64,000 nucleotides of DNA, from NCBI GenBank assembly GCA_044343545.1, contig JAWBZR010000001.1, positions 33,092-97,091 of the forward strand, written 5' to 3'. A model generated the notes under the pieces. It worked only from the letters and a program-made list of their open reading frames with translations. It had not been told where the DNA came from and ran no database searches. The translations under genes were made by a program, and so were the position numbers. The number at the start of each line of letters is the position of its first letter. Position 1 is the stretch's first letter. Origin of the DNA: Candidatus Aenigmatarchaeota archaeon (lineage in GTDB: Archaea > Aenigmatarchaeota > Aenigmatarchaeia > CG10238-14). Of the stretch, positions 1 to 64,000 are shown in pieces.

Positions 1-4
1 CATA

Positions 5-1504
5 TTGCTCACTTTAATAATGTTGAGTCATTTCTTTTTATTCATTTTCAGCATAGCTTCAACACTCTTTTACTTGTTATTTCCAAAAAATTTCAAAAAA
101 AATTTGATTTATCTGTTAAAGATTTATGGTTTGACTTTTCTTCTTTCAGGTTTTTGGCTTGTGCCAATGATTTGTAAAGTTTCTTACACTGTTCCACACA
201 TATGGCTTCCACCAACATCTTTAAGCGAAATGATAGATATGATTATGCCAAAACCTTTTTTCTATTTTTATATTATTTCTTTATTTTCGACACTCATAAT
301 CATAAGAGAAGATAAAGAAAGGTTGATTTTTGTATTCACAGCATTTTTTTCTTTATTTATGTTTTTAATTGCACCTAACTTGAATTTTTTGGGACTTCAC
401 GGATTTGAACATCTGCAGCTAATAAAGTTTTTGCCAATGCTGTACATATCTGTTCTCTTAAATATGGCCATACCTTTCTCATTTTTAAAAAGCAAGTATA
501 ATTTACTTCTCCCTGCATTCATTCTTCTAGTATGTGTATTTTGGGTGGAAAATCATGTAACATATATTGAATATTGGATAAGTTGGAACTATAATGGATA
601 TGAAGACAAACCGTTGGGGCAAGAATATTATAATGTAAACGATTTTTTAGCTAGTCTTCCTTATGGGAGAGTAGCTTATGAGTATGATCCGAAAAAATAT
701 GAAACCACTTTAGGTAGTTCGAGAGCTACTGAAACCATACCTATATTTTCTCAAAAACCCATTACTGAAGGTTGCCACTTTCAATCTTCTCTCAATGGAC
801 CTTACATTTATAATGCACATTGCGAATATTCGATAGGTTGTTCGTGTTTGTTTGGTCATTTGACAGGTGGGTGTCCTTCTTTCGACATAGACAAGGGTAC
901 AAATCATTTGAAACTTTTTGGAGTGAAATATTTTTTTGCTTCTTCTGAAAAAGTAAAATCTCTTCTAAGAGAAAGAGATGACTATAAACTTTTGTATGGT
1001 TCTGGAGAGTTTGAAATATGGGAAATAAAAGATAGCCGTATAATCGAAGTTCCAAAATATGAGCCCATAAATGTAAAGACAAATGATTGGAGAAAAATAT
1101 CCTACAAGTGGTTTGATTCGAACAAAACGAATATTCCACTTGTTTGGAATGGAAAAGATGAATTTAAGTATGAATTCGTCGAGCCGTCGATTGAAAGTTT
1201 ACCAGCAATAGAAATAAAAGATGATTGTAAAATAGAAAATGTTATCATAGAAAATGAAAAGATTTCTTTTGACACTAATTGTACAGGTAAACCTCATATA
1301 ATAAAAGTATCTTATTTTCCAAACTGGAAAGTAAAAGGAGCTAAAAAGATTTATATGGTCTCACCTGCATTTATGCTAATTTACCCAGAACAAAATCATA
1401 TAGAGCTTTATTATGGTTTCGTACTTTCAGATATAATTGGAATTTTTTTAAGCATTATTGCCATAATTATAATTGTATTTTTTAGAAAAAGGTTGAAACT
1501 ATGA
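5..1504 (+). CDS. Polytopic membrane protein, PTPS-related/YfhO-like GT-C-fold glycosyltransferase (probably 5'-truncated by the window edge)
   Basis: Several N-terminal TM helices, an extracellular domain with WNYNGYE, and a C-terminal SYFPNWKVKGA...SPAFM motif plus TM anchor, typical of YfhO-like proteins. Confidence 0.6.
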   Translation: MLTLIMLSHFFLFIFSIASTLFYLLFPKNFKKNLIYLLKIYGLTFLLSGFWLVPMICKVSYTVPHIWLPPTSLSEMIDMIMPKPFFYFYIISLFSTLIIIREDKERLIFVFTAFFSLFMFLIAPNLNFLGLHGFEHLQLIKFLPMLYISVLLNMAIPFSFLKSKYNLLLPAFILLVCVFWVENHVTYIEYWISWNYNGYEDKPLGQEYYNVNDFLASLPYGRVAYEYDPKKYETTLGSSRATETIPIFSQKPITEGCHFQSSLNGPYIYNAHCEYSIGCSCLFGHLTGGCPSFDIDKGTNHLKLFGVKYFFASSEKVKSLLRERDDYKLLYGSGEFEIWEIKDSRIIEVPKYEPINVKTNDWRKISYKWFDSNKTNIPLVWNGKDEFKYEFVEPSIESLPAIEIKDDCKIENVIIENEKISFDTNCTGKPHIIKVSYFPNWKVKGAKKIYMVSPAFMLIYPEQNHIELYYGFVLSDIIGIFLSIIAIIIIVFFRKRLKL

Positions 1505-3444
1505 AAAAAAATTATTTTTTGATTTTGTTTTTATTAATAACCTTAATAGCTGCATTTTTAAGACTTTATAAACTTGACAATAGACCAGCACATTTTGATG
1601 AAGGTGGGGGACATGCGATAGGTGTAAGAGAATTGTTGAAAAGTGGAGTGTATGTATATAATCCAGATTTTCATGGTCCATTCTTATATCACATTACGGC
1701 GCTTGTCTTCTATTTATTTGGAATGTCTGATATAACACTAAGAATAACACAAGCTATTTTCGGTATAGGTACTGTGGCAATTTTATTATTATTAAAAAAT
1801 TATGTAAAAAAAGAAACTATTTTAGCATTAGCCATATTATTAGCTTTTTCTCCGTCACTTGTTTATTATTCAAGGTTTGCCGTCCATGATTCTTATTTTG
1901 TATTTTTTACATTATCAACTATAATATTTCTTTTTTTATATGACAAGACAAGAGAGAATAAATATCTATATTTATTTTTTGCATCTTTAGCATTTCTTTT
2001 CACGGTCAAAGAAAACGCGTATATATTTTTAGGAAGTATATTATTTTACTTTTTTTTGGAATTTTTAATGGAGTTTTTTTCGAAAAAGGGCAGCTTGAAA
2101 AATAGATTGAAAAAAAATTCTTATTTTGTTTGGCTAAAAAATAATAAGGAAGGTATCTTGTTTGGAATATTGATATTTTTTGTCATATTTTCAACGCTAT
2201 ATACTTCGTTTTTTAGATACAACAAAAATCTAATCACTGCAATATTAGATCCTTTTAGACATTGGTTGCATAAAACAACAACGCAAACAGGTTTTTTCCA
2301 ACCACCCTCATTTTATTTGAGAATATTGGAAGAATATGATACTGCTATATTTGTATTAGGTGTAATAGGAATATTTACTCCTTTATTTTTTAATAACAAG
2401 TATACAAGATTTGCAGCAATATTCGCGGCAATAAACTTGATTTCATATTTGCTCATGCCTTACAAAGAGCCCAACAACGTTGTTCACATAGTATTGCCAC
2501 TTGCGATTTCTGCTGGTGTTTTAATAGAATATGTGAATGATGAATGGAGAAAAAACATTCTCTTATTTATTTTAGCTATATCAATATATAGTCTTTTCAT
2601 CACTTGGCAAACAAGTTTTGTTAAATATGCGGATGAAAAAAATTATCTAGTTTATGTTCAAACTGTTGATGATATAAAACCTATGTTGAAAATGGTGAAA
2701 GAAATAACAAGTAAAAAAGGAAATAACATTTCTATAGTTGTTAATATACCTGAAACAGAATATCCTCTTTCTTGGTATTTTAGAGATTATACTAATGTTT
2801 TCTATTTTTCCGAATCAATTGGCCCAAGAGAATGGAAAAATATAAAATGGTTTGGTGATGGAAAGGCTATATGGGACGATAAAGAAGCTTTTAAAGGAAA
2901 GATGAGTGCGAAGATAGATGGAGGAAGTGGTACAGATGGTGAATGGAGGCAAAGAATAGAGATACCGGGTGAAGGATATTATAATTTATCTGGTTGGATA
3001 AAAACTAAAAATCTTGAAAAAATAGATGCATGGAAATATGGAATGATGTATATAAGGACAGACAAAAATAATGAACCTGATAAAATAATTGCAGAAACTC
3101 AAAGTTTGGTTGGAACAAACAATTGGACTTTTGTATCTACAAGATTTTATGTCGAATCTGGAAACAATGTTTTATGGCTTACTTTGCCTATAGGAAATTG
3201 GGGAAAAGCAAAAGGTGAAATATGGTTTGATGAAATTTCACTCATAAAAGAAGGTGAAAACATAAACTTAATAAAGAATCCAAGTTTTGAAGAAGGAAAA
3301 ACTATAAAAGATTATTCTTATGCTGAAATAATTATTGTCTCGGAAAGTACAGGTTTGGGTTACGGAAATATGGAAGGATATAACGTTAGTAGATATGTGT
3401 TAAGGCCTGGTGTTAATTTAGCTGTTTACGTGAAAAGTAATTGA
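1501..3444 (+). CDS. TIGR03663/Agl23-like GT-C (PMT-like) membrane glycosyltransferase with an inserted carbohydrate-binding-like domain
   Basis: LRLYKLDNRPAHFDE, YNPDFHGP, YYSRF, KEN and YVQT motifs; CBM4/9-like segment at about aa 440-600. Confidence 0.7.
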   Translation: MKKNYFLILFLLITLIAAFLRLYKLDNRPAHFDEGGGHAIGVRELLKSGVYVYNPDFHGPFLYHITALVFYLFGMSDITLRITQAIFGIGTVAILLLLKNYVKKETILALAILLAFSPSLVYYSRFAVHDSYFVFFTLSTIIFLFLYDKTRENKYLYLFFASLAFLFTVKENAYIFLGSILFYFFLEFLMEFFSKKGSLKNRLKKNSYFVWLKNNKEGILFGILIFFVIFSTLYTSFFRYNKNLITAILDPFRHWLHKTTTQTGFFQPPSFYLRILEEYDTAIFVLGVIGIFTPLFFNNKYTRFAAIFAAINLISYLLMPYKEPNNVVHIVLPLAISAGVLIEYVNDEWRKNILLFILAISIYSLFITWQTSFVKYADEKNYLVYVQTVDDIKPMLKMVKEITSKKGNNISIVVNIPETEYPLSWYFRDYTNVFYFSESIGPREWKNIKWFGDGKAIWDDKEAFKGKMSAKIDGGSGTDGEWRQRIEIPGEGYYNLSGWIKTKNLEKIDAWKYGMMYIRTDKNNEPDKIIAETQSLVGTNNWTFVSTRFYVESGNNVLWLTLPIGNWGKAKGEIWFDEISLIKEGENINLIKNPSFEEGKTIKDYSYAEIIIVSESTGLGYGNMEGYNVSRYVLRPGVNLAVYVKSN

Positions 3445-3450
3445 ATAAGA

Positions 3451-3830
3451 TTAATTTTCCATTAAATTTATTTCATAAACCCAAGCTTCTACATTATTTG
3501 ATTTTGTATAAAAAATCTTTTTTAAAGCATGTTTTTCATTAATATTAGATTCTATATTTGCTTTATGAGTGATGCAAATATATTTTTTGTTGGGATCTAA
3601 ACTAGAAATTTGATTATACTCAAGCATAGAACCAGTGTTTTTATCTATATCCAAAAAATGACTTGAATATAACAAAACGAGAATGAAAATAATTAAATAT
3701 GTTTTGCAGATGTTGTGAAATAAATAAATAAGAAAGGATAAAGAACCAATGTATATTTATCATCAACTATATGATAATGAAGAATAAAAAGGCTGGTAAA
3801 AAACAAAAATTTTTGTTATCTTTTCGAATT
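3451..3830 (-). pseudogene. Degraded remnant of a membrane (GT-C-like) protein
   Basis: Minus-strand fragments FLFFTSLFILHYHIVDDKYTLVLYPFLFIYF* and, in another frame, KTYLIIFILVLLYSSHF...AWVYEINLMEN*; no clean start; lies in an otherwise unexplained ~590-bp gap. Confidence 0.4.
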
Positions 3831-4038
3831 TATTTTTAAAAATTAAAATTTATTGAGATATAAAAGATATGCCATCTCAAAAAGGTATATTAATGAATTT
3901 TATTTGAAAACTAAAGTTTAAGAAAAGCAAAATGAAAAAACAACAAAACCATTTTTAAATTTAATTATATTTTTAGATTAATAATTTTTGCTCAAACCTT
4001 CAAAACTCTATGCAAGCAGTTGTTATTTTTCCTAATTG

Positions 4039-6099
4039 TTATTTAGTTTTAAATATAAAATATCCATCAAAACTGTATACAGGTTTGCCAAATTTTGTCA
4101 AATTAGCGTTAGGATATTTTGATCTTTCAACTGAACCAAAAAATACATAACTTATGTTATATTTTTCTATTATCTCCTTTGCTACTTTTTCGTCATTGGT
4201 TTCATAAATAATTTTTATATCTCTAATTCTTTCATCTGGCCACATATTGTGATGTATTCCTATATGATTGGTCCATCCGACAAGAGTCTGAAAACCTGTA
4301 TAAGATGAAAATATAGAACTATATGTATAAGCATCTCCCGAAGCTTCCAAAATTATATCGTCGTCATTTATGTTTGAGTTTGCCCATTCCAACAATTTAT
4401 AATCACCTAAACGATATTTTTTCATGTACATCAATCCATCAAGAGAGAAACCTTCACTTAAACCTTGATTAAATCTGTCTATTAAAGAAAATATTGTCAT
4501 AGGTAAACAAATCAATATCAATATAAATAAAATTGATAAAAATATTTTGTCAGTTTTTAGCTCGTACACTATTAAAGCAGTTGAAATTGACCAAAAAATC
4601 CATATGTTATAATAAAATTTAAACACAGTGTTATATCTTGAATCTATAAAGAATATTTCTGGAAATAGCATAACGCATATGCCGAAACAAACTAAAATAT
4701 GAAGAAATGTTTGGTTTTTATGTTCTACAAGTTTTTTCATGGATAAAAATAATAATGGAAAGAGAAGTAAAACAAGTTGAATTTGGGAAATTAAATACAA
4801 GACAAGTGAAACCAAAAACAAAAAGAATATTTTATATGGGTTTTTTTCATCTTTCAGATAATAGTAATATAATGAAAATATGAAAACAGGGAACAGTATT
4901 AATTCTTGAAATATGTTACTTCTTTCTTTCACAAAACCAAAATCGACTTTCTTCTTGACAGTTATTATGTAAGGTAAAGAAAACAACACAAAAAATGTTA
5001 TAATAACGAAAAAAGAAAAAATGAGTTGATTTTTCTTTACTTTTTTTTCAAAAAATAATATCAATAAAATTGTTTCAAGCAAAATGAAGTAAATTGGCAC
5101 GCTCCAAGAGCTTGTTATATATATTAAAGATAAAATGAGGGATGCTAAAATTATATAAATGATTTTGTATTCTTTTGAAACAAAAATTGAAAAAATCAAA
5201 GATATTAACAAAATTTGTAACGGCAAGGAAATTATGTGAGAGTGAACTTCACCAAACATCAAGTTTGCATAAGGAAACTCGTTTATGGTGTTTGGTATTA
5301 CCCTCGTGCTCGACCAAACAGGAAATCTCAACAAAAAGTTAATAAAATTTTGATACGGGTTATGACAACATGTCATTGAGTAAGTGATATCAAACGTTTT
5401 TCCAAAAAATTCAACTAATTTCGGATTTAAAAATGTGAGAATTTGCAAAAAACCTAAAAGATTTGAAAGAAAAATAAAAATAAAAATACCGAAATAACTA
5501 TATTTTGGCTTTCCTGTTATGTTGTAGAAAAGTGTGAATAGAGCAACTGACAAAAGAGAATAAATAGTTGATAAAAAAAGATTGAACGTAACAGTAGATG
5601 GTAAGAAAGACATTTTTGTTAAAGTGGCGACAGTAAAATGTCCAAAATAATAATAATTAATCGTATATCCTGCAAGCCAAGGATCTCTTGGAGGCATTTT
5701 TTTGCTTTTCAAAATCCCATTTATTAAAGAAATATCGAACAACTTTTCCAAACCTTCAACGGCTGGTGTAAATGATCTTATGAATGTGAAAATCATAAAA
5801 GACAATAAAAAAATTATCTCGACTTTTTTTACTGTCTTTTTGTCAAAAACAATTTTCGTTTTTTTTGATATGTAAAAATTCAAAGCAGAAAAAATGACAA
5901 TCGATGCCATTAGGCTATAGTTATATGGGATAAAAAAACTCATATACCATGTGAGAAATGAAAGGAAGAAAATGGAGATTATTTTTGAAAAACCATACCC
6001 TTTATCTCTTAAATTCGAAAACATTAATGTCGTTAATGGAAGAAAAATAAAACTTAAAATTTCCAACAAAAAAAACCATAATATCATTTCTACTATCAT
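4039..6099 (-). CDS. DUF2298 (Chlor_Arch_YYY) membrane protein, putative GT-C glycosyltransferase
   Basis: EKLFD, PPRDPWLAG..INYYYFG, STRVIPNTINEFP, RYNTVFKFY, GWTNH motifs. Confidence 0.85.
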   Translation of the reverse strand: MIVEMILWFFLLEILSFIFLPLTTLMFSNLRDKGYGFSKIISIFFLSFLTWYMSFFIPYNYSLMASIVIFSALNFYISKKTKIVFDKKTVKKVEIIFLLSFMIFTFIRSFTPAVEGLEKLFDISLINGILKSKKMPPRDPWLAGYTINYYYFGHFTVATLTKMSFLPSTVTFNLFLSTIYSLLSVALFTLFYNITGKPKYSYFGIFIFIFLSNLLGFLQILTFLNPKLVEFFGKTFDITYSMTCCHNPYQNFINFLLRFPVWSSTRVIPNTINEFPYANLMFGEVHSHIISLPLQILLISLIFSIFVSKEYKIIYIILASLILSLIYITSSWSVPIYFILLETILLILFFEKKVKKNQLIFSFFVIITFFVLFSLPYIITVKKKVDFGFVKERSNIFQELILFPVFIFSLYYYYLKDEKNPYKIFFLFLVSLVLYLISQIQLVLLLFPLLFLSMKKLVEHKNQTFLHILVCFGICVMLFPEIFFIDSRYNTVFKFYYNIWIFWSISTALIVYELKTDKIFLSILFILILICLPMTIFSLIDRFNQGLSEGFSLDGLMYMKKYRLGDYKLLEWANSNINDDDIILEASGDAYTYSSIFSSYTGFQTLVGWTNHIGIHHNMWPDERIRDIKIIYETNDEKVAKEIIEKYNISYVFFGSVERSKYPNANLTKFGKPVYSFDGYFIFKTK

Positions 6100-6794
6100 C
6101 TTTTCAATTCTCTCCTCAATCTAAAAATGTTTCTTATATAATTTACTACCGTCTTTTTTATATTAACTGTACTCCCCTTATCTTCTATCCATTTCACAGG
6201 TATTTCTTTGAGCTTATATCCGTATTTGTCTGCCTTTACTATTAATTCTGTATCAAAAAACCATTCATTATCTTTTATCTTTGGTATAAGCTCCTTCACT
6301 ATTTTTCTATTCACAGCTTTAAAACCGCATTGATAATCATTATATTTTGTTCCCAAAAACATCTTTACAAGAAATACATAGCCTTTTGAAAGAATGTCCC
6401 TTTTTAATGACCTTTTTAGTATGGAACCTTCTGAATGTCTTGAACCAAAAGCAACATCATAACCTTGCTCGATGGCATCAGTCAATTCCTTTAAATGTTT
6501 TAAATCGGTAGACAAATCAATATCCATATAACACATTATGTCAGCATCTGTATGTTGCCAAGCAGCTTTAAGAGCCCTTCCTCTACCTTTCTGTGGAAGG
6601 TGTATATACTTCACTTTCTCGTATGTCTTTGACAGCCTCTTAGCTATCTCTAGAGTTCTGTCGGTCGATGCGTTGTCCGCAATCAATATTTCAAAATCTT
6701 TGTAGTTCCTTTCACAAATTTCAAGAACTTTTTTAACACTACTCTCAAGCTGCTCTTCTTCATTATACACCGGCAAAGTCACACAAACTTTCAT
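6096..6794 (-). CDS. GT2 polyprenol/dolichol-phosphate glycosyltransferase
   Basis: LPVYNEE, DNASTD, KGRGRA, DIDL, GSR, DYQCGFKA, WFFDTE motifs. Confidence 0.9.
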   Translation of the reverse strand: MKVCVTLPVYNEEEQLESSVKKVLEICERNYKDFEILIADNASTDRTLEIAKRLSKTYEKVKYIHLPQKGRGRALKAAWQHTDADIMCYMDIDLSTDLKHLKELTDAIEQGYDVAFGSRHSEGSILKRSLKRDILSKGYVFLVKMFLGTKYNDYQCGFKAVNRKIVKELIPKIKDNEWFFDTELIVKADKYGYKLKEIPVKWIEDKGSTVNIKKTVVNYIRNIFRLRRELKR

Positions 6795-6825
6795 CTTCTC
6801 AAATTTTATATAAAAAAGAAAATCT

Positions 6826-8115
6826 TTAATCTTTTACATATTTGCTTACTCTTTGTGCTATTTCTTTACCCATTTTTATGGCCAAATTGACAGACCTTTC
6901 TGGATACATGTTGAATTGTCCTCCTATAAAGAAACCTTGCAACGGTGTTTCATAACCAAGAAAGTTCTTTTTAAAACCTTTTTTGTAAATTACGCCAGAA
7001 TCGAAACCTCTGAATATTTTATACCAGTTAACATCACCTTTACTTATTTGGGGAAAAAGTTTTTTCATTTCATAGAAATAATTTTCCCATATTTCTTCAT
7101 CACTTTGCTTCCAAACCTCAGAATCTTCATCAGGATATTGTGCCAAGTAAATTATGTGACCATCATATAGCTCCTTAGGTTGAAAATTTGTATGTTCTAT
7201 TATAGCACCTATTTTAGAATCTTTCGCTATGTTAATCCAATAGTATCTTGATAAGCTTTTTTTCAAACTGACTAAAATGCAAAGTGAATGTTGATATTCT
7301 ATTTTTTTGATTTTTCTATCGAACTTTTCATCAAATAATTTATACTTTCGTAGCAAACCTAGTGGAATTGTTGATATCACAGCTTTTGCTTCTAAAATTT
7401 CACCATTAACTGTGAGCTCAAAATCTTGCTTTTTTTCTATTTTTTCCAAGTTTGCGTTAACGATTATTTTCGCGCCCATTTTTCTTATCTCTTTCTCTAA
7501 TGCATCTACAAGTATCTTGCAACTTCCTTTCAAATATGCCAATTTTTCTCCCTTCAAGCTTCGCTTACTTCTCATATTTATTCTCTCTATGAGCCAAGAA
7601 GCGGATATTTCTGTTGCTTTCTTGCCGAACTTGCTCTTTAACAATGGCTCAAACATCTTTTTATACAAACTCTTACTTGAATTTGATATTATCCAATCCT
7701 TCGCTGAAATGTGATCTAATTTTTCATTATTTTTGCTGAATTTTATCTTCAACATAAGCCAAATAAATTGAATTTTCTCTTTTAATGTGAGAGGCTTGAA
7801 ACTGAAAATATGATGAGGAGAAGATAATTCATAAATTCCTTCATCAAATAAAAATGCTGTAGAGGCGTAATTCCATTCTAAGTTTTTATCAATTTTTAAT
7901 TCTTTCAATTTTTCAAACAAGTGATTATCGCTCGTAAAAAAATGATGATAGTATGTTTCGACATAACCTTTACCTGCTTTTATAGTTTGCAAAAAACCTC
8001 CAAGGTAATTATTTTTTTCTATGATAACTATTTTTAATTTATTTTTTACCAATTCATGAGCTGCTGTCAAACCTAATATTCCACCGCCTATTATAGCAAC
8101 ATCGAATTTTTGCAT
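6826..8115 (-). CDS. FAD-dependent oxidoreductase (amine oxidase/protoporphyrinogen oxidase-like)
   Basis: GGGILG dinucleotide-binding motif, E..YHHFF, IEHTNF, YPERS. Confidence 0.8.
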   Translation of the reverse strand: MQKFDVAIIGGGILGLTAAHELVKNKLKIVIIEKNNYLGGFLQTIKAGKGYVETYYHHFFTSDNHLFEKLKELKIDKNLEWNYASTAFLFDEGIYELSSPHHIFSFKPLTLKEKIQFIWLMLKIKFSKNNEKLDHISAKDWIISNSSKSLYKKMFEPLLKSKFGKKATEISASWLIERINMRSKRSLKGEKLAYLKGSCKILVDALEKEIRKMGAKIIVNANLEKIEKKQDFELTVNGEILEAKAVISTIPLGLLRKYKLFDEKFDRKIKKIEYQHSLCILVSLKKSLSRYYWINIAKDSKIGAIIEHTNFQPKELYDGHIIYLAQYPDEDSEVWKQSDEEIWENYFYEMKKLFPQISKGDVNWYKIFRGFDSGVIYKKGFKKNFLGYETPLQGFFIGGQFNMYPERSVNLAIKMGKEIAQRVSKYVKD

Positions 8116-8146
8116 AAAATCATTATAAAAAATATAAATTTATAAC

Positions 8147-8647
8147 TCACTCGAACTCTATTTCTATGAACTTGTTAAAAACATCGTAAAAAACTTGCTT
8201 GAAAAACTCTGGACTCAATTTAAGCAAATTTTTTTCCATTAATGGCATTTTAACTTTGAAAATTTCTTTTTCTCCATCGAAAACAACATTTATGCCTTTT
8301 ATATTTGAGGGAGAAAGAACATCTTTAATGAAATCATTTATATCCGACTCATCAGAAACTATTCTAACATCGGTATTTAATTTTTTTTCTATTTTTTTAG
8401 CAATTATACCGTTTTTTCCTATAATTTTTCCAACATCATTTTTTCCACAAACTATTATTGTAAATTTACTATCTGAAAAAACTCTCTTTATTTTTGCGTC
8501 TTTTATGTGCTTTTCTACCCTTAAAGCGTTATTGATTTTCTTATACATTTCTATTTCTGCTTTGTCAATATTCGCATTTAGATTGTTCTTACAGCTATCA
8601 CAAATATCTATATTTTTCAAACATTTGCTACAAACGGGGAATATCAT
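8147..8647 (-). CDS. Archaeal NusA-like KH-domain protein with N-terminal Zn motif
   Basis: CxxC..CxxC followed by KH GxxG loop (GKIIGKNG). Confidence 0.7.
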   Translation of the reverse strand: MIFPVCSKCLKNIDICDSCKNNLNANIDKAEIEMYKKINNALRVEKHIKDAKIKRVFSDSKFTIIVCGKNDVGKIIGKNGIIAKKIEKKLNTDVRIVSDESDINDFIKDVLSPSNIKGINVVFDGEKEIFKVKMPLMEKNLLKLSPEFFKQVFYDVFNKFIEIEFE

Positions 8648-8699
8648 AATAATCAAAATGAAATACAATAATAAAAAACTTAAATCTTAATCTATTTTC

Positions 8700-9857
8700 A
8701 TGGAAATTGGTTTAATTGGCAAACCCTCAAGCGGTAAAAGTAGTTTTTTTAAAGCAGCTACAATGATTGATGTACCAATTGATGAGAGACCTTTCACTAC
8801 AATAAAACCTAATGTTGGAATAGCTTATGTAACGGTTGAATGTGTTGAAAAAGAATTTAACTTGAAATGTCAACCGAGATATGGCAAGTGTGAAAATGGA
8901 ATAAGATATATACCAGTGAAAATTTGGGATATAGCTGGTTTGGTTCCAAATGCCCATGAGGGTAGAGGTTTGGGTTTAAAATTTCTTGATGATATAAGGC
9001 AGGCATCGGTTTTAATTCACATAGTTGATGTTTCTGGCAAAACAGATGAGGAAGGTCGACCAACACATGATCACGATCCTGTGAAAGATGTAGAATTTGT
9101 AGAAAAGGAAATAGATGAATGGTTTAAAGGAATAATAGAAAAAGTTGTAGAAAAGTATAAATCGAAAATTAAAAGCGAAAAAATGGATATTTCACAATTA
9201 CTTTTTGAACAGCTCTCAGGTTTAGGGGTCAAAAAAATTCACATAGATAAATGCATGGAATATTTTGATTTTGACAATATTGAAAAATTTTCAACAAATT
9301 TAAGAAAAATTTCCAAACCAATGTTAATAGCTGCAAATAAAATTGACATTGATGATGCTGAAAGAAATTTTAGAAAATTAAAAGAAAAATTTGATGATCA
9401 TATAATAATTCCTGTATCTGCTTTATTTGAAATAGCTTTAAAAACGGCCCATGAAAAGGGTTTGATAAAATATGATGGAAAAAATTTTGAAATAAAAAGT
9501 GATTTAACTCCTAAACAAAAAGAATGTCTTGATATGATAAAAGAAAAGGTTATTGAAAAATATGGAAGCACGGGAGTGCAAGAATGCATAAATAAAGCCG
9601 TTTTTGACTTGTTAAAAAAAATTGTTGTTTATCCTGTAGCGGATGCAAACAAACTTACAGACAACAAAAAAAATGTTTTACCAGATGCTTATTTGATAGA
9701 TGAGGAAACGTTACTGAAAGATTTTGCATATATTTTGCATAGTGATATAGGTAAGAATTTCATTTGTGGCATAGATGCGAGAAGTAAGAAAAAACTTTCT
9801 GCAGATTATAAGCTAAAAAATAACGATATTATTGAAATAATGTTTAATAAAAGATAG
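8700..9857 (+). CDS. ychF: Obg-family translation-associated NTPase (archaeal YchF/Ygr210-like) with TGS domain
   Basis: GKPSSGKS, PFTT, DIAG, NKID motifs; C-terminal TGS. Confidence 0.85.
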   Translation: MEIGLIGKPSSGKSSFFKAATMIDVPIDERPFTTIKPNVGIAYVTVECVEKEFNLKCQPRYGKCENGIRYIPVKIWDIAGLVPNAHEGRGLGLKFLDDIRQASVLIHIVDVSGKTDEEGRPTHDHDPVKDVEFVEKEIDEWFKGIIEKVVEKYKSKIKSEKMDISQLLFEQLSGLGVKKIHIDKCMEYFDFDNIEKFSTNLRKISKPMLIAANKIDIDDAERNFRKLKEKFDDHIIIPVSALFEIALKTAHEKGLIKYDGKNFEIKSDLTPKQKECLDMIKEKVIEKYGSTGVQECINKAVFDLLKKIVVYPVADANKLTDNKKNVLPDAYLIDEETLLKDFAYILHSDIGKNFICGIDARSKKKLSADYKLKNNDIIEIMFNKR

Positions 9858-9912
9858 TCGATAACAAATAATATTGTTAAAAATATAAATATGCTATGTA
9901 ATTTTGTTATTT

Positions 9913-10182
9913 ATGGTCAATTTGAAAATTTTATTTTTCACTGATGAAGATGGCGTATCTAATTTGCAAATGGATATATTGAAAGAAATTAAAAGAAAAT
10001 ATAAATACATGGAATTATTAAAAATAAACAAGAATGAGGAAGAACTTGTAAAAAAATATGACGTTAAGGAGTTTCCGACAGTAATAATAGATAGCGGAAA
10101 TGGAATTAAAAGATTTTCCGGTTTGACTCAAAGCTTATTTTTGGAAAGGGCAATAAATGAATTAATAACTATGAATATTTAA
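9913..10182 (+). CDS. Thioredoxin-fold protein lacking cysteines
   Basis: LVKKYDVKEFPTVII...RFSG pattern of the Trx C-terminal half; no CxxC. Confidence 0.6.
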   Translation: MVNLKILFFTDEDGVSNLQMDILKEIKRKYKYMELLKINKNEEELVKKYDVKEFPTVIIDSGNGIKRFSGLTQSLFLERAINELITMNI

Positions 10183-10193
10183 TTATTTAGGGT

Positions 10194-11705
10194 ATGAAGA
10201 GGCTTGCTTTTATAAATTATGAAAATTTTCAGCCGAGATTGTATCAAGAAATGATAGCCTTAACAGCGATACAAAGAAATACATTATGCATATTACCTAC
10301 AGGTCTAGGAAAGACTTATATAGCTATACTCGTAGCTGCATGGGTTTTAGAAAATAAACCAAACAGTAAAGTTTTACTACTAGCACCAACAAGACCTCTC
10401 GTTAATCAACACTTTAATACGTTCATCAATCATATGAAATTAGAAAAATCTCTATTTGCTGCCCTAACCGGAAAAATAAAACCAGATGAAAGAAAAATTC
10501 TATATGAAAAATGCAGGGTATTTTTTGCGACACCACAAATAATAAAAAATGATATAGAAAATGGTATTTTAGATTTAAGCAAGTTTTATTTGTTGATAGT
10601 TGACGAATGTCATAGATCTGTTAAAAAGTATGCTTATACTGATGTTGCTGAAAAGTATTTTTCCCAATCATTCGATCCATTAGTTTTGGGTTTAACCGCA
10701 TCTCCTGGAGGAATGCAGGACAAAATTGAAGAAATTAAGAAAAATTTAAGAATAGAAGCTATAGAAGTTAGAACAGAGAAAGATTTCGACGTGAAACCTT
10801 ATGTTAAAAGTGTTGAGATAGAAAAGATTTACATAGAAATGCCAGAAGAGTTCAAACAAATAAGAGCAATGTTAGAAGATTTTTACAAAGAATATTTAAA
10901 TGAATTGGTAAAAAATAATCTACTTCAGTCATTGAATTCAACTAAAAGAGAATTGTTAGATTTACAAAAAAAATTGGGTGAAGCATATAACAATACAAAA
11001 GATAAAAGGTTTGCATACTATCTTGTTTTGACAACTCAAGCAATAAAGATAGAGCATGCATTAAATTTGTTGGAAACCCAAGGCATTTTTCCTTTACATA
11101 AATATCTTATTGAATTGAAGAAAGACAAGTCTCAATCATCCAGAAAAATTGTGAATGATAGAAGATTTTTGGATGTTTTAAGAAAGGTAAATGAGTTTTA
11201 TATAAAGGGTTACGAGCATCCGAAGCTCAACAAACTTGTAGAGATTGTAAAAAATGAAATTGAAAAAAAGAAAAACGTTAAAATCATAGTTTTTGCTAAC
11301 TATAGAGATACTGTTAATTTAATAAAAGTCCATTTGGAAAAAAATGGAATTGAAGCAAGAGAATTTATAGGTCAAGCAAAAAAAAGTGGTAAAGGATTGT
11401 CTCAAAAAGAGCAAGTGAAGATACTAAACGAATTTAGTTATGAGCTTTTTAATGTGTTAATAGCAACAAGCATAGGGGAAGAAGGTATCTCTATTCCAGA
11501 TGTAGATGTAGTTATATTCTACGAAGCTATACCAAGCGAAATAAGAAGTATACAAAGAAGAGGTAGAACAGGGAGGACTTCCACCGGTAAAGTTATATTT
11601 TTGATTACAAAAGGTACAAGAGACGAAGCGTATTTTTGGAGCGCTGTTCACAAAGAAAAAAGGATGAAAAACATTATAAGCGATATAAAATCTAAATTAA
11701 AATAG
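10194..11705 (+). CDS. Hef/FANCM-type SF2 helicase (helicase half only)
   Basis: PRLYQ, PTGLGKT, DECH, TASPG, HPKL, QRRGRTGR motifs. Confidence 0.9.
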   Translation: MKRLAFINYENFQPRLYQEMIALTAIQRNTLCILPTGLGKTYIAILVAAWVLENKPNSKVLLLAPTRPLVNQHFNTFINHMKLEKSLFAALTGKIKPDERKILYEKCRVFFATPQIIKNDIENGILDLSKFYLLIVDECHRSVKKYAYTDVAEKYFSQSFDPLVLGLTASPGGMQDKIEEIKKNLRIEAIEVRTEKDFDVKPYVKSVEIEKIYIEMPEEFKQIRAMLEDFYKEYLNELVKNNLLQSLNSTKRELLDLQKKLGEAYNNTKDKRFAYYLVLTTQAIKIEHALNLLETQGIFPLHKYLIELKKDKSQSSRKIVNDRRFLDVLRKVNEFYIKGYEHPKLNKLVEIVKNEIEKKKNVKIIVFANYRDTVNLIKVHLEKNGIEAREFIGQAKKSGKGLSQKEQVKILNEFSYELFNVLIATSIGEEGISIPDVDVVIFYEAIPSEIRSIQRRGRTGRTSTGKVIFLITKGTRDEAYFWSAVHKEKRMKNIISDIKSKLK

Positions 11706-11712
11706 TGAGTTT

Positions 11713-12372
11713 ATGCAAAGTACATTAAAAACAAACAAAATATTTATCTTAGCGGATGATAGAGAAAGAAATAGTAAAGTTTCGGAGTATCTTAAAGAAT
11801 TTGGAGCCATAGTAAATTTTAAAAGAATTGAGGTGGGGGATTTTTTAATTTCAGAAGATGTTTGCATAGAAAGAAAGGAAGTTAACGATTTCATATCTTC
11901 AATAATTGATGGAAGATTGTTCAGACAAGTAGAGGAAATGAAAAAATGCTATAAAAAAGTTTTGTTAATAATAGAAGGAATAAAAAATAATGAAAGAATA
12001 ACAGAAAATGCATATAAAGGAGCTATAGCAAGTTTAATAATAAATTATGATGTTAGTGTAATCATTGTCGAAAATGAAAAAGAAGTTGCCAGAATGATAT
12101 ATTTCTTAGCAAAAAAAGAACAGGATGAATTTAAAAAAAGTGTTTGCATAAAAAAGAAAAAAAATATAGAAAACATTTCAGAATTGCAACAATTTTTCTT
12201 ATCATCATTGCCCGGAGTTTCTCGAATTATCTCGAAGAGAATGTTGCAGAAGTTCGGTAGAATAAGAGATATAGTTAATGCAAGTGAAAATGAATTAAAG
12301 TCGGTGAAAGGTTTGAAGAAAAAAGACGCTAAAACGATATACCAAATATTTAATGAAAAATTTTGCGAATAA
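11713..12372 (+). CDS. ERCC4/XPF nuclease with (HhH)2 (nuclease half of Hef)
   Basis: DDRE, GDF..S...ERK..DF..S..DGRL..Q motif; LPGV and VKGL HhH motifs. Confidence 0.9.
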   Translation: MQSTLKTNKIFILADDRERNSKVSEYLKEFGAIVNFKRIEVGDFLISEDVCIERKEVNDFISSIIDGRLFRQVEEMKKCYKKVLLIIEGIKNNERITENAYKGAIASLIINYDVSVIIVENEKEVARMIYFLAKKEQDEFKKSVCIKKKKNIENISELQQFFLSSLPGVSRIISKRMLQKFGRIRDIVNASENELKSVKGLKKKDAKTIYQIFNEKFCE

Positions 12373-12427
12373 AATTTCAAGTAAACAATTTATAAAGTTA
12401 AAATTATATTTATTTTTTGTGATATAA

Positions 12428-13399
12428 ATGCAAATTTTTGATCTCATCATTATTGGTGCAGGTCCTGCAGGCATGACTGCAGGTATATTTGCCTCAAGAA
12501 GATCACTAAAAACCGTGATTATAGGCGAGGTTATCGGTGGTCAGGTAGCTTCAACAAGATGGATAGAAAATTATCCTGGATTTAAGCAAATAGAATCTTA
12601 TGAACTAATTAAAAGATTCGAAGATCATGTAAAAAGTCTTAATGTTGACATAATTCAAGAGGTTGTTACGGAAATAAAAGAAATTGATGATGGATTTATC
12701 GTAAAAACAAACTCTCAAGAATATAAGGGCAAAGCTATAATACTTGCTTTTGGTAAAACACCTAGAACTTTGGGTGTGCCTGGGGAAAAAGAATATACAG
12801 GCAAAGGTGTATCTTATTGTGCCAATTGTGATGCTCCTTTATTCAAGGGGAAAACCGTTGCTGTCGTCGGGGGAGGTAATTCTGCATTTGAAGCTGCTCA
12901 CTTACTTTCGCAAATAGCATCAAAGGTTTATTTGATACATAGATCTGAAAATTTTAGAGCATTTGAGACTATTGTTGATGAAGTCAAAAAAAGAGGCGTA
13001 GAATTCTTGTTAAACACAGAAATAAGGGAAATAAAAGGTGATAGATTTGTAAGATCAATAATTGTTGAAAATAACAAAACTGGTAAAAGAGATGAAATGA
13101 AAATAGATGGTGTGTTTATAGAAATAGGATCGGAAGTAAAAACGGATCTTGTTAAGAATTTAGTGAAAATTGATCAAAGCAATCACGTCGTTGTAAATCA
13201 AAGATGTGAAACATTTTACCCGAATTCTGACAAAATTAGACCAGGTATATTTGCTGCTGGTGATTTGACGAACGTTCCATTCAAACAAATAATAGTGGCT
13301 GCAGGTGAAGGTTGCAAGGCTGCTCTGCAAGCTTATAATTACATTCATAATATAGAAACGGGTGATGTTGTTGGTGAATGGTCTGCAGGAAAAAAATGA
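12428..13399 (+). CDS. trxB: Thioredoxin reductase
   Basis: GAGPAG, GVSYCANCD (CxxC), GGGNSA, AAGD. Confidence 0.9.
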   Translation: MQIFDLIIIGAGPAGMTAGIFASRRSLKTVIIGEVIGGQVASTRWIENYPGFKQIESYELIKRFEDHVKSLNVDIIQEVVTEIKEIDDGFIVKTNSQEYKGKAIILAFGKTPRTLGVPGEKEYTGKGVSYCANCDAPLFKGKTVAVVGGGNSAFEAAHLLSQIASKVYLIHRSENFRAFETIVDEVKKRGVEFLLNTEIREIKGDRFVRSIIVENNKTGKRDEMKIDGVFIEIGSEVKTDLVKNLVKIDQSNHVVVNQRCETFYPNSDKIRPGIFAAGDLTNVPFKQIIVAAGEGCKAALQAYNYIHNIETGDVVGEWSAGKK

Positions 13400-13410
13400 G
13401 GTGATGAAAA

Positions 13411-14499
13411 GTGTTTGACCAATTTGGCCCAGAAAAAATAATGCAAACTTATGATCCAAAAAGTGGTATGAGAGGTATATTAGTTATCGACAATACTGCT
13501 CTAGGTCCTGGCAAAGGTGGAATAAGAATGACTCCTACTGTTTCTGTTGAAGAAGTTTTTAGATTAGCAAGAACTATGACTTGGAAAAATGCCCTGGCAG
13601 AATTACCTTTTGGAGGAGCTAAAGGTGGAATAATAGCTGATCCTAAAAATATGAGCGAAGATAAGAAGAAAGAAATAATACAAGCTTATGCTCGTTCACT
13701 AAAAGAAGTTTGTCCTAGCATTTATGTTGCTGGACCTGACGTAAATACAAATGAACAATCGATGAAATGGTTTGCAGAAGCTATTGGAGACAAAAGAGCT
13801 TGTACTGGTAAACCAAAAGAAATGGGTGGCTTGCCGCACGAGCTTGGCTCTACTGGTTTTGGAGTTGCACACGCAACAAAAGTCGCTTTGAAAAAAGTTG
13901 ATATTAGTTTGAGTGAAGCAAGCATTGCAATAGAAGGTTATGGAAATGTTGGAACTTTTGCTCACAAGTTTTTAAGTGAATGGGGAGCTAAAATAGTTGC
14001 CGTTAGTGATAGCAAAGGTGTTATATATGATGAAAAAGGATTGAACTATGAAGAGTTAATGAAAGTAAAACAAGAAACTGGCTCTGTTATTAATTATAAA
14101 AATGGAAAGGTGTTGCCAAATAAAGAAATATTTGAATTGAAAGTAGATGTTTTAATTCCTGCTGCATTACCAGACGTAATAAATGAAAGTAATTACAAAA
14201 ATGTTAAAGCCAAAGTTATAGTTGAAGCTGGAAATATAGTAATGAGCGAAGAGATTGAAGGTAAATTGCATGACAAAGGTGTATTGGTAGTACCTGATTT
14301 TGCAGCTAATGCAGGTGGTGTTATTTCTTCTTGGGTAGAATATATAGGTAAAGACGAAAAATATATGTTTAAAGTTGTCGAAGAAAAGATTACTAAAAAT
14401 GTTGGATTAGTTTTGGAAAAATCAGAAAAAGAAGGAATAAAACCAAGAGATGCTGCTTTGGAAATAGCCAAAGAAAGAGTTTTAAAGGCGATGAAATAA
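13411..14499 (+). CDS. Glu/Leu/Phe/Val dehydrogenase (glutamate dehydrogenase-like, short N-terminus)
   Basis: GPGKGGIR, MTWKNA, GGAKGG, GPDVNT, GYGNVG, PDFAANAGGV; GAGGTGA RBS before the GTG start. Confidence 0.9.
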   Translation: MFDQFGPEKIMQTYDPKSGMRGILVIDNTALGPGKGGIRMTPTVSVEEVFRLARTMTWKNALAELPFGGAKGGIIADPKNMSEDKKKEIIQAYARSLKEVCPSIYVAGPDVNTNEQSMKWFAEAIGDKRACTGKPKEMGGLPHELGSTGFGVAHATKVALKKVDISLSEASIAIEGYGNVGTFAHKFLSEWGAKIVAVSDSKGVIYDEKGLNYEELMKVKQETGSVINYKNGKVLPNKEIFELKVDVLIPAALPDVINESNYKNVKAKVIVEAGNIVMSEEIEGKLHDKGVLVVPDFAANAGGVISSWVEYIGKDEKYMFKVVEEKITKNVGLVLEKSEKEGIKPRDAALEIAKERVLKAMK

Positions 14500-14538
14500 A
14501 AAACACAGTTTTAAAATTTTCTCTTTTAATATTATTTC

Positions 14539-15051
14539 ATGAAAAACAGAATTGTTGGTTTGATAATAATAAGTATAGCTCTACTTATAGGATTTATAAT
14601 TTATGCTTTTAATAGAGCTCTAACAGAAATTGTTAATACTAGCTGCTCACATGGGCCAGAATGTCCAATGTGGGGAAGCATTAATTTTCATACAAACATA
14701 AGTATAGGTATAATGATTTTTGTCTTGCTTATAGGTTTATATCTATTCTTTTTTGGGCAAGATGAAAAAATTGTAAAAGAAGTAAGAGTTATAAGAAAAC
14801 CTGATAAAAAAGAATCTAAAAATATTCCTGAAACATCTTTCGTTCAACAAAAAAATCTTACATATGAAGAAAAATTTGTAATAGAGAAAATAATTGAAGC
14901 AGAAGGAAGTATTTTACAATCTGAGCTTGTAGAAAAAACAAACTATTCAAAAGTAAAGATAACAAGAATTTTAGATAAATTAGAAGCAAAGGGTTTGATA
15001 GAAAGAAAGAGAAGGGGTATGACTAATCTAGTAGTTTTGAAAAAACAGTGA
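14539..15051 (+). CDS. Membrane-anchored winged-helix regulator (2 TM + MarR-like HTH)
   Basis: Two TM helices flanking CSHGPECPM; C-terminal QSELVEKT.YSKVKITRILDKLEAKGLIERKRRG. Confidence 0.75.
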   Translation: MKNRIVGLIIISIALLIGFIIYAFNRALTEIVNTSCSHGPECPMWGSINFHTNISIGIMIFVLLIGLYLFFFGQDEKIVKEVRVIRKPDKKESKNIPETSFVQQKNLTYEEKFVIEKIIEAEGSILQSELVEKTNYSKVKITRILDKLEAKGLIERKRRGMTNLVVLKKQ

Positions 15052-15062
15052 AACTAGTTTCA
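15049..15062. promoter_or_regulatory. Perfect 14-bp palindrome TGAAACTAGTTTCA, candidate operator of the copper genes
   Basis: Self-complementary; lies just upstream of a TTTATAA TATA-like box (15071) and the HMA gene start at 15101. Confidence 0.45.
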
Positions 15063-15100
15063 TACAATGGTTTATAAGGTGTTTCTCTGTATAGTTTTTC

Positions 15101-16006
15101 ATGACAAACAAAAAAGATGTAAAAAAAGATATTGAAATAAAAGGAATGCATTGCAGCAGTTGTGTAAAAAATATTGAAAATACACTAATGAACTTAAAGG
15201 GCGTTAAGAAAGTAAAGGTAAGTTTAGAAGATGAAAAAGCTTCAGTAATTTTTGATTCAAGTAAAATTAGTGAAGATGATATAAAAAAAGCTATAAATAA
15301 ATTGGGTTATAAGACAGATTTGGCATCAAACTCTAATATAAAACAAGGTATTTTATATGGTTTAATACCACATATAGGTTGTATTGCATTTGTTTTGGCA
15401 TCTATTCTAGGTGCTACATTTTTCACACAATTTTTCAAACCACTTTTAATGAGTAGATATTTCTTCTATATTTTAATATTAATATCAGTAATATTTGCAA
15501 CAATATCTTCATATTTTTATTTGAAAAAAAATAATTTGATTTCACAAAAAGGAATAAAGAGGAGTTGGAAGTATTTAGCTACTATGTATGGAACAACAAT
15601 CTCAATTAATCTTTTGTTTTTCCTGTTTATATTCCCTATATTGACAAATGTTTCAGCACAGAATAATAAGAATAATAATATTGCATATACAACTGGAAGC
15701 AACATAAAAATATCTGTAGATATACCTTGCTCAGGGCATGCTCCATTAATAGTTGACGAACTGAAGAAATTAAACGGAGTAAATAATGTAAAATTCGATT
15801 TTCCAAATATTTTTGTTATATATTATGATAATACAAAAACAACAAAACAAGATATATTGTCTCTAGACGTTTTCAAAGAATATCCTGCTACTGTAATTAG
15901 CGAAAATGATGTTTCAGCTTCAACCGTTTATTCTTCTAATGCATTATCTGTTGGTTCTGGTTCATGTGATTTAAATGGGGGTTGTGGATGTGGTTTAAAA
16001 AGGTGA
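15101..16006 (+). CDS. Heavy-metal-associated (HMA) domain membrane protein
   Basis: N-terminal GMHCSSC HMA; TM region with PHIGC; second HMA-like domain (IPCSGH); Cys-rich tail CDLNGGCGCG. Confidence 0.8.
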   Translation: MTNKKDVKKDIEIKGMHCSSCVKNIENTLMNLKGVKKVKVSLEDEKASVIFDSSKISEDDIKKAINKLGYKTDLASNSNIKQGILYGLIPHIGCIAFVLASILGATFFTQFFKPLLMSRYFFYILILISVIFATISSYFYLKKNNLISQKGIKRSWKYLATMYGTTISINLLFFLFIFPILTNVSAQNNKNNNIAYTTGSNIKISVDIPCSGHAPLIVDELKKLNGVNNVKFDFPNIFVIYYDNTKTTKQDILSLDVFKEYPATVISENDVSASTVYSSNALSVGSGSCDLNGGCGCGLKR

Positions 16007-16011
16007 AATAA

Positions 16012-16322
16012 ATGAAGGAAAAAACAGATAAAAACAAAATTATTAACTTGATTCTTCGAATAACACTAATCATAACTTTGTTTAATACATTTATGGTTTT
16101 TAATTTAAGCAAAAACAGAATAGATTTCAATGATATAAAAGAAATTTTGTCAAAAACCTATGGTTAAATAATAAAAATAATGAAGTGAAGTTAATGATTC
16201 TTCGAAAGATTCAAAATATGATTTTAGATGGAAATAGAATATTAGAAAATTTAGCAGAAAAGAGCTTTTTATTCATAAAAAGAAACGTTACTTCTATTTG
16301 TGGCATAGAAGGTGGTTGTTGA
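16012..16322 (+). pseudogene. Broken small membrane-anchored protein gene
   Basis: GGTGA RBS, then a 51-aa ORF with one TM (16012-16167); another frame continues to ...SICGIEGGC* whose TGA overlaps the copA ATG. Confidence 0.4.
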
Positions 16323-18469
16323 TGAAGAAAAAAACAATATTAATAGCTGGGATGCATTGTGCTTCATGTGCTCAGAATATAGAAAATAATATAAAGAAAT
16401 TAAAAGGTGTTAAAAAGGTTAATGTTAGTTTTGCTAATGAAAAAGCTTATGTTGAATATGATGAGAATTTGAGAGATGAAGAAATATTCAATGCTATTAC
16501 GGATTTAGGATATAAAGTTGTTTCAACAAATGATGATTACAAAACCAGAGAGATAAAAAGTTTGAAAAGATTATTCCTATTTTCATTTCTTTTGTCATTT
16601 CCAATATTTTTGTTTTCAATGCCATTTGAATGGTTAGGAATAGATATTCCAAACAAAGGCTTTATTTTGTTTTTGTTAGCAACTCCTGTTCAATTTATTG
16701 TTGGATATAGATTCTATAAAAGTGCTTTTCTTGCTTTAAAGGCTAAAACTGCTAATATGGATACATTAATAGCGTTGGGTACTTCTGCTGCATATTTTTA
16801 TAGTGTTTTTGTTTTGTTCTTTGGAAAAGGAGATCATCTATATTTTGAAACATCTTCTTTACTTGTAACATTTGTAATTCTCGGGAAAATGCTTGAATCT
16901 ATGGCTAAAGGAAAGGCATCTGATGCAATAAAAAAATTGATGTTGCTTCAACCAAAAAAAGCAATTGTTTTAAGGGATGGAAAAGAAATTGAAATAGATG
17001 TTGATCAAGTCAATTTAAATGATATTATTATTGTTAGACCTGGACAAAAAATACCTGTTGATGGTATTGTTTTAGATGGAAATTCAGCTGTCGATGAATC
17101 TATTCTTACAGGCGAGTCAATGCCAGTTGATAAGAAAAGAGGTGATAAAGTTATAGGTGGCACTATGAACAAATATGGAACACTAAAAATAAAAGCAGAA
17201 AAATTTGGAAAAGAAACCTTTCTAAGTCAAATAATAAAATTAGTAGAAGACGTGCAAAACAGCAAAGCACCTATACAAAAAATAGCCGATAAAATTAGCT
17301 CTATTTTTGTTCCTATTGTTTTATCTATAGCAATTATTGCATTTTCTTTATGGTTTTTTGTGTTTAAAATGGGATTTGATTTTTCAATAATGATATTCGT
17401 CTCTGTTTTGATCATTGCTTGTCCTTGTGCATTAGGTTTGGCTACACCAACAGCAATAATTGTTGGATCTGGTAAAGCTGCTGAAAATGGAATAATTTTC
17501 AAAAACTCAGAGGCTCTTGAAAATCTAAATAGAATTGATGTTTTTGTTTTTGATAAAACTGGTACTTTGACTAAAGGAAAAATAGTTGTAACAGATATAG
17601 TTGGTAAAGATGTTTTAAAATATGCTGCTATTGTTGAAAGCAAATCAGAGCATCCTATAGCTCAAGCTATTGTTGAAAAAGCAAAAGAAATGAAAATAAA
17701 AATTGAAGAAGCAGAAAAAATTGAAGTAAAACCTGGCAAAGGTATAATTGGTTTATGGAAAAAAAAGAAGATAATTGTAGGTAATATCAAATTAATCGAA
17801 GAAAACAAGGTAAATATAGGAAAATTTTCTGAAAAGATAGAGCAATTAGAAAATCAAGGAAAAACTACTATGATTGTTGCAATTGATAGAAAAGTTGTTG
17901 GGTTAATAGCTGTTGCTGATAGTATTAAAGAAAATGCTAAAGAAGTAGTTGCTGAATTAAAAAGAATGAATAAAAAAGTTGTTATGATAACTGGAGATAA
18001 TAAAAAAGTTGCTGAAAATATAGCTAGAGAAATAGGTATAGAAGAATATATAGCTGAAGTTCTGCCGCAAGAAAAAGAAGAGCATGTAGCAAAACTTCAA
18101 AAAAAATATAAAGTTGCTTTTGTTGGTGATGGTATAAACGATGCACCTGCTCTTGCAAGGGCTGATGTAGGTATTGCTATTGGTGCTGGAACAGATATTG
18201 CTTTAGAAGCTGGTGAAGTTGTTTTAGTTAAAAATGATTTGAATGATGTTTTAAAAGCTATAAAGATAAGCAAGTATACTGTTAAAAAAATAAAACAAAA
18301 TTTATTTTGGGCTTTCTTTTATAATTCTTTGGGTATACCAATAGCTGCTGGAGCAATATATCCATTTACAGGTTTTCTACTCAATCCAATAATAGCTGGT
18401 ATTGCTATGGCTTTAAGCTCTGTTTCAGTTGTTAGTAATTCTTTACTTATGAAAAGATACAAAGTTTAA
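16322..18469 (+). CDS. copA: Cu(I)-exporting P1B-type ATPase
   Basis: [32 protein letters not shown] and MALSS motifs. Confidence 0.95.
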
Positions 18470-18853
18470 TTTTTTAAAAATATTTTTAATTTGTTTTTCG
18501 TCACAATAATAAAAATGAGAAATGCATTTACAATCACTTGAACCAAATTTTTTTATTGGCTTGAATTTTTTTGATAATATTTTAGCCAAAAAACATTCAA
18601 TTTTTCTATTTTCAAAAACTAAAACATCGACTATTTTTGCATACTTGTTATTTAAAAAATAATCTATATGCCACTTTAACTTTTTATTTTTTCTTAAATG
18701 TCTACTAATTCTATTTTCTATATTAATTGGTTTTCCAAAAGCTGAGCCGATATAACAATAATAACCTTTTCTGAAATTTATCTCACCCAAACTACCTATT
18801 TTAATCTTTTGATCTTTCTTTAATTCAATTAAAAGTATGTAAGTTCCGAACAT
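18443..18853 (-). CDS. DUF123 / GIY-YIG (Uri superfamily) endonuclease
   Basis: GTY...[23 protein letters not shown]. Confidence 0.85.
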
Positions 18854-18892
18854 TTATTAAATCTTTTAAATACAAATAATATAATTTTTTAC

Positions 18893-19582
18893 GTGAAAGT
18901 TGCCATAGTTTCTCAAAATAATTTTAGTTTAATAAAAAAGATCGAATCAGCTGGCATAAAAATAGTTAAAGAAAATCCTGATATAGTTATATCAATAGGT
19001 GGAGATGGAACTATATTGCTTAGCGAAAGATTATATCCTTCTATACCAAAATTGGCAATAAAGACAAGCAGTACATGTAGAAAATGTCAATACACGCCAT
19101 CTCAGATTAAAAATGTTTTAGAGTTGATAAAAAAAGGTAAATATAAAATTGAGGAAGAAAACAAAATTGAGGTAAGATTCAAAAATTACAAACTATTAGC
19201 ATTAAATGAAATACAATTGCATAATAAAAAACCTACTGTGGCTATTAGATTTTCTGTTGAAGCCGATGGTTTTAGGCAAGAAAATGTAATCGGTGACGGT
19301 TTAATAGTGTCAACACCTTTTGGTTCAACCGGATATTACATGTCCATAACGGGGAAAAAATTCAAAAAAGGTTTAGGTTTGGCTTTTAACAATCCTCATA
19401 ACATAAAAATCAAAGGTATAGTTCTCGATGAAAATGCAAAAATAAAAGTGAAACTATTAAGAGAGGAAGCTTGGTTGATAAGAGATAACGATGATAATTT
19501 TTTGAATTTGGAAAAAGGCGATAAATTTAAAGTTGTAAAGTCAAAAGAAAAAGCTAGATTTATCAAAATTAAATTTTATTGA
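18893..19582 (+). CDS. nadK: NAD(+) kinase
   Basis: GGDGT, ALNE, GDG...STPFGSTGY. Confidence 0.85.
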   Translation: MKVAIVSQNNFSLIKKIESAGIKIVKENPDIVISIGGDGTILLSERLYPSIPKLAIKTSSTCRKCQYTPSQIKNVLELIKKGKYKIEEENKIEVRFKNYKLLALNEIQLHNKKPTVAIRFSVEADGFRQENVIGDGLIVSTPFGSTGYYMSITGKKFKKGLGLAFNNPHNIKIKGIVLDENAKIKVKLLREEAWLIRDNDDNFLNLEKGDKFKVVKSKEKARFIKIKFY

Positions 19583-19594
19583 TAATTTATTTTA

Positions 19595-20797
19595 TCAAGT
19601 CTTTAAAATTTCTACACCCGGCATTTTTTTACCGGACAAGTAATTTATCAACGCTCCACCAGCTAAACTTATATAAGAATACTTGCTTTTATCTATTCCC
19701 AAAACATTCATTGCAACAGATGTATCTCCACCACCCACAAGTGTAAAGGCCTTTGAATTTGCAACAGCTTCCAAAATTTCTTTTGTTCCCTTTTCAAAAC
19801 CTTTTTCTTCATACACTCCTGCCGTGCCTTTAACAACAATTGTTTTTGCTGTTTTTATTCTTTCTTTGAATAGTTCTATTGTTTGACTACCTATATCTAA
19901 AATCATTTCATCTACAGGTAAATCAACTATATCGACTTCCTTTCTTTTACCATCTTTATTAATTGCAACATCTATTGGGATAAATATTTTCTCATTATAT
20001 TTTTTGAAAGTTGTCTCTAAACCTTCTGCCAACTCGTAGAATTTTTTATTTTTCAAAAACTGCTCTGTTTTTTCGCCTAATTCAAAACCTTGTGCTATTA
20101 AAAATAATTCACCCAAAACACCACAAGCCAAAACCTCATCTATTATTCCATTTTCAAGACCATAATTCATTATTTTTATGCAATCATCTGGTTTAGCTCC
20201 GCCTAAAATGTAGATGTTTGGTTTTTCCGGATTCAAAGCTCTCTCGAGAGATTTTAATTCTTTTTCCATTAATCTACCAGCTATCTTAGGTAAATCTGTA
20301 AAGCCTACTATAGAGGCGTGTGAACGGTGAGATGCCGAAAATGCGTCATTGACAAAAACATCAGCTAAAGGCATTAACGTCTTTACCAAAGTGCTATTTT
20401 TATGATCTTCAGGTGCTTTCTCAACATCTTCGTCCTCTAAAAATCTCACATTTTCAAGTAGAAGAGCTTGCCCGGGCTTCAAGGACTTTATAGAGTTTAT
20501 AGCTTTTTCGTCTACAATGCTATTGACAAATTTTATTGGATATTTCACATATTTCTTAAGCAATTTTGCATGTTGCCTCAATGAAATAAAATCCGAATCT
20601 CCCTTTCTTCCTTGATGTGCCAAAATAACAACTTTTGATTTTTTTTCACATAGCTCATTTATAGTTTTTGCTGCCTCTATCAATCTTTCAGAAACTTCTA
20701 TTTTTCCAGTAGCCTCGTCATAAGGTAAATTTATATCAACTCTCAAAATCACGGTTTTATTTGAAAAGTCGAAATCGTCAAGAGTTTTAAATTTCAT
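19595..20797 (-). CDS. pgk: Phosphoglycerate kinase
   Basis: RVDINLP, HQGR, LLENVRF, NDAF..SHR, GGAK, GGGD, AGGA. Confidence 0.95.
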   Translation of the reverse strand: MKFKTLDDFDFSNKTVILRVDINLPYDEATGKIEVSERLIEAAKTINELCEKKSKVVILAHQGRKGDSDFISLRQHAKLLKKYVKYPIKFVNSIVDEKAINSIKSLKPGQALLLENVRFLEDEDVEKAPEDHKNSTLVKTLMPLADVFVNDAFSASHRSHASIVGFTDLPKIAGRLMEKELKSLERALNPEKPNIYILGGAKPDDCIKIMNYGLENGIIDEVLACGVLGELFLIAQGFELGEKTEQFLKNKKFYELAEGLETTFKKYNEKIFIPIDVAINKDGKRKEVDIVDLPVDEMILDIGSQTIELFKERIKTAKTIVVKGTAGVYEEKGFEKGTKEILEAVANSKAFTLVGGGDTSVAMNVLGIDKSKYSYISLAGGALINYLSGKKMPGVEILKT

Positions 20798-20807
20798 TAT
20801 AAAACCT

Positions 20808-21317
20808 CTATGATCTACTTAAAGCTATTTGACACATATGACAAAAATCGGATGACTTGTTATCTATATCTCTTATGTTATTAGAAGAATTCATGACGCA
20901 ACCCTTTTCTTTACAATGTTGAAGACCCAACACATGACCGAATTCGTGTATGCACTCTTTAAGCAACCTCTCTTTAAACAATTGTTTATCTGGAGATGAT
21001 AATCTAAATGTGGATACTATGGCTGCCTTGCCTTTAATTTTTGCCAAACCAAACAAATAGTTTAATCCTGATGAATATATATCTTTATCTGTAATAGCTA
21101 TCACTTTATCATCAAAATTATTTTCTAAATGGTTGAGAATTATACTTGCTTCATATTGCTGTCTAAATCTATTAAAGCTATCTTCAGGTACCTTTATTTC
21201 AGAGCCGAGTAAGACTGGTATTTTAAACTTTGCTCTCAGATTTTTTTTGACAAAATCCAAAATATTTGGTTCAACTTTACCAAAATAACAAATAGTTAGC
21301 TGAATTTCTCTCACCAA
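20808..21317 (-). CDS. Archaemetzincin zinc protease
   Basis: HEFGHVLGLQHC...CVM...FCHMC signature. Confidence 0.9.
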   Translation of the reverse strand: MVREIQLTICYFGKVEPNILDFVKKNLRAKFKIPVLLGSEIKVPEDSFNRFRQQYEASIILNHLENNFDDKVIAITDKDIYSSGLNYLFGLAKIKGKAAIVSTFRLSSPDKQLFKERLLKECIHEFGHVLGLQHCKEKGCVMNSSNNIRDIDNKSSDFCHMCQIALSRS

Positions 21318-21351
21318 TTAAATATTTAGATAAATTTAAATAAATTTTAAA

Positions 21352-21425
21352 TGGGGTTGGCCGGATTTGAACCAGCGACACCACGGGCTTCAGCCGTGCG
21401 CTCTCCCGGACTGAGCTACAACCCC
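21352..21425 (-). tRNA. tRNA-Phe(GAA)
   Basis: Cloverleaf with GGGGTTG/CAACCCC acceptor stem; anticodon arm CACGG-CTGAAGC-CCGTG; TTCAAAT T-loop; CCA not encoded. Confidence 0.95.
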
Positions 21426-21586
21426 AATTGTTATTAAATTTGAAATTCAATCTTAAATTTTTTGGCAAAACGCACATTTTAAAAGTTTTCTAGGGATTCG
21501 AATTTGCCTGCTTTGAAATTCATGAATTCAACCATTTTTTTAAATCTAGTTCCATGAATAAAAGCTTTGAAAATTTATGATAAAGT

Positions 21587-22330
21587 TCAATCACTACCCT
21601 TCGTAAAAATCAATCTTATCTTCGACAACGCTTTATATAATCTCAACTCTATATTGAACCTGTATCTGAAACCTTCTTCTATTATAAAAATAAAATTGCC
21701 CAAAACAAATCTTATGCCAGTAGGTATATCCCTCACGTCATAATAATAAACTTTTACAGGCACTTGTTTTATTCTCAAACCTTCTTTCATTGCTTTGATC
21801 ATCATCATATTTTCTATGATATATCCACCAACTGTTGCGTCAACCAGCTTCAGCATGGCCTCTCTGTTCATAGCTATAAAGCCGCAGTTGCTATCCTTTA
21901 CTCTCACACCAAACATTATATTGAATGTTGTTCTCCAAACAAAGTTACCCAAACGATGTCTTAATGGAACGTCCCTTTTCCAATTTCTATATCCGGTAAC
22001 ATAATCAGCTTGGTCAACAACTAAAGGATTGAATATTTTTGGCAAATCTTCTGGCATATATTGAAGGTCTGCGTCCAGAATTGCCACATATTTTATGTCT
22101 GGAAGATTGTGTTTTATGTATAAGAATGCCGTCTTTAACCCTTCACCTTTACCCCTATTTTTTTCATGTCTAAGTACTATTGCACCAGCACTTTTTGCAA
22201 TTTCTCCTGTTCTATCTGGTGAACAGTCATCAACGACTATTGGCAAGTAACCCAAACTCTTTACTCTCTTTACAACTTCTTCAATGTTTTTTTCTTCCAT
22301 ATAAGCTGGAATCACAACTGCAAATTCCAT
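21587..22330 (-). CDS. GT2 family glycosyltransferase (DPM1-like)
   Basis: IPAYMEE, VDDCSPD, NRGKG, DADLQ, DSNCGF. Confidence 0.9.
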   Translation of the reverse strand: MEFAVVIPAYMEEKNIEEVVKRVKSLGYLPIVVDDCSPDRTGEIAKSAGAIVLRHEKNRGKGEGLKTAFLYIKHNLPDIKYVAILDADLQYMPEDLPKIFNPLVVDQADYVTGYRNWKRDVPLRHRLGNFVWRTTFNIMFGVRVKDSNCGFIAMNREAMLKLVDATVGGYIIENMMMIKAMKEGLRIKQVPVKVYYYDVRDIPTGIRFVLGNFIFIIEEGFRYRFNIELRLYKALSKIRLIFTKGSD

Positions 22331-22366
22331 TCACATCAACGATATTAAAATAAAGAATTTAACGTT

Positions 22367-22543
22367 TTATTGTTGTTGGCCGCCTTTACCATTATTCATG
22401 TTTTCTATTTGCTTTTCTATCCTGACAAGAGTTTTAAAAATACTATCAAGCGTTCTATTCATATAATTAATTTGTGTTATTGATATCAAAGTTGGGCACG
22501 TGCTATAGTTGTTGCATATTTTACCTTTTTCCGGGTCACACAT
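22367..22543 (-). CDS. Small hypothetical protein (58 aa; not in the ORF track)
   Basis: MCDPEKGKICNNYSTCPTL...GGQQQ*; fills the gap between the GT2 gene and bud32. Confidence 0.5.
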   Translation of the reverse strand: MCDPEKGKICNNYSTCPTLISITQINYMNRTLDSIFKTLVRIEKQIENMNNGKGGQQQ

Positions 22544-22596
22544 TTTAGCATAGCACCATAAACTTCTATAAATTTTGCATCCAAGTTTAAATATTT

Positions 22597-23226
22597 ATGG
22601 AACCGACCGTTAACTTTAAAAAGCATGGGGCTGAAGCTGTAATATATTTAGAAAATGATTATATTGTGAAAGAAAGAATTAAAAAGGGTTATAGAATTAA
22701 GGAAATAGATGAAAAAATAAGAAAACTCAGGACATCCTTGGAGGCTAAATTACTCATAGAAGCCAAGAGAAACGGTATTCACACGCCATCTGTATTTCAA
22801 GTTGACAAATGTAATTTTAAAATAAAAATGGAGTTTATAAATGGAATAAGGTTAAAAGAATATCTTGAGGTGTGTGAAAAAAGTGAAATTAAGAAAATAT
22901 GTAAAAACGTGGGCGAGTGCATTGGAAAGTTACACAAGGCAGGTATAGTTCACGGAGATTTGACCACATCTAATATTATTTTGAAAGATGATAAGCTTTA
23001 TTTCATTGATTTTGGTTTGGGTTATTTTTCTAAGAGAACTGAAGATTTCGGAACTGATCTAAAGCTCTTAAAAGAAGCGTTACAATCAACACATTTTAAA
23101 ATATTAAAACTCTGTTGGGATAATATTTTAAAAGGTTACAAAAAAGAATATAAGGAAGCGGACAAGGTTATAGAAAAGGTGAAAGAAATTGAAAAGCGTG
23201 CTAGATATGCTCAGAAGCAAGAATAG
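22597..23226 (+). CDS. bud32: KEOPS kinase Bud32 (stand-alone)
   Basis: GAEA, VKERIKKGYR, HGDLTTSN, IDFGL. Confidence 0.92.
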   Translation: MEPTVNFKKHGAEAVIYLENDYIVKERIKKGYRIKEIDEKIRKLRTSLEAKLLIEAKRNGIHTPSVFQVDKCNFKIKMEFINGIRLKEYLEVCEKSEIKKICKNVGECIGKLHKAGIVHGDLTTSNIILKDDKLYFIDFGLGYFSKRTEDFGTDLKLLKEALQSTHFKILKLCWDNILKGYKKEYKEADKVIEKVKEIEKRARYAQKQE

Positions 23227-23422
23227 GTTTGAAAAAGCGGAAGGGTATGCTATATTTTCTCTATTGATAAGTTCAATTTTTTTATCTCTAGGCATCGGCC
23301 TAACTATTTTTGGTACAAGAGGTGTTTCGGCCTTGATAGCAATGTTGGGAGCATTATTTTCATTTTTGTCAGCTGTCGCTTTAATAGTAATATGGGTATG
23401 GGAAGATATGGTGAAAGGATGA
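23207..23422 (+). CDS. Small 2-TM membrane protein
   Basis: Two hydrophobic helices; overlaps the bud32 stop. Confidence 0.55.
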   Translation: MLRSKNRFEKAEGYAIFSLLISSIFLSLGIGLTIFGTRGVSALIAMLGALFSFLSAVALIVIWVWEDMVKG

Positions 23423-23477
23423 ATTTTTTAAATATTGCATTTCATAAATTTGCAGTATGATTTGAAAAGGTGCTTAA

Positions 23478-23939
23478 ATGGCAAGGATGCATGCAAGAAA
23501 AAAGGGAAAATCCGGATCTAAGAAACCTTTGATGAAAACAGCTCCTAGATGGGTTATTTATAAAAAGGCTGAAGTAGAGAAGCTTGTGGTAAATTTGGCC
23601 AAAGAAGGATACTCGTCTGCTATGATAGGTATTATTTTAAGAGATAGATATGGTATACCTTCAGTGAAGCTAATAACGGGTAAAAGCATATCGCAAATAA
23701 TGAAAGAGAACAAATTATATCCGAAATATCCTGAAGATTTGCTTAATTTATTAAAGAGAGCTGTGAATTTGAGAGCGCATTTAGCTATTCACAAAAAAGA
23801 TTATACTTCCAAAAGAAATTTGGGTTTATTGGAATCCAAAATAAGAAGATTGGTAAAATATTATATAAGAAAAAAGATCTTGCCGGAAGATTGGAAATAT
23901 GACCCAGAAAAGGCAAAAGTTATTGTGCAACAAAAGTGA
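23478..23939 (+). CDS. rps15: 30S ribosomal protein uS15 (S13e-type)
   Basis: [14 protein letters not shown]...LRDRYGIP...PEDL...[11 protein letters not shown]. Confidence 0.97.
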
Positions 23940-23943
23940 TTGA

Positions 23944-24498
23944 ATGGCAAAAAAGATAAAGGGTAAGGATTGGTTCACGATTTTTGCACCGAAAATTTTT
24001 CAAGAAAAGATAATAGGAGAAACGATGGCGGACGATGCCAAAAAAGTCATTAACAGAATGGTGGAATTGCCTGTAGTGCTTATAACCAATGATATGAGCA
24101 AGTATTATATGAAAGCTAAGATGAAGATAAAGAGAGTTGAAGGGCAAAACGCCTATGCAGAGCTCGCTGGCTTGGAATGTATGAGAGATTATATAGCAAG
24201 AATGATTAGGCATAGAGTTACGAGAATAGACACCGTTCAAAAACTTGAAACAAAGGATGGCAAACAAATAGTAGTAAAGTGTGTAATAGTCACAAGTAGA
24301 AAAGTCACTGCAGGTGTGGAGAAAAAAATTAGAAAATATGTTGAGGATGTTATCACCAAAAATGTTTCTGAAAGTACGCTTGATGATTTTGTAACAAAAA
24401 TTTTAAAAGATGTTATAAAGCAAAAAATATTAAAAGAAGGCTCGAAAATATATCCACTAAAATTTTTCGAAGTGAGGAAATTAGAAGTAAAGATTTGA
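23944..24498 (+). CDS. rps3ae: 30S ribosomal protein eS1 (S3Ae)
   Basis: KDWF.IFAP.IF, RDY, RID, KIYPL...EVRK. Confidence 0.92.
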   Translation: MAKKIKGKDWFTIFAPKIFQEKIIGETMADDAKKVINRMVELPVVLITNDMSKYYMKAKMKIKRVEGQNAYAELAGLECMRDYIARMIRHRVTRIDTVQKLETKDGKQIVVKCVIVTSRKVTAGVEKKIRKYVEDVITKNVSESTLDDFVTKILKDVIKQKILKEGSKIYPLKFFEVRKLEVKI

Positions 24499-24535
24499 GT
24501 GAAGTATTTTATTTCTTCTCTAAAATAATTGTTTT

Positions 24536-26176
24536 ATGAAAAATATAGAAGAAATGGCAAAAAAATATGCCATAATAAATGCTGTAGAATTTGGCGGTAA
24601 AGCAAATGTTCAAGCTGTTCTAGGTAAAATTATTGCTGAAGATGAAAGTTTGAAAGCTAAAATAAAGGATGTCGCGAAGATCGTCGCGAAAATTGTTCAA
24701 GAAGTAAATTCTACACCCTTAGATGAGTTAAAAAAAGAGTATGAAAAATTGGACGTAATTGTTGAAAAAAAGCAAGAAAGTAAGGATTTACCAGAACTTC
24801 CATTTGCTCAAAAAGGAAAAGTAATAACAGCATTTCCCCCAGAGCCAAGCAAATATCCGCACATAGGTCACGCAAAGGCTGCCTTGATAAATTACATGTA
24901 TGCAAAAAAATATGATGGAATTTTTATCTTAAGATTTGAAGATACGAACCCGGAGATGGCTAAGAAAGAATATTATGATGCCATAATGGACGGATTAAAA
25001 TGGTTAAATATTGTATGGGATAAAGTCGATTATATTTCAGATCACATAGAAAAGTATTATGAGTTTGCTGAAAGGCTTTTAAATGAAAAAAGAGCTTATG
25101 TATGCCTCTGCGAGCAAGAAAAAATAAAAAAATTCAGGATGGAAGGTATAGAATGTGAACATAGACGGCAAAGTGTTGAGGAAAACTTAAATTTATGGAA
25201 GAAAATGTTTGAAGAATTTGAAGAAGGTAAGGCTACTTTGAGATTAAGAATTGACATGAAACACAAAAACACTACGATGAGAGACCCGGTGATAATGAGA
25301 ATTGTTGATAAAGAGCATGTAAGGACGGGGAAAAAATATAGAATATGGCCAACGTATGATTTCGGCACAAGCGTTATGGACGGTTTGGAAGGCGTAACCC
25401 ATAGATTTAGAAGCAAAGAATTTGAGATGAGAGATGAATTGCAAAAATTTATTCAAAGAATTTTGGGTTTTAAAGAAACATACATAAAAGAAATAGCGAG
25501 ATTTAACCTTGAGGGCGTACCGTCTTCAGGAAGAATTATAAGGCAAATGATAGCTGAAGGCAAGCTATCTGGATGGGATGATCCTAGACTTTCTACGCTC
25601 ATGGCACTGAGAAAGAGAGGTTTTTTACCCGAAGCAATAAAAGAGTTTTTGTTATCGACTGGAATATCAAAAGCCGAAGCAACATTCGGATGGGAAATGT
25701 TAGAGAGTTTTAATAGAAAACATGTTGATAAGATAGCCAATAGATACTTTGCTGTTGTAAATCCTGTACCTATAGAAATTATTGGAAATCTGCCAAAGAT
25801 CGTGGAAGAACCGCTCCATCCAGATTATCCTGAGAGGGGAAAAAGAAAAATTGAAGTGGGAAAGAATATCTACATATCAAGAGAAGATTACGATAGATTT
25901 TTTGGGAAAACAGTTAGGCTAATAGGGTTATGTAATGTAAAGTTGAGTAAAAAGGCTGTATATGAAGGTAATGAAATAATTCAAGATATGCCAAAAATTC
26001 AATGGGTTTCAGAGCCCTTCGAAAGAATAAAAATATTGATGAATGATGGAAATATAGTAAACATGATAGCAGAGCCTGAAATCAAAATTTGTGAAGAATT
26101 TGTTCAATTTATTAGAATTGGGTTTGCCAAGCTGATTTCAAGGGAAGATATGTTTTTCTGTTTTACACACAAATAA
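24536..26176 (+). CDS. gltX: Glutamate--tRNA ligase (archaeal type)
   Basis: PPEPSKYPHIGH, LRFEDTNP, WPTYDF, GWDDPRL. Confidence 0.95.
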   Translation: MKNIEEMAKKYAIINAVEFGGKANVQAVLGKIIAEDESLKAKIKDVAKIVAKIVQEVNSTPLDELKKEYEKLDVIVEKKQESKDLPELPFAQKGKVITAFPPEPSKYPHIGHAKAALINYMYAKKYDGIFILRFEDTNPEMAKKEYYDAIMDGLKWLNIVWDKVDYISDHIEKYYEFAERLLNEKRAYVCLCEQEKIKKFRMEGIECEHRRQSVEENLNLWKKMFEEFEEGKATLRLRIDMKHKNTTMRDPVIMRIVDKEHVRTGKKYRIWPTYDFGTSVMDGLEGVTHRFRSKEFEMRDELQKFIQRILGFKETYIKEIARFNLEGVPSSGRIIRQMIAEGKLSGWDDPRLSTLMALRKRGFLPEAIKEFLLSTGISKAEATFGWEMLESFNRKHVDKIANRYFAVVNPVPIEIIGNLPKIVEEPLHPDYPERGKRKIEVGKNIYISREDYDRFFGKTVRLIGLCNVKLSKKAVYEGNEIIQDMPKIQWVSEPFERIKILMNDGNIVNMIAEPEIKICEEFVQFIRIGFAKLISREDMFFCFTHK

Positions 26177-26178
26177 GA

Positions 26179-26664
26179 TTAAAAGATTATTCTTTTTATC
26201 AACAATATATTCAAATTTACGATTATCAAGGCTATATAAAACATTCTCTTTGTTCCTTTATGGTGCCAATGGTTTTTCGTGAAAGTTAAGTGAAAATCTG
26301 AAAATGGGTAAAATATTCTCGTGGCCCAAAAATCAGAGTGACTGAGCATATCGATAATTATGTGGGATGCGTAGCAGATCGCAAAAATTGAAGTATACTC
26401 GGGGAAGAAAACGCTAAAAACAGAAGTGATTATTAATAAGCCTATGATGCTGTGAAAGAAATGATAAAATTCAAGATATTCATTAGGCGGTCTCCATTCA
26501 TGCAATACTTGTCTCTTTAATGGAAATTTATCTTTTATCACATAGTATAGAAAGAATGGAGCTGACAGTATATCTGGCATATTAGAAAATAAAAATACTG
26601 GTAAAAGCAGTTGCAAATTTCTTACAAGCGTTAATCCCCACAAGGCATGGACTATATTATCCAT
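26179..26664 (-). CDS. Membrane-bound metal-dependent hydrolase (YdjM/DUF457-like)
   Basis: H near the N-terminus, PD, HS, SHIIID..H, FYPFS. Confidence 0.65.
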   Translation of the reverse strand: MDNIVHALWGLTLVRNLQLLLPVFLFSNMPDILSAPFFLYYVIKDKFPLKRQVLHEWRPPNEYLEFYHFFHSIIGLLIITSVFSVFFPEYTSIFAICYASHIIIDMLSHSDFWATRIFYPFSDFHLTFTKNHWHHKGTKRMFYIALIIVNLNILLIKRIIF

Positions 26665-26754
26665 TGGGTAAATTTTTTATGATTTCAAATTTTTAAATCA
26701 TATAGAACTGATTCTTGGTGAAATATTTAAATTATCCTCATAATTTTATTGTTT

Positions 26755-27282
26755 ATGGAAGGCGAGTTAATAGGAGAAAGGGTCGTGATTTGGGGAAAAG
26801 ATGCTCAAAACTTATATGAAGAAAGTGGTTATGGAAAACCATTAGAAGATAGGTTAGAGCTTTCTTTAATAGAAGCGTGTTTTCTCTTGGAAAAGAATAA
26901 AATTTCTATAAAAACGAAAGACGGCAAGCTTTCTTTCAAAGAATTTTATGAATATTGTATTAGCAAGGAGCCGGAATTTCACCAAAAATATGTAGTTTAC
27001 AAAGATTTGAGATCAAGAGGTTATCTAGTTAAAACGGGATTTAAATTTGGAGCTCATTTTAGGGTTTATGAGAGAGGTGTTAAACTCAAAAGAGGGCCTA
27101 AAGAAGCTCATGAGCATACCAAGTTCGTTGTTCATGCAATAAAAGAAGAGGATAGATTTTCATATCCTGAGTTATCAAGGGCGGTGAGATTAGCGCAAAA
27201 CATAAGGGCAAAAATGGTTTGGGCCGTCGTGGATAGCGAAAATGACGTGACATATTATGAAATAGTTAGAGTCACTCCCTAA
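26755..27282 (+). CDS. endA: tRNA-intron endonuclease (single-unit alpha-type subunit)
   Basis: GYG, LSLIEA, VYKDLRSRG, KTGFKFG..FRVY, EH, VD...VTYY. Confidence 0.93.
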   Translation: MEGELIGERVVIWGKDAQNLYEESGYGKPLEDRLELSLIEACFLLEKNKISIKTKDGKLSFKEFYEYCISKEPEFHQKYVVYKDLRSRGYLVKTGFKFGAHFRVYERGVKLKRGPKEAHEHTKFVVHAIKEEDRFSYPELSRAVRLAQNIRAKMVWAVVDSENDVTYYEIVRVTP

Positions 27283-28313
27283 GACCAACTTAACTTGAAT
27301 CTTAAAATAGCCCCTATACCTATATGTCTAAATTGTTGCCCTGCATTATGCAGAGTAGATATTATTTTAACCTTGCCCCCCTTCATTTCAACTTGTTTAG
27401 CTATCTCTTCCACTTCCTTTGATAGCATGTCTTCTGAAACCAATAAAAATTCTATTGCTCCCATATTGTTTGCCGAAGAAATGTTATTAATTCCAAATAT
27501 GGCGAGGCCGTCATCCTTTTTAAGATGCATGAAAAATTCTTCCACGAGTTTAGTTTCTTTCAATATCTCGTTTTCTTCACCCAAACTTTCCACAACCCCG
27601 CTCTTTATTATTTCATTAATGCCAGCAATGGTAGCTGATGAGGCATTGGAAACAAAAATTTTCTTGAAAGCTTCGCTCGATTTTTCTCTTATTATCTTAA
27701 AAACATGTTCCTTTGCGAAACCAGGTCCGGCCAAGATTATGTGTTTCATTTGAGGATAAAACTTCATTATTTCTTCGGCTACCAACCTATAATATTCACT
27801 AATTTTTTTCTCCTCGTAATTAAAAGAAAATGGATTTCTTATTTCTGAAATTTGCTCTATTCTATTATTTTTCAACAAGTAAAGCAAGGCTTGGTCTAGG
27901 TCGATGGCCACGATCATAATGTTAGGTGATTTTTTTTCTGCTTCTTTAAGTTTTTCTATTTGATAATTTTTCCATTCTCTTTTAGTGATAGTCAAATGTT
28001 TGCCTGGTTTTATTTCTATTGAATGATAGGAATCTATTTGCACGTTTTTCGGTGCTTCGACTATTCTACCAGAAACTCTTAATTGAAACGTGCCTGTTTG
28101 AAATTCTACTTTTTCCACCGCAATCTTTATGACCATAAGTTTTTTCCCTACCTTTCTTATCTCACCGTCCCTTTCTAGAAAAACGGTTCGTGGCGTCCTT
28201 GCTTTTACAAGATCCCCAGGCTCTATAAAGTTTTTAAGATAAAAAAGATCGTCATTGCACTCTACTCTTAACTTTACCTTTTGCAGTTTTGGAGATATTT
28301 TTATGATTTTCAT
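27279..28313 (-). CDS. pelA: mRNA surveillance protein Pelota
   Basis: DDLFYL..GD.V...T.R, LRVSG, YHS, AGPGFAKE, GIGAILRF. Confidence 0.93.
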   Translation of the reverse strand: MKIIKISPKLQKVKLRVECNDDLFYLKNFIEPGDLVKARTPRTVFLERDGEIRKVGKKLMVIKIAVEKVEFQTGTFQLRVSGRIVEAPKNVQIDSYHSIEIKPGKHLTITKREWKNYQIEKLKEAEKKSPNIMIVAIDLDQALLYLLKNNRIEQISEIRNPFSFNYEEKKISEYYRLVAEEIMKFYPQMKHIILAGPGFAKEHVFKIIREKSSEAFKKIFVSNASSATIAGINEIIKSGVVESLGEENEILKETKLVEEFFMHLKKDDGLAIFGINNISSANNMGAIEFLLVSEDMLSKEVEEIAKQVEMKGGKVKIISTLHNAGQQFRHIGIGAILRFKLSWS

Positions 28314-28357
28314 AACTGATAAAAGTTATTAGTATAAAAAACAAAAAAGATATGTAT

Positions 28358-29521
28358 ATGGCAAAAGCTCAAGCTAAGATAGATGAATTTATATGGGTAT
28401 TTTTTGCTGGAATGCTAACAATTGTTATATTAATATTCTTTTGGGGAACCCCAAAATTGAAGATCAACGAAACAGAAAATGTTACTCAAGCGAGGGAAAT
28501 TTTCACAATTGGCTCGTTCGACGAAAATGTCCCAAGGACCATAAGAATAGGCGATTTTACTGTTAGTCATACTGCCGGTTCTCAAACCATAGAGACAAAA
28601 AAGTACTTTGAAGTGAGTAAAGGTTTATTTGAAAATAAAAAATTCTCCTTTAGCTCAGAAATAGCTGAAAATTTTGATGACGTGATTGATGGATGGATTG
28701 AATTATATGTATTGGAAAGTGGAAGTGGAAAACTTGTTGTTAAGGTAAATAATAAAGTAGTTTACAGCCAAAACACAGAACCTGGAAAAATAAGAATAGC
28801 TGTTGAAAAAGATTTGTTGAAAAATTATAATGTTATAGAAATCAGCTCAAGCATGCCTGGTTTGATGTTTTGGAGTACAAGTATTTATAGGATCGAAAAA
28901 GCAGAGTTTGGCATAAATATTTATGGAAACGTGGCTAAAAGATATGATTTTATATTGTATGGAAGTGAATTGAAAACTTTCACTGGAGGTGAGTTAAAGT
29001 TTAATTTGGAAGAAAGAGAAGGTTACGGTGATTTAATCATAAAAATTAATGGAAGAGAATTTTTCAGAGGCATACCATCTGGAAGTTTTAGTAAAACGTT
29101 TGAAATTTTTGATGTGGGTCTCGTGAATGGAGTCAATAACATAGAATTTTCGACTGAAAGAGATACAAGTTACAAATTGGATGATGTTCAAATCATAATA
29201 AGTCATAAAGAGCAAGCTACAAAGAGTAAAACCTTTTCTTTCAGAATAACTGAAAATGATATGGAAAGGTTAAAGGGCGGTAAAAAAGGTAGAATTAGCT
29301 TCATAATATTGGACAGCGACTTCAATGGTAATTTGGCTATAAAGATAAAAGATGCGAAGGGTCAGGAACACCAACTTGATTACATATCATCATATTCCAT
29401 AGGAAAGACTGTAAATGTTTATTTTGGAATGAATGATGTCGAAATAGGAACTAATTACGTGACTTTCAGTGTTATAGGAAACGGAAAGTTTACTCTAAGC
29501 AATCTTGAGGTTGTTGTATAG
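28358..29521 (+). CDS. Membrane-anchored beta-rich surface protein with a KAQ class-III-signal-like N-terminus
   Basis: MAKAQ plus hydrophobic helix; three similar beta-rich modules (LVVKVN / LIIKIN / LAIKIK...N). Confidence 0.55.
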   Translation: MAKAQAKIDEFIWVFFAGMLTIVILIFFWGTPKLKINETENVTQAREIFTIGSFDENVPRTIRIGDFTVSHTAGSQTIETKKYFEVSKGLFENKKFSFSSEIAENFDDVIDGWIELYVLESGSGKLVVKVNNKVVYSQNTEPGKIRIAVEKDLLKNYNVIEISSSMPGLMFWSTSIYRIEKAEFGINIYGNVAKRYDFILYGSELKTFTGGELKFNLEEREGYGDLIIKINGREFFRGIPSGSFSKTFEIFDVGLVNGVNNIEFSTERDTSYKLDDVQIIISHKEQATKSKTFSFRITENDMERLKGGKKGRISFIILDSDFNGNLAIKIKDAKGQEHQLDYISSYSIGKTVNVYFGMNDVEIGTNYVTFSVIGNGKFTLSNLEVVV

Positions 29522-29524
29522 AAA

Positions 29525-30295
29525 TTACACCTGGCAAATAAGCCTGAGAAAGCTTCTTCCGCCTGTCGCCATTCCTAAAATTGCTACTAATAGCTTTAGA
29601 AATTTTCCAAATTCTCTATCTTCAATTTCATCTAACATCTTCAAACAAAAATAAACCACTATAAATTTGACTATGATGAATGAAAATGGAGTGTTCGTTA
29701 CCTCTATTATCAATTTTGGTAAAACATGCTGCTCTGCATAGCCAAACCAATTAATTGCAACGGCTGTGGCCGTGGAATCAAACAAGTGCAAACCAATGAC
29801 GATCTTATTTTCCAAGCTTGTTTTCAATAACTTAAGAAAAAAACATTCTATTAAAATAAATGGTAAAAGATAAAAAATAGGTTGCAGTGTTTTTATGCTT
29901 ATAAAAATAGATGTTGAAGAAAATATGGAAAAGCCAAGAATAAACATAATTTTATGATAAGGTAAACCTTTTTTATTTTCTAAAAATTTTGTAATAATTA
30001 GCAGCAAAAGTATAGTGGAAAAAGATATCAGCCAAATGAATGGAGTGACAAAAAGGTATCCTTTGATTGTTTCCGCATCTCTCAAGACTCTAATAACAAT
30101 AGACGATAATATAAATGGAATGATGGATATGCATAGTTTGAAATCTATATCTATTTTGAGTTTTCTTATGATTTTGAAAGCCAAATATCCTAAAAATATA
30201 AAAATCAATGAATAAGTTATAGTGTTTACTATGTTATATCCTTCACTATATTTTATAGGTTCTATGAAATGTTTTTCAAAAAAATTTTCTAACAT
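29525..30295 (-). CDS. DUF63 family membrane protein
   Basis: GYNIVNT, RVLRDA, FVTP, HLFD..AT, YAEQHVLP, LGMATG.R. Confidence 0.85.
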   Translation of the reverse strand: MLENFFEKHFIEPIKYSEGYNIVNTITYSLIFIFLGYLAFKIIRKLKIDIDFKLCISIIPFILSSIVIRVLRDAETIKGYLFVTPFIWLISFSTILLLLIITKFLENKKGLPYHKIMFILGFSIFSSTSIFISIKTLQPIFYLLPFILIECFFLKLLKTSLENKIVIGLHLFDSTATAVAINWFGYAEQHVLPKLIIEVTNTPFSFIIVKFIVVYFCLKMLDEIEDREFGKFLKLLVAILGMATGGRSFLRLICQV

Positions 30296-30331
30296 GTAAA
30301 AATAAATAAAATCGGAAAGATAAATTTAATT

Positions 30332-31006
30332 GTGTCTAAAGGATTCTTCATAAGTTTCGAAGGTATAGATTCTACGGGTAAAAAAACTCAAGCCAAACTT
30401 TTGGCAGAGTACCTTAGAAAAAAAGGTTTAAATGTAGAAGAATTAAGCTTTCCCGCATATAATACTAAATTTGGCCAATATGTATCTGCTTTTTTAAGAG
30501 GTGAATATGGAAAAAAAGAAGATATGCCTGAAATAGCCGCTTTGCTTTTCGCCCTAGATAGATATCAATTCAAAAAATTTATAGAAGATTCCATAAAAGA
30601 TGGAAAAATTATAGTGTGTAACAGATATACTCAATCTGCGATGGCTTTCGAAGGAAGTTTAAGTCAAGATAAGAAAAAATTCATTAAATGGGTCGGTCAA
30701 GTAGAATCGAGATTACCGCAACCTGATGTAATAATATTGTTAGATTTGCCAATAGAATATTCTACGAAGCTTTTGGAGCTTAGAGAAGAGAAAGAATATT
30801 TGAAGGGTGCAAAAAAAGATATATTTGAAGAAGATTTGGTTTATCAAGAAAAAGTTAGAAAAACTTATCTTGAAATGGCTAAAGGAAAAAGATGGATTGT
30901 TGTAAAATGTTTCAAGAAAAATGGGATAAAAAGTGTTGAAGAGATACATGAAGAAATAGTGAAAAAAGTTGAGAATATTTTAAAAGAAAAAACAATAATT
31001 AAATAA
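30332..31006 (+). CDS. tmk: Thymidylate kinase
   Basis: FEGIDSTGKKT, LLFALDR, NRY..S, PQPD. Confidence 0.9.
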   Translation: MSKGFFISFEGIDSTGKKTQAKLLAEYLRKKGLNVEELSFPAYNTKFGQYVSAFLRGEYGKKEDMPEIAALLFALDRYQFKKFIEDSIKDGKIIVCNRYTQSAMAFEGSLSQDKKKFIKWVGQVESRLPQPDVIILLDLPIEYSTKLLELREEKEYLKGAKKDIFEEDLVYQEKVRKTYLEMAKGKRWIVVKCFKKNGIKSVEEIHEEIVKKVENILKEKTIIK

Positions 31007-31428
31007 TGATTCAAATAGTTTTGGGTTTACTCTTAATTCTTCTTGGTGTATTTCTTGCTTCAAAAATCGTAGGAAACTTGATAAAATTATTTTTGCTTCT
31101 AATAATTTTCTTTCTTGGCTTTTACCTCATTTTTGGATATATACCTTATTCTTCGACTATTTTTGATCTCAAAAATATTTTTGGGATATCTATTTTAAGT
31201 ATAGGAAAGGATGTTGAAGGTAAAATGTTATTGGCAGTGAAAAATAATTGGTTTTTCGAAGCAAAAAATTTGAGTGTGAGTATTAATGGAAATGAAACAG
31301 GCATATTGAATAATGTGAAGAGTATTAAAGGCAGAAAAATAGAAATACTGCAAGTGGATTGGAGAGAAGATTTTAACAAGATTATTATCTCAAGTAGCGT
31401 TGGTAAAACAGAATATTTAAAAAAATAG
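31006..31428 (+). CDS. Hypothetical membrane protein (2 TM + small beta domain)
   Basis: Translationally coupled to tmk (TAATG); hydrophobic N-terminus. Confidence 0.6.
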   Translation: MIQIVLGLLLILLGVFLASKIVGNLIKLFLLLIIFFLGFYLIFGYIPYSSTIFDLKNIFGISILSIGKDVEGKMLLAVKNNWFFEAKNLSVSINGNETGILNNVKSIKGRKIEILQVDWREDFNKIIISSSVGKTEYLKK

Positions 31429-31470
31429 ATTTATGACTAACATATCAAGTCTTGATATTATTGGTAATGG

Positions 31471-32184
31471 TTATAAGAATTTTTCCAAGCCATGTTTTAA
31501 ATCCTTTTCGGTATCTATGAGTACAATTTTTTCATTTAACGGTAAGCTCACGTTGAAGATCGGTATGCTATCTATCCAAGCTAGTTTTTTTCCTTTATGA
31601 GAATGACCACAAATGACCAAGGTAGGTCTCGATGTCAAAATCATTTCTTCCATCTTTTTACTTCCCAATTCTGGATAAAATTTCAATTCCTCACCTTCCA
31701 ATATTTTATAGGTTGGCGCGTAATGTAGTAATAATATTTTTATCTCTGCTTTTACTTCGCACAAGAGTTTCTTTATTTTTTCAATTCTCTCCTCGTATTC
31801 TTTCTCTATGTTAGGTATGTTTTTATATTGCCAATAGGTGGGTCTGTCCAAGCTACCCTTGCTTCCTATTATAGCTACGGATGTGTTTTTTACATGCAAT
31901 AAGATGCTTTCGTCTTCAAGAAAAATAACTTGCTTGTATTTCTCTTTTATTTTGCTCGTAGTTTCTGCACCAAATTCCGTGTTTCCGAAGCATGCCACTA
32001 TAGGACAATTGATTTTACCGAACATCGTGTTTATAATTTTTTGATACTCGTCTACATTTCCCTTATCAACAACATCTCCTGCCAGAAGAAATATGTCTGG
32101 TTTTGCTTGTAAAAAATCTATTGACTTTACAAACAAACTGAAATATCTTGGAGAATGAATGTCTGAAGTTGCAGCTATTATCAT
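31471..32184 (-). CDS. Metallophosphoesterase (calcineurin-like)
   Basis: SDIH, AGD..D, GNTE, HY.P, GHSH. Confidence 0.88.
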   Translation of the reverse strand: MIIAATSDIHSPRYFSLFVKSIDFLQAKPDIFLLAGDVVDKGNVDEYQKIINTMFGKINCPIVACFGNTEFGAETTSKIKEKYKQVIFLEDESILLHVKNTSVAIIGSKGSLDRPTYWQYKNIPNIEKEYEERIEKIKKLLCEVKAEIKILLLHYAPTYKILEGEELKFYPELGSKKMEEMILTSRPTLVICGHSHKGKKLAWIDSIPIFNVSLPLNEKIVLIDTEKDLKHGLEKFL

Positions 32185-32233
32185 CAAATAATAATTCAAT
32201 TTTTAAAGCAAAAATAGCTATATATTGTTAAGC

Positions 32234-32308
32234 GGGCCGGTAGATCAATGGTAGATCGCTGCCTTGGCGTGGCAGAGGCTCTGGGTTCAAATCCCAGCCG
32301 GTCCACCA
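32234..32308 (+). tRNA. tRNA-Ala(GGC)
   Basis: Cloverleaf; G3:U70 identity pair; anticodon arm CTGCC-TTGGCGT-GGCAG; encoded CCA. Confidence 0.97.
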
Positions 32309-32357
32309 CGGAATATTAAAAAATTTAAATATTCGTTCTTAATTTATGTGAGTTATT

Positions 32358-32831
32358 ATGATGAAGAACGAAAAAAGAGAGATAAGGGGTATAGTAAGGA
32401 TAGCTGGAGTAGATCTTAAAGGAGAAAAGAAAGTTTATGTTTCTCTACAGCAAATAAAAGGTGTAGGTCCTGCCGTGGCTAATGCTGTTTGCAAACTCAC
32501 AGGAATAGAAAGAAATAGAATGGTTGGCACGTTAAGCGATGAAGATGTAGAGAGAATAGAACATGTGCTAGAAAATTTACATAAATATGTACCTTCTTGG
32601 TTGCTTAATAGAAGATCGGATCCTGAAACAGGAGAAAATCATCATCTCATAGGCCCTGATGTAAAGTTTGTTATTGAGCAAGATATAAAGAAGATGATAG
32701 AGAAAAGGTGTTATAAAGGTATAAGGCATGCACTTGGTCTACCCGTAAGGGGACAAAGAACGAGAAGTTCCTTTAGAAAAGGAAGAACTGTAGGTGTGAT
32801 AAGAAAGAAAAATCAACCAGGCAAAAAGTGA
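32358..32831 (+). CDS. rps13: 30S ribosomal protein uS13
   Basis: IVRIAGVDL, IKGVG, NRR.DPETG, RH..GLPVRGQRTRS. Confidence 0.97.
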   Translation: MMKNEKREIRGIVRIAGVDLKGEKKVYVSLQQIKGVGPAVANAVCKLTGIERNRMVGTLSDEDVERIEHVLENLHKYVPSWLLNRRSDPETGENHHLIGPDVKFVIEQDIKKMIEKRCYKGIRHALGLPVRGQRTRSSFRKGRTVGVIRKKNQPGKK

Positions 32832-32840
32832 TGATGAGGT

Positions 32841-33326
32841 ATGAGAAAAATAAGAAATACTTATAGAAAGCCAAGAAAACCATGGGACAAGGCAAGAATT
32901 GAAGAAGAAAAGAAATTGATGAAAAAATATGGATTAAGAAGAAAAAAGGAGATATGGAGAGCGGAAGCATTGTTAAGAAGTTTTAGGCAAAGAGCAAGAA
33001 ATTTATCTGCCAAAAGGAATGAAGAAGAAGAAAAGAAATTACTAGACAAGCTTTATAGATTGGGGTTATTGGAAAAGGGGGCTAAACTGAATGACGTGCT
33101 GAGTTTAACAGTTGAAGATATTCTTGAAAGAAGGCTTCAAACCATAGTTGCAAAAAAGGGTTTGGCTAACACGCCGAAGCAAGCAAGACAATATATAGTT
33201 CATGGTCACATCGGAATTAATGGAAGGAGGATAAAGTTCCCTGGGATGCTGGTCACAAGAGATGTGGAGGATAAAATAAGTTATTATAACTTTGAGCCTA
33301 AGTTAAGGGTGAGTGTTGATGAATAA
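32841..33326 (+). CDS. rps4: 30S ribosomal protein uS4
   Basis: [34 protein letters not shown]. Confidence 0.97.
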
Positions 33327-33738
33327 AGAAGGTGAGAAGAAAACCGAAAAAACTAAAGGAGTATGGGGAGTTGCACATATATTTTCGACTGTTAATAGCA
33401 TCATAGTGCACATCACAGATATAACAGGTTCGGAAACCATTTCTCGTTGCACAGGCGGAATGATAACCACGAAAGATAGGGAGCAGGGAAGTCCTTATTC
33501 TGCATTAATGGCGGCAACGAAAGCAGCGCAAGAAGCTTTGGAAAAGGGAATTATAGGCGTTCATGTAAAGGTGAGAGGTAAAGGAGGGCATCATAAAAAA
33601 TCTCCTGGACCTGGAGCTCAACCTGCTATTAGAGCTTTAGTGAGAGCTGGCCTAAAAATAGGATTGATAGAGGACGTCACGCCAATCCCAACAGACACCA
33701 CGAGAAGAAAGGGTGGCAGAAGGGGAAGAAGAGTGTAA
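33319..33738 (+). CDS. rps11: 30S ribosomal protein uS11
   Basis: [38 protein letters not shown]. Confidence 0.97.
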
Positions 33739-33739
33739 A

Positions 33740-34483
33740 TCATATTTTTCTTGCAAAAGTTAACCAGCCGGTGTGCATTAAACCCATCGTTTTTGGACGA
33801 GTATAATCTCCCACTTGCCACTCTCTTTTTATGCATTCGATCGTTTTGACCTCGACAAACGAAAATTCACTCAATCCTTTTCTCACTGACTTTACTTGCT
33901 CTATGTATGGTGAATATATGGCAATCCAACCGCCTTTTTTTAAAGCTTTGTAAGCTTCTTCTATAATTTTTTCCGCATCCTTAACATCTAAAGTTATGAG
34001 ATCTACATTTTTTTCATCTATGCCCAAGAATATATCTTTATGTTTAATCGTTAAATTTTTTAACCCAATTAACTTGGCATTTTCTTTTGCAATTTTGATA
34101 TATTTTTCGTTTATTTCATATGAAACAACCTTGCTTTGAGGAAGGTAATAGGATAAAAAGATGCTTAAAAAACCCGAGCCACAGCCTGCATCAACTATCA
34201 AACTTTTTGGAGATATACCTGTATAAGCAAGGATTAAACATGCGTCTTGAGGCATAACTATTTGTGGCAATCTTTTAGCTTTTTTCTCCAAAAAATCGAT
34301 GAGGTTTGGCTCCAAAACCACAAACTCTTCTCCAAGATGTGTTTTTATAATTTCTCCTATTCTTTTCTTCTTTAATTCTTTTATGTCTACCTGCCCAAAC
34401 TGAGTGTTATATTTTTCGCCATCAATTTTCACGATATATTTTTTCTTTCCGATTAATAACCTGTACTTTTCCATATCTTTCAA
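33740..34483 (-). CDS. trmI: tRNA (adenine-57/58-N1)-methyltransferase
   Basis: R.PQIV.P.D, DAGCGSG, YSPYIEQ, TRP...MHTGWL..ARK. Confidence 0.9.
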   Translation of the reverse strand: MKDMEKYRLLIGKKKYIVKIDGEKYNTQFGQVDIKELKKKRIGEIIKTHLGEEFVVLEPNLIDFLEKKAKRLPQIVMPQDACLILAYTGISPKSLIVDAGCGSGFLSIFLSYYLPQSKVVSYEINEKYIKIAKENAKLIGLKNLTIKHKDIFLGIDEKNVDLITLDVKDAEKIIEEAYKALKKGGWIAIYSPYIEQVKSVRKGLSEFSFVEVKTIECIKREWQVGDYTRPKTMGLMHTGWLTFARKI

Positions 34484-34833
34484 TCCTTTTTATATTTTTG
34501 AAACCTTTGTTTATTTTTTTCCATCTTCTTCAAGTACTCCTTTTCCAAATCCATGCCGAGCAAGTTTGCTGTTATTATTATATAAATAAAGCAATCGATC
34601 AACTCTTCTGTTAGCTCATTTTTTCTTTCATCCAACGTGTTTATTCCTAAGGTTGTGAGATCCCTCGAAATTTTTTTAACTATATTTGCATATTCTCCTA
34701 TTTCTCCTGTCAAAGCAACAACAAGATACTGTAATTTTTCTATTTTTGATTTTTCATCTTCTGCTTCCCAAAAGTTTTTAAAGTATTCCATATCGAATCT
34801 TTTTTGTAAATCCTGAATCTCCTTTATTTCCAT
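34480..34833 (-). CDS. MazG-like nucleotide pyrophosphohydrolase
   Basis: LTGEIGEYANIVKK...EELIDCFIY. Confidence 0.85.
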   Translation of the reverse strand: MEIKEIQDLQKRFDMEYFKNFWEAEDEKSKIEKLQYLVVALTGEIGEYANIVKKISRDLTTLGINTLDERKNELTEELIDCFIYIIITANLLGMDLEKEYLKKMEKNKQRFQKYKKD

Positions 34834-34925
34834 AAATATCACACATTAACATAATTAGAAGACGAAGCAATAAAATTTTCTATAAAAACCAAAATTTAAA
34901 ACCATTAAAAATCTAATTTTTTATT

Positions 34926-35205
34926 GGCAAGGAGCTAGATCGGGGTGCTACCGGTACCCTGTAACCGCAAACCCGGTATACGGCGGGATCGAAGCCTGAG
35001 GGCGACTTGACACTGGTAACAAGACCTGGATCTTGGACGATGAAGCTTTGTCTCCCGGGACAGTGCATATACTGAACCTGGTCAGGTCCGGAAGGAAGCA
35101 GCCATAAAGTATATGCTCCTGTGCTCGCGAGTTAACAAAGTGGAGGACAAGTTCCAGAAAACTCTTGTTATCAGTGTCATTTCCACCGATGGCGTGCTCC
35201 TTGCC
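34926..35205 (+). ncRNA. ffs: Signal recognition particle RNA (~280 nt)
   Basis: Terminal helix GGCAAGGAGC/GCTCCTTGCC; Alu domain with CTGTAAC; helix 8 GTCAGGTCCGGAAGGAAGCAGC. Confidence 0.95.
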
Positions 35206-35442
35206 TCCTTTTATTTAAAAATGCGTACCATTGATATTCAAGATAATTCGTATTAATGCCGCAACAACAAACCGCATGCGAAAATCGCGGTTTCATACAA
35301 TAAAAATTTTCAAATAAACATATGGATTATTTTAAAAATCAGAATCAAATTTTTGATGAAAAACTTGTTTAATAAGAAATTGTAATTTCTTGTCGAAAAA
35401 CGAAAAAAAGTGTTAAAATATTTTGAAACTAAACAGAATTTT

Positions 35443-36345
35443 ATGATACCAAAATTGCTCGAAGAAAAAATAAAATTGCTTTATCCGGAAAATTTGGAAG
35501 ATTTCAACAAAATTCACGTGATTAAAAAATCGATAAGGGTAAATACTCTAAAAATTTCAAAAAAAGAATTGGTTTCTAGATTGAGAGAAAGATTCGAAAT
35601 TGAAGAAATACCATGGTGTGAAGATGGGTTATTCGTTAATGACGTTAACTTGACAAAAACGAGGGAATATTTTTTGGGTTATTATTATCTTCAAGACGCC
35701 GCAAGCATGATACCTGCCATAGTCCTAAAACCAAAAAAAGATGATGTAGTTCTCGACATTGCCGCTGCACCTGGTTCAAAAACCACACAAATGGCTGCCA
35801 TAATGAAGAATAAAGGTCTGATAATAGCTAACGATGTCAACATGAAAAGATTGAAAGCTTTGAGATTTAACTTGCAAAAATGCGGTGTTGTTAATACCGT
35901 AGTAACCAATTTGGATGGAAGGTATATAGATAAAATAGGTATTGAATTTGATAAGATATTATTAGATGTTCCGTGTAGCGCTTCCGGGACTTGCATCACA
36001 AATCCCAACGTCTTTAAAACGTGGAATCAAGGTAAAGTGAATGAATTGAGTAAGCTGCAAAAGCGGTTAATCGAAGCTGCGGCAAACTGTTTAAAAGAAG
36101 GTGGCGAAATGGTTTATTCGACGTGCTCTATAGATCCTGAAGAAAATGAAGAAGTCATAGATTTTGCTGTGAGAAAATTGAATTTAAAAACGAAAAAAAT
36201 AAGATTAAAAGGAATAAAGACGAGGGATGCTATAGAGAAATATAGAAGATTCGAATATAGTGAAGAAGTCAAAAATGCAGTTAGAATAAATCCATTTGAT
36301 AATATGACGGAGGGTTTCTTTATATGCAAATTAAAAAAATACTAA
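35443..36345 (+). CDS. RsmB/NOP2/NSUN RNA m5C methyltransferase
   Basis: RVNTLK, QDAASM, AAAPGSKT, DVPCS.SG, YSTCS..PEENE, GFF. Confidence 0.93.
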   Translation: MIPKLLEEKIKLLYPENLEDFNKIHVIKKSIRVNTLKISKKELVSRLRERFEIEEIPWCEDGLFVNDVNLTKTREYFLGYYYLQDAASMIPAIVLKPKKDDVVLDIAAAPGSKTTQMAAIMKNKGLIIANDVNMKRLKALRFNLQKCGVVNTVVTNLDGRYIDKIGIEFDKILLDVPCSASGTCITNPNVFKTWNQGKVNELSKLQKRLIEAAANCLKEGGEMVYSTCSIDPEENEEVIDFAVRKLNLKTKKIRLKGIKTRDAIEKYRRFEYSEEVKNAVRINPFDNMTEGFFICKLKKY

Positions 36346-36791
36346 GTTCAAAAGAAATAAAAGAAATTGAAAATATTATAAGAAAAAATTATGATTCTTC
36401 TTTCAAATTAAGAGATTATTTTGTTTTTCTCACAGCAGATGACAAGTTGTGGATCTGTTCGCTTGATTTGAAAAAAATTGAATTAAAAAAGTTGAAGAGA
36501 ATAAATGCCATAGGTCTTTATTTCGGCAAATTGAAAAGAAATGAAAAAATACAATTATCTATAGAAGGTAGTATGTTAGTTGGAAAAACTGCTAAAAAGA
36601 ATGTAGCAATAGTAGAAAAAATAGAGGAATATATGGAAGGAAAAAATGTTTCTTGTAATTGTTTGAATTGTGAAAAAGATAATTTTGTGATAGTAAAGAA
36701 TTGTGAAGATTTTTTTGGCACCGGAGTTTTGAGAGAAAATTGCATATTAGAAAACATTTTACCAAAAAGTAGAAGGTTAGAGTTAAAATGA
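36324..36791 (+). CDS. NIP7/pre-PUA-like partner of the m5C methyltransferase
   Basis: GLYFGK...LSIEG..LVG..A.KN, PKSRR; overlaps the methyltransferase gene. Confidence 0.65.
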   Translation: MQIKKILSSKEIKEIENIIRKNYDSSFKLRDYFVFLTADDKLWICSLDLKKIELKKLKRINAIGLYFGKLKRNEKIQLSIEGSMLVGKTAKKNVAIVEKIEEYMEGKNVSCNCLNCEKDNFVIVKNCEDFFGTGVLRENCILENILPKSRRLELK

Positions 36792-38080
36792 TAGAAATAA
36801 ACGAAAAATTCAAGGAAGCAATAGAAATTATGGAAAATACCGACAGGCATGTGCTTATTACAGGTAGAGCGGGAACGGGGAAATCTACTTTATTAAACTA
36901 TTTTAGAAAAATAACGAAAAAAAACATAGTTGTATTAGCACCAACGGGAGTTGCTGCAATAAACGTAAATGGGGTTACCATACACTCGTTTTTCAAATTC
37001 AAACCAGATATTTCTTTGACAAAAGTTAGCAAAGTAAAGGATAATAGAATTTACAAGAAGTTAGACGCTATAGTAATAGATGAAATTTCAATGGTTAGAG
37101 CTGACTTGTTGGATTGCATAGATAAATTTATGCGCTTAAACGGAAAAGATAAAGACAAACCTTTTGGCGGAACTCAAATGATATTTCTTGGTGATTTGTA
37201 CCAATTGCCTCCCGTAGTCAAAAGAAATGAGATAAAAATATTCGAAAAGCATTATAAAAGTTTTTATTTTTTTGACGCAAAAGTTTTTGAAAAAATTCAA
37301 ATTGATTTTGTAGAATTGGAAAAGATTTACAGACAAAAAGATAAAGAGTTTATAAGAATTTTGAATGCTATAAGAGATAATTGCTTAACTGATCAAGATC
37401 TTGCAAAAATAAATAGTAGAGTTATAAGAGATTTTAGAGAAGATCCGAAAGATTTTTACATAAGACTTACATCTACCAAAAAATTGGCAGACGAGATTAA
37501 TGAAAAAAATCTTGAAATGTTAAAAGGAAAATTATATGAATACATAGGTATAGTTAAGGGGGATTTTCCAGAAAATTACTTGCCTATAGAAAAAAACTTG
37601 AAATTAAAAATCGGATCTCAAGTTATGCTCTTAAATAATGACAATCTTGGGAGATGGATAAATGGAAGTTTGGGTAGAGTTGTAGAAGTGATTAAAAAAG
37701 ATGATGAAAACGATTTAATAAAAGTGGAACTATTTGATGGGAAAACTTTTGAAGTTTCGCCATATACTTGGAATATTTATGAAGCTTTTTTTGATGAAAC
37801 AAACGAGTGCATCGATTATAAGGTGATAGGTTCTTTTATTCAATATCCTATGAAGTTAGCTTGGGCGATAACAATTCACAAAAGTCAAGGAAAAACTTTT
37901 GATAAGGTGATAATAGATGTTGGTAGAGGCGCTTTTGCTCCCGGTCAAATTTACGTTGCATTGAGCAGATGTAAAAGTTTGGATGGCATAGTTCTTAAAA
38001 AGCCCATTAGAAAAAGTGACATAATAGTTGATTGGAGAATTTCCCATTTTCTGTCAAAATTAAAATCAAAAAATTGGTAG
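36788..38080 (+). CDS. Pif1-family (RecD-like) SF1B helicase
   Basis: GRAGTGKS, APTGVAA, TIHSFF, DEISM, PFGG, GDLYQLPPV, AWAITIHKSQG, YVALSR. Confidence 0.92.
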   Translation: MIEINEKFKEAIEIMENTDRHVLITGRAGTGKSTLLNYFRKITKKNIVVLAPTGVAAINVNGVTIHSFFKFKPDISLTKVSKVKDNRIYKKLDAIVIDEISMVRADLLDCIDKFMRLNGKDKDKPFGGTQMIFLGDLYQLPPVVKRNEIKIFEKHYKSFYFFDAKVFEKIQIDFVELEKIYRQKDKEFIRILNAIRDNCLTDQDLAKINSRVIRDFREDPKDFYIRLTSTKKLADEINEKNLEMLKGKLYEYIGIVKGDFPENYLPIEKNLKLKIGSQVMLLNNDNLGRWINGSLGRVVEVIKKDDENDLIKVELFDGKTFEVSPYTWNIYEAFFDETNECIDYKVIGSFIQYPMKLAWAITIHKSQGKTFDKVIIDVGRGAFAPGQIYVALSRCKSLDGIVLKKPIRKSDIIVDWRISHFLSKLKSKNW

Positions 38081-38085
38081 ATGAT

Positions 38086-39483
38086 ATGAAAATAACATTT
38101 TTTGGTGGAATAAATGAGATTGGCGGAAATAAAATTTTAATTGAAAGTTCTTCTACCAAGTTTTTTATTGATTTTGGTTTGAGCTTTTCAAAATTCGGAA
38201 AGTATTATACAGATTTTCTTCAACCAAGATTATGCAACGGCATAGGAGACCTTCTGGATTTAGAAATAATACCAGATTTGGATGGTATTTATAGAAACGA
38301 TTTGCTTGCGAATGAAGGAAGAAAAACTAGTGATGAACCAAAAATAGATGGTGTTTTCTTAAGTCATGCACACTCAGATCATGTAGGTCATGTTTCTCTA
38401 CTGCATAAAGATATGAACATATTTTGCGGGGAAACATGCAAGATTATTTTAAAAGCATTGCAAGAAAGTAGTATGGGAGGTTTTGAAAATGATTATTATT
38501 GGTTTAGAGAAAATTTTGTTAAAAGGAGAGATAAGCCAAAAACTGAAAGAAAGTATGTAACTTTTAGGACTGGGGACAAGATAAAGATAAATGATATCGA
38601 AGTTGAACCTATACATGTTGATCATTCTATACCTGGTTCTTATGCCTTCATAATTTACACTCCTGAAGGAAACATAGCTTACACAGGAGATTTCAGAAGT
38701 CACGGAACAAAATCTTACATGACAGAAGATTTCATCGAAAGAGCGAAAGAAGAAAAGATAGATATTTTATTGTGTGAAGGTACGAGAGTTAACGAGAGGG
38801 AAAAGAGTCTTAGCGAAGAAGAAGTTTATCAAAAAGTAAAGGAGATTATTAGAAAAACGAGAAATATGGTTTTTGTAAATTTTTCATTTAAAGATGTTGA
38901 TAGATTGAATACATTCTTTAAAGCTTGTAGAGATGGTGAAAGAATTTTTGCTGTTTCAACAAAGTTGGCTTTTTTGATTAAGGAGCTTCAAAAAGATAAA
39001 CATCTCAATCTTCCAAATTTTGACGAGATAAAAGTATACATGCATAGATCAAAATGGGGAATTTATGAGAAAGAAGATTACAACACGTGGGAAAGAGATT
39101 TTTTGGATGGCGATTATGTAACTGCAGAAGATTTGAAAAAAAGTCAAGAAAAATATGTTTTGTTTATGGATTTTTTCGATTTAAAAGAATTAATCGACAT
39201 AAAACCAAAAGCTGGAAGTAGCTACATTTATTCTTCTTCTGAGCCTCATAACGAAGAGCAATTAATTGATTTTGAAAGGTTAAAAAATTGGATAAATCGT
39301 TTTGGATTAGAAATGTATACGATACATGCTTCTGGTCATGCCAACTACAATGAAATAGGAAGTTTGATAGAAAAAATTGGAGCCAAGAAAGTTGTTCCTA
39401 TTCACACAGAGCATCCTTTCATGTTTGAAAACTTTACCAAAAATTTGATAATCCCAAGTTATTCAGAGCCGATTGAATTATAG
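38086..39483 (+). CDS. Metallo-beta-lactamase/beta-CASP nuclease (RNase J-like)
   Basis: GG.NEIGGN, SHAHSDH, DHS, YTGD, EGT, HASGH, PIH. Confidence 0.85.
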   Translation: MKITFFGGINEIGGNKILIESSSTKFFIDFGLSFSKFGKYYTDFLQPRLCNGIGDLLDLEIIPDLDGIYRNDLLANEGRKTSDEPKIDGVFLSHAHSDHVGHVSLLHKDMNIFCGETCKIILKALQESSMGGFENDYYWFRENFVKRRDKPKTERKYVTFRTGDKIKINDIEVEPIHVDHSIPGSYAFIIYTPEGNIAYTGDFRSHGTKSYMTEDFIERAKEEKIDILLCEGTRVNEREKSLSEEEVYQKVKEIIRKTRNMVFVNFSFKDVDRLNTFFKACRDGERIFAVSTKLAFLIKELQKDKHLNLPNFDEIKVYMHRSKWGIYEKEDYNTWERDFLDGDYVTAEDLKKSQEKYVLFMDFFDLKELIDIKPKAGSSYIYSSSEPHNEEQLIDFERLKNWINRFGLEMYTIHASGHANYNEIGSLIEKIGAKKVVPIHTEHPFMFENFTKNLIIPSYSEPIEL

Positions 39484-39528
39484 AGAAAAATATATCAAAA
39501 CAAAAAACATAATAAATTATTAATAACT

Positions 39529-39918
39529 ATGCAAAAAATTAAGAAAATTCTAGTTTTTGGTAATCCTCTAGTTAGAAAGGATAGTCTTCCGCCATCGTTG
39601 ATAAGTAATTTACAAAAAATGTTTCCACACATAGAATTTAAGGAATTCGATGCTGTGGAGGATTTACAAAAAGAAGGAAGAAATCTATACATTCTTGACA
39701 CTGTTGAAGGAATAAAAAAAGTTGAATTAATAACAAACATAGATGTTTTGGAAGCAAACAAAATAATTTCTGTTCATGATTTCGATTTAGCTTATACATT
39801 AAAACTTTTAAAAAATACCAACCTCATTGATAGAGTAACCATCATAGGTGTCCCTGTAGATATAAGTAAGGAGGAAGCATTGAAACAAGTAAAGGAAGTT
39901 ATAGACAAATTGAGTTGA
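39529..39918 (+). CDS. Divergent hydrogenase maturation protease (HycI/HybD-like)
   Basis: FGNPL..KD, ILD and SVHD motifs; close to the hydrogenase large-subunit gene. Confidence 0.7.
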   Translation: MQKIKKILVFGNPLVRKDSLPPSLISNLQKMFPHIEFKEFDAVEDLQKEGRNLYILDTVEGIKKVELITNIDVLEANKIISVHDFDLAYTLKLLKNTNLIDRVTIIGVPVDISKEEALKQVKEVIDKLS

Positions 39919-40791
39919 ATGATTATGAAAAAAGGGATAAAAGAAATTCTTCTGAAAATGCAAGTAAATGAAATAACAGAATATATGGTTTACAAAAAGC
40001 TGTCCAAATGTTTTAAAGATAAAGAAAAGGTAAAGCTGCTTGAAAGTTTATCAAAAGATGAGCTATCGCACTATAATTTGTGGAAAAAATACACAAATAT
40101 GGATGTAGAACCGAACAAAACTAAAATATTATTATACTTTTTGATTGCAAAAATTTTTGGTTTAACTTTCGGATTAAAACTTATGGAGAATAATGAAATG
40201 GAAGCAAAGAATATTTATGAAATTATATCAAAAGATATTCCAATAGCAAAAAGAATAGTAAAAGAAGAAGATAAACATGAAAAAATTTTGATCAATCTAA
40301 TAAATGAAGAATTTTTAGAGTATACAAGTTCGCTTGTTTTAGGTTTAAATGACGCTCTAGTAGAATTGACAGGATCTCTGGCAGGATTAACGTTTGCGTT
40401 GCAAAATAACAAGTTGATAGCTATTTCTGGCTTAATAACCGGTATATCGGCTTCCCTATCCATGGCAGCTTCGGAATACCTGTCAACAAAAAATGAAAAA
40501 ACCGTCAAAAATCCTTTAAAATCTTCGATATATACCGGGGTGGCATACATTTTTACAGTTTTTATTTTGATTTTACCTTATTTTTTGTTTGAAAATATTT
40601 ACTATTGCCTGACTTTCACACTAATTAATGCAATTATCGTAATTTTTATTTTTAATTTTTATGTTTCAATCGCAAAGGATCTTAACTTTAAATATAGATT
40701 CTTGGAAATGTTGATAATTAGCATGAGTGTTGCATTGATATCATTCATCGTTGGTTTATTGGCAAAAAATTTTCTCGGCATAGAAATTTGA
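39919..40791 (+). CDS. Rubrerythrin-like domain + VIT1/CCC1 Fe/Mn transporter
   Basis: E..H diiron motifs (DELSH, EEDKH); LGLNDALVE, SMAASEYLS. Confidence 0.88.
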   Translation: MIMKKGIKEILLKMQVNEITEYMVYKKLSKCFKDKEKVKLLESLSKDELSHYNLWKKYTNMDVEPNKTKILLYFLIAKIFGLTFGLKLMENNEMEAKNIYEIISKDIPIAKRIVKEEDKHEKILINLINEEFLEYTSSLVLGLNDALVELTGSLAGLTFALQNNKLIAISGLITGISASLSMAASEYLSTKNEKTVKNPLKSSIYTGVAYIFTVFILILPYFLFENIYYCLTFTLINAIIVIFIFNFYVSIAKDLNFKYRFLEMLIISMSVALISFIVGLLAKNFLGIEI

Positions 40792-42069
40792 TCATTTCCA
40801 TTTTACTCTCAAAAAATGACTTGCACAACTCATACAAGGATCGTAAGCTCTTATCAACTTTTCAATCTCATGTTCTATTTCATGTTTATCTTTGTCCAAT
40901 ATTTGCTCCACCAAAATTCTTATATCATTTTCCATTTTTATTTGATTTTGAGCTGTTGGTATGATGAAATTTCCATACTTTATTTTTCCATTCTGATCAA
41001 GATCTATCATGTGATAAAGCGTTCCTCTAGGCGCTTCTATTACTCCTATACCTTTTCCTGCTTTGATTTTTATTTCAGGCTTTGCTTCTTCCTTAAACTC
41101 GTACGTTTCCAATATTTCTATGGAATGATCTATGGAATGCAATATTTCTATTGCCTGAGCTAGATTGTTATGAAAAACATTAAATGAAGGGAACACGTCT
41201 ATATATTTTTTCGCGTCTCTTTTTGTATCCTTATGTAACGCATCTTTATTCAATGCCATTCTAGCCAAAGCACCAACCATGTATTCTCTTCCTTCAAATT
41301 TGAAAGCAGTAGCTTGAGAATAGGGTATTATAACGCGATTTAAATAGTCCCAATAATCTTCTTCCTCTATTTCTGCTCCGTCCATGCTTTTTATTTTTCC
41401 TTCTAAAAAACTAAAATCTTCTGTACATAAAGCAACAAAATTTGTTTTTCTCTCAAAAACAAAATTGGAAGAATAAAAAACATTAAGCAAATCAAAAACT
41501 TTTTCTCTTACATCTTTTAATTCTTTTATGACATTAGCGATGTCTTCTTTTTTTGGAATATTAGAAAAATAACCGATTTGTTCATAAGTTGCGTGAACCG
41601 CCCTTCCAGCAACTAATTTTGAAAGATTGTTGCCAGCGGATTTTACTGAAAATGCTTGTTCTATCCAATGATTCAAGGATTTATCAAAATCCAAAATAGA
41701 ATCCTTGCCAAATATGTCCGGTAGAACGAAAAAATAAAGATGTAAAGCGTGATCTCTTATCATCATGCCATACATAGCTAATTTTCTTAACATTATAGTT
41801 TGTTCGGACGGTGTAATACCAAGAGCTTTTTCTAAAGCCTCTATACTACATGTCATATGAGCAATGCTGCATGTGCCGCAAATTCTAGAAACAAGCTGAG
41901 GTATGGCATTAAAATTTTTGTTTCTTATAGCTTGTGTATAAAATCTCTTATTTTCACTTATTTTTAATTTTACATCTTCAACCTTACCGTTTCTCACTCT
42001 TATTTCTAAATCAGCATGGCCTTCTGTCTTGCTTACATGTTCTATGTTTATATCAAAATCTTTATGCAT
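40792..42069 (-). CDS. [NiFe]-hydrogenase large subunit (group 3b-like)
   Basis: TEGH, L1 RICGTCSIAH, EAPRG, PTAQN, L2 DPCMSCASH plus 7-aa cleavable tail. Confidence 0.93.
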   Translation of the reverse strand: MHKDFDINIEHVSKTEGHADLEIRVRNGKVEDVKLKISENKRFYTQAIRNKNFNAIPQLVSRICGTCSIAHMTCSIEALEKALGITPSEQTIMLRKLAMYGMMIRDHALHLYFFVLPDIFGKDSILDFDKSLNHWIEQAFSVKSAGNNLSKLVAGRAVHATYEQIGYFSNIPKKEDIANVIKELKDVREKVFDLLNVFYSSNFVFERKTNFVALCTEDFSFLEGKIKSMDGAEIEEEDYWDYLNRVIIPYSQATAFKFEGREYMVGALARMALNKDALHKDTKRDAKKYIDVFPSFNVFHNNLAQAIEILHSIDHSIEILETYEFKEEAKPEIKIKAGKGIGVIEAPRGTLYHMIDLDQNGKIKYGNFIIPTAQNQIKMENDIRILVEQILDKDKHEIEHEIEKLIRAYDPCMSCASHFLRVKWK

Positions 42070-42544
42070 CAGAAACACCAAACTCCTTGAAATACTGATT
42101 CAATTTTTGTAAAAACAATTCTTCATTCATGGGGCATCCCGGAATAAAATCATCGACGACGACAATTTCAGATAAAGGAGAAACCTTGTCTCTATGTCCA
42201 AACCTATCTAGTATGAATTGTATTTCTTCTTTGGTCTCGTTATCGAAAAAATTTCTTTGATTCGACGGACTTCCAGTGCATGCACAACTACCTACTGCAA
42301 CAAGTTTTTTGCAATTCTTTCTTATTTCTTTTAAAAATTCTTCTTCCATGTAATTTGCTATAGCACCTTCGACAAACGCGACATCCAAATCTCTTATATC
42401 GTTGTTTTTCTTTAGAGTTCTAAAATATTTAAATTCAATTTTATCGAGCCATTCACTGTAATATTCATTCATTAATTCCAAAAATAAAATAGTCGAATCT
42501 TCGCAACAAGTAAAGGAAAACCAACCAACCTTCAATTTTTTCAT
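42062..42544 (-). CDS. [NiFe]-hydrogenase small subunit, proximal-cluster domain only
   Basis: TCCEDS, VEGA, GSCACTG and PGCP motifs; ends soon after PGCP. Confidence 0.88.
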   Translation of the reverse strand: MKKLKVGWFSFTCCEDSTILFLELMNEYYSEWLDKIEFKYFRTLKKNNDIRDLDVAFVEGAIANYMEEEFLKEIRKNCKKLVAVGSCACTGSPSNQRNFFDNETKEEIQFILDRFGHRDKVSPLSEIVVVDDFIPGCPMNEELFLQKLNQYFKEFGVSDA

Positions 42545-42580
42545 ATTGTTAAAATATTAAACATTACTCGTTAAAATAAT

Positions 42581-43513
42581 TTACAGCCAATTTTTTCTCT
42601 TGAAAAATATATAGAGGACAATAAAGCTTAATATAGAAAATAATACTATATACAAAAAAGCTAATGGATCTTGTTGAAATGGTAAGGAAACGTTCATGCC
42701 GTAAAAAGATGCTATTAAAACCGAAAAAGATAATATTATGCTCATTGAAGTTAAAAATTTCATAACAATGTTTAGATTGTTTGAAACTATAGATGCATAT
42801 GCATCGAGAGTGTTGCTCAGCACGTCTCTTAATATTTTTATAGTTTCGTATATTTCTTTATTAGACAACATTATATCCTCTATTATATCTTTGTCTTCTT
42901 CGTACATTTTGAATATTTTTCCTGAATTTATTTTTTCAAAAACTATTTCATTTCCCACTATAGCACTGCTGAAATATATTAGAGTTTTTTGAATTTTTAA
43001 TAAAACATTTATTTCATCGTTTGTCAAGGATTTTGCCACTTGATCTTCTATTGTTTCATATTTATTTCTAACCAAATGAAGATATTTGCTAAAATCAAGA
43101 TTTATCTTTTCAAAAGTTTTTAAAACAAACCTTACTCTTTGTGTTGTTGCAATGTTTTTTTCCTTTTTTATATCTTCGATGAGTGTATTAGAAAAAGATG
43201 AAATGGTCATAATAAAATTTTTTGTAATTATTATTCCAAAAGGCGATGTTGTTATATCACCATCGTCATCAATAAAAGGTATTCTCGTGATGATAAGAAC
43301 GTTGTCGCCCTTTTTTTCTACCCTCGGTTTCTCGTTAACGTCAATACAACCTTGAATCCATTCATTATCAATTTCAAACTCGCTTTTTATTTTTTCAATT
43401 TCTTCTTCTGTGATATTTTCCACATTAATCCAACAACCTTCTCTAAACTTTTCTATCTTTTTTAGCTCGGTATCCTTTACAGTTTTCATGTAAAACTCCA
43501 TCATAAAACTCAC
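42581..43513 (-). CDS. corA: CorA-family Mg2+/Ni2+/Co2+ transporter
   Basis: WINV, D..EKPR, NNLN.VMK.LT, YGMN, two C-terminal TMs. Confidence 0.92.
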   Translation of the reverse strand: MSFMMEFYMKTVKDTELKKIEKFREGCWINVENITEEEIEKIKSEFEIDNEWIQGCIDVNEKPRVEKKGDNVLIITRIPFIDDDGDITTSPFGIIITKNFIMTISSFSNTLIEDIKKEKNIATTQRVRFVLKTFEKINLDFSKYLHLVRNKYETIEDQVAKSLTNDEINVLLKIQKTLIYFSSAIVGNEIVFEKINSGKIFKMYEEDKDIIEDIMLSNKEIYETIKILRDVLSNTLDAYASIVSNNLNIVMKFLTSMSIILSFSVLIASFYGMNVSLPFQQDPLAFLYIVLFSILSFIVLYIFFKRKNWL

Positions 43514-43534
43514 ATAATAGTTTTAAACTTTGGA

Positions 43535-43915
43535 TTAATATATCTTGCTCTTAAACTGCCTATACAATTCTTCAACAGATTTTTTGTTTATTTTTTTATA
43601 TCTATTTCCATGAGATACTAAACCTCCTCCAAAATTTTTTGGTATATGCATTATTTCATGTATAAGTGTCTTATCCTTTTCCTCCTCACTAAGTTTATCA
43701 TACCTTTCTGAAATGACTTCAATAACATAATAAGATCGACAATCTAAAGCATTTTGAAAAATTTTTGGCAAACCCCAAATTCTTGCTATAGCTTTTGATT
43801 TTGAACCGAAACTTCTTATGCATATTACTCTATCCAAATCTATGTGTCTTTGACCCAAACAATTAACTATTAGTTTCAACCTTTCTTCCACATCTCTTGC
43901 TTTCTCATACTTCAT
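43535..43915 (-). CDS. Putative metallopeptidase (archaeal, HExxH)
   Basis: RS.GS...ARIWG, YVIEVISE, LIHEIMHIP. Confidence 0.8.
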   Translation of the reverse strand: MKYEKARDVEERLKLIVNCLGQRHIDLDRVICIRSFGSKSKAIARIWGLPKIFQNALDCRSYYVIEVISERYDKLSEEEKDKTLIHEIMHIPKNFGGGLVSHGNRYKKINKKSVEELYRQFKSKIY

Positions 43916-43995
43916 AAAATTGAATTTGGTAAATTCGAAATAAAAATATAGTCGAGTTAATCGTTTTAATTTTAATTAACAAATAAATTATTTCA

Positions 43996-44268
43996 ATGAA
44001 AAGAATTCATGCTTTCATTGAAGGTAAAGTTCAAGGGGTCAATTTTAGATGGAACACAAAAATTAAAGCTGAAAAATTGGGAATAAGAGGTTGGGTGAGA
44101 AATCTGGCGGATGGAAGAGTAGAAGTAGTCGCCGAAGGAAGTGAAGAAAATATAAAAGAATTCATAAAATTTTTAAAGAAAGGTCCACCGAAAGCTAAAG
44201 TCGAAAAAATTGAAATAAACGAAGAAAATCCAAAAAATGAGTTTGAAAGTTTTTCAATTGTTTTTTGA
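43996..44268 (+). CDS. acyP: Acylphosphatase
   Basis: GKVQGVNFR, GWVRN..DGRVE, GPP.A. Confidence 0.95.
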   Translation: MKRIHAFIEGKVQGVNFRWNTKIKAEKLGIRGWVRNLADGRVEVVAEGSEENIKEFIKFLKKGPPKAKVEKIEINEENPKNEFESFSIVF

Positions 44269-44272
44269 AGCT

Positions 44273-45160
44273 TTATATTGTTGTAATGATTGGCTTTTCT
44301 TTTATTATTATAGTTTCTTCTGCTTGAGCAACCAACCCCTTACTTTTTTCTCTTAAAGGAGGATATTCGTGAAGTATTCCACGTTCTACCATTTCTCTTA
44401 ACGCCATTTGAAGTTTTATCGGTGAAGATAAATCTGACAACCACCTTTTTGCAAATGGCAAGGTTTTATATTCTTGCTGGATTCTACTCAATATCTTTTT
44501 TGATTCTTCAAGCCTCAAACCTCCACTCTTTAAAAACATATATATATTTGTCGGTGAAGATTCCACAACAAAACCTTCACCATTAGTTGTGAATATTTCC
44601 ATAGCAATAACATCTCCTTCTTTAAACTGATATTTGTTTTTCACATGCATGTTAGGTATGGATAAACCGCCATGCTGCACATATTGAGATAAAGAATGGC
44701 CTGCCAAATTTTTCACGGTTTTTATCCCATAGCTTTTAACAGTCTCTTCGACTATTTTTGACATTTCTTCTATAGTTTTTCCTGGAGCTATGTTATCTAT
44801 AAACTCTTTCAAAGCATCCTCCGCGGCTTTAATTAACAAATTATCTTTTTCTCCGATCTTTACAGAAAAGGCTGTATCAGCTATATACCCATCAACATGA
44901 ACACCCAAATCCACCTTTACCAAATCACCTTCCTTGAAAACAGAATCATCATTTATGTCTGGAGTGCAGTGTGCTGCAAAATCATTTATAGAAATATTTA
45001 GGGGAAAGGCCAAGGCTGCTTCTTTTTTGATGAAACTTTCAATTTTTTCAGCAAAATCTATCAGTTTCATTCCTGCTTTTAGTTCTTGCCTTGCCAATTC
45101 TTTCGCTCTTTTAGCAATTTCTCCTGCTTTTATGTACTTCTCTTCTACAACCTTGTCCAT
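44273..45160 (-). CDS. map: Methionine aminopeptidase type II
   Basis: AFP, AAH.TP, DLGVHVDGYIAD, GH, AMEIF, type-II helical insert, AQAE. Confidence 0.93.
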   Translation of the reverse strand: MDKVVEEKYIKAGEIAKRAKELARQELKAGMKLIDFAEKIESFIKKEAALAFPLNISINDFAAHCTPDINDDSVFKEGDLVKVDLGVHVDGYIADTAFSVKIGEKDNLLIKAAEDALKEFIDNIAPGKTIEEMSKIVEETVKSYGIKTVKNLAGHSLSQYVQHGGLSIPNMHVKNKYQFKEGDVIAMEIFTTNGEGFVVESSPTNIYMFLKSGGLRLEESKKILSRIQQEYKTLPFAKRWLSDLSSPIKLQMALREMVERGILHEYPPLREKSKGLVAQAEETIIIKEKPIITTI

Positions 45161-45194
45161 GAAAACACTACATTGATTTAGAAAGTTAAAATAT

Positions 45195-45505
45195 TTATTT
45201 TATTTCTTTTGAAACTTTTTCTTCCTTCATTATTTTTTTGAAACCAAAAAAACTATAAAAGCAATTATCACAAAATTCAAAACAGCTGATAAAAAAGATC
45301 CGTATCTTATCACTATAGGACCTAAGTTGAATGTCGCCTCTTTTCATTGACCTTGTGGTATGAAGAATGTTATTATTGGCATTAAGACATCATTCACCAA
45401 AGATTGAACTAGTGACGTTAATGCAGATCCTATAATGAAAGCTACTGCCAATGCTAAGACTTTATATTCCTTAAGAAAGTCGACGAACTCTTTTAAAAAA
45501 CTCAT
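45195..45505 (-). pseudogene. mscL: MscL-family mechanosensitive channel, disrupted
   Basis: EF..FL.EY.V.ALAVAFIIG.A...LV.SLVND..MP; in-frame TGA at 45344-45346; frame resumes KEATFNLGPIVIRYGSFL..NFVIIA; A7 tract one base short of reading into KIMKEEKVSK. Confidence 0.8.
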
Positions 45506-45533
45506 AATTAGATTATAGAAAATTATTTTAAAA

Positions 45534-47876
45534 CTATTTCTTAAACCAAAAATGCAAGCTATCTTGATTGACCAAAGATAAATCTTCCTTAACATCAAAA
45601 GCTTGTAAAACCCTCAAAGCGGCGGGTAAAACTTGGTTATTGACATAATATTCTGGATCATAACTTCCTCTGTATAACTGAATTGGCTCTGCCCTTTCAG
45701 AAATGCTACCTTTACCTTTAACAATAACATATTCTATTATCATACCTTCTGTTATCTGCATACCAGCCTGCTTGAGCTTTAATGCTGCCTTTACGTGAGG
45801 ACCTATTTGTTTATAATCCGAAAGAGAAGATGTTAGCTGAGTTCTTATAATAAGCTCGTTTATTTTTGCCTTTCCACTTTTCACTCTGTCAATTTCTTCT
45901 TTCACGTATTTTATCGCCTTGTTCAAATCTTTTTCAAACAAAATTAATCTCAAAACTTCATGCTGCACTTTTTTTGCCAAATCACACCAGTCTCTTCTCA
46001 CCGTTTCGAAACCTCTTATCTCTAACTTACCATCTTCCGTCAACAATGCATATCTCTTTTTAGCTCCTTTTTCGTCCAACTTTTTAGTCACAAACAAACC
46101 TGCAGGGTAAAAGTCCCTGTATTCTAACTCTATTATTCCCGGTAACTTTTCATTTATTTCATCGTGCCATTTTATTACCAATTCGAGCGATTTTCTATCT
46201 TTCACTTTAATGAAGCAAGAATCTGTATCAGCATATATTATCTCGAAACCTCTCGATTTGGCATCTTCAATAACCTTAGTTATGTAATATCTTCCAAATG
46301 CTGCGCATGCTTCAGCACATTCTCTGCAAAACCATCTGGAGCCGGCATAACCTAAATATCCGTACATGGCATTGGCGATTATTTTAAGAGAATATTGATA
46401 GTTTTTTAACATTGGATCTTTTGCTTTTTTCAATTCCTCTTTTACTCTTCTTCTCTCGTGAATTATTTCCTCTAAATGTTTTGATATAAAACCTTTTTGT
46501 TGCAAACAAAAGTAATTCTTGCCATTGGGCACTGTGTTTCTTAATCTACACTCAGTGTGACCACAATTTAATGTTTCGGGAGAAATGTTGTGTGTGACGA
46601 TAATAGTAGGGTACAAGCTTTGAAAATCGAAGACTGCTATATTTTCATGCAAGCCTATTTTTGGTTCTATAACTATTGCACCAGTATAAGATGGTTTTGT
46701 CTTTCTATCTTCTATTTCTTCATATTTTGGCATGTTCGGAATCACCATATTGTTTTCAATTGACTTTCTCATAAGAAAATGTTCGACTAGCTGAGAATAG
46801 TAATATCTAGAAGTATCAAAAGGAAGGGTTAGCGTAATTCTGGAAATGGAAAATATTTGAGGTAATAAAAACTCTGCAAGATCAAGAGTTAATTTTGCGT
46901 CTCTCATGGAATATTCGACAAGTATTTCTATATCCTTCTTTTGTTTCCAAGATTCTTTCATTTCCAACCAATCAATTTTTATTTTTCCCTCACCCAACAA
47001 CTCTCTTGCAACTTCATCCAATGTTAAGACCTCAGTTTTTAATTGGGGAGATAGTATATGCTCAACAAAATTGAATAGATCTATGTGAACTCTATCTTTT
47101 ATCGAAGCGGCCGAACTCCTTCCTCTTCTTTTAAATTTTACTATATCCTCTCCTCTTCCTAAAACCATTTTAACTTTCAACTTTTCGCATCTGTTTTTAA
47201 GCTTTACAAAATCAAATGCATCTCCATTATAAGTGCATATTATATCTGGATCTATCTCTTTTATTGACAAAAAAAATTCTTCTATTAATTCTTTCTCTGT
47301 AGAGCAATATTTCAAATATTCAAAGTCTGCATTTTTCAAAGAAAATATTTTATTTTTACCTGTATTGGAAGCTAAGGATATCATTATTATCTTTTCTTCT
47401 CCGTCTTCTTCTACAACTTCGATATCAAAAGAAGCAATTTTAATATTTGGTTCTTTATTTTCTTTTACTGGAATGAGATGGGATTGTTCGATCTCAAACC
47501 AAGATGCTGGCTCTATGTTGTTATCCAACAAATACTTATAGACGTATGGTATTGCATACTCGAACTCTCCATCGACGTCTTCCCATTCCTTAACCATATC
47601 TCTCATTTTTTGAATATTTCTTGGATCATCGGAATAAACTTTTAGCATTTTTTTTCTCACGCCATTCAAAATTTTTTCGACGATTTCAAAATCTCTTATT
47701 TCATTTTCTTCCAACTTTTTTACAGTTTTTTCTTGATTATTTGAAAGTATGTAAAAGTAAGACTTGAACGGTTGTTTTATCAAATTAAAGTTACCATTTT
47801 CGTCTATGCAATGCAATTTTATAATACCCTTGCCATCTTCCACGTCATAATCCGCATGTAACAAAAAATATTTCAT
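45534..47876 (-). CDS. polB: Family B DNA polymerase (archaeal PolB3-like)
   Basis: Exo FDIE, YNGDAFD, YSMRD; Pol DFQSLYP, KIIANAMYGY, YADTDS; C-terminal PIP box QDSLHFWF; no intein. Confidence 0.96.
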   Translation of the reverse strand: MKYFLLHADYDVEDGKGIIKLHCIDENGNFNLIKQPFKSYFYILSNNQEKTVKKLEENEIRDFEIVEKILNGVRKKMLKVYSDDPRNIQKMRDMVKEWEDVDGEFEYAIPYVYKYLLDNNIEPASWFEIEQSHLIPVKENKEPNIKIASFDIEVVEEDGEEKIIMISLASNTGKNKIFSLKNADFEYLKYCSTEKELIEEFFLSIKEIDPDIICTYNGDAFDFVKLKNRCEKLKVKMVLGRGEDIVKFKRRGRSSAASIKDRVHIDLFNFVEHILSPQLKTEVLTLDEVARELLGEGKIKIDWLEMKESWKQKKDIEILVEYSMRDAKLTLDLAEFLLPQIFSISRITLTLPFDTSRYYYSQLVEHFLMRKSIENNMVIPNMPKYEEIEDRKTKPSYTGAIVIEPKIGLHENIAVFDFQSLYPTIIVTHNISPETLNCGHTECRLRNTVPNGKNYFCLQQKGFISKHLEEIIHERRRVKEELKKAKDPMLKNYQYSLKIIANAMYGYLGYAGSRWFCRECAEACAAFGRYYITKVIEDAKSRGFEIIYADTDSCFIKVKDRKSLELVIKWHDEINEKLPGIIELEYRDFYPAGLFVTKKLDEKGAKKRYALLTEDGKLEIRGFETVRRDWCDLAKKVQHEVLRLILFEKDLNKAIKYVKEEIDRVKSGKAKINELIIRTQLTSSLSDYKQIGPHVKAALKLKQAGMQITEGMIIEYVIVKGKGSISERAEPIQLYRGSYDPEYYVNNQVLPAALRVLQAFDVKEDLSLVNQDSLHFWFKK

Positions 47877-47970
47877 AAAATTAATAAATGCTTTTTAAAA
47901 GAAATATTTTGAGCACCTCTTAGATTTTAATGAAACATCATTTAAATTAATTTACGGCTAATATTATATT

Positions 47971-48381
47971 ATGAGTTTGAACATCGTGCAAAAATACAAG
48001 CTCAACACAGAAGATTTCAAAATATATTTTGATAACAACAAGAAAACACATGTAGCGGAAAACATCGAAACTGGAGAAAAGACTAATATAGGTGTTTTGG
48101 GAATTTTCCTTGAAATGGGTATATTAAGACCTTTGGATGATGAAGATAAGTTAGTTGAATTAAAGAGGAAAATAGAAATTTTGGAAAAAAAGATTGAGTT
48201 GTTAATGGAAAAAATAGAAAACATGCAATTCAAACAAGTTGTATGTGAAAAGGAAGTGGAAGAAAAACCAAAGTTTGACATAAAACAAAAAATCATAGAA
48301 AAATCTCTTAGCAAAATAAAATATGATGAAAACATAATTAAAGACGATGAAAACGAAGAAAAAATATGGGAAGAAATATAG
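47971..48381 (+). CDS. Hypothetical coiled-coil protein
   Basis: 136-aa ORF with a heptad segment and acidic tail; divergent from polB. Confidence 0.6.
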   Translation: MSLNIVQKYKLNTEDFKIYFDNNKKTHVAENIETGEKTNIGVLGIFLEMGILRPLDDEDKLVELKRKIEILEKKIELLMEKIENMQFKQVVCEKEVEEKPKFDIKQKIIEKSLSKIKYDENIIKDDENEEKIWEEI

Positions 48382-48382
48382 T

Positions 48383-48541
48383 TTATTTGCGTGCCCACTT
48401 TAATTTTTGAGGATCCCTGCCCATTTTCCAACTCTTTTCGCATTTTCTGCTACAAAAATATTTTATGACATTTGAATTCAAAACTAACATCTTTCCTTTG
48501 CCAGTTATAAGTTTTTTGCCGCAAAAAGAGCATTTTGCCAT
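48383..48541 (-). CDS. rpl24e: 50S ribosomal protein eL24 (52 aa; not in the ORF track)
   Basis: MAKCSFCG...GKG.M.V...FCSRKCEK...R.P.KLKW; follows rps28e as in the conserved operon. Confidence 0.95.
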   Translation of the reverse strand: MAKCSFCGKKLITGKGKMLVLNSNVIKYFCSRKCEKSWKMGRDPQKLKWARK

Positions 48542-48543
48542 TC

Positions 48544-48753
48544 TTATCTACCTTCGAGCTTTGCCGCTGTCTCCATTTCTGTTTCTCTTAGCATTAATAT
48601 GTCTTTAACTCTCACAGGTCCAAAGACATTTCTTGTTAAAACCTTTCCTTTATCTTTGCCTTCCAAAACCCTGCACCTAACTGTCATTACTCCCCTTACT
48701 CCTGTCCTGCCTATCAGCTCCAAGACCTCTGCAGGAACGGCATCTTCCGCCAT
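48544..48753 (-). CDS. rps28e: 30S ribosomal protein eS28
   Basis: AEV..IGRTG.RG...RNV.GPVR..DILML.ETE. Confidence 0.95.
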
Positions 48754-49113
48754 TTACTTACCACCCGACTTTATTGCATTAGTGATTTCCATTAACAATT
48801 CTCTTGCCTCGCCAGGCTCTATTATGCAAACAGAAGCGGCCGAGACGTTTATGCCTGCTGCCCTTCCCAATTCTTCTTTAGATGGCACAAAAATATATGG
48901 GCATTTTTTCTCGTTGCATAATACTGGCAAGTGCATAGTAATTTCTTTTGGATTAACGTCTTCGGCTATGATAACTAGTTTTGCTTGCGATTTCTCTATA
49001 GCTTTCGTGACTTCATTAGTGCCTTTCTTGATCTTACCTGTATTTCTTGCGATCTCTATTGCTTGAAGTGTTTTACTAACTAAATCTTTATTTGCCAACA
49101 CTTTCACCTCCAT
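48754..49113 (-). CDS. rpl7ae: 50S ribosomal protein L7Ae (eL8), K-turn binding
   Basis: [30 protein letters not shown]. Confidence 0.96.
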
Positions 49114-49197
49114 AAAGGATCATTTCATTCACAACAAATTAAGGGTTTTTTAATATTTATAAATCTTTTTAAACATTAAAATTCAAAGATTGTAAAG

Positions 49198-49226
49198 TCC
49201 CGTATGCACTGCTTCGGCAGGAGGGA
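49198..49226 (+). promoter_or_regulatory. GC-rich leader hairpin over the rpl1 Shine-Dalgarno
   Basis: TCCC-GTATGCA-CTGC-TTCG-GCAG-GA-GGGA; UUCG tetraloop; GGAGG within the 3' arm, ending 6 nt before ATG 49233. Confidence 0.5.
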
Positions 49227-49232
49227 AATAAA

Positions 49233-49844
49233 ATGGATGTATTAGAAAAGATAAAATTGTTAAGAAAAATTTCAAAAAAGAGAAACTTTGTTCAAAAAAT
49301 AGATTTTATCATGACTTTTAAAGAATTTGATGTAAACAAACCTGAAAATAAAATCGACGAATTCTTTCAACTCCCCAAGGGCATAGGAAGGCCTACAAGA
49401 ATAACCATTTTTCATTCAGAAAAGTTGAATACACCTCATAAAGTATTGAATCAGGCTGATATAGAAGCTCTAGAAAAGGATAAAAAGAAGATAAAAAAAC
49501 TCATAAAAGAAACTGATATATTTGTGGCTGAGCCGAAACTTATGCCCATAGTAGGTAAATACTTGGGTAAATACTTGGCCCCAAAAGGGATGATGCCTAA
49601 ACCTATAGTTGGAGACGTAAATTCTTTCTTAAAATCTTTAGAAGGAAGCGTGAGACTTTCTATAAAAAAGCAGCCGTCTATTCAAACCATCGTGGGTAGT
49701 GAAGATATGAAGGACGAAGATATTGCAGAAAACATTCAAGCATTAATAAACCACATTATACACAAACTTCCAAAAGGTAAACACAACATAAAAAACATAT
49801 ATATCAAGTTTACTATGAGCAAGCCTGTTAAAATAGAGGTGTGA
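49233..49844 (+). CDS. rpl1: 50S ribosomal protein uL1
   Basis: KRNF.Q.ID, LPKG.G, LG.YL.PKG.MPKP, G.E.M...I.EN, K.TM. Confidence 0.93.
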   Translation: MDVLEKIKLLRKISKKRNFVQKIDFIMTFKEFDVNKPENKIDEFFQLPKGIGRPTRITIFHSEKLNTPHKVLNQADIEALEKDKKKIKKLIKETDIFVAEPKLMPIVGKYLGKYLAPKGMMPKPIVGDVNSFLKSLEGSVRLSIKKQPSIQTIVGSEDMKDEDIAENIQALINHIIHKLPKGKHNIKNIYIKFTMSKPVKIEV

Positions 49845-50690
49845 ATGCGAATGGTAAAAAAGGAAAAATTGGATGCCTTGAACGAAATCAAAGAAAACAT
49901 AAAAAAGTACAGCGTGATAGGAATTGTAGATCTCTATAAAATGCCTTCTGAGCAATTACAAGCTATAAGAAAAGAATTGAGGGGTCAAGTTGTTATAAAA
50001 ATGTATAAAAAGAAAGTCGTCGAGAAGGCTTTCGAGCAAAGTAATGTGAAAAATCTTTTAAAGTTGTATGAATATAATGCGCTTCAACCTGCCTTGGTTT
50101 TTACGAACATAAATCCATTTAAGCTCTATAAAATTTTTGAAAAGAACAAAACGCCTACTTATGCTAAAGAAGGTGATATAGCACCAAATGATATAGTAAT
50201 CAAGGAAGGGCCTACCAAGCTTCCCGCTGGCCCTGCCATAGGAGAATTGCAAAGAGCAAAAATACCTGCCATGGTAAAAGAAGGTAAAATTCATATTTCT
50301 AAGGAAACTATAGTAGCTAAAAAAGGCTCTGTGATAACTCCTGAAATAGCCAACATCTTAAAAAAGTTGGAAATCCAACCCATGGAGATAGGAATAAATT
50401 TGTTGGCGGCGTGGGAAAATGAAATAGTTTACGATAGCTCTTTATTGGCTGTAAGCGAGGAAGAATACAAGAGCAAATTAAAAGAAGCTCATCAAAATGC
50501 CTTGAATCTATCTATCGGTATAAGCTATCCTACCAGAGAAAACATCGAAATATTGCTGCGTAAAGCATTTATAAATGCAAAATCATTAGGTTTTGAAGCA
50601 AATATATTTGATAAAGGTGTAATAGAAGATTTGATGATAAAAGCAGAAAGAACGGGAAGATTATTAAAATCTAAAATAAATCTCAGTTAA
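49845..50690 (+). CDS. rpl10: 50S ribosomal protein uL10 (P0), without acidic C-terminal tail
   Basis: LQ.IRKELR, NPFKL, AP.DIVI..GPT...GP, L..L.IQP. Confidence 0.93.
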
Positions 50691-50704
50691 GGAGGTGTGC
50701 CATA

Positions 50705-51004
50705 GTGGAATATATATATACAGCTTTGTTGCTTCACTCGGCTGGAAAGGAGATAAATGAAAATAATGTAAAGAAAGTTATAGAAAGTGCGGGTATAAAA
50801 GCTGATGAAGCCAAAATAAAGGCACTAGTGTCTGCTTTAGAAGGAGTAAATATAGATGAAGTCATAAAACAAGCGTCTATGCCAGTTGTAGCTGCTGCCC
50901 CAACGCAACCAACAGAATCGAAACCACAAGAGAAAAAGGAAACACAGGAAGCAAAAAAGGAAGCCGAGGAAGCCGTAGTCGGTTTGGCAAGCTTGTTTGG
51001 TTAG
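50705..51004 (+). CDS. rpl12: 50S ribosomal stalk protein P1/L12
   Basis: MEYIY.ALLLH..GKEINE...GL.SLFG; AAGGAGGTG RBS. Confidence 0.96.
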
Positions 51005-51032
51005 CTTTTGCTTTTTAATATTTTCAAAAATT

Positions 51033-51584
51033 TTACTTAGTTTTTAAAAGGAGATTCCTACTTAAAATCAAACTTGATGCAAAATGGAAAGCTCCTGAAA
51101 ATATAAACAATGCCTTAACGCCAAAGTAGCTGAATAAAATTGTAGCTAAAAGGGCTGCCATGCCATAAGTAATGTAAGAAATGCTATCTAGCAAGCCATA
51201 TTCGAACCCTCTCTTTTTCTTTCTTGTAAAATCAGCAGTTATTGACTTGTAAGCCGGATTAAAGCATGCGGTGGCGATGCCGTTGAGAAATTCCAAGATA
51301 AGTATTTGATAAGCAAGGGTTATGATGTTGTAAAATATAGATATGATGAAAGATAGCGTTCCGCCGATTATTATTAACAAATTTCTATTGTTTTTATCTG
51401 AAATCTTTCCAAATATGGGACTGAAAACACCAACGGTGAAGCAAAACACAGCATAAGAATAACCTATGATTGAAGGATTGTTTGAAATTTTCTCAACATA
51501 TATAGCATAGTAAGGACCTAGTATGCCCAGACTGATGGCTATTAAAAATTCTACCAATAACAATATCTTTATCTCTCTTCTCAT
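51033..51584 (-). CDS. Half-size (6-TM) MFS transporter
   Basis: Motif A GKISDKNNR and KKRG..YG; only 183 aa. Confidence 0.75.
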   Translation of the reverse strand: MRREIKILLLVEFLIAISLGILGPYYAIYVEKISNNPSIIGYSYAVFCFTVGVFSPIFGKISDKNNRNLLIIIGGTLSFIISIFYNIITLAYQILILEFLNGIATACFNPAYKSITADFTRKKKRGFEYGLLDSISYITYGMAALLATILFSYFGVKALFIFSGAFHFASSLILSRNLLLKTK

Positions 51585-51742
51585 TCAGGATCCCTCTTAA
51601 TGTCCGTCTGGGCTTAACCATTTTTAGCCTAACCTTATTATATTTAGCAACTTAAGCTATTTATGTATTTACTTTTGGATTTAATAATTATTTTTTTGGT
51701 TTAAAAATCAAAAAAAATGTTTTTTTAGAGCTAAAAAGGTTT

Positions 51743-52150
51743 TTAATATCCAAAAATTCTTGAATCTGACTTTTCTATGTTTTTTATCCACAAAATAACA
51801 AAAACTAGAAGAGTAAAGAAAATGGATAAAATATATAAACCTGCTCCCACAGCTATTCCAATGCATGCAACCGAAAATATAGTAGCTGCAGTAGTTATTC
51901 CTTTTATATTTTCTGAGGTAGCTATAATAGTTCCGGCACCTATGAAACCTATGCCTGTAAGCACATTAGCTGCTAATCTCAATGGGTCTGTGTGTTGATG
52001 AATACCAACAAGCGTTGCCAAACAAGAAGATAAGCAGACGATCATGTGAGTCCTTAATCCTGCTGGTCTGTGAGCTTTTTCCCTCTCAAAACCTATTATT
52101 CCACCCAATATCGCTGATAAAATGAGTTTTAGAATGGCGTCATCCATCAT
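51743..52150 (-). CDS. MgtC/SapB family membrane protein
   Basis: IGFERE...AGLRTH, DP.R.AA.V.TGIGFIGAG, G.TTAA. Confidence 0.92.
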   Translation of the reverse strand: MMDDAILKLILSAILGGIIGFEREKAHRPAGLRTHMIVCLSSCLATLVGIHQHTDPLRLAANVLTGIGFIGAGTIIATSENIKGITTAATIFSVACIGIAVGAGLYILSIFFTLLVFVILWIKNIEKSDSRIFGY

Positions 52151-52256
52151 AAAATAATTTGATGCTTCTCGATTAAATTGTTTTTCGTTGACGTAATTTC
52201 TATGAAAATTTATAAATTTGAGTTATAGAATATAATTGTCTTGTAGGGTGACAAAA

Positions 52257-52535
52257 TTGGAAGTAAAAGTTTTGAGGCAAGATAAGAACTCTTTATTAAT
52301 AGAGTTAAAGGGGGATACGATAGGGTTTGCAAATCTATTAAGCGAAGAATTATGGGAACATAAAGAAGTTGAAGAAGCAGCGGCAATAAAAGAGCATCCT
52401 TACATGTCTGAACCGAAAGTTTACGTTAAAACACGAGGCGCAAATCCTAAAAATGTCTTATTGGATGCTGCGAGATCTCTTCAAACAAAATTAAAAGAAC
52501 TTGAAAAGGAATTTCTAGTGCATGTCAAGAAATAA
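52257..52535 (+). CDS. rpoL: RNA polymerase subunit L (Rpo11)
   Basis: IELKGD...ANLL.EEL...V..A....HP; GGGTGA RBS before the TTG start. Confidence 0.85.
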   Translation: MEVKVLRQDKNSLLIELKGDTIGFANLLSEELWEHKEVEEAAAIKEHPYMSEPKVYVKTRGANPKNVLLDAARSLQTKLKELEKEFLVHVKK

Positions 52536-52569
52536 ATTATTTAGTTATTGAAATTCATAATAATAATTC

Positions 52570-53199
52570 ATGTATGAGCCTTATGAGGATACTAAAAGTT
52601 CTCCTCTAAAAAGGTTTTTTTCGAAACTAAAAGATAAATGGGAAGCTTTTAAGCAAGAATTGCACTTCGACGAAAATATGAAGCACAAGTGGATATTTGT
52701 CTTCATCCCTTTAATAATTTTAGCGTTACTCACGGTCAGCTATACTGGTTACGTGACTTATACTGGAAAGATAACGGAAGCTCAATCAAAAATTTTAGTG
52801 TTAGAAAAGCAAATGACGACACTGGAAAATGACTTGGAAAAGACGAGAAGAGAGTTAGAAGGATGTTCTTCCGAGCTTAGTAGGACAAAAAGCGATCTTG
52901 AAAATGCAAAAAAAGAGATAGATAGATCTCAAAAAAATGTCGACAGTTGCGTGCTAGCAAAGCAAGATTTAGAAACCCAAATAAAATTGCTTCAAGACAA
53001 GTATGATGAGTTAAATAAAAAATTCAATACCTTGGAAGCTAACTACAAATCACTTGAATGCAATTGGGCACAAAGCAAAAATTGTCTCTATTATGTATTG
53101 AAAAATAACAATATAGAATGTGTCATTAAAATTGGCGAAAAGTACTATACATTTCCTGTCGGTATAGAAGTGCCACCAAGTCAAGTAAAGACATGTTAA
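52570..53199 (+). CDS. Single-TM protein with long coiled coil and Cys-containing tip
   Basis: TM followed by a TG motif, ~90-aa heptad repeat, four C-terminal Cys. Confidence 0.6.
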   Translation: MYEPYEDTKSSPLKRFFSKLKDKWEAFKQELHFDENMKHKWIFVFIPLIILALLTVSYTGYVTYTGKITEAQSKILVLEKQMTTLENDLEKTRRELEGCSSELSRTKSDLENAKKEIDRSQKNVDSCVLAKQDLETQIKLLQDKYDELNKKFNTLEANYKSLECNWAQSKNCLYYVLKNNNIECVIKIGEKYYTFPVGIEVPPSQVKTC

Positions 53200-54536
53200 G
53201 CTTTTGTCAAAGCGTGAAAAGCTTTCACAGCCCTTTCGGGTGTAGGATAAACTGGTATGCCTGCCTTTATTAATTTTTGATTTCGTGCTTGTGTGAAATT
53301 GCTTCCAACAGAACACACCAATAGGGGTTTTTTGAATTTTCTCGCTTCAATTATATAATCAACAACTTTTTCTTCCAAAGTAGGTACTTGAAAGAGAGTT
53401 ATAACTATTGCACCGTCATATTCTTTACTAGAAAGACATTCATTCAAAGCTATGGAATATCTCTCGGCATTGGCATCCCCAGTTAAATCTATAGGATTAT
53501 GAAGACTCACATAGTTTGGCATTCTTTTGGAAAGCTTTTCTTTCAATTTTTGTGATGGTTCTGGCAATAACAAGCCTAACTCTTCTGCTTTATCGGCAGC
53601 TAACACTCCAAAACCTCCGCCATCCGTTATTATAACAACCCTCTTGCCCCTTGGTTTTGGTTGAGTTGAAAATGCAACAGAATAGTCTAGTAACTCTTCC
53701 CAATCATCTGCCTCTATAATTCCAAACTGCTTGAAAGCAGCCGAATATATTTTTCTTTCTCCAGCCAAAGAGCCCGTATGGGATGACACGGCCTTCGCGC
53801 CTTTTTCGCCTTTTCCACTCTTTAGCACGATTATGGGTTTTTTTGCCTTTTTCGCCTTTTCTAAAAATTTTCTTCCATCTGACTTTAATCCTTCTATGTA
53901 TGCGATAATCACTTTTGTTGTTTTATCCTTTCCTAAATATTCCAAAAGTTCTGCCTCGCTTACATCCATTCCATTTCCATAAGATATGAATTTGCTTATG
54001 CCTATGCCGCTACTGTAGAAAATATCTAATATAGTTGAACCGACAGCACCAGACTGCGAAATAAAAGAAATGTTGCCTTTACCTGGCCTCCCGCATCTAT
54101 CTTTTGAAAGAAATAAAGTGTCGACTCTCGAATAAGCATCATATATGCCGATGCAATTTGGCCCTATAACTCTTGTTCCGCTCTTGGCTATTATTTGCTT
54201 CAATTGCTCTTCAATTTTTTTTCCTTCATCTCCAATTTCAGAAAACCCTGAAGAAATTATTATTACGGAGGGTGTTTTTTTCTTCACACATTCTGTCAAA
54301 ACTTGAGGAACGATCTTTGCAGGAACCACAATGATGGCTAAATCTATTTTTTCTTTAACGTCTAGAATCGATTTGTAGCATTTTACGCCAAGTATTTCCT
54401 CGGCATTTGGATTTATAGGATATAATTTTCTGAACCCATTTTCAAAAAAATTTCGAAAAATTATATGACCAAGCTTGTTTTCTTCTCTAGAAGCTCCTAT
54501 TACTGCAACTGATTTTGGATTAAAAAACGAGTGCAT
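53196..54536 (-). CDS. acdA: Acetate--CoA ligase (ADP-forming) alpha subunit
   Basis: PKSVAVIGAS, GPNC.G, SQSGA, SHTGSLAG (phospho-His), GGG.GV..AD, NPIDLTGDA. Confidence 0.93.
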   Translation of the reverse strand: MHSFFNPKSVAVIGASREENKLGHIIFRNFFENGFRKLYPINPNAEEILGVKCYKSILDVKEKIDLAIIVVPAKIVPQVLTECVKKKTPSVIIISSGFSEIGDEGKKIEEQLKQIIAKSGTRVIGPNCIGIYDAYSRVDTLFLSKDRCGRPGKGNISFISQSGAVGSTILDIFYSSGIGISKFISYGNGMDVSEAELLEYLGKDKTTKVIIAYIEGLKSDGRKFLEKAKKAKKPIIVLKSGKGEKGAKAVSSHTGSLAGERKIYSAAFKQFGIIEADDWEELLDYSVAFSTQPKPRGKRVVIITDGGGFGVLAADKAEELGLLLPEPSQKLKEKLSKRMPNYVSLHNPIDLTGDANAERYSIALNECLSSKEYDGAIVITLFQVPTLEEKVVDYIIEARKFKKPLLVCSVGSNFTQARNQKLIKAGIPVYPTPERAVKAFHALTKA

Positions 54537-54680
54537 ATAATTATTTTGTTTGACTTAAAATATAATATCTTCTGTCTCGTTGTCAATCTTTTGATTATAT
54601 GAATCAAACCTTATAAAAATTAAACATTTTGCTATGATTCTTCAAGACGAAAATTTCAAACCGAAAAATTAGAGTTTGAG

Positions 54681-55052
54681 CTAATTTTTTTGGCATTCGC
54701 CCTTGTAAGCAACTTGAACGCCTGCTGCCGCAGCAAAACATGAATTTGAATAGGTTTTTCCGTCTACACCACAAACAGGGTCATATTGCAAAGTACATAC
54801 TATCTCATTTTTGCAAACACCTTTGTATGCGACTTTTGTGCCACAAGCCACCGCGTCTGCCTCGCCGCATGCATAAGTCTTTCCGTCCTCACCGCAAACA
54901 GGATCGTATCTTAAACATCTTATTTTGCCGCAAGAAGAGCTTTTTGGTTTGAAAACAAAAAGTAATGTTAAAAACAAGAATAAAAAGAATATTGTTAGAT
55001 AGATAACTTCCTTTTTTACTTCATACCCTAACCATCGTTTCACTTTTTGCAT
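54681..55052 (-). CDS. Membrane-anchored tandem Kazal-type protease inhibitor
   Basis: TM, then two C..YDPVCG.DGKTY...C.....AYKG.C repeats; start uncertain. Confidence 0.85.
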   Translation of the reverse strand: MQKVKRWLGYEVKKEVIYLTIFFLFLFLTLLFVFKPKSSSCGKIRCLRYDPVCGEDGKTYACGEADAVACGTKVAYKGVCKNEIVCTLQYDPVCGVDGKTYSNSCFAAAAGVQVAYKGECQKN

Positions 55053-55935
55053 TAATAGCAAAATATGATCCTAAAAGTATTAAAGCTGATCCCATTAGCT
55101 GTAAAGCATTGCATGGCTCACCGAAAGCCATTATACCTATTAATAAAGATATGACGGGAGATATCAACAAAAATGTACTTGCTTTAGAAACGTTAATTAG
55201 TTTGATGCTTTTATACCAAAAGAATACATAGCCAAACAATATTAAAGTTGATATAAGGATATTTCTTACTTGCTCCATTGTTAATGAAGAAATTTGATTC
55301 AATTTATTTGAAAGAATTAAAACACCGAACAATATCAGACCTCCGAAAAACATTCTTGCAAATGATACTATAAAATTACTTTCTCCTTCCCTCATTACCT
55401 TTCTTGCTATTATGTTTTCTACGGCCCAAAGAAAAGTTGCTAAAATGACAAGCAAATCACCTAAAGATGGATTTTGCCACATTTCTGCCGGTTTTATTTG
55501 TCCGACATAAAGAATTATTGTGCCTGAAAACATCAATGTTATTGCTAACATCAATTTTTTATCAATTTTTTCCTTTAGAAACACGAAAGCCAACACGCAA
55601 ACATAAAGAGGTAAGGTTTTATGCAAGAAAGCTGCTCTTCCTGACGTAGTCAATTTCAACCCAGAAAAATAAAAATAGAAGGCAAAGGCTCCACCTATTA
55701 TTGCTATCGCTAAGAGACTTTTCCAGCATATTTTATTTTTTCTTTTTTTGAATTCATTTCTCGTTAAAGAAATCAAGAGAAATATCGTTCCTATTATTAT
55801 TGACCTTATTGATGTAAAAACTAGGGGATCAAGCTTGACGATAAATAATTTGTTTGCAGGAATTGCCACACCACTTATTATAGCAGTGATTATGGCAAAG
55901 ATTGTGCCTAATTGTTCTTTCTTCATCGCATTCAT
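55021..55935 (-). CDS. EamA/DMT family transporter
   Basis: About 10 TMs in two repeats; F.KEK, LGD...A...WA, GE motifs. Confidence 0.88.
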   Translation of the reverse strand: MNAMKKEQLGTIFAIITAIISGVAIPANKLFIVKLDPLVFTSIRSIIIGTIFLLISLTRNEFKKRKNKICWKSLLAIAIIGGAFAFYFYFSGLKLTTSGRAAFLHKTLPLYVCVLAFVFLKEKIDKKLMLAITLMFSGTIILYVGQIKPAEMWQNPSLGDLLVILATFLWAVENIIARKVMREGESNFIVSFARMFFGGLILFGVLILSNKLNQISSLTMEQVRNILISTLILFGYVFFWYKSIKLINVSKASTFLLISPVISLLIGIMAFGEPCNALQLMGSALILLGSYFAINAKSETMVRV

Positions 55936-56456
55936 AATATAGGTTTCATTTTTATTAAATCTTTTTTTATTTTTTCTGTAAATCTTTCCACAACAAAATC
56001 ATAATGAACTATTACTTCATCTCCTACTTTTAGATTCTTGACAAAATCCGTTTTATATTCCTTTATGCCAAATTCCGTTTCTATCTTAGCTTTGTTATTT
56101 TCGATAGACAAGACTTTTCCAATTCTAACCTTGCACGAGATCGGATCGAAATCACCTTTTTCTTCATATCTCTTATCAACAACCTTGTCATGCTCGACTA
56201 AATAATATTGCCTTAAAACTTGAGCATCTATTTCACTTTTTCCCATTTTCATGGCAACTATTTTCAGCATATTATTTGCAACCTGAAAAACATTTTCAAA
56301 ACCTTTTTTAGGCAATTTACCCGAAGAAAAATCTTTTAATATTTTTTCCAATTCTTCTTGCTTAATCAATCCTCTTTTGACAAATGTTTGCGCGCAAGGC
56401 AAAGCATAGCAAAAAAACAACCTTCTATTTTTTATTCGCAAAAAATTCTCCCTCAT
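55932..56456 (-). CDS. Hypothetical protein (DUF6390-like N-terminus) with C-terminal HypC-like OB fold
   Basis: F.CYALPC N-terminus; C-terminal C.VRIGKV....LKVGDEVIVHY. Confidence 0.55.
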   Translation of the reverse strand: MRENFLRIKNRRLFFCYALPCAQTFVKRGLIKQEELEKILKDFSSGKLPKKGFENVFQVANNMLKIVAMKMGKSEIDAQVLRQYYLVEHDKVVDKRYEEKGDFDPISCKVRIGKVLSIENNKAKIETEFGIKEYKTDFVKNLKVGDEVIVHYDFVVERFTEKIKKDLIKMKPIL

Positions 56457-56613
56457 CTAATTTTTCTATAATATAATTTGCTGCGCATATGACAAAATCA
56501 CCAGCATCTATCCTTGCAAAAGGATTGAGCATTTCATAAATTTTTCCATTTATTTCAACCATCGCCTTGTTGCCATCAATTGAAATCACCTTACCAATTA
56601 CTTGTTGACACAT
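56425..56613 (-). CDS. HypC/HupF-like hydrogenase maturation chaperone (divergent)
   Basis: MC....GKVISIDG..A.VE..G...GDFV....YIIEKL; lacks the conserved His. Confidence 0.7.
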   Translation of the reverse strand: MCQQVIGKVISIDGNKAMVEINGKIYEMLNPFARIDAGDFVICAANYIIEKLDEGEFFANKK

Positions 56614-56738
56614 CAAAATTATTATTATCGAAAAAATAATTTAATTTTTACCAAAAACATCCATCATTCTTTAAAATTAGCACGTACAAGGAAGATTAAT
56701 GTGAAGGAATTAAATATTATGGAAATTAAAATTAATTT

Positions 56739-56945
56739 ATGCCAGTAAAAAAAGAATTGCTAGAAATATTGGCCTGCCCACTGTGTAAAGGTGATGTTAT
56801 AGAAAAAGGTATGTTCATTGTATGTGAAAAATGCAAAAAGGCTTATCCGGTGCTAGATGATAAGATACCTGACATGCTTATAGAAGATGCTTGGCCGTTG
56901 AAAAAAGCTGAAAAAGCGGGTTTTAAGCATGAAATAAAATTTTAA
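56739..56945 (+). CDS. Trm112-like methyltransferase activator
   Basis: LLEILACPLCKG...C..C...YPV...IPDML. Confidence 0.88.
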   Translation: MPVKKELLEILACPLCKGDVIEKGMFIVCEKCKKAYPVLDDKIPDMLIEDAWPLKKAEKAGFKHEIKF

Positions 56946-57968
56946 TTAAAATCTTATGACACCTTTTTTATCTATTCTTTCAAGTATTTTCTCGTTTTGT
57001 TCTTCTATTTTTTTCAAACTCCACTCCCACACATCTTCGTCTCTTGCCATTATTACAACTCGGCTTACATCATCTACTGCTTTAATTACATATCCTGTAT
57101 TTGCCGCAATTTTTCTTGCAAAATCTTCCAATTCTTGCATTGACGGCATATTCTCTTTTTTCAACCTCTGTTTTGATTCACCCAAATGCGAATAACCCTT
57201 TAATTCAGCAAAATGTGGCTGTGCCATTTTTATCAACTTCGAATAACCATCAGGGTCTTTCATATTCAAATCCTTCACCATTGTCATTCTAAAAACTGTC
57301 CTTGCTTTTCTGAATTCTTTCATTAGCTTTAAGCTTTCGTTAACCCTTTCCCATTCGTCTGGGATGAAAGAATTCGTGACAAACTTATAATCTTCTTTAT
57401 TAGTTGCATAAACACTTACATAGAGGTTTGTTGGTTCGCTATCCTTTTCTATTAATTCTCCAAGGCGTTGCGGCATCGTGCCGTTAGTAACAAGAAACGC
57501 TGTCATGCCTCTCGTCTTTATCTCCTTTATTAATTCAGATATGTAAGGATAAAGAGTTGGCTCGCCGTCTAAACTTATGGCTACATGTGCAGGTTTTTTT
57601 GCTTCTTCCCATAAATGCTTAGGTGTCAAGGGATTGCCGCCAAACCCCGATAAAAGCTCTATCTGTGCATCTATTATTTTATCGACAATTTCCTTTGGCG
57701 AATCCCATTCTGTGTTACCTTTAAATCTGTCAGGACCGAACGTGCGCCAACAAAATTTGCATGAAAAAGGACAGAAGTCGATAGTTGGCGTCATCTGTAT
57801 GCAACGATGAGATTTTATTCCATAAACGGCCTTGTAACAATTTCTTTTCCCTCTTAGTACAGATTTTGTCCATCTGCAAATTTCTACTGCAGAATGTTTG
57901 TGAGCACCTACTATTCTATAGCCGGCTTTTCTGTATTTTTTTATTCTCTCTTCTGTTAATTTTATCAT
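56946..57968 (-). CDS. taw1: Radical SAM 4-demethylwyosine synthase
   Basis: HSAV.IC.W, CYK..YGI.SHRC.QMTP, CxxxCxxCWR, SL.GEPT, ELKGY. Confidence 0.95.
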   Translation of the reverse strand: MIKLTEERIKKYRKAGYRIVGAHKHSAVEICRWTKSVLRGKRNCYKAVYGIKSHRCIQMTPTIDFCPFSCKFCWRTFGPDRFKGNTEWDSPKEIVDKIIDAQIELLSGFGGNPLTPKHLWEEAKKPAHVAISLDGEPTLYPYISELIKEIKTRGMTAFLVTNGTMPQRLGELIEKDSEPTNLYVSVYATNKEDYKFVTNSFIPDEWERVNESLKLMKEFRKARTVFRMTMVKDLNMKDPDGYSKLIKMAQPHFAELKGYSHLGESKQRLKKENMPSMQELEDFARKIAANTGYVIKAVDDVSRVVIMARDEDVWEWSLKKIEEQNEKILERIDKKGVIRF

Positions 57969-58026
57969 GAGTGTTATTTAAGAAAAAGAAATTTAAAGGG
58001 TTTTTTATTTATAAATTAAGAAAGAT

Positions 58027-58174
58027 GCTGAGGTGGCAGAACCAGGTAATGCACCGGACTTGAGTCGGTTTCCGATGTGGAAGATGGCTTGACCCTGAGA
58101 TGTGATGTCAAGGAGGTGAACCGAAGGAAATCCGGCGGGCTTTGCCCTTCAGGGTTCAAATCCCTGCCTCAGCG
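58027..58174 (+). tRNA. tRNA-Ser(TGA) with a 65-nt intron at 37/38 (58065-58129)
   Basis: GCTGAGG/CCTCAGC acceptor stem; CCGGA-CT-TGA-G...A-TCCGG; long variable arm GGGCTTTGCCC; discriminator G. Confidence 0.93.
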
Positions 58175-58312
58175 CTTAAATATCAGAAACATGCAAAACA
58201 CTCATAATAGCAAGATATTTTTCTCTTCAAACTTATCAATTAACATTAAAAACTTCGACTAAAATGCTTTGAATGAACTTATTTATATTTATTTTACAAT
58301 GATATAACCTTA

Positions 58313-59272
58313 ATGGCAAAGAAGAATTTACAAGAAAGTAAACAGAAAGAAAAGCCAAATTTATGGATGTATTCTACGATTTTTTTATTTATCATAACAT
58401 TAGTATTGCTATATATCAATTTTTTCCCCATGAATAATCAAGAGATAGGCCAAAAAACTATAAATTATATAAACGAAAATCTCGTTCAAGGTTCTAACAA
58501 GGCTTCGTTAGTTAGTGTGGAAATGGAATCTGGCATGTATAAAATCACTACATCTTATCAAGGACAAAACATACCCGTTTACGTAAGTAAAGATGGAAGG
58601 TATCTCTTTTTGACCCAACCCCTTGACATGACAATAAATATACCTAAAGAAGAAACGAGCGCTACTTTCGATGCACCTGATAGCGAAAAGCCACAAGTTG
58701 ATCTATATGTCATGTCTTTTTGTCCGTTTGGCATTCAGGCAGAAAATGCGATGAAACCGGTTTTTGATTTGCTTAATCAAAAAGCGAACTTTAGAATAAT
58801 TTTCATTGCAAATGTCAACGGAGATGATTACAAATCCGTTGATTCTTTACATGGCATTAATGAAGCGATGGAAGACCTTAGACAAATTTGCGTGATGAAA
58901 CATTATGATCAAAAAACATTTTGGAAATATTTAATGGAGATAAATGCAAATTGTTATAGCATTTATAGAGATGAAAAGGCTCTAGATAGTTGTTGGAGAA
59001 ACGCGACAAAGAAAATTGGCATAGATGATAAGAAAATAGATGAGTGCTCAAAAAGTAAGGAGGCTTTAGAAATTTTAAAGCAACATGAAGCTCTTGTGAA
59101 TCAAAATAAAGTGAGAGGTTCACCGACATTAATAATAAATGGAAAGGTATATAATGGAGAAAGAAGTCCTGAAGCTTTTAAGCAGGCGATTTGCTCTGGT
59201 TTCACAAAACCTCCTTCAGAATGTTCTCAAAAACTGGAAGTGAACACAACCTCGGTCAAAGGGTCTTGCTAA
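58313..59272 (+). CDS. Membrane-anchored DsbA/thioredoxin-like protein
   Basis: N-terminal TM; DsbC-like YVSKDGRYLF; MSFCPFG; SLHG..E; cis-Pro GSPT. Confidence 0.75.
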   Translation: MAKKNLQESKQKEKPNLWMYSTIFLFIITLVLLYINFFPMNNQEIGQKTINYINENLVQGSNKASLVSVEMESGMYKITTSYQGQNIPVYVSKDGRYLFLTQPLDMTINIPKEETSATFDAPDSEKPQVDLYVMSFCPFGIQAENAMKPVFDLLNQKANFRIIFIANVNGDDYKSVDSLHGINEAMEDLRQICVMKHYDQKTFWKYLMEINANCYSIYRDEKALDSCWRNATKKIGIDDKKIDECSKSKEALEILKQHEALVNQNKVRGSPTLIINGKVYNGERSPEAFKQAICSGFTKPPSECSQKLEVNTTSVKGSC

Positions 59273-59306
59273 AAGTTAAATAATTCTTCTTCGACTTTTA
59301 ATAATC

Positions 59307-59720
59307 ATGATTTTGGAAGAGATCGTCGCTCAAGGGCATCCACTTATATCTGCCAAGCATAAAACAACCATAGAAATAACAAAAGAAAATTTTCTCACAA
59401 AAAATGGAGATTGCATAATAGGAATAAATGCAAACAAAGCTTGTTTTGACTTGAGTAAAAAAACAAAAAATATTTTGCTTAAAGGAAAAATGATAAGATT
59501 TGTTTTTCAAGCGAACGATATGAGCGATGAGTTAGTAGCTTTCGGGAGCAAGAATCTATTATTAAGCAACAAGACAAGTATCGTTATAAGGAAATCTTCT
59601 TTTATAGATGATAGAACCATAGCTATAAAATCAAACAAAGCTGCTTGCGAAATAAAAAGAGAGCTGATAAAAGAATTAAAAAACCCCAATACAAAATTAA
59701 TTATTAGATTGATCGTATGA
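59307..59720 (+). CDS. DUF371 family protein
   Basis: GHP.I.A.H.TT.EIT....LT..GDCI.G; IRKS...RT. Confidence 0.88.
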   Translation: MILEEIVAQGHPLISAKHKTTIEITKENFLTKNGDCIIGINANKACFDLSKKTKNILLKGKMIRFVFQANDMSDELVAFGSKNLLLSNKTSIVIRKSSFIDDRTIAIKSNKAACEIKRELIKELKNPNTKLIIRLIV

Positions 59721-60112
59721 ATAGAAAATGGAAAAGAATGTATGTTCAACTTGTCATAACATTGCTACTCACTTTTGTTGCTAGTTACTATGCGGCCGAA
59801 ATATTAAAAAATATATTCAAAATTCCAAGGCCATGTGTAGGTTTAACAGGATGTCCTGAAGGTTACTCATTCCCTAGCAGACACACGTTAATAGCTTTTG
59901 CTTTGACCACGGCTTTCATGTTAGAAACCAAGAATAAAATATTATCTTCTCTGTTTGCCGTAACTTCAATAGTCATAGGAGCATTGAGAGTAGTTACTTT
60001 TGTTCACACGCCAATAGATGTCATCGGAGGAGCAATAATAGGTATCGTTATCGGCTTCCTGGTCCAAAGATTTTATTTGTTTTTGAGATTTTACTATACA
60101 GAAAGTAAATAA
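59717..60112 (+). CDS. PAP2 family membrane phosphatase
   Basis: K......RP, SFPSRH, R....VH...DV.GG. Confidence 0.85.
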   Translation: MNRKWKRMYVQLVITLLLTFVASYYAAEILKNIFKIPRPCVGLTGCPEGYSFPSRHTLIAFALTTAFMLETKNKILSSLFAVTSIVIGALRVVTFVHTPIDVIGGAIIGIVIGFLVQRFYLFLRFYYTESK

Positions 60113-60115
60113 AAA

Positions 60116-60238
60116 TTAAAGAAAAAATTTCAATATTTTGTTTGAATATACTGTCTTGCCGCACACCAAGCAAATGTTTATTATTTTAAACCCATTATTG
60201 AATTCGTAATATACATGCCCGCCACATTCACATTTCAT
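60116..60238 (-). CDS. Small zinc-ribbon protein (40 aa; not in the ORF track)
   Basis: MKCECGG...ICLVCGK; GGGGTGA immediately upstream. Confidence 0.6.
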   Translation of the reverse strand: MKCECGGHVYYEFNNGFKIINICLVCGKTVYSNKILKFFL

Positions 60239-60416
60239 AATCACCCCCAAATTATTTTTTGATGATTTTAATAAAAACCGATTTTTGTGAGTTTATAGAA
60301 ATTTTTTTAAATAATCTTTTCAAAATCAAGTTTTTCAATTATATTTTTTTATAAATGAAACTTATGCGAGTTAAAAGTGATAATTGATTTAATTTTTCGC
60401 TCACTAATTCTTTTGC

Positions 60417-62576
60417 ATGGAAAAAGATAAAATAATAAAAAAAGTTTTAGAGGCATATAAATTTGAAAAACTAAATCCGGTTCAAGAAAAAGCCGTGAAA
60501 AAGGGTTTGCTTGAAAAAAATATGATAATTTCAGCCCCAACAGCAAGCGGAAAAACATTATGTGCTGCTATAGCTGGTTTGAATTGTTTTTACAACAAAA
60601 AAATGAAAATGATTTATCTTTGTCCTTTGGTTGCTTTAGCTCAAGAACATTACGAAAATTTCAAAGAAAAGTTTGAATCATTCGGATTAAAAATTGCATT
60701 AAGCATAGGTGATTTGGATAGCAATGATCCATGGCTAAAAGATTATGATTGGATCATATGTAGCAATGAAAAGGCTGATAGTTTAATAAGGCATAATGCT
60801 GACTGGATTAACGATATAGGTTTAATAGTAGTTGATGAAATACATATGTTAACAGATCCTTCAAGAGGGCCTACTCTAGAAATATTGTTAACACGATTGA
60901 AAAGCATGCTGCCTCATGCACAAATATTAGGATTAAGTGCGACAATAAGCAATGTAAAAGAAATTGCAGAATGGCTCGAAGCAGAAATTGTTGAAAGTGA
61001 TTGGCGGCCTGTTAAACTTTATGAAGGAGTTTGTTTCGATTCAAAAATAGAATTTTTTCAAAAAAGAAAATATGAACTTGACAAAAATCTTTGGCAAGAA
61101 TTGTCGATAGTAAAAAATAGTTTAGAAATGAACAAGCAAATACTATTTTTTGTAGCATCAAGAAGAAATGCCGAATCTCTTGCAGAAAAATTGGCAAGTG
61201 AAACTAGAAAATATTTATCTTTCGTTGAAATTTCTGAGTTGAGAAAATTGGCAAGTGATATTTTGAATGTTTTGGATACGCCAACAAAGCAGTGTAAAAG
61301 ACTTGCGAAATGCATAGAGAATGGCGTAGCTTTTCATCATGCTGGATTGGTTGGAAAGCAAAAAAAATTAATAGAGGATAATTTCAAAAAAGGATTAGTA
61401 AAAATAATAATAGCTACGCCTACACTTGCACAGGGTGTTAACTTACCGAGCCATAGAGTTGTTATAAGGGATGTTAAGAGATTTTATGAAGGTATAGGTG
61501 TTAGATACATTCCGGTATTTGAATACAAACAAATGGCTGGAAGGGCGGGTAGACCTGATTATAATTCTGAAGGTGAATCCATATTAATTGCTAAAAATGA
61601 AGAAGAAGCTTTTGAATTAGTTGAAAGATATATCAATGGAGAATCTGAAGAAATACAATCAAAACTTGCTATGGAACCGTTATTAAGGATGCATGTTTTG
61701 GCATTAATAGCTTCTGGGTTTGTTAAAACCGTAAAAGAATTGTACGATTTTTTCAAGAAAACTTTTTATGCTTATCAGTATGGCGACGTTGCCGGGTTGG
61801 ATATAAAAATAGAAAGAATTTTGGAAAAATTAATAGAGCTTGGATTCGTTGTAAGGATAAATGAAAAATTAAATGCAACTAAAATTGGCAAAAGAATTTC
61901 AGAATTGTATATTGATCCTTTAACAGGATATTTGTTCATGAATGGATTGGAAAAGGCTGCTAGCAAAAAAACTAACGAGTTTGGTTATTTGCATTTAATC
62001 AATAGCTGCTTGGAAATGAGACCCTTAATTTCAATAAGTGGGAAGGAAATAGGAGAAATAGAACAAAAGCTTATACAAAATGAAAATTATTTTTTGATAG
62101 ATATTCCTAAGGAATGGGAAGAAAATTATGAAGAATTTATGCAATCAATTAAAACTACTTTGGTAATCGATGATTGGATAAACGAAAAAAGTGAAGATGA
62201 AATTTTAAGTAAAAGAGGTGTTACACCAGGTGAATTGAGAGTGAGATTGACAAACGTTGAGTGGCTTCTATATGCATTGAGCGAATTGGCTTTATTATTA
62301 GGATATAAGGATTTGAGGAATGACTTGAGAAAACTAAGAATAAGAGTGAAGCATGGAATAAAAGAAGAGCTTATTCCTTTAATTAAATTGCAAGGTGTTG
62401 GGAGGGTGAGGGCTAGAAAACTTTATTCTCATAATTTGAAAACTTTGGAAGATTTGAGAAAAGTTGACACGTTGATTCTTAATAAAATAGTTGGCAAGGT
62501 TGTTGCTGCTAACATAAAAAAACAATTAGGCGAAAATGTAGAAGAAAAACAAGAAACTGTCGAAAAGTATTTTTAA
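60417..62576 (+). CDS. hel308: Ski2-like helicase Hel308/Hjm
   Basis: PTASGKT, DEIH, LSAT, AFHHAGL, TPTLA.GVN.P, QMAGRAGRP, GRVRARKL. Confidence 0.95.
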   Translation: MEKDKIIKKVLEAYKFEKLNPVQEKAVKKGLLEKNMIISAPTASGKTLCAAIAGLNCFYNKKMKMIYLCPLVALAQEHYENFKEKFESFGLKIALSIGDLDSNDPWLKDYDWIICSNEKADSLIRHNADWINDIGLIVVDEIHMLTDPSRGPTLEILLTRLKSMLPHAQILGLSATISNVKEIAEWLEAEIVESDWRPVKLYEGVCFDSKIEFFQKRKYELDKNLWQELSIVKNSLEMNKQILFFVASRRNAESLAEKLASETRKYLSFVEISELRKLASDILNVLDTPTKQCKRLAKCIENGVAFHHAGLVGKQKKLIEDNFKKGLVKIIIATPTLAQGVNLPSHRVVIRDVKRFYEGIGVRYIPVFEYKQMAGRAGRPDYNSEGESILIAKNEEEAFELVERYINGESEEIQSKLAMEPLLRMHVLALIASGFVKTVKELYDFFKKTFYAYQYGDVAGLDIKIERILEKLIELGFVVRINEKLNATKIGKRISELYIDPLTGYLFMNGLEKAASKKTNEFGYLHLINSCLEMRPLISISGKEIGEIEQKLIQNENYFLIDIPKEWEENYEEFMQSIKTTLVIDDWINEKSEDEILSKRGVTPGELRVRLTNVEWLLYALSELALLLGYKDLRNDLRKLRIRVKHGIKEELIPLIKLQGVGRVRARKLYSHNLKTLEDLRKVDTLILNKIVGKVVAANIKKQLGENVEEKQETVEKYF

Positions 62577-62579
62577 AAA

Positions 62580-63200
62580 TTATTCTCTTTTCTTGCTCAT
62601 AACCAACAATTCTAAAATTCTGATGAATATGTTTAGGAAATCTAAATACAAAGCTAAAACTGCGTCAGTAACATATTCGTCCGGGTAATTTCTTAATATC
62701 GTCGACATATCATATAAAACAAAGCCTAAAAACACAAGCAACACACCAACAGTAATTATTAAATTTATAATTGGTTGTTTTAAGAATAAATTCACTAAAG
62801 AAGCGATTATAAATCCTATTAGAGCAAACATTAAAAAGGTTCCTATTGATCTAAAATCTTTGTTTGTAAAATACACGTAGCTTGCTAAACCACCAAAAAC
62901 TATTGTAGTTATGCCTAAAGCTTGGAAAATAACTATTGTTCCGCCTTCCCATGCGGCCCAAGCAATTATAGGCGTTGTCGTCGTTCCGGTTAAGAATACA
63001 AATAAAAATAAAAGCCATTTTGGGAAACCTTGTTTTTTCTTTAAAAGAAAAGTTACGATTAGTATGGCTATTTCAGCTATAATTATTGGTATGTAGAGTA
63101 TTGGTGGTATAAAGAAACCCACACCAACACCTATTGTTGCTATGAACAAGCTTAACACGAAGAGTGGCAAAACTTTTTTGTTGAATGTTTCCTTTTTCAT
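62580..63200 (-). CDS. Bax inhibitor-1/YccA family membrane protein
   Basis: Seven TMs; KDF..G, LYD, A..LYLDFLNIF. Confidence 0.88.
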   Translation of the reverse strand: MKKETFNKKVLPLFVLSLFIATIGVGVGFFIPPILYIPIIIAEIAILIVTFLLKKKQGFPKWLLFLFVFLTGTTTTPIIAWAAWEGGTIVIFQALGITTIVFGGLASYVYFTNKDFRSIGTFLMFALIGFIIASLVNLFLKQPIINLIITVGVLLVFLGFVLYDMSTILRNYPDEYVTDAVLALYLDFLNIFIRILELLVMSKKRE

Positions 63201-63321
63201 CGAACTAAAAATATATTTGAAAATATATTTAAAATTTTCTGTTTTTTGAAAAGTTTGAACCAATATTGGAACCAAAACTATTGAACAAAAATTTATTGAG
63301 ATAATGTTTATTTTTAAGAGT

Positions 63322-63395
63322 GGGGTAGTAGTATAACTTGGTTAGTATTCCAGCTTCGGGAGCTGGCGATCTGGGTTCAAATCCCAGCTACCCCA
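63322..63395 (+). tRNA. tRNA-Pro(CGG)
   Basis: GGGGTAG/CTACCCC acceptor stem; CCAGC-TTCGGGA-GCTGG anticodon arm; TTCAAAT T-loop. Confidence 0.95.
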
Positions 63396-63401
63396 CAAAG
63401 C

Positions 63402-63905
63402 TTAAAATCTGTTAAAATGAAGTATAAGCTCTTGATTTTCAAACTTTTTATTGACCAAAACATAGTTGTTTGGTATGTTTATTATCTTGAAATAACCTTT
63501 GTTTTCTGCTAAAGCTCTCACTTCAACAGAGTTGGAAAATATTTGCAAATCGATATCTTCCTTTCTTTTTACACCAGGTAATTTTATTGAAAAAATAATT
63601 TCATTAACAAGTCGTCTAACTTTTGTTTCCGGCTCTATTACTTTTTCAGGTAATTTTATTGGCTCGGAATTTATTATTTGTTTTTTTGGTTGTGTTTTCA
63701 TGGGTAAAGGAGTGATTGTTATAGTTATGTTTTTTGGTAGTTCAAAATCGTTCTCAAAATCGATGCTTTCTTCCAATTTTTTGGCAAGATTTTTTATTTG
63801 CCTATTCAAAAACTCCATCATATCATAATTTCCTATCATAACACCACAATTAGGACAATAATTCCATTTTTTCTGAAGTTTTGTATTACAGAACTCGCAT
63901 CTCAT
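63402..63905 (-). CDS. Zinc-ribbon + Hsp20/alpha-crystallin-like protein
   Basis: CEFC..WNYCPNCG; EPET, LPGV, SVEVRA...YFK. Confidence 0.75.
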   Translation of the reverse strand: MRCEFCNTKLQKKWNYCPNCGVMIGNYDMMEFLNRQIKNLAKKLEESIDFENDFELPKNITITITPLPMKTQPKKQIINSEPIKLPEKVIEPETKVRRLVNEIIFSIKLPGVKRKEDIDLQIFSNSVEVRALAENKGYFKIINIPNNYVLVNKKFENQELILHFNRF

Positions 63906-64000
63906 ATGAAATCGCCTGAATGTGCTTTATTTTATCAATGTTTTCCTTTTTAAAATTATTGTTTTATATAGTTAAAATAGTATTGGTTCAGTGTAAATAA

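Follow-up and report, generated by a model that had tools for sequence, protein, structure and literature searches.

The intron-encoded box C/D snoRNAs of eukaryotes, which guide the methylation of rRNA, are hosted by spliceosomal introns, and their maturation proceeds through debranching and exonucleases. The intron of the euryarchaeal pre-tRNA-Trp is said, from the work of Clouet d'Orval in 2001, to guide the methylation of its own tRNA in cis, at C34 and U39. Among archaeal tRNA introns, C/D RNAs have been described for tRNA-Trp (PMC7994747) and, tentatively, for the tRNA-Met of N. equitans (PMC3491384, section 9). The same archaeon has an RNA called sRNA13 or sR13, which lies at 318915-318968 and is represented by 45,100 RNA-seq reads (PMC3491384, supplement 2). 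PLEXY gave it a target for the D' guide only, 16S-1373 CGUCAm-AGCC (PMC3491384), which Dennis et al. equate with E. coli A1408 (PMC4644070); its D guide is entered as "NP" (PMC4644070, supplement 1).

We analysed a stretch of 64,000 nucleotides (the window) from a Candidatus Aenigmatarchaeota archaeon, whose assembly, called G000 below, has 651 kb in 22 contigs, about 33% GC and a completeness of 90%. A preliminary description of the window had singled out the intron of a tRNA-Ser gene as resembling a C/D-box RNA and as complementary to the 3' end of 16S rRNA. In our view the intron of this tRNA-Ser(UGA) gene is probably a box C/D guide RNA that would be released when the tRNA is spliced. By sequence comparison it is an rRNA-directed, intron-borne homologue of sR13, with a predicted and previously unreported guide against the anti-Shine-Dalgarno (anti-SD) tail and with variable intron hosts.

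The likeness with sR13 (Randau 2012, PMC3491384; Dennis 2015, PMC4644070) extends to the order of the boxes and to both guide cores (GGCUUGAC before D' and GGAGGUGA before D), and the D' target is the A1408 equivalent of 16S rRNA in both cases. On the other side, sR13 is a free-standing gene with consensus boxes and spacers of 13 and 12 nt, and its predicted site in the tail is A1534, not C1535, whereas the copy in the window is hosted by a tRNA intron, has degenerate C and D boxes and a C-D' spacer of 16 nt. The D guide of sR13 forms 10 bp, at positions 2-11, with N. equitans' own 16S tail AUCACCUCCU. Among the sRNAs of the seven species in supplement 1 of PMC4644070, inspected by eye, sR13 is the only one which has AGGAGGUGA in guide position. 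The preliminary description knew of no such element in a tRNA-Ser. This has to be divided in two: the RNA family is known, through the homologue sR13 (PMC3491384), while the literature searched gave no earlier account of its seat in a tRNA-Ser intron or of its anti-SD target.

With the euryarchaeal pre-tRNA-Trp guide, the intron of the window shares a bulge-helix-bulge (BHB) structure at 37/38, C/D boxes and the need to switch between a splice fold and a guide fold; unlike that guide, it has its predicted targets in 16S rRNA, and neither of its guides has its best tRNA complement in the host tRNA. Like the 66-nt intron of the N. equitans elongator tRNA-Met, it is a DPANN tRNA intron with C/D features; the N. 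equitans intron accumulates as a stable RNA, sits in another host tRNA, and has no rRNA target in the account that PMC3491384 gives of it. Eukaryotic intronic snoRNAs resemble it as intron-hosted rRNA guides freed by the processing of the host transcript, but they are not BHB introns and are not cut by the tRNA splicing endonuclease. In a search of the open-access literature, nothing relevant came up on guides against the anti-SD sequence, on DPANN introns that carry C/D RNAs or on rRNA introns of Aenigmarchaeota.

The tRNA-Ser(UGA) gene and the boxes of its intron

The features discussed below are collected in Table 1. The Rfam tRNA model RF00005 matches the gene at 58027-58174 with 44.1 bits (E=4e-6) and a 68-nt insertion in the anticodon loop. 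ARAGORN misses the gene in its default run (no intron option) and, when introns are allowed, reports tRNA-Ser(tga) i(37,65), that is to say an intron of 65 nt. The tRNA is of class II, with a discriminator G and a long variable arm, and the intron occupies the canonical 37/38 site. We parsed the splice-site structure by hand: the anticodon stem is 58054-58058 / 58131-58135, the central helix consists of C59-G127, U60.G126, U61-A125 and the mismatch G62.A124, with 3-nt bulges AG/U and AA/A (the stroke marks the splice site), and the intron-side helix is 58066-58070 / 58119-58123. The structure at 37/38 has two 3-nt bulges that hold the splice sites on either side of this helix; it reproduces the intron 58065-58129 exactly and leaves CUUGAGA as the mature loop. 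In 20 of 22 homologues, nucleotides 32-35 pair at 3-4 of the 4 positions with the four intron nucleotides that precede the last two. The minimum free energy (MFE) structure of RNAfold has a 3x3 internal loop at the splice site, not the BHB, and the fold energy of 58052-58137 is unremarkable (z = -0.48); neither this z nor the shape of the MFE structure is informative for a guide RNA.

Table 1. Features of the tRNA-Ser(UGA) locus and an expected protein partner (positions in the window)
Feature	Position	Strand	Basis
tRNA-Ser(UGA) gene, intron included	58027..58174	+	Rfam RF00005 and ARAGORN -i
Exon 1, last nucleotide G37 of anticodon loop CUUGAG	58027..58064	+	Hand parse; boundary fits 22 homologues
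65-nt BHB intron, putative box C/D sRNA, homologue of N. equitans sR13	58065..58129	+	ARAGORN, alignment, C/D regular expression
Exon 2	58130..58174	+	Rfam, ARAGORN, splice-site comparison
BHB 5' half: central-helix strand C32-G35 (58059-58062), bulge A63 G64/U65 with 5' splice site	58059..58065	+	Hand parse
BHB 3' half: central-helix strand AAGG (58124-58127), bulge A128 A129/A130 with 3' splice site	58124..58130	+	Hand parse
Box C, degenerate CCGAUGU, GAUG core kept	58072..58078	+	(C/U)CGAUG(U/A) conserved in family f1
C-D' spacer, 16 nt; guide 1 core 58083-58093, GAUGGCUUGAC; U58090 is the 5th nucleotide upstream of D'	58079..58094	+	Complementarity and alignment
Box D', CUGA	58095..58098	+	CUGA in nearly all homologues; AUGA in L007 and L058; CCGA in L023 and L158
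Box C', GUGAUGU	58102..58108	+	RUGAUG(A/G/U) in most homologues; variants e.g. AUGAUUA, GUGAAGA
C'-D spacer, 12 nt; guide 2 core 58110-58119, AAGGAGGUGA; G58116 is the 5th nucleotide upstream of D	58109..58120	+	Complementarity and alignment
Box D, degenerate CCGA	58121..58124	+	C(C/U)GA in family f1; CUGA in L009 and L018; UUGA in family f2
L7Ae-family gene, 121-aa open frame, expected k-turn-binding partner	48796..49071	-	PF01248, 101.3 bits; G000:C1:81887-82162(-)

Several other RNA genes were seen on the way. The tRNA-Ser(UGA) genes L015-L018 (genera g8 and g9) have, by hand parse, a second intron of about 20 nt in the 5' strand of the anticodon stem, beside the guide-RNA intron, and ARAGORN misreads them as tRNA-Ile. 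In G000, two genes with odd intron positions in ARAGORN have a discriminator A by eye: C19:223-319(-), reported as tRNA-Ser(tga), is better read as a tRNA-Leu(UAA) with a canonical 12-nt intron, and C13:2319-2435(+), reported as tRNA-Ser(cga), has CUGA-UAGA-AUGAUG in its intron. The window itself also contains an archaeal SRP RNA (34928-35203, plus strand, 139.7 bits) and three intron-less tRNAs (Phe 21351, Ala 32234 and Pro 63322).

A string search recovered all the motifs of the preliminary description at their places: TCGGTT at 58065, CCGATGT at 58072, CTTGAC at 58088, CTGA at 58095, GTGATGT at 58102, GTCAAG at 58107, AAGGAGGTGAACC at 58110, AACCGA at 58119 and CCGA at 58121. The boxes follow each other in the order C, spacer, D', loop, C', spacer, D, and the intron 58065-58129 was also picked up by a separate C/D regular expression, with both guides matching 16S rRNA. 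The internal D'/C' motif has a loop of 3 nt and is conserved in the homologues. About 12 nt are expected of each spacer: the C'-D spacer has 12 nt, and the C-D' spacer has 16 nt in the window and 13-16 nt across homologues. Boxes C and D deviate from RUGAUGA and CUGA at two positions, the GA dinucleotides and the G-C pair being kept. Over the whole of G000, the C/D regular expression gave 11 matches, while its reversed control gave 1. Four of the 11 are complementary to rRNA over 9 nt or more and have boxes that are degenerate in a similar way; other candidates use NCGAUGA as box C and UUGA as box D. Since such boxes are normal in G000, the degenerate boxes of the intron need not disqualify it. 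None of the Rfam C/D models came near its threshold at the intron (the best was snoPyro_CD, with 13.2 bits against a gathering score of 45, E=3.3), but these models are lineage-specific, so that the sub-threshold match carries little weight. Weak snoRNA-like matches of Rfam on the minus strand, at 58142-58213 (E 1.6-7.8), were treated as chance.

The two stems of the preliminary description are both present at the positions given for them, and they fared differently. The TCGGTT/AACCGA stem, which had been taken to close the intron, is in fact the intron-side helix of the splice-site BHB. In the precursor, box D and two nucleotides ahead of box C are paired within this helix. Because the stem and the D box use the same CCGA, the closing stem and the k-turn would be alternative states, and the assembly of the guide would need a refolding, either after splicing or in competition with it. 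The CTTGAC/GTCAAG stem is conserved only in a few genera (two); in copies of family f2, by eye, GACU pairs with AGUC next to D'/C' instead. No ATG follows the SD-like segment within the intron, just as had been remarked, and on this ground a reading of AAGGAGGTGA as a Shine-Dalgarno sequence with its ORF was rejected.

The preliminary description had asked for fibrillarin and Nop5, and both are encoded in G000: fibrillarin (PF01269, 281 bits) and Nop5 (PF01798, 218 bits) adjoin each other on contig C19, outside the window. Other C/D sRNA candidates outside the window lie at C22:15207-15262(-), C22:16536-16589(-) and C4:14281-14335(-); they have complements of 9-12 nt to the same-genus 23S or 16S rRNA, with GCGAUGA or UCGAUGA as box C and UUGA as box D. 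The tRNA-Trp and the elongator tRNA-Met of G000 (C2:19212-19331(-) and C16:15701-15820(+)) have 46-nt introns in which C/D-like boxes can be made out. Judged by eye, each intron could pair with the anticodon loop of its own tRNA, the Trp intron through UGGAGC and the Met intron through AUGAGC, and C34 would then face the 5th nucleotide upstream of a UUGA or AUGA D'-like box; the two introns resemble the cis guides known from tRNA-Trp and from the tRNA-Met of N. equitans.

As for transcripts, a sediment metatranscriptome (X8) holds a single contig of 210 nt, 57955-58164, which is unspliced and which may be DNA, as it begins before the likely promoter. Joints that span or circle the intron did not turn up. 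An apparent joint 58046-58149 in X2 was discarded, because it comes from another tRNA gene with 40 other letters between its sides. We count these data neither for nor against the release of the intron.

Predicted targets of the two guides in 16S rRNA

A search for SSU rRNA in G000 found no 16S gene, and the targets were therefore read from the 16S of relatives (same-genus G003). In these genes 5'-GUCAAGCCAUC-3' lies inside CACACCGCCCGUCAAGCCAUCCGAG, the 3' end is GCGGCUGGAUCACCUCCUUU, and the tail is the standard GGAUCACCUCCUU, as the preliminary description had assumed for this organism. Its count also stands: when 58110-58122 is reverse-complemented and set against GGATCACCTCCTT, 1 of 13 positions disagrees. 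Guide 2, which is the D guide (58110-58119), can pair without a gap over 10 bp with the same-genus 16S 3' tail UCACCUCCUU, at positions 2-11 upstream of D; the anti-SD complementarity is borne out by comparative data. For the other guide, GGAAGAUGGCUUGACC, which had been left unassigned, we found a target at 16S 1405-1415: guide 1 (the D' guide, 58083-58093) forms 11 contiguous bp, at positions 2-12, with the decoding-site strand GUCAAGCCAUC of the G003 16S. The best same-genus 23S complements are of 8 nt for guide 1 and 6 nt for guide 2. When the guides were shuffled and compared with the same-genus 16S and 23S, complements of at least 11 nt arose in 14 of 5000 cases for guide 1, and of at least 10 nt in 24 of 5000 cases for guide 2.

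Each duplex with the same-genus 16S comprises at least 9 bp, with a Watson-Crick pair at the fifth position, U-A for guide 1 and G-C for guide 2. U58090, the 5th nucleotide upstream of D', faces the first A of GUCAAG, which we take to be the equivalent of E. coli A1408. The nucleotide which faces G58116 presumably corresponds to C1535, with a tail ending at 1542. This is the site that the preliminary description had predicted from the D+5 rule, and in the tail of the relatives G58116 does face that C; methylation there remains a prediction from the sequence. In P. abyssi, the modification mapping of the 30S subunit lists a ribose methyl at neither of the two sites (PMC7005279, Table 3).

Guide 1 changes along with its target from lineage to lineage: the pairing is GAUGGC/GCCAUC in family f1, AUUGGC/GCCAAU in G039 and GGUGGC/GCCACC in N. 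equitans; in other genomes of families f2 and f5 the duplexes are of 8-9 bp only. The register of the D' guide is exact in every copy, with always 1 nt between GGCUUGAC and D'. On the side of the tail, GGAGGUG and box D are separated by 2 nt in every copy from Aenigmatarchaeota, by 3 nt in N. equitans and by 4 nt in the four copies labelled Undinarchaeota or Altiarchaeota. This means that the base predicted to be methylated shifts from C1535 to A1534 and to C1533, while the paired segment is the same.

We also looked for targets in cis. Among the 39 tRNAs of G000 the best complement is of 8 nt, in tRNA-Gln, and there is none in the host tRNA-Ser(UGA). A 12-nt genomic complement to guide 1 at C15:1107, on the strand opposite a 223-codon ORF, was judged to be due to chance. 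With crude start calls, SD-like 5-mers occur upstream of 73 of 478 long ORFs, whereas a control window has them in 16 of 478 cases, which indicates that the 16S tail is used for initiation in at least some genes and is functionally relevant here.

Outside DPANN, sR48 of Pyrobaculum calidifontis (row PCAsR48 in supplement 1 of PMC4644070) has GGCUUGAC before a box, and the A1408-equivalent site is also predicted in S. acidocaldarius (PMC4644070). From these two cases, the decoding-site guide may predate DPANN. The anti-SD guide was seen in DPANN copies only.

Conservation and host sites

A BLAST search with the whole gene covered 41 genomes, namely G000 and 40 relatives. In 19 genomes from three families, G000 among them, tRNA-Ser(UGA) has this intron (L003-L019, L022 and L023). 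Of these genes we aligned 17, leaving out L006 and L016, which are identical to L005 and L015. In this alignment across relatives, which the preliminary description had called for, all 17 sequences agree in guide 1 (UGGCUUGAC), in guide 2 (AAGGAGGUG) and in the GA of boxes D' and D; they differ in the D'/C' loop, at the 5' end of the intron and in the acceptor, anticodon and variable arms. Boxes C' and D' and the GA of C and D are kept in the relatives, and in L009 and L018 box D is the consensus CUGA. The C/D-box reading holds up against the comparative data. Four more genomes (L020, L021, L028 and L031) have a short intron in tRNA-Ser(UGA), of 22-33 nt and without guides. The short introns of L028 (G036), of L031 (G040) and of L020 and L021 (genus g2) contain CUGA...AAUGAAG-like remnants, which may be relics of a lost guide RNA.

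We then used a search pattern made of both guide cores and of the remnants of the boxes, with the reversed pattern as control. It matches 60 of the 117 genomes of the order (once in 58 and twice in 2), and 25 of the 34 genomes with a completeness of at least 90%; the reversed pattern matches 0 of 117. The same kind of pattern, run on one genome per prokaryote species, gave 117 loci, which were sorted by their flanking sequence, some being reassigned by hand. Introns of tRNA-Ser(UGA) account for 26 loci. Another 30 lie within 16S genes, on the sense strand, 14 of them after GGUAGCCGUA in helix 45 and 16 upstream of GGUAGCCGUA in the linker between h44 and h45. Five are free-standing with consensus boxes (1 in N. 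equitans, 2 labelled Undinarchaeota and 2 labelled Altiarchaeota). The 56 others, mostly in GC-rich bacteria, were rejected as chance matches, of which about 100 are expected for this loose pattern by our own estimate.

In the 16S hosts, by eye, the flanks restore the uninterrupted helix 45 of the relatives, and the insert is enclosed by a helix of GCCG and CGGC that has 3-nt bulges; hence the guide RNA sits there between its own two targets. There are three 16S host sites, and at two of the three the splice junctions are located less exactly than to a single nucleotide. Both types of host, tRNA-Ser and 16S, occur within family f2 and again within family f5 (as judged from identical matched strings). 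G036 and G040 have a 16S-hosted copy, and their tRNA-Ser(UGA) has only the short guide-less intron. In five of the 16S-intron copies, UUAA or UAAA replaces the GA-containing D box. Introns nearly identical to that of the window are found in public records labelled Candidatus Aenigmatarchaeota. Sequencing runs with at least half of the sampled words of window 57800-58400 are labelled hot springs metagenome (X2-X4, two studies), beside a possible source sample.

Other insertions in 16S genes came to light during this comparison. In G040 (L041, about 3455-3515) and in the same region of G038 (L038), there is a second small insertion after AAGUCGCCAC. It contains the motif AUGAUGA and a stem of CCAGAC with GUCUGG, and is perhaps a further mini-intron with boxes. 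In family f1, L044 (G008) and L046 (G020) have the guide RNA in tRNA-Ser, yet other insertions at the helix 45 site of 16S: the distance from the first target to the second (T1 to T2) is 865 nt in L044 and 286 nt in L046, against 135-137 nt when uninterrupted. The larger insertion is perhaps of protein-coding length, and no guide RNA was seen in it.

Possible functions of the intron

If the intron is indeed a guide RNA, the following course of events can be proposed. The splicing endonuclease would cut the BHB and free the 65-nt intron, which would probably be circularised. The intron would then switch from the splice-site helix to a C/D k-turn and assemble with L7Ae, Nop5 and fibrillarin. Guide 1 would pair with 16S 1405-1415 before helix 44 closes, and direct the 2'-O-methylation of the A1408 equivalent; guide 2 would pair with the tail at 1532-1541, and direct that of the C1535 equivalent, with which the anti-Shine-Dalgarno CCUCC begins. 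As the two sites flank helices 44-45, the simultaneous binding of both guides may help to fold the 3' minor domain. Several points weigh against the guide-RNA reading: boxes C and D are not of the consensus form, the best Rfam C/D match is below its threshold, the C-D' spacer exceeds the usual 12 nt or so, box D is engaged in a helix of the precursor, the duplexes of some relatives have 8-9 bp only, the targets come from the 16S of a same-genus genome, and the P. abyssi map shows a ribose methyl at neither site.

Could the conserved sequence of the intron serve only the splicing or the folding of the tRNA, its matches to 16S being coincidental? The ends of the intron do take part in the BHB, and the fold energy is unremarkable. 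But the same RNA exists outside tRNAs, in the 30 loci of the 16S introns and the 5 free genes, the two complementarities would arise by chance with a probability of about 0.003 x 0.005, and changes in guide 1 go with changes in its target. The copies outside tRNAs, the co-variation and the shuffle test already contradict this explanation, and we hardly believe in it at all. It is also very improbable, if a shade less so, that the excised intron is a decoy which titrates the tail of the mature 30S subunit and so tunes Shine-Dalgarno-dependent initiation, an alternative that the preliminary description had raised. The guide is a near-perfect Shine-Dalgarno sequence, and the enrichment of SD-like 5-mers upstream of long ORFs (with the crude start calls mentioned) goes in the same direction. 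A decoy, however, would need neither C/D boxes, nor a fixed register to box D, nor a decoding-site guide, all of which are conserved; the by-product of one tRNA gene is unlikely to match the number of ribosomes; and a copy in a 16S intron is produced in cis, one for each 16S, as one would expect of a role in biogenesis and not in regulation. The conserved boxes, the register and the second guide thus speak against the decoy, which we found to be without support.

A more serious alternative, though still an unlikely one, is that the RNA acts chiefly by pairing. Bound to the nascent 16S at the anti-SD tail and at the 5' strand of helix 44, it would mask the tail and delay the closure of the decoding site until release, and the D guide would methylate only incidentally or not at all. 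Several observations agree with this: the pairing with the tail is conserved, but from one phylum to the next box D lies at another distance from GGAGGUG (2, 3 or 4 nt, with C1535, A1534 or C1533 as the predicted base), the 30 loci in 16S introns lie between their own targets, which suits an action in cis on the precursor, and the five copies with UUAA or UAAA have no GA-containing D box. Dennis et al. also propose chaperone roles for double-guide sRNAs (PMC4644070). Against it stand the exact register of the D' guide in every copy, as expected if a specific methylation site matters, the location of both duplexes at positions 2-11 or 2-12, as in methylation-competent guides, and the retention of fibrillarin in a genome of 0.65 Mb. 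We must note that the roles in pairing and in methylation are not mutually exclusive.

One can go further, more tentatively than for the guide RNA itself, and imagine a box C/D RNP conserved in DPANN as an assembly clamp for the 3' minor domain of 16S. Carried in BHB introns, it would hold 1405-1415 and the tail 1532-1541 until late in the maturation of the 30S subunit; the tRNA-Ser intron would be a secondary home, reached by transfer from intron to intron, and the pairing, not the methyl group, would be what is selected. We regard this as possible, but on balance doubtful. The drift of the predicted base (C1533, A1534, C1535) would then mean that selection keeps the pairing and not the methyl group. 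With a 16S host, the guide would be made in cis, one per rRNA, between its targets, and removed by splicing. Bacterial assembly factors that bind the tail of 16S rRNA offer a parallel to such a clamp.

Returning to the probable box C/D guide released from tRNA-Ser(UGA), it would offer a function for an unusually long tRNA intron, and Ser would become the third tRNA host of intron-borne C/D RNAs in Archaea. This is apparently the first such tRNA intron with targets in rRNA and not in the host tRNA. The anti-Shine-Dalgarno tail is where 16S selects mRNAs; we found no description of a conserved guide against it in the literature searched, and the methylation or the masking of this tail could affect initiation or the maturation of the 3' end. 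The predictions can be put to a direct test in a cultivable system, with sR13 of N. equitans. The same RNA in the 16S introns of sister lineages is an archaeal parallel to the intron-encoded snoRNAs of eukaryotes, and the copies in tRNA-Ser, in 16S and in free-standing genes make a clear case of a guide RNA changing its host introns.
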